Assembly (NCBI RefSeq): GCF_002571385.2
Contig: NW_019217882.1
Location: forward strand, 564,891 to 628,890
DNA length: 64,000 nt
Origin: Stylophora pistillata
Lineage: Eukaryota
Direction of reading: 5' to 3'
Below the pieces are notes generated by a model. That model searched no databases and was not told the origin of the DNA. It worked only from the letters and a program-made list of their open reading frames with translations. The translations under genes were made by a program, and so were the position numbers. Below, one piece after another: positions 1 through 64,000 of this stretch. The stretch's first letter is position 1; each line of letters opens with the position of its first letter.

Positions 1-39574: not shown

Positions 39575-39918
39575 AATGTTTAATGTTTAATAGTTTAAAA
39601 ACAAATATTACATCGCAACCGAGGGGCTGAGTTGCATAAAATTTTACAATGATATACTATGTTATAATAGATACATACAGGAGTATAATGCATGCAGGAA
39701 TATAATAAATAATTACAATTATATTAGAAACTATAAAAAGATAAAATATCGCTAAGATCAAGTAATACTAGGCAGGCTTGATCACTCGAATATTCACGCA
39801 GTATTGTTTGCTAGTCGGCACATGCTCGAGATGAAGGACCGCTGAAAACGTTTGCTGCGCACGCCAGGGAGGTCATAATTTCTATCTCTCCTTAGGTTAT
39901 AATGGTTTACATGATTCG
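39575..39918 (-). mobile_element. Short 3' end of a CR1/L2-group LINE
   Basis: HYNLRRDRNYDLPGVRSKRFQRSFI-stop, similar to the C-terminus at 3870-3950; AT-rich 3' UTR. Confidence 0.65.
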
Positions 39919-40015
39919 ATACAATGAATATATGAAGTTCATATATTTTGAACTGCGGTATTAGATACGTATGATGCAAAAAAAATATATGAACTTCATA
40001 TATTCATTCTTTCTC
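39919..40015 (-). mobile_element. tRNA-headed repeat, family B, tail portion with a 27-bp inverted duplication
   Basis: 39919-39978 is homologous to 1805-1865. 39923-39949 and 39982-40008 are exact reverse complements. Confidence 0.8.
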
Positions 40016-40375
40016 ACTTAAGCTGTCTGTCGATTCGCTGTTTTGCTTTTCAGCAGTTTCTGCAGCTTCACCTTTTTTGCCTGGTTTTTTTATTTGCCAA
40101 TTTTGCCCATTACTCAACGTTCAACAGAGCTAGATAAAAACAGGTGACTGCCATGCGATACTTTTCCCGGGAAAATTTTGATGTATTGACGCCATGAGGT
40201 CTCGTCTTCCCATTGGTTCGCGGATTCAGGAAGCGAGATAATCTCTTGGTGTGGCGCTAGTTGTTTACAAACCTTTAGGAGCTAAAATCTCGTATTTGAT
40301 TTTGAGAGGATTACATCCACTTTTAGCGCATTTAAAGGGTAGGCAGATTTGATCGGTCGACTTTTGTGAAATTTA
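40016..40375 (-). mobile_element. Family X element, inverted copy, part 2
   Basis: Reverse complement of 34207-34540 and 57015-57290; continues directly from 35750. Confidence 0.85.
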
Positions 40376-40439
40376 TCGGCCTTCGAGTGGCGACAGTTGG
40401 TGTTCGGGACCGGTTTAAGTTTCCTGCCTTGAACTTTTT

Positions 40440-40790
40440 TATACACAGTTGACCGATAGCACCACACACGTTACAAAGAAAGTCGCCAGAACAGTGTTAA
40501 AAGGATCGTAAACGACAAAGCAGATACGGAAAAAAGGTAAGGAGACTTCATACGATATATTTCTCGCTTTCATCATCCTTTTTAATTTTTTTCTCAATTT
40601 TTTTTTATAATTTTTTCCTATTATACAGTTGACTGGTGATATCACACGCGTTAGAAAAAAAGTAGCCAAAACAGCGTTAAAACGATCGTTGGCAACAAAG
40701 CGGCTACGGAAAAAAGGTAAGGAGGCTTCACACGTTTTATTCCTCGCTATTATTATCCTTTTAATTCTTTTTTTTATAATTTTCCCTTTT
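40440..40790 (+). repeat. Diverged 180-bp tandem duplication, each unit with an 88-nt exon-like cassette
   Basis: Polypyrimidine-CAG|TTGAC...AAAAAG|GTAAGG at 40449-40536 and 40629-40716. Confidence 0.75.
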
Positions 40791-42847
40791 TTAACGGCCC
40801 ACACTATGTTAGTTATTGCCGTTAATGAACTTTAGACCACAAAACCACACACAGTACGCTTGGGCTGCCGTGGTGAAACAAGAGACCTAACGAAGAGAAC
40901 AATAGCACAGCGTGTACGTTTTCAAATTTTGTAAACTGTGCTCTGCAAATCAACAACGTGAAATCACCAAATTCTTCATGCTCTGAGAACGGAAACCACG
41001 ACGTTGAAAATGTGTTTCCGTTTGGATGCAACTTACGCATTCTTCTGCAGAGAATGTATTAGATATATTGAGGGTAAAACGCACATTCGAGAACGTTTGA
41101 CGACGTAGCTTTTTCGTTCAAATGCAAATGTGAGACAGATTCGTCCAAAGATGGCCAGTGTCCAGGCGATGTGCTCACTATGATTGCTTGCATGATGGTT
41201 GTGAAACAAATATCTTAACGCGTTCGAATGAATTTCTTTGGCGGTAGCAAGTGTTGTATTCTGTCCGTAACTGTCTCTTTAATCACATATAAGATAACTG
41301 ACAACAAACGAATTCAATCGACATCCCTCGCTCCTCGCTCCACGTGTCGTTACCTCCTCGGGTCATGTGATCGACACAACAACAAGGTAGCGTGAACATA
41401 CGTGGATTGTAATGGGGATTCACTGTCTGTTGCCGTCCTTTCGAAGTTAAAACGTTTGACGGGCCTGCGCGACTCCCGTCATTACTATGTGACGAATTCG
41501 TTCTTAGGAGGCAACTGATGTTTTTAAAGAAAGATTCGAAACTGCAATCTCCCTAAGAACCTCGACAAAAATGGCAACAGTTACAGTCAAAGTCAGAAAT
41601 TATATTCCTAGACGCGAGTTATTAAACAGGGAATTGACCCTTAACAGGCAAACGCATATTAAGAGACAGAGATCTTATAATACACAAGCTTTCTCCATCA
41701 AGCGCAATGACGAGATTTGTAAGAGGAGAAACTTCACACCTCCTATGGACGAATTTTTCTCGCTCCACATTTAGTAAAAACGTACAGAGTTTCAAAATAC
41801 CCTTCGAGAATAGATGAAACCTAGATGAATGTTGTGGGAAACGTATCTCTGGAGTTATTTCTGCAGGAGAGAAGCATACTTTAAAACAAAGAAAATAGCG
41901 CGCACACGGAAGTAAATTGCCTCTTGTAACACAATTTCATCCGGCTTTGCCAAACCTCAAGAACATACAGATGGGTAAATGACACCTCATAATTGACCTT
42001 TATTATCACATCGCAAAGGAAAGTCATCAAGAGATATCCTAATATGAACTAAACTTTGAGGGTTGAAGATTTAAAGGCGCTAGCGAATTGTATGAGAGAC
42101 ACAGGCCTATCAGCACCTTTTAACGGTCGACTGCCTTTTGCTTTGTGGCTTTCCGGCGTGTCGCCTCGCGCAAGGTAGAGGTTTTCACGCACCAAGAAGT
42201 GACTCTTTTCATTGCTCTAAACTGTTTTTCATTCAATGATCAAGATGGAAGACTTATCGCATAACACTCACAATTAGTTCGTTTTCCTTCACCTAGGAAA
42301 GTAGATTTACAACACGATTGAAAACAACATAGCAAAAGTCCTTGCAGTAGTAACGCTATGTAACGCAACACCCTAAACGCAACAATGGGCCCTTTCGCTG
42401 TATAAAAGGGTCTCAAACATTATCGCTTAAAATGCATGAAACATTTGTACCGTTGGAGTGCGTTTGGGCGCGTTTGGTCAGAGCTGTTGAAGAAGGATCA
42501 AAGTGGCCATACAAATCTTTGAACGGCTTCAAACTACGACGTACAACGAATTTGACCTTCTCGAAAACCGGTCTCGAATTACATACTAAAAAACAGTGCT
42601 TGCGTTTGTCCTTGAGACCGATAGAATACGCTACAAATACGTACGGAAAATACTTCTACACAATCAGATTATATCAAATTATATTTACCTATAGTGAAAG
42701 GATAAAGAAACGGCCTAACTTTCACGGAATGTTCGGTCAAAATCAGCCAATTTCTGCCGCTTTTACCGCCATATTCTAAGTAACGCTACCTCAATGCAAT
42801 GCGATCGGAGTGCGCACACTGCCTGCCCCTGGCCAGTGTCGGTTCTG

Positions 42848-43056
42848 GGGCCCGTTTCTCGAAAGTCCCGGTAACTTAACGCGCCCGAAGTCATGTTTCA
42901 AAATCAAAAGTTAAGGGATAGGAAATCGGGTTCTGGCACATAAACCAGTCCTTTTTGTTTCTCTAGCTGATAGTTTTATTGTATCATTCTCAAAACTTTT
43001 GAAATCCCCATCTTTACGGGCCCGTTAAGTTACCGGGACTTTCGAGAAACGGCCCC
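42848..43056. mobile_element. PIF/Harbinger-type MITE
   Basis: ~35-bp TIRs GGGCCCGTTTCTCGAAAGTCCCGGTAACTTAACG; 3-bp TSD CTG at 42845-42847 and 43057-43059. Confidence 0.85.
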
Positions 43057-44489
43057 CTGAACCAAGATGAGTCACAACAGACGTTGAGGAAGGTTTCACG
43101 ATTGTCCGCCATTTTGAAACCGTAAGGGATTCGGGGGAAGGTGATATCAGGCGGCGATTTTTCTGAAAGACTGCATACCTTCCAAATTTTCAGGTTGGGT
43201 GAACAATTAATCAATCTTCCCTGTAACAAAATCTGTTTCAATTCTATAACCTTGTTAACAACCAAGAGGCACTTCAGTGTCTAAAAGTTCTTAATCGAAG
43301 CGCGCACTCTGAGCGACCGAGTCGATTTCTTAAGCCAAGAGACGAATTAAAATACGCTAGTCAAATTTAACAAGGACAATACCGGAAACCACACAATTAT
43401 AAAATTATTCACTGTTTCTGAGAATTCCTGCGAGAAGCATCTACTGCAGATCTTCGACTTGCCGCTGTCATGCTCATGACGGTTTTTTTTTCATAGGTAA
43501 GGCTCATTGACTCCCGATCGACTAACAATCTTCATGTCATCGAGAACTCTTTTCAGCGCTCGTTTAATCCCCCGATCGCACATAAAGTGTTAGTGAGTTG
43601 AAGCTCTTTTAACTGAATACCTTTGAAACCCTCAGATCCCTCCAACCATTGTCAATATAGCGAACTTTGTTGACTATGCTTCTGCGCTGCTCGTTATGAT
43701 AGCGGCACAAGCCCAAAATGTTAATGCAACATTTGATTTTACAAATAAATGGCGAGACCGCGTGGAGATTAAGGCAAGCTAGCAGAAACCCAATACAGCA
43801 TTTAAGCTTGTGCAACGAAATATTAACCACCTTGGATGCCGAATAATGGAATCTAGTCTTGATCATGTAAGGTTCACACCAGCTGAAGGCATCTGCAGAT
43901 TTTGGAAAAAGATCCGCTAGGTGGCGAACGGTATAAATGGAAGAGAGGTAAATAGGAAGACGTGAATAATGTTGTCCCAATCACAAGAAAATATCCAATA
44001 TCGTAACGACGAGGTGATACACGTCACATCCTGTAGATATAAACTTACACTTTCGAAACGATTTCACAGAGATGGGGAGGCAAGAACAAAGACACTTGAA
44101 ATTATCAATTACATATAAAAGTAAGTGGAATTTTCACAAAGAATGATTTGCTTAGTAGATTGTAACAAGAAAACGATACGAGTTGGGGTTTGAAGAGAAG
44201 TTTATTCAGTCGATACATGACCACAACTTAGAAGTCTTAGAACATTATGCAACAGGCGTGCACGTGCTCTCATGTCTCGCAACTTGTTACATAGATGATG
44301 TAAAAAGAAAGAATCGATGACAATTGCAAAAACAAAAAAATAATAACTTTGCCTTCCTTTACCTATTGTCTCGAGCAGGGTATATGTTAACAGTCAGTCA
44401 GTATGCAGTCAAGTAAAAGATAACGGGTGGAGGAGCTCACTCTTTGTCAACTGGCCTGGTATTTGGTTCATCATTTACTATAGTAAAAC

Positions 44490-44735
44490 AGCGGAAATTA
44501 GAGAAACATGTTTCTCGTCTTGTAACGAGCGTGGGGCAAAGAAAAATTCTGAGTCCCCAAGAGGAACACAGAAGTTCATGTATCACACGAGTCCTGCATA
44601 CTGCTACGATCAGCAATGTCGATAGCGTCATGCTTTTGACAAATAGAATAAGAAGTATGGTGAATTTTGAGCCCACCATAGAGTCTTTGTGGCTCAGTGG
44701 TAGAGCATCGGAGCGCGCAATCCAAAGGTCTGAGA
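44490..44735. repeat. Degenerate tRNA-related interspersed repeat
   Basis: TGGCTCAGTGGTAGAGCA A box at ~44690, truncated before a B box. Confidence 0.5.
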
Positions 44736-44969
44736 GCAAGAATGTCCCTTACAAGCTCCTTGTTTGTTTTTAATTTTCAATTCTTTACGAAGGTCAGTAT
44801 ATGTTGTCACATTTAAGTACGTTCCAGCCTTTAGAAATATTTATCACCCAGTAGATTTAAACAAATTATTCTGAAAATCTCTCCGGTATCTTTTGGGAAA
44901 AAAAACAAAACTGGCGCATTGGGACAAATATTGGCTGTTTTATTTTAGTTTGTTTTGTTTCGTGTTTTC

Positions 44970-45118
44970 NNNNNNNNNNNNNNNNNNNNNNNNNNNNNNN
45001 NNNNNNNNNNNNNNNNNNNNNNNNNNNNNNNNNNNNNNNNNNNNNNNNNNNNNNNNNNNNNNNNNNNNNNNNNNNNNNNNNNNNNNNNNNNNNNNNNNNN
45101 NNNNNNNNNNNNNNNNNN
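44970..45118. other. Assembly gap
   Basis: 149 N. Confidence 1.
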
Positions 45119-46761
45119 GGGCTACCTTTGAGTTTCAAAGTTGAACTTGAACTGTTAGGGAAGACAAGCCGGCGTCCAAGCTTCTGTTAGAGGAGCAGTT
45201 CAGGAAAGACACAGTTATAAGTGCCGACCTTGAACGATACAAGATGGATATGTTTCACAGCTCATTAATTTTTAATCTTGCAAACTCTGTGTGATTCAAC
45301 CGCTAGTACACAGGAGACTCCAATCAAAGGGAGAACTCTTGCTCCTGATAACAGCGTGATATATCTGAAAATATTTGATAACGAATTTGTAACGTTGATA
45401 CCGTGTTCTTCATTAGCCCTTTACCTTCGGATTTCTGGTACAAGTTTTATCACTTCGTCAAACAATCTTCGGCTCAAGGTACCAATTAAATGAACATGAT
45501 GTTATTATCTCGAGACACTAGGAAAATAATCCCCGATGCAATAATTTGATTTAATAAAAAGAAGTCTGAAAAGGCTAAAGTAAACTAATTATTACACGCA
45601 AATGAAGTAAATCAGATATTGGCCGTGGATGGTAACGAATTGCGAATTGATTCACAAAGGCGGTCTGCGATTAAACAAATTGTAGATTCCTAATACCGAT
45701 TCGAGCCTCGTGCTTCTTCTTTTCAGTAACTTCTGTGAGAACACTGGTTAGGATTATTTACTAAATTTATCACTCCGGTTAGAAAATATATTCTTGGTTT
45801 TGTTTTTTTTTTTGTTTTTATTTTTAGAATTTCGATATCGATAAAGAAATACCTTTTTTTTTCCCCGAAATGTCTTCCTGTTTTTGCAAGTATCGCATAA
45901 CAGTGCTTTATGTTTTTCATCATTGTTCCAACATACTAAATTAAAGTTGTCTCTTAATTGCTTTGAACAATAAAGGATACGTCAGTTATTTGAGCGGTTT
46001 GAGTCCCTAATTAATTGTCATCAAGTTCATTAATTGTAATCAGCTTTACTGAGCAAGATGTTGTACTGCATATTTAGCTTCTTCTAACACAAGATAATTT
46101 CGAATTAAATACTTTTGATTGAATCCATATAAGCATCATATCAAAGATGATTAAGACCTCTCCGTATACGTAAATACCGCATGACAGACCTGAAATAATC
46201 TAACCCAAACCATTCAATTAGATGCTTTGTTATAATCTTATCATCAATTTATACGCCTTTTTAAAGAAAACTAGCTCTGATTTGATTATTCTGCTACGAT
46301 GGAATAGCGACCACTTCACCTTATTATTAAGGCTCTCTTTAAGTGTTTGAAAAGAAAATGAAATCTCCCATTAAGTTTGAAACATTCCATTGCTTTTTCA
46401 TGAAGATCAAGGTGACAGACATTACGTGATTAAGTAACAGTTTCCTTGCTAAGAAAGCTGCGGGGAAAATTATTAAAGATTTATGTAACCGCCCTTATAA
46501 ATGTTCTCTATTGGTCGAAAACCAGCGGAATTATATCGTTGCGGATTATAAACATAGGATGCCTCAAAAAAATACGTGGTGGGAAAGAAATGTGTGTGCA
46601 ATAAGGTGATCTCTTCGGCTAAAAGAATATAAGCATGGATTTTTCTCAAAACAAGATATGAATAAAATCACAATCCAGGTACGTTAAATGAACTGTGCAT
46701 ATACTGAAGTGATCACTACTATTTGAGAATCAAATAAACAGTCTTTGTTTTTTTTCTGCAG

Positions 46762-46819
46762 ATATTGGCTTCGATTGCTTTTGGTATCATTCAGGTTCGA
46801 GTAGCATCAGGGACCAAAG
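46762..46819 (+). CDS. PKD1-like exon: probable signal-peptide core
   Basis: Strong acceptor TTTTTCTGCAG and donor AAG|GTAAAT; ILASIAFGIIQVRVASGTK, phase 0 to 1. Confidence 0.65.
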
Positions 46820-49800
46820 GTAAATGACTGTCAATTCTTTTTTTTTTTTCCTTCTTTCTTTCCTCTGCATATCTAGTCATATGAGCCCCCTTTGATCGCC
46901 AGATTAATTCAACTGTCAAGTATCAACTACAAAATTTTGCTTTCAGGCCAGCACGTATTTTGCGCCTTCACACAAAGGCAAGGCGAAAGAGATCACGTTT
47001 TTAGGCTTATTCCGAAGTACCTATTTCAATTAACAATTACAATAATCGTATTTCTCTTAAATAGAGCACCTTAAATCCTATTATGATGTGGTTCTAATGA
47101 AGGGACGATCAGCTGCTGATGGAAAAATACCTTCGTGGGAAAATTTGACGAGATAACGGTTTCATATCTGAGCAGAAAGTACCACCAAATTTGAATATGA
47201 TGTCGGCTAACAAGATTTCAAAACTTGAATGGTTTCATCTGAGATGAATAAATGACATACTTTGAAAATCGATTGATGGACAAAACTGTTTAGTTGGCAA
47301 TTCCACCATGCGATGCAAATTATGTGCTTGGAATTTTTTGAGACAGCGTTATCGATAAAAAATTATTCCTGATTTTAAAAAGAATTCTATATGTAAAGTC
47401 AAAAGAAAATTCGATGAAATAAACTCGGAATTATAGTGAAAGGAAATACTGCGTTCTCGTTTATCTGCACTGAGGTGAAAGAAGGAAATATCTTTATAAT
47501 AAGGTTGTTTATCTTTATCAAGAGACAGCAGGGCTCCTTAAGTTCCATATTTGTAAACTCTGGAAACGGATTCAGGAATACTAAGTTAAGAAAATCAGAG
47601 GGTGAAGGAAAAAAAAAAGGAAAGAAAAAAATTGCAAAGTAACTATAGCAGCTCTTAAGAATCGTTTTGGATTACTTGAAATGATTGCCTTGGTCGCATC
47701 ATTATGAATCATAATATTATATCAAAAATTGGGCGCCTGGAGAGGAAATGAGAGGAAAGACGGGCACTAACAGTCATCAAAGAGCCTTCGAGATTTCTTT
47801 ACCACCGATGCGTGCCAATAAAAACTGGCGTGAAAATCACGTAGTTCATAATGTTCTTCTTCTTGTTCAACGAGGATTAGCCAGCTATGGTAGAGCAAGC
47901 ATAGTATAACCTGAGACATCAAAATTACTACTTTAAAGAGCGAAAAGAACACCCAAATATGCTTTTATCAAATATATAGCTTATGCTTCGGACGGAAAAT
48001 GTTGTTGTGTGCTTCGCGAAACTCGCACTTGTACGCGTCAATAGCAATTATTGTATTATATCGACCGTTACGTTGTTTCATTGTATTCCTATTGATGTTT
48101 TTTTTTTTTTTCCTTTTTTACGCGTGGGAGATCATTTTAGAAAACAGTATTCCATCTTATTGAGCGCAAATGAAAGAAAGTCTCCATTGGAAATTGCACT
48201 CGTACTTTCCTACAAAAGAGCTGAAAGAAATACTTTTAACTATTGGACAGAAGGGAAATTTAATTTGGCGGTAATAGCCGCCTTGATGTTTTTGTGTCCA
48301 TCTGTCCTGATATTTCTCGCTAAATATCCTCACATGTGATAAATAATGTCTGCAGCTCTTGGTTGTGTCCTGGATTTACCTAGGCCGAAAACACTGCGGA
48401 TTGTTCATTTCTTATTTTTACAACAGAATGTCGTCGGCCGGTACTTTTTTCCATCAACCCAGATCAGCTTAATGCCTCTACATCCCTAAACGACTTCCCA
48501 GCTAAAGATGGTCTGATAAACGAATATGATTTTGGCTCCTGGTGTGCCGCTGTAGAGGACCAAGAACAATGGTTGGAAGTGGATCTCCAGGAAAAAAGAT
48601 TTGTCATGGCTATTGGTTTACAAGGCCGATATGGACACTCATGGGTTGAAATGTTTTACGTTCAGTATAGCACCGATGGGAACAAATGGTACTGCTATGG
48701 GTCGGAAATTGGTCACAAGGTATAAACTAAGTATTACTGTTGAGTTACCTACCGTGTAAATCTCCTCACCGTTCAGGTAGGGGCCAAAAAAAGCTAGTGA
48801 GACAGCTTTCCAATCAATCGCAGTAAAGAGAATTTCGCCTCGCGAGCTATCATAAAATTAGGGTCTTAACATATGCAGCTAGTTCATGTATAAATCTCCT
48901 GGATCGTCATCAAGCGAGGGACTGAAACAGCTTGTGAATCAATTTTAGAATGAGTCGAGGTAAAGAGAGTGTTACTGCGCTGGCTAGCATAAGATAAAGC
49001 CCCAACATATGCAGCTAATTTATATAAATTATGCTTTACATAAACAATGCTTTTGCATTTTAATTTGTAGATATTTCAAGGTAACGAAAACAGCGAAACT
49101 GTGAAAATTTTTGTTCTTCATTTGGATTCGATTTTTGCAAGCTACATTCGGATTAATCCACGAACCTGGAACAACAGCATTTGTTTACGAACTGAGATCT
49201 ACGGATGCCCATATAACCCAGATAAAGGTAGGGGGCCAAATATAAGGTTGACTTGGTCAGCGGGTAACGTGGAAAGAAAAAAAGAAAAAAAAAAAAAAAA
49301 AAAAAGAAAAAAAGCGGAAGCTGAATCTAGCATTGAATTATTTTAAATCTAAACAATCTGTCGTCCTCGAACATTCGTCATCGGGAAATGCCAAGTAGTT
49401 ATTTACTGAATGAGAGGGCCGGCGGGGCAAATGTTCGGGTTTTTGTTTTGACGTACGGTCTGACCGCGGCGAGGTCCATGTATTGTGAACGAGAAGTGTC
49501 GATAATTTCGAAAAATTTTGTTTTAACCTAAATTTGACGCGATAAATGGCGTATGCGGGACAATCACTAAAATATCCTACGATAGGAAAATTTTTCTTTA
49601 ATTTTTCGAGTCAGAACAAGAGAGTCACAGTTCATCGTGAGAAACAACTTATTTTCTCATTTCTGTTTTCCTTTTAGCTCAACTTAAAAAAAATATTTTC
49701 TTCATTTTGCAACAACAAAGCTGTAGGAGCTTTTGCCGAACCGGCCCACGTCAACCCTGTTGGGAGAGACAAACACAAGAGCTCGTGCGGAAAATGTTTT

Positions 49801-52800
49801 TTTTTTTTTGCTTCTTTACTTTATTGTTTGTTTGTTTTCTATTTTCGTATTCATTCCGTCATCAATTCTTCTTTCCTTTGTGTTTGTTTCTTTGTTGCTT
49901 TGTTTTTTTTTGTTATTGTTGCTGTTGTTTTAGTTTAGCTTAGTCAAGCATAAATCATGCTGTTCTTCCGATACTGCGCAATATCTGCTAGCACTCATCT
50001 AGAATGTCACAATTAATTGCCAAAACGTTAAAGGTCTTACGAGATAAAACTTGAACTAATTACCCTAACCCTTCAAATATCTTACATCATTCCTCTCAAG
50101 GACTATTTGAAAGTTAGAAAATCGAGATATTCAATTTTAAACTCCATTTAAATAATTTGATAGACTACGACACTCGTCGGCCAATGTATCAGGCCTGTGG
50201 ACTGGACCATCCGACTTCTCCACCAACGACAACACCTCCTCCTCCAACTACTTCAGTAGAGCAGATTATAGGAGGTAAATGAAATGATGATTACGATATA
50301 ATCTCTTTAAAAAATTAAGATAGAAAACACGATAACAGGTTAAGAATAAACCTCCATAATGGAGCCTATTTAATTAGTTTTTTTTCTACGCGGCTTTGGA
50401 TACCACTAGACAACGTGCCAGTTCTCGTTAAAACTGTTATTGAAAAATCTGTTTCCGATTGTTTTTGATGCGAGCCTTTGCGCGCTGATATGAGCATGCG
50501 TCACACTCCTGAAATGTGTGAACGGTCGTGTGAATATTCGTTGAAAGAAGTCAACATGACGCGTCCTGTAATACAAGAGAAAAACTTTGTGCGCTCGCCT
50601 GATAGCAATGAATGACAGGAAGAAAAGAGAGCTCCTCCTATGTAGCTCACATTAGCAAAGCAGGATTTTTACTTGTAGATACTTCGGGGATTTCCGAAAA
50701 TGGATAAAATCTATAAATAAAAAAAAAAAAAAGATGCTTAAGAGAAATCAAAGATATATTGGAATGTCGTCCTAACCTGATCTTTTTTTTGTCTGAATTT
50801 TTTTTTCTCCTCTTAGACATACCAATCTCGCAGTTCAGTATTATCCTTCAGGATGGACACATAGTCAAGACATCTAAATTATTCCCTGTTCGTGTCGGAC
50901 CACATGATGGAACTAAAGTCAAATATCGATGGGAACTTGAAAACGAAGAACTGGTTAAAACTCAGAAGGTTTTTTTCCATGTTTACAACCACCCTGGTGC
51001 TTACACCATTCACGTTACAGCATATAACAGGAACAACACGGTTAATAGTAGCACCATTGTTATTGTGCAAGATGAAATTAAAGGCCTGAAGTGCGTCCAA
51101 AGTACTGTTGCAGTTGTTCCAATGGAAGAGGCAGTAGTCGAATGGGTTATTTCTAAAGGTAAATCAGGTTTTTTTTTTTTTTTCATTTTTTGTAGTGAAT
51201 TACGCGGGCATACTCCTTCCTTTTGTCTTTTAGTTGTTTTTGTTTTGTCTTAATTTCCATCTAAAGGTACCAACCACGCCTTTTGTGAAATGAGAAGAGT
51301 ATAACATGTTATTGAACAACACTAATACTGATCTCTAACCTGCAGGAACAAATGTGACTTTTACGATTTCTCCTGGCGATGGCAGCGCTGAACACACTCT
51401 ACACACATCTACTAATGGTTTTTTCAAAAACTCATTTGCTCATCGTTATACAAGTGCAGGCGTGTACATTGTCTCCATTGGAGCTAAAAACGCTGTTGAA
51501 GATACTCCGAAAATTGTAGAATGCACCGTCTCCGTAGAAGATCCGATTGATAACCTGACTTTGGAAATACCAGTAACTCGAATAAAAATTGGCTCTCAAG
51601 ACCTATATATTGCAGTCGATGAGAGCATTACGGTAGTAGGAAGTCTAACTAGAGGGACTAGTGTCCTCTGCCACTATGACTTTGGGGAACAAGTTTTAAC
51701 TGGAGAAGTCGACTCTTTTAGCAAAACTTATGCATACAGCAAACCAGGAATCTTCACTGTAAGTCTCAATTGCTCGAACAGTGTTAGCAGTATGTACAAA
51801 GAGTCTTTAAGGAGGATCATAGTTCAAAAAGATGAACCGATAGATGACCTGCAGGTAATGGTCCCTGCCACAGCCAAAGGGCATCAGTCTGTGATTTCAC
51901 TCTTGATGTCTTCCGGAACGGCTTTTGTTTGTGACTGGAACCTCGGGGACAACACAACTTTCCAGACAGATGTATCTGACATAGGTAAAAAAGTCCTACA
52001 TCAATATGCTAAAGAAGGACCTTTTGACGTAATTGTTAGTTGCAAAACTCGACACGGCATTGTAAGAGCCCACATCGTTGCTTGGGTGCAAATACCTATT
52101 GCTCACTTAACTTGTACCTCGTTACACCACTACATCATGGTATCGCAAGAGACTCTTTTTAACATTTCTGTTCATTCAGGCTCTAAAGTAACCGCTGTGG
52201 CGGAATTTGAAAATGATCAAAGACAAAGTGTCATATTTCAGGAGAGTTTCCTAAACTGGAAATCATTTATTTTGAAACATTCCTTCTCATCGAATGGGTC
52301 TTATTCCGTAATGGTAAAGGCAGCTAACCTCCTCGGAAGCCTCACCACAAATTGCACACCCATCGTTGTTGTGCAGAATCCTCTGGCTAATATAACTTTG
52401 ACACCTGACAAGAACATCATTCAAGTATCAGACCTTGTTGCCTTCCGCCTTACGACAACAATTTCGAGAGACTTCCAGCCCAGCCATGCCGCTTGTTCAT
52501 GGTCATTCGAAAACAATTCGTATACAACTGACATACCTTTGATATTTACGGAAGGAGAACACACCACACTTCATAGATATATGTCCCCGGGAGAATTCAC
52601 AGCTAAGGTCTCCTGCTCGAATAAAGTCAGTAGAATTGAGCTCAAGACGAATGTCACGGTTCTCAAATTGATCGAGCCGGCTATGACAATTTGTCTCGAT
52701 TGTGACCACTTTTCGGACCTAAAGAGGAATCCATTCATTGAATATTTCGCTCTTGGTGACACAGTGACGTTGTCGGTATCATCTCAAAGCTTCGACAGGG

Positions 52801-55800
52801 CGTATCACTGGAGAATTACAGAATATGGCAATCTTACGACAACCGAACATCACTTTCTTAAAGTAGTTTTAAACAAAACTGGAACATTCACGGCTAGTGT
52901 CCTTGTAGATAAATTGGTCGCCACAATGGCAGCATCAGTTAGATTCATTGTGCAAGAAAAGATTAACGGCATAATACTCCGGTCTAGTGGTTTCACTTGG
53001 CTGAGGAGTGCTACTCGCTTTGAATTCACCCTGTCAAAATTTGATGACGGAAGCTGTTTTAATCTTACCTTGAACGACTCATTAAACACAAAGAAATCCC
53101 AGTGCTCAGAGGGGAAAACAAGAAATTACTTTTTTTCGTGTAACCACACCTATCTCTTCGAGGGTAATTACACGGTTTGTCTCGTTGTTTTCAACAAGGT
53201 GTCAAAAGTAATACGTTGCTTGGGGGTTGAAGTCTCAAAACCAGTTTGTAAGATAGAAAACGTTTCGATATCGGCGAGGAAAGAAGGAACCAACGCATAT
53301 CGAAATAGCTTGAAAGTTTTGAAATACAAAAGATCTGATAGCTTTGAGCTTCAAGGGATTTTTATCAACGGCTGCTTTTTACCGACTTCAAAGAATATCA
53401 AGCTTCTATGGATAATAAAGCGAAAAACATCTGAAAGCAAGGAGCCTGAGGTTGAGGGAGAAGACTCTGGTTCTGTATTAAAAATCGGTCCTCGTTCTTT
53501 GCAGTACGGTAGCTATGAATTTCAATTTGTTGTCGAGCTTGTAAGCCTCGATGTAATTAAACTCTATGGGAAAGTGGCAGAAAATTACTCGATCAATGTG
53601 CAAATCGTTCGTTCTCCGTTGGTTGGCGAAATAAGCGGAGAAAAGAAACTAAATCTGAGCACGGTAGACACCCTAAGGTTGGTTGCATCATTTCATGACC
53701 CTGATCTGCCACCAACGATGGACCAACAGGGTATGGTCTATTACTGGTATTGCAAGACACCGGTAGGTCCGCTTGCTCAGGCTGAACACTTTGTTCACTG
53801 CTATGACGATGCGTTGAAGCCTGAAAACTTCATTAGAATTCTTTCTTACGCGGAGTTCACCACAAGACTGAACAGCTACCATGAAAATAGATATTACATA
53901 TTCACGGTCGTAGTTACGAAGTATGATCTCCCACCTTTGACAGACAATGTTACAGTGTTTGTTTCACCTCCACCTCCATCGCCACCCCCTCCGCCGCCAA
54001 CAATGGAAATAAGGTACGTTGTTGGTAAATGTAGAGTAATATATTTCTAATTGACTACTTTGTTTCGTTATGTTATTCGTACAAGGATTGATTGATAATA
54101 TTGTACAAAAGTGTTGCAATCGATAACTTACCATTTTTCGCAAAACGTAGCCTGGAAAGGTACAGGAGTAATTATAGCAGTCGCGACATATCCCTATTTT
54201 TCTAATGAATTATCGTCTGTACTAAGTGCTATTAAGAGAAAAATAGAGTCTCTCTCTCTATGTTTCGTGGTGATGTATAATATTTGTATATCGAATTCTA
54301 GCCACATCTTAGTGGCTTATTGATGGTATACGAATCATTCAGTCTGATGAACTTCTCCCTCTAACTTTTGATCTTACATGAATAGTTAACAACACTTCAT
54401 CATATCATTATCTACCTCATTATTGTTGAATGTTGGAATGCATAGGGCTTCGAAGTTAATTACACCGATTTTAACCTACTTTTCCAACTTTTGGAACAAT
54501 TATTGCCCTACACGTTTTTCGTATTTTGATGTATTTTGTGTCTGCTGATTTTATTCTCTCCTTATCACAGCCACCTGTGAGCTTCAAAATGCTGCAAAGA
54601 TTAGGAAATTGGCTTGTCCAAATGACATTCAATAGTTTTGCTTATATTCAGTGCTCATGCAGTTTTTTTGTCGTAGAGAATGGGTAGCCCTAAAAATTTA
54701 TTATAGGTATTTTGTTTTAAGTACATGTAACTACTGTTTTGTTTTTCTTAATTTATCAGCTGCCTATATAGCGATTGTCCGCGTAAAGTTTCCCCGTCAG
54801 TGAATCTCAGACTTAAGGCTGTTTGTGTACACGGATGTGGAGTCTCCAATCTGTTTTATCGATGGCAGTTTTTCATTAAAATGGAAACTGAATTTAAATC
54901 GCTGGAGTTTCCAAGCGAGTTAAACGTAGAAACCGATGACGATGACTTCATTGTCCACTCTTACATTTTTGAAAATATTCTGGGCCAGGGAGGTGAGGGT
55001 CTTGTTCAAGTTGAAGTTTGGAGAGACGGCGGTCAAAGGGGCTTTTCCAACAAGACTATAACAGTTAATGAGCCGCCAATACCAGGCAACTGTTCGTGTA
55101 TTCCGTCGCTGGGTGAGGGCTACAAAACAAACTTTCAGGTCGTATGTGATAGCTGGATTGATCCAGACAAACCACTCCGATATAGCTTTAGTTATGGCGA
55201 TGGCAAGACAGTTTTGACTTCCACAGAAAACCCTAGCTCCTCAAAACCTTTTAAGATTTATAAACAGCCAACAGATGGTGATAATTCAATTCTCGTAAGA
55301 ATTACAGTATCAGTTGAAGATTCACTCGGAATGAGGTCTACCATGTCTGTCTTAGCAGAGGTAAGATAGTGTAATTTTTAAGTTTTAGGTAAATTTTACT
55401 TAGTCGTAAATTTTGTTTTATTTTTTTCATTGCCATATTTGACCCAGCTACTGAAAAATATTGAGTTAGAGACATAACTTTTGCAGCTAACTGACGCATC
55501 TTGTTATATGGCATGGCAGTCACCAGTTAATCCAGGCGTTCTATTTGGTTCTTACTTTCGTCGGGATTTTGCCATCCGGACCTTTTCCACGGAAAAGGTC
55601 ATCAGCGGAGTATTTTTGTTGTCGAAAGCCGGTAAATTGAAAATAAACAAGTTTTGGTCCGAGTGCCATATAACAGACTACTTGCTAATCTCGCTTGCCG
55701 TGCTACCACGCGTACAACCCCGGACCAATATTCCTCAGTGTGGCTGGCTATCGCACTCGGTTAACAAGGAGTTGATAATCAGTTTATACCCACTAATTAG

Positions 55801-58800
55801 GGGTTCTATATTTATTGACTGATTAGTTTGCTGGTTGTTTAATTATACCTATTTAGTCTACAGCTGTGCTCATATAATCAACACATCTGATCAGATTTTC
55901 AAGACATATTTTATGCGTTTATTTATTCATTAATTTTTGCACTTAGGTAAAAAAGGCAGAGAAGGCAGCAGTAGATCTGGGAAGTCTAATAAATAACATA
56001 GATTCTGAAAGTACACCTATAAACAATGAGGAGCAAGCTGGAGAGGAATTACAAGTCTTGGGAGACACTTTAGCGCAGCTCCAGCTCTCCAGTCAGCAGA
56101 ATTCTGTTTCAAAAACCGCGGTGTCAAATGCAGTGACAACAAGTAGACCAACAGTCAACCAAAATGGAGACAAGGAAGACGAGCAGCAGAATGATAAAGG
56201 AATGGAGGCAGGAGACCAATCTCAAGAAGTTATAGCCACCACCCCACGGCCAACAATGTCACCAGAACAGATACAATACGCCACAGTAAGCTCTATCGAA
56301 TATGTTGTTGTCATGGCCTCTGTTTGCTAATCAACCGCATGTGCTCGCTGATGGTCGATTTTTTTTCCTGAATAGGGAGCTGCGCCGGTAAAGAGTGCGC
56401 TAAAGTTCCAGGTTCGATCTCTGGCTGGGTCGTTGCGTTATGACCTTAGGCAAGACACTCCCGCACTCTTTTAGCCTTTGTGCATTCAAGATCTAGAGTT
56501 TTCGAGATCGAGTAGCATTTACTTTAAAATTGCAGCCTACCTAAATATCCAAGGTCTTTAGGTTACTTCCTACCTTCGCGGATGTCCTTCGGGAAAAAAC
56601 TCGTACGCGCGCTAGTTTGAAGAAAACCCTAACAAACTATACATTACTGAACAAAGCTTAATAAATGCAGTTTACAATAAAAATATAATTTAGGCGATTT
56701 TTTCATTTAGGAAGTGCCATGAGCCGGTACGGTGTGAAACGACCAAGGGTCTTTCTATTGAATTTATCGGGTATCGGATCCCGCGGCACGAGAAAAATGG
56801 CTGCACAGTCTCATTCACAAGGCATAAATCAAGAAAAGCGTATCAGGCTTTTCCGATATTCTGATTGGTTGTCTAGATATTCGCATCTGAAGTTAGAGTA
56901 GCGAAAGATATGCGAAGCGTGTTGCGTAAATGGACACTACGTAAAAAAATATTTCAAGTATCAAAATATCCTGACACTCTTTTGTTCGTAATCATCCCAG
57001 GAATGTGTTGGCGAAATTTTACGAAAATCGGTCAAATCTACATACCCTATAAATTCGCTCAAAGTGCATGTATTCCTCTCAAAATCAAATGCGAGATTTT
57101 AGCTCCTAAAGGTTTGTAAACAACTAGCGCCACTCCAGGAGATTATCTTGCCTCTTGAAACCACAAACCAATGAGAAGACGAGGCCTCGTAGCGTCAATG
57201 ACAATGGATCAAGGTTTTCCCGGGAAAAGTATCGCGTAGCAGTCACGTTTTTTTTATCTCACTCTGTTAATCGTTTAGTACTGGACGAAGTCGGCGAAGG
57301 AAAAACCCGCGGAAGAAAGGGTAAATCTGTCGCATTATTCTTTTTCTCCATCGGTTTCGTCAGATTCCGACGAAGAATCGTGTTTACAACCTGTGGTGTT
57401 TACAACTTTTCGCTCCGACGAAGGGCTAACGCTCGAAACGTCAGCTTTTATAATCGTAACGGCGGCCAATTTACCATTTCAACTTTGTTGATATATTCAA
57501 ATTATTTTACAAACTGTGGTGTTGACTTTAATTTTTAAGCTGCTTGCCCCAAGGATAATCGAATGCTGCCGATCTTCAGCGGATGCCGAGGANAACGAAG
57601 AAAAACAGCTAGACGACCTGGAAATTTCTTCAGTTATTGAAGAAAATAGAAACAGCAACACGACAACGCGCCAGTTCCGTTCCGCTTCGCATACTTCTGT
57701 CACGCACTCCCCGTAAATAAACATCCGCGAAATTCGCTCGCACTGAAATAACAGTTTGGCGTGTTGGATAATAAATAACTTATTACACGTTTTGTTGTGT
57801 AGTATCGCTAAGTATTTTTACTCGTTATTTGTAAATTGACTCCGCCTACAGGCTCGTCAAAATACGGCACAACTCGAAAAGATACTCAGCGATACTACAC
57901 AACAAAAGTCTAATAAGATATATTTATTTGAAAATACGTTTTTGTAAATAATTCGGACGCTTTTTGAGATTTTAATTTTTTTTTCGTAAACGTAAGTTAA
58001 AATGTGTAACTTGAATCTAGTCCAAAAAAAAATCGACTTTTTCGGCCTCTCAAGGTAGGAAGTAACCTTAATTCGGAAAAAAAAAGAAAAAAAAAAAAAG
58101 TTGCGCTTCATCGAGGTAAAATACAATAATATTTAAGTCTTATCGTTTGTCTCTATGAGGTGAGTTGCGATGTTTTGACTGCATACCGCTAGTTTTCATC
58201 GGGCGATAAGATCAACCTTATCACCTGATAAAGACTAGCAGTATGCAGTTGAAACGTCGCCATTCACATCATAAGTGACCACATCGTGAATTAAACGATG
58301 AGACACTATTCTGATTGGATCCAAGGTCCTTTTCAAAATATGCAGAAGGCCGATCTATATTTTTATTTTATTAACCCATGTATTTGGCTAATCTAGTGTG
58401 ATTCTGCTACTGTTTCAAAAATTTTGATTTACTATCTTTATTCCAGATCATCGAGAAGAGTATATCGAAGTTATCCCTTGTCGCAAGCATTGTGGCCAAA
58501 AGCAATAAAACAACTGTTAGTGATTTTCTTGTTCTGAGTGATACCCTTGAGACAGCCACAGCCAATACAGATATGCTGACGTTAACTGCACGGGTAAAAT
58601 ACAAATTTAGCTTTTAATTATCAAGATATCTGTTACTGTACCTAGCTGCTTTTGAAGCTTAAAGTTACCCCTTTTATGTATTTGGAGCAGGTTGGTTAAT
58701 TACTTATTATTATTTATTATTATTTAGCTTCGCCTAATTACTTCATGAAAACGTTAACATAACTCCTGACCAGCTGCAAAATTGTGGGTGCTATTTTTGG

Positions 58801-61800
58801 CGATTGACCAGAGAGTGGTATCAGCCTGATAAAAGACATAAACAGTTTTTGACATCGAATAGTCATGCCTAAATTCATCTTGAAGACAGGCAGCCTGGCT
58901 GCTTTCTTATTCCTCCCACCACAAAAGGGAGAGATGGATTACCGATCGCTCGTGTACTTATTTTCGCGCACTTTTTATTTAAGAAAATTGTGCAATTTTT
59001 ATTTTTACTTTAAGGAATAGATTTTGAGTTAACACTTCTTTTTCTCTATCCTAGGACGACAGTGCGAGATTGCTGAGCGAGATAACAAAAGCTGTCTTAA
59101 ATAGACCTGATGCACCATTGTCCTTCCTTGAGCGGATGGCAGCAACAATTATGAGAAGCGCAGTGAACATGCTTAGAAGCTTAGCAAGGGGCCCTTCCAT
59201 AAGTCGTGATGGTACAATACATGATTGCGATGATTTAGTAAAGGTAAGGAACATATGTAATTGGTTTACAATCCAAGCAGGTTTCTTTTGATTTCTTTGC
59301 AATCAGCATTTCTTTAAACTATGATAAATGTTGAGCTCCTGAAATAAAACAATTTATCCTTTGCTCTTCACATTCAAAATTGATTAAACTGAAATAATTT
59401 CAAAAATAGATTCTACAGTGACGATTAAGGCTGTTGATGCCTTTTTTTTTTCATGTTTTTAATTGTGTGTTTGTTTGTTTGTTTGTTTTTTTTTTCTTGT
59501 TTCTCTATGTCTGCTTATTTTCTTTCGTTGGCTAGCCTTCTACTAAAAAAAAAAAAAAAAATTTAAACCTGTTACAGCTAACTTTTCTATAGGTTTTCTT
59601 GCTTGCAAAGTGTGTAAAATATATCTCAAAAATGTGTTCTCCTTAAAGGAAAGGAGCAGAAATGCTTCCAAAGAAATCCTGAAAGCGATAAACAACATGT
59701 GCGAAGCTATCTTAAAGAGCAAAACTCCTGGCGATGGATACACAGTGATTAACACCACAGCAATAGAAGCGAAACTTCAAAAGACACTCGTGAGTTTCAT
59801 CAATAACCTTACGATCGTCCAGGACCTTGGAAAGTTCACACTACCAAAAGACGAATTGTTTCCAGATACGAATCATACGCGTGAGAACACGTTAGGCCTT
59901 CAGGTATGCCATATTACCAGGCAATGTACGATTTTGTTTGAATCAACATTTAGAACAAAATTAGATTAACATCAGTACGCGATGAACTTCAAAAAAATTG
60001 TTTCTTCTCGTTTTCCTTTCGATTTCAATGCTATAGCCGTCATGATGCTTGAACTTCATAAACACATTTTACTTGTTTTCTTATCTTAATGACGAATTCT
60101 CGTTTAAAACGTTTGCTGTTACCGCATGATCTCTCAAAGTGTGTTCTTAGCAAATGTTGAATAATCTGCAAGACTGTCTCTGTCGTTTGAGAAGAGTGTT
60201 GCTTTCCTGCACCCGAAATTGTCTGGGTTCACAGTGTGCGAAATTCTCGGACGCGTTCATTTGATTATCAAACAATCTAATGTGTCAACTGAGTTGAAAA
60301 TGTGAATTGGCCACCGTAAAGAGTTTCTTTAGAAATTAACCCCCTTTATTCATTTGATTACAGATGGTTTCTTTCGTGGATAATCCTTACCAAAACTGCG
60401 ACAACGATAACATCACTTCTTCGGTGGTCGCTTTAGAACTGAAAGAAACCAATGGAAGCAACTTGTTAGTCAGTGGTCTAAAGAATGAAATTGATATTCG
60501 AATCCATCACAAATGGCGTGGTTTTGATAGCGATCGAGAAGCCTTTGTTCTTCAACTGGATGAAGATTCATCCAATTTCCACACTTTCAACTACAGCTTT
60601 CCCCTAGCTGCAGTAGCAGTAGAGTTTTTGTCCAGTAGTAAAAATGTGTCTAGTTGGGAAATCATGATAACACCTGGTAGAAGGCCAACAGCTGAGATTA
60701 ATCTGGTCTCGTGGTCTTTCAAAGATAAGGGGAGAACGTTTTTCCTTTTGGAGTCTAGTTCCTTCACAGAAATGGGAAAATACTTCCTGAGAGTAAAAGC
60801 AACACCTAGAACTCTAATGTCTCCCGCACAAAAGAATGTCAGTGTCAATGTCTCGTACAGTCTTAAGATATCTGTTCTAAAATGCCTTTACTGGGATAAT
60901 AACATACAAGGCTGGAATCATGATGGATGTAGGGTGAGTGTGATTTGCTGATCAAAATGTCAGTTTGAAATACCAAACTTCCTAATGTTTTAAAATCATC
61001 CGTTTTCCAATTATTTGATAGATAATTGTGGCTCACAACTGCCGAACTTGGCATGCAAATCACTCCCGAATAAAAACATGACAGCTTCTTATTCTTTACT
61101 GCAACAATTACAACTCCTCTTTCCATTTTTTTTAAATTCATTGAAAATGTACTTCTGCCAACTCAGTCATAACAGTATTTTTTTACATACCATTTATAAG
61201 CCCTCAAAACGTCGAGAAGTGCAATTACCCTTCCCTCCCTCCTAAGAAATAAGGAAAGCTCTGTCCTTAGTATCAGTAACTTTCTACAGTATGTACAGTT
61301 GGACCCCGATAATTCGAAGTCTCAAGGGAAAAGCAAAATAGTTCGAATTATCGGGGGTTCGAATTATAGGGGTCAAAAATAAATATGCAATGTTTACCCC
61401 TGCATAACCGCACAAGCTCCAGCACATAAATACATGCCAATTAGCACCTCGGTAAAAAGCCTAAATTGAAAAACGATACCGACAAAGTGATCCACTTCCG
61501 CTAAAAGTGTGATTTAGCGTGTATTGTTTACTCATATCGCTTCCTTGTCATTAGACGCATGCACTCAACTGCTAGATACCGGCTTTGAATTTATTAAATC
61601 AAGCTCTGCTTAAATAATGGTTTGCCCAAGGAATGATGCTTCGCTTCAGATTAACTCCTACATAAAGGCATATCACGACTACCAGGAAATCTGGAAACCA
61701 AAAGTGAATGAAAAACTTTCAACCAGAAGAGAGGCCCATAACCCAGTGGACAAATATGCTGTATGTGTGTTGCAAGATCAAGAAACCATTGTTGGACATC

Positions 61801-64000
61801 TGAAGAAGGGAAAGAGTGGACGACTCGCTAAGACAATCTTTTATTTTCTGAGAGTGGATAATAGAAATTCATGCACTGTTATTGTGACAGGCATGCCTGT
61901 TAATCTTGGCGACGGTGAAGGGATGCAATTGCCATGCAAACTTTTGTTTGAAGGAGAGAAGAAATACGTTAGTATTCTTGAAAGAGAGTTCACAAAGCTG
62001 AAAGACTAAACTTGGATTTTTCGTCAACTCTTTAGGCACATGGATTTTCATCACGTCGACATGTTAATAACTTTTATAAAGCACCGCACATACAGTAAAG
62101 GGATTAATGCACAGAGAACTGTTTTACACAATTATAAAGGGATTAACGAGCTGTGAAATGTTCGAAACTGTTATTACATAAATATATATTCTAATTTCCG
62201 ACAGCGTCTGTTCTTTTTCGTTCAGCTGGTAACTTAACTTCGAATTATCGGGATAAAATCCGACCTAAGGAAACAGAAATTACTTCGAATTAGCAGGGAT
62301 TTCGAATTATCCGAGGTAAAATGACTGAGTAAAGTGGGGCAAAACCAAGGGAAATGAAATTTTACTTCGAATTATCCGAGTTCAAATTATCGGGGTCGAA
62401 CTGTACACGCATTCCATGATGTGCTATTTCAAGACGTCTTGTTCCAAATGCTGGTTTTCGGTGTGGTTCTGTCCATCTTAGACGTCTATGTACCACTGTG
62501 AAACAATGATTAGCTTGAAGGGAAATAAACAAGCTCATAGCTTTCCTCGAGTCTCGTTAATACAAATTGGCTATCGTTTTACCTTTTAGGTTGGGCCAGA
62601 AACCAGGTCAAGAGAAATTCAGTGCCTCTGTAACCATCTCACGTCGTTTGCAGCTCAAGTGGTAGTAGAACCAAATTTCATTGAATTTGAAATAGCCTTG
62701 AAAGGATTTGTTGAGCTCACTGAGAACCATTTGGTTTTCAGTGTGGTTCTGTCCATCTTAGGCGTCTATATACTGCTGTTGATTTGGGCAAGGAGACGCG
62801 ATATTCGGAATAAAAAGAAGGTACATGATAACTTTGGCTTACTAATCCCAATCGCTAAGCGTTGTTCCTTTCCTTCGCTTTTTAGTATTCCTTCCCAATG
62901 GCTTTTTGTTTTTGGTTATTCTTTGCGTCGAGTTTTTATTTCAATTATAACCCTGACTATCTTCACCACCTGAGAACTTTCAAGTAAAAATTGCAGATTT
63001 TTGTCAATCTTAGTAGATGGCCGTTGATTAAGAAAATCGACTAAATGAACTGATGAAGTCGTATGTATTTTAATTGATTTAAGTGTCAACTTTTAATTTA
63101 CTTGTTTCTGCATGACTTTGATTCGTTTTACTAAGTATTCTAATTTTGAGAAACTCTATTGGAAGATATGATGTGATTTCTTGTAATTTTTTTTTTCTTT
63201 TTTTCAGGCGGAGACTATTCCTTTGGCCGATAACGACCTATCAGATCGCTACAAATACGAAATTCTGGTTTTAACCGGTATGAAGAAGGAAGCTGGAACC
63301 ACTGCCGACGTCTTTTGCAATTTAATTGGACTTGACGCTGAAAGTGGTCCACGCCAACTTAAAGACTCTAATCAAACACGTTTCCAGCGATCAGGAATGG
63401 ACTCTTTTCATCTTACTACTCCTGAACATTTGGGAGACCTAATTAAAGTAACGATTTGGCATAACAATTCTGGGTGCAGCCCATCGTGGTATCTAAAGCA
63501 AATAATAGTGCGTGATCTGAAGACCGATGGTGTGTTTGTTTTTATGTGCAATCGTTGGCTCGCCGTCGAATTTGACGATGGGGAAGTCCTTCGAACTTTA
63601 CTATCCGCAAAGCAAGATGAACTTAGATCTTTTAATCATTTGTTCCATAACGTTACGCAAAGTAATATCAAAGATAATCACTTATGGTTTTCTGTGTTTC
63701 TGAGACCGCAACTGAGCACCTTCACTACTGTTCAGCGCCTATCGTGTTGTTTGGCTCTTCTCTACTGCACCATGCTAACCAATGCTATGTTCTACCAACT
63801 TGGTGAGGAGTTAAACCCCTCGAATACACTTCAGCTAGGACCCATTACCCTCTCTCTGCAACAACTTTACATCGGAATGATTAGCGGCCTCATAATATTT
63901 CCGATAAATATTGCTATTGTAAGCATCTTTAGAAACATAGAACCAACAGTTTTAAAAGGAACGAAGGGAAAGACATCAAAAGGACAAAATACTAAAAGAA
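46762..64000 (+). CDS. Polycystin-1 family (PKD1-like/REJ) gene, 14 exons visible, incomplete at both ends
   Basis: GT-AG, phase-compatible exons 46762-46819, 48427-48719, 49071-49227, 50164-50274, 50817-51158, 51346-54013, 54760-55360, 55947-56285, 58447-58593, 59055-59243, 59649-59903, 60364-60933, 62590-62820, 63208->64000. Domains: F5/8C, PKD repeats, REJ, GPS (CLCNHLTSF), TM1, PLAT. Confidence 0.93.
48427..48719 (+). CDS. PKD1-like exon: F5/8 type C (discoidin) domain, first part
   Basis: SWCAAVEDQEQWLEVDL...AIGLQGR...WVEMFYVQYSTDGNKW; not in the ORF track. Confidence 0.88.
49071..49227 (+). CDS. PKD1-like exon: F5/8 type C domain, second part
   Basis: IFQGN...IFASYIRINPRTWNNSICLRTEIYGC. 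Confidence 0.9.
50164..50274 (+). CDS. PKD1-like exon: Pro/Thr-rich linker
   Basis: 111 nt, phase 1-1, DHPTSPPTTTPPPPTTSVEQ. Confidence 0.75.
50817..51158 (+). CDS. PKD1-like exon: PKD domain
   Basis: YRWEL...HVYNHPGAYTIHVTAYN; 342 nt, phase 1-1. Confidence 0.9.
51346..54013 (+). CDS. PKD1-like giant exon: tandem PKD repeats plus start of REJ
   Basis: 898-aa ORF with repeated (W/Y)DFG...H.Y...G.Y.V.V...N units, then SFHDPD...YYWYC (REJ). Confidence 0.93.
54760..55360 (+). CDS. PKD1-like exon: REJ domain
   Basis: VNEPPIPGNCSCIPSLG...TNFQVVCDSWIDPDKPLRYSF...VEDSLG. Confidence 0.92.
55947..56285 (+). CDS. PKD1-like exon: low-complexity stalk
   Basis: 339 nt, phase 0-0, open; TAG acceptor and ACA|GTAAGC donor. 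Confidence 0.8.
56561..57315 (+). mobile_element. Family X element, left-part copy (intronic)
   Basis: Starts TTTA|GGTTACTTCCTACCTTCGCG; collinear with 33390-34485. Confidence 0.85.
57412..57446 (+). ncRNA. Degenerate minimal type I hammerhead ribozyme motif
   Basis: GCT-CCGACGA-AGGGC TAAC GCTC-GAAA-CG-TC-AGC; CTGA core mutated to CCGA. Confidence 0.7.
57770..57928. repeat. Palindromic (hairpin) repeat
   Basis: TTTTGTTGTGTAGTATCGCTAAGTAT ... ATACTCAGCGATACTACACAACAAAA, arms of about 60 bp. Confidence 0.85.
58136..58303. repeat. Palindrome made of two inverted hammerhead-like motifs
   Basis: Plus: CTGATAA-AGACT...AGTT-GAAA-CG-TC (58225-58258). Minus: CCGATGA-AAACT...AGTC-AAAA-CA-TC. Centred on GATAAG-ATCAAC-CTTATC. 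Confidence 0.65.
58447..58593 (+). CDS. PKD1-like exon (GAIN-A region)
   Basis: 147 nt, phase 0-0, open; IIEKSISKLSLVAS...LTAR. Confidence 0.8.
59055..59243 (+). CDS. PKD1-like exon (GAIN-A region)
   Basis: 189 nt, phase 0-0; donor AAG|GTAAGG. Confidence 0.85.
59649..59903 (+). CDS. PKD1-like exon (GAIN region)
   Basis: 255 nt, phase 0-0; ILKSKTPGD...GKFTLP; donor CAG|GTATGC. Confidence 0.85.
60364..60933 (+). CDS. PKD1-like exon (GAIN-B, first half of GPS)
   Basis: DNPY...ITSSVVALEL...CLYWDNNIQGWNHDGC; donor AGG|GTGAGT. Confidence 0.92.
61296..62403 (+). mobile_element. Non-autonomous Tc1/mariner-pogo-type TIR element carrying a HIRAN-like ORF
   Basis: TIRs CAGTTGGACCCCGATAATTCGAA and TTCAAATTATCGGGGTCGAACTG (21 of 23 match); TA on both flanks (61294-61295, 62404-62405); multiple subterminal TTCGAATTATC repeats; no transposase. 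Confidence 0.9.
61617..62009 (+). CDS. Stand-alone HIRAN-like domain protein (130 aa) inside the TIR element
   Basis: IKAYHDY...W.P...E.L...RE.HNPVDKYAVCV...IVGHL matches the HIRAN signature L.REP.N.yD..AV.V...vG(h/y)l; ATG-to-stop with no disruptions. Confidence 0.72.
   Translation: MVCPRNDASLQINSYIKAYHDYQEIWKPKVNEKLSTRREAHNPVDKYAVCVLQDQETIVGHLKKGKSGRLAKTIFYFLRVDNRNSCTVIVTGMPVNLGDGEGMQLPCKLLFEGEKKYVSILEREFTKLKD
62590..62820 (+). CDS. PKD1-like exon: GPS cleavage motif plus TM1
   Basis: IQCLCNHL^TSFA...VEPNFIEF...ENHLVFSVVLSILGVYILLLIWARRRD. Confidence 0.95.
63208..64000 (+). CDS. PKD1-like exon: PLAT/LH2 domain plus TM2-TM3 (runs off the window)
   Basis: YKYEILVLTG...AGTTADV...FQRSGMDSF...LGDL...IWHNNSG.SPSWYL...FMCNRWLA...HLWFSV...FTTVQRLSCC...NAMFY. 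Confidence 0.95.

Follow-up and report, generated by a model that had tools for sequence, protein, structure and literature searches.

How does a short mobile element without a transposase, lodged in the intron of a host gene, come to carry an undisrupted protein-coding gene, and does that gene serve the element? The element in question spans positions 61296-62403 (1108 bp) of the stretch of Stylophora pistillata DNA that we analysed, 64,000 nt in length and hereafter called the window (Table 1). The features with which the initial annotation had introduced it, namely TIRs, TA flanks, about eight subterminal repeats, a 130-aa ORF and no transposase, were all seen again: the two TIRs match at 21 of 23 nt, the motif TTCGAATTATC occurs eight times in the element with at most one mismatch (two of these occurrences lie within the TIRs), and no match to a pogo transposase was found anywhere in the window. 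That this ORF is the only intact mobile-element ORF of the window was checked lightly and stands less firmly, as one other of the eight ATG ORFs of at least 125 aa has a weak zf-RVT match. This 213-aa ORF (8664-9302, minus strand), whose match falls below the cut-off, is likely the tail of a non-LTR retrotransposon.

Table 1. Features of the mobile element and of the host intron around it (positions in the window)
Feature	Position	Strand	Remark
Left TA target-site duplication	61294..61295		
Left TIR, 23 nt, begins CAGT; one minus-strand TTCGAATTATC motif inside	61296..61318	+	
Two left subterminal TTCGAATTATC-type repeats	61342..61368	+	putative transposase binding sites
Deletion junction, ~1.67 kb of the parent missing, including the entire transposase gene	61404..61408		
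Larger part of the spacer (~230 nt) that separates the start codons of the two divergent genes, transposase and HIRAN	61405..61616		likely bidirectional promoter
Stand-alone HIRAN-fold ORF, 130 aa, open	61617..62009	+	
Four right subterminal TTCGAATTATC-type repeats	62239..62376	+	
Right TIR, 23 nt	62381..62403	-	
Right TA target-site duplication	62404..62405		
Host intron (GT-AG), 546 nt long after subtraction of the element and one TA	60934..62589	+	splits the GPS motif

The placement of the element in the intron that splits the GPS motif was also borne out, since the exons flanking this intron of the polycystin-like host gene (PKD/REJ/GPS/PLAT) join into an open frame; splicing was not confirmed by reads, the flanking exons being almost uncovered in four RNA runs. 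The window copy is an ordinary decaying insertion within an intron. The host gene itself, polycystin-1-like with PKD, REJ, GPS, transmembrane and PLAT regions (51792-63999, plus strand), has an unusually long open exon of 2.2 kb (51792-54047). Just to the right of the element lies a 48-nt direct repeat (62452-62499 and 62732-62779, 90% identical), the first unit of which lies in the intron and duplicates part of the exon that follows. A short stretch at 60285-60328 recurs in a great many RNA-run contigs, whose sequence beyond it is unrelated; it probably marks the border of a high-copy small repeat, which is also nested in one of the longer copies described below (L031). Elsewhere in the window, an intronless ORF of 366 aa (30621-31718, plus strand) belongs to the rhodopsin family of GPCRs.

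The genome-wide search for copies that had been proposed with the initial annotation shows the element to be a member of a repeat family. The 398-Mb genome holds at least 64 matches to the element DNA, and a 25-nt terminus pattern finds 34 TA-CAGT termini where the reversed control pattern finds none, which together exclude a chance origin. TA duplications are seen in the window copy and in two-ended copies such as L002, L003 and L006. In three DNA-type runs the contig depth over the element is about 10 times that of the flanks or more, with contigs that span the right junction. An empty-site allele was not seen in four runs, which does not imply fixation because contigs drop rare variants.

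The origin of the short element can be read from longer copies of the family. Five of them (L031, L032, L004, L030 and L043) retain pieces of a pogo transposase on the opposite strand, head-to-head with the HIRAN ORF, and in the parent the two start codons are separated by about 230 nt. The parent transposase combines the domains CENP-B_N, HTH_Tnp_Tc5 and DDE_1, present as broken pieces in L031 and L032, and a D-30-D spacing could be read by hand in L031 and is also present in the relatives L122 and L130. In L122 the transposase with these three domains is intact, and metagenome contigs contain complete related elements, 2.6-3.0 kb long and ending in TA-CAGT (L123, L130, L149, L155 and L172). 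The autonomous partner for which the initial annotation had proposed a search is a two-gene pogo/Tigger transposon of about 2.8 kb; an intact transposase of the window element's own family was not found among the 29 transposase matches in the assembly.

At least twelve other loci share one identical junction (L002, L003, L005, L006, L009, L012, L015, L016, L018, L019, L024 and L025), at which one deletion has taken out parent positions ~153-1769 and with them the complete transposase coding region as far as the start codon. The junction contains a 19-nt filler that is found without a mismatch within the transposase gene of L004 and L030, and from this we infer template switching in abortive gap repair; templated fillers occur with cut-and-paste elements of every kind, so the filler is no pointer to HIRAN. 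The window copy sides with this subfamily at the four diagnostic sites found, three of which are adjacent, and lacks a further 68 nt. Together, the longer copies and the common junction indicate that the missing transposase is a deletion and that the ORF is the second gene of the parent. We are thus nearly certain of the anatomy: the window element derives by internal deletion from a pogo/Tigger transposon of ~2.8 kb in which the transposase stood head-to-head with a HIRAN gene. The HIRAN gene, which had been regarded as cargo special to the short element, is instead a standing second gene of the autonomous parent. The alternative readings weighed below overlap in part with this anatomy.

Within the family, we scored 28 rows from 30 loci of the DNA search against the majority letter of each column (L027, a duplicate, was left out, the ORF has no match in L028, and L017 and L024 are halves of one copy). 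Among the departures from the majority, 47 are synonymous, 129 non-synonymous and 12 nonsense, giving an omega of about 1.1, and only 5 of the 16 copies with full coverage have an intact ORF. Inserted copies decay neutrally. The initial annotation had held that a working protein is retained by the non-autonomous family itself, and had named decay of the ORF at neutral rates as the observation that would speak against this; such decay is what the copies display, and the claim is not supported. The window ORF, which had been called intact, is so in having an open frame, but it carries eight non-synonymous changes (V7D, G18A, T29K, P40A, D41H, M52L, F70L and V105L) next to two synonymous ones, and four of the eight fall at sites that are conserved among the 92 aligned proteins (G18 in 84, P40 in 79, F70 in 86 and V105 in 79). 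The youngest copies, L008 and L011, have no differences in the ORF and none or one beside it, so their perfect ORFs reflect youth, not selection; both are 5'-truncated, L011 against a run of N, and may be of the full or the deleted type. Neutral decay is expected after insertion even for working transposon genes, and hence is no argument against a function in the active lineage.

These counts bear directly on the view taken before, that the short HIRAN-only elements are a selected helper family that spreads by supplying its protein in trans. One deletion that keeps the whole ORF and the spacer has indeed reached 12 loci, and short HIRAN-only elements occur in other families as well (L084, L087 and L164). 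Contigs from four RNA runs of four studies cover the ORF, one of them crossing the deletion junction, with the majority letter at all ten sites at which the window copy varies. These contigs carry neither strand nor level, their assembly merges copies toward the majority and DNA carry-over is possible; with majority letters at all ten sites, nothing points to expression of the window copy. By established reasoning a protein that acts in trans gives the copy that encodes it no advantage, and with an omega of about 1.1, a minority of intact ORFs and derivatives that have lost the ORF altogether (L038, L039 and L108), we consider a selected helper family quite improbable.

The protein itself adopts, in prediction, the fold that had been suspected. 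An AlphaFold2 model built on 92 sequences (pLDDT 91) matches the six-stranded barrel with two helices of HLTF HIRAN, which is also the best Foldseek match (E 2e-7, TM 0.72), followed by a stand-alone Lactobacillus protein and Rad5. Structural Z scores are 13.0 (HLTF, over 114 residues), 11.4 and 8.6, with the next unrelated row at 5.4, and a profile match to HLTF reaches E 2.5e-6. Against Pfam PF08797 the window ORF scores 20.9 bits, under the gathering cut-off of 24.7, and 37 of the 92 aligned proteins have a HIRAN match at E 0.01; diverged relatives (L089, L091 and L083) pass the Pfam cut-off with 45, 39 and 32 bits. The HIRAN fold is supported by the structure prediction and by the profile match to HLTF.

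In HLTF, D94 recognises the 3'-OH while Y72 and Y93 pinch two bases (PMC5773155), and the cavity holds one dinucleotide, with N90/N91 mutated as a test (PMC4666394). The HLTF segments RDPNNPYDKNAI and VGHLKK align with REAHNPVDKYAV and VGHLKK of the ORF. Equivalents of the pocket residues are present in nearly all of the 92 proteins: N42 (HLTF N91) in 89, D45 (HLTF D94) in 88 and the histidine of the GHL motif, H61, in 88. The position of HLTF Y93 is not aromatic in most (V in 55, M in 14 and K in 11 of the 92), so that the two-tyrosine clamp appears not to be kept as such. By alignment, then, the 3'-end pocket appears to be partly kept, and from the modelled fold it seems rather probable that the protein would bind 3'-OH DNA ends. 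A complex prediction that paired residues 1-400 of the L122 transposase with its HIRAN partner gave a score of 0.14 (mark 0.34), values that speak neither for nor against a contact between the two.

Since the nearest solved folds are the HIRAN domains of HLTF and Rad5, and HLTF is described as binding the primer 3' end at stalled forks (PMC5773155), the protein might by analogy act at host forks, tethering the transpososome to stalled forks or competing with HLTF/Rad5, with a timing tied to S phase. The protein is however a bare domain without a motor, and the insertion flanks at 36 termini show only the TA in an A/T-rich context, which is ordinary for pogo. We regard an action at forks as unlikely.

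Across families, 202 relatives came up at E 1e-5 in a word-based search, and 2715 clusters at E 1e-10 in a profile search, nearly all of whose top matches are short. One protein query returned 36 diverged matches in the genome of the window, of which 20 were fetched: 12 have the gene head-to-head with a pogo transposase, one has only the C-terminal part of a transposase upstream, and seven have none. The 57 metagenome loci divide into 24 head-to-head, nine nested, six partial on the opposite strand, two on the same strand and 16 without a transposase match, eight of which have less than 700 nt upstream. At a distance of up to 2.5 kb, a transposase thus accompanies the gene in 13 of the 20 diverged loci of the genome itself and in 41 of 57 metagenome loci (a redundant set), and distances between HIRAN proteins follow those between the transposases (Mantel rho 0.59, p 0.0002, n = 21 rows); near-identical rows in the Mantel set and among the 57 loci inflate these figures. 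The two trees have their starred tip clades in common, with the deep forks open. Across 14 ORFs of less than 90% identity, omega is 0.079 (lnL -4171 vs -4494 at omega 1), a rough value because synonymous sites are saturated (median pS 0.76), and the 12 least saturated pairs give 0.11-0.45. Among viral contigs, 149 pattern matches yielded no confirmed relative.

These comparisons indicate that, across families, purifying selection acts strongly on the gene, which diverges in step with the transposase. The earlier idea that it matters to the transposon lineage is upheld at this level, between families, where omega is about 0.08, and the HIRAN gene would very likely be an accessory gene that serves the transposon. 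The neutral decay of inserted copies could also be read as that of a captured host fragment, a functionless hitch-hiker of the Pack type. Such a fragment would not be expected to show an omega of about 0.08 and co-divergence with the transposase, nor to be kept through at least two layouts and two pogo families; the cross-family selection and the transposase linkage largely refute this reading, to which we give hardly any weight.

The carriers include both Tigger-type and Passer-like (BrkDBD/ZnF, DD35-36D) transposases. The ZnF/BrkDBD, DD35-36D transposases of L089 and L091, with open frames 570-576 aa long, fit the account of Passer in Gao 2020 (PMC7386202). In the Passer-like L089 (5415-7142), L090 (4295-7553) and L091 (2866-4575), a transposase with a C2H2 finger stands head-to-head with HIRAN ORFs that pass the Pfam cut-off; their near-identical HIRAN copies at several loci suggest possible recent activity, and L089 adjoins piggyBac-like ORFs. 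In the nested layout, the HIRAN gene lies antisense in a GT-AG intron of the transposase, 560-653 nt long and at two intron positions, in six distinct elements (L125/L154, L126, L136/L137, L138, L140/L160 and L148; in L125 at 1888-2449). Splicing in silico restores the transposase frame, L160 having an extra break upstream; in L150 and L151 only the donor could be seen, and in L135 and L165 only the acceptor side. In L147 (216-979) and L166 the transposase is broken after QPMDQGVI and the HIRAN match is on the same strand; an AG acceptor was seen there and no GT donor was found. Short TIR-bounded HIRAN elements without a transposase match occur in other families, in L084 (4534-5385, 852 bp), L087 (~4520-5424, ~0.9 kb), L164 (15-839, 825 bp) and L175 (732-1976), with ends in CCGTA or CAGTGG, and imply that deletions of this kind have arisen repeatedly.

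Placement on the opposite strand to the transposase, whether head-to-head or intronic, in 39 of 41 linked metagenome loci, together with a conserved lysine/glycine-rich loop (K63-K72), could instead point to a regulator or architectural factor that binds the subterminal repeats or the transposase, or to a divergent or antisense gene that tunes transposase expression. The most conserved residues are however those of the 3'-end pocket, and an effect of the RNA alone would not yield an omega of about 0.08 at the protein level. A regulatory role is accordingly one that we find improbable.

We therefore favour, with a probability of roughly 0.7, the reading that the window element goes back by deletion to a two-gene pogo/Tigger transposon and is decaying neutrally, and that its ORF is a conserved HIRAN accessory gene of that transposon, whose product likely binds the free 3'-OH ends that arise in cut-and-paste transposition. 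Under this reading both genes would be expressed from the common spacer, and the transposase of full copies would move the short copies in trans. After excision of the Tc1/mariner type, the released element and the flanks of the donor site both bear short 3' overhangs. Such overhangs suit a dinucleotide 3'-OH pocket, and on this basis we propose that the HIRAN protein may cap them at the donor break or on the excised ends, shielding these ends. That the donor break is the likeliest place of capping, and that templated gap repair would be promoted there and the donor copy thereby restored, is a tentative suggestion. More doubtful still is its generalization, in which a broad and old pogo lineage (Tigger- and Passer-like) would be two-component, with the HIRAN protein taking the 3' ends of the excision break and repair re-copying the element. 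If so, cut-and-paste transposition would be effectively replicative in this lineage, some members of which lock the gene inside the transposase intron.

The window copy leads to a widespread two-gene pogo system. Pogo/Tigger elements have been taken to need their transposase alone, and a second selected gene would mean that such elements encode a DNA-end-handling factor of their own. A selected HIRAN gene opens a test of how cut-and-paste elements steer break repair and gain copies, could improve pogo-based gene-transfer tools, and offers a possible origin for many of the stand-alone 'HIRAN domain-containing' proteins in cnidarian gene sets (nearest Atlas cluster).

Among known systems, the parent resembles Tigger/pogo (PMC7386202 and PMC9219625), with which it shares the TA duplication, TIRs of less than 40 bp, a length of ~2.8 kb, the CENP-B_N, HTH_Tnp_Tc5 and DDE_1 domains and a DD30D spacing within DD29-36D; the label Tigger denotes here the domain set and spacing, and pogoR has the same domain set (PMC7386202). 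Those texts give a single ORF for Tigger (PMC9219625) and, for pogo, one or two ORFs 'encoding transposases' (PMC7386202), whereas the parent and its relatives carry a second, non-transposase conserved gene, divergent or nested in an intron. Tigger being described as working with one ORF, the HIRAN gene is dispensable in other lineages. The word 'HIRAN' occurs zero times in the main texts of PMC7386202, PMC9219625 and PMC7325037, and our searches turned up no publication that reports a HIRAN gene carried by a eukaryotic DNA transposon; a curated Repbase or Dfam entry may already note the ORF.

With HLTF/Rad5 and stand-alone bacterial HIRAN proteins (PF08797; PDB 4S0N, 4XZG and 3K2Y), the ORF shares the predicted fold and the conserved equivalents of N91, D94 and the GHL histidine. 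It differs from the HLTF/Rad5 domains in being a stand-alone protein of 130 aa on a eukaryotic DNA transposon, with a non-aromatic Y93 position, about 20% identity and, for this subfamily, a score below the Pfam cut-off. Transposons with accessory genes have precedents in TBE and Tec of ciliates, multi-gene ITm elements whose extra genes are under purifying selection (PMC7325037). These elements have transposases of other families and other accessory genes (a zinc finger protein and a recombinase), and are neither pogo nor HIRAN carriers. The L31 elements of Puzakov reportedly have a second, SRAP-like ORF, which would be another accessory gene of the DNA-repair type, again outside pogo and HIRAN. 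The coral CMITEs (PMC2872659) are piggyBac-related and non-coding, and hence are not the family of the window element. Pogo-derived MITEs and deletion derivatives such as Emigrant/Lemi1 (PMC1636448) have likewise kept TIRs and subterminal repeats, have lost the transposase and are moved in trans; the short copies described here, at 1.1-1.2 kb, differ from them in that they still carry a whole protein-coding gene.
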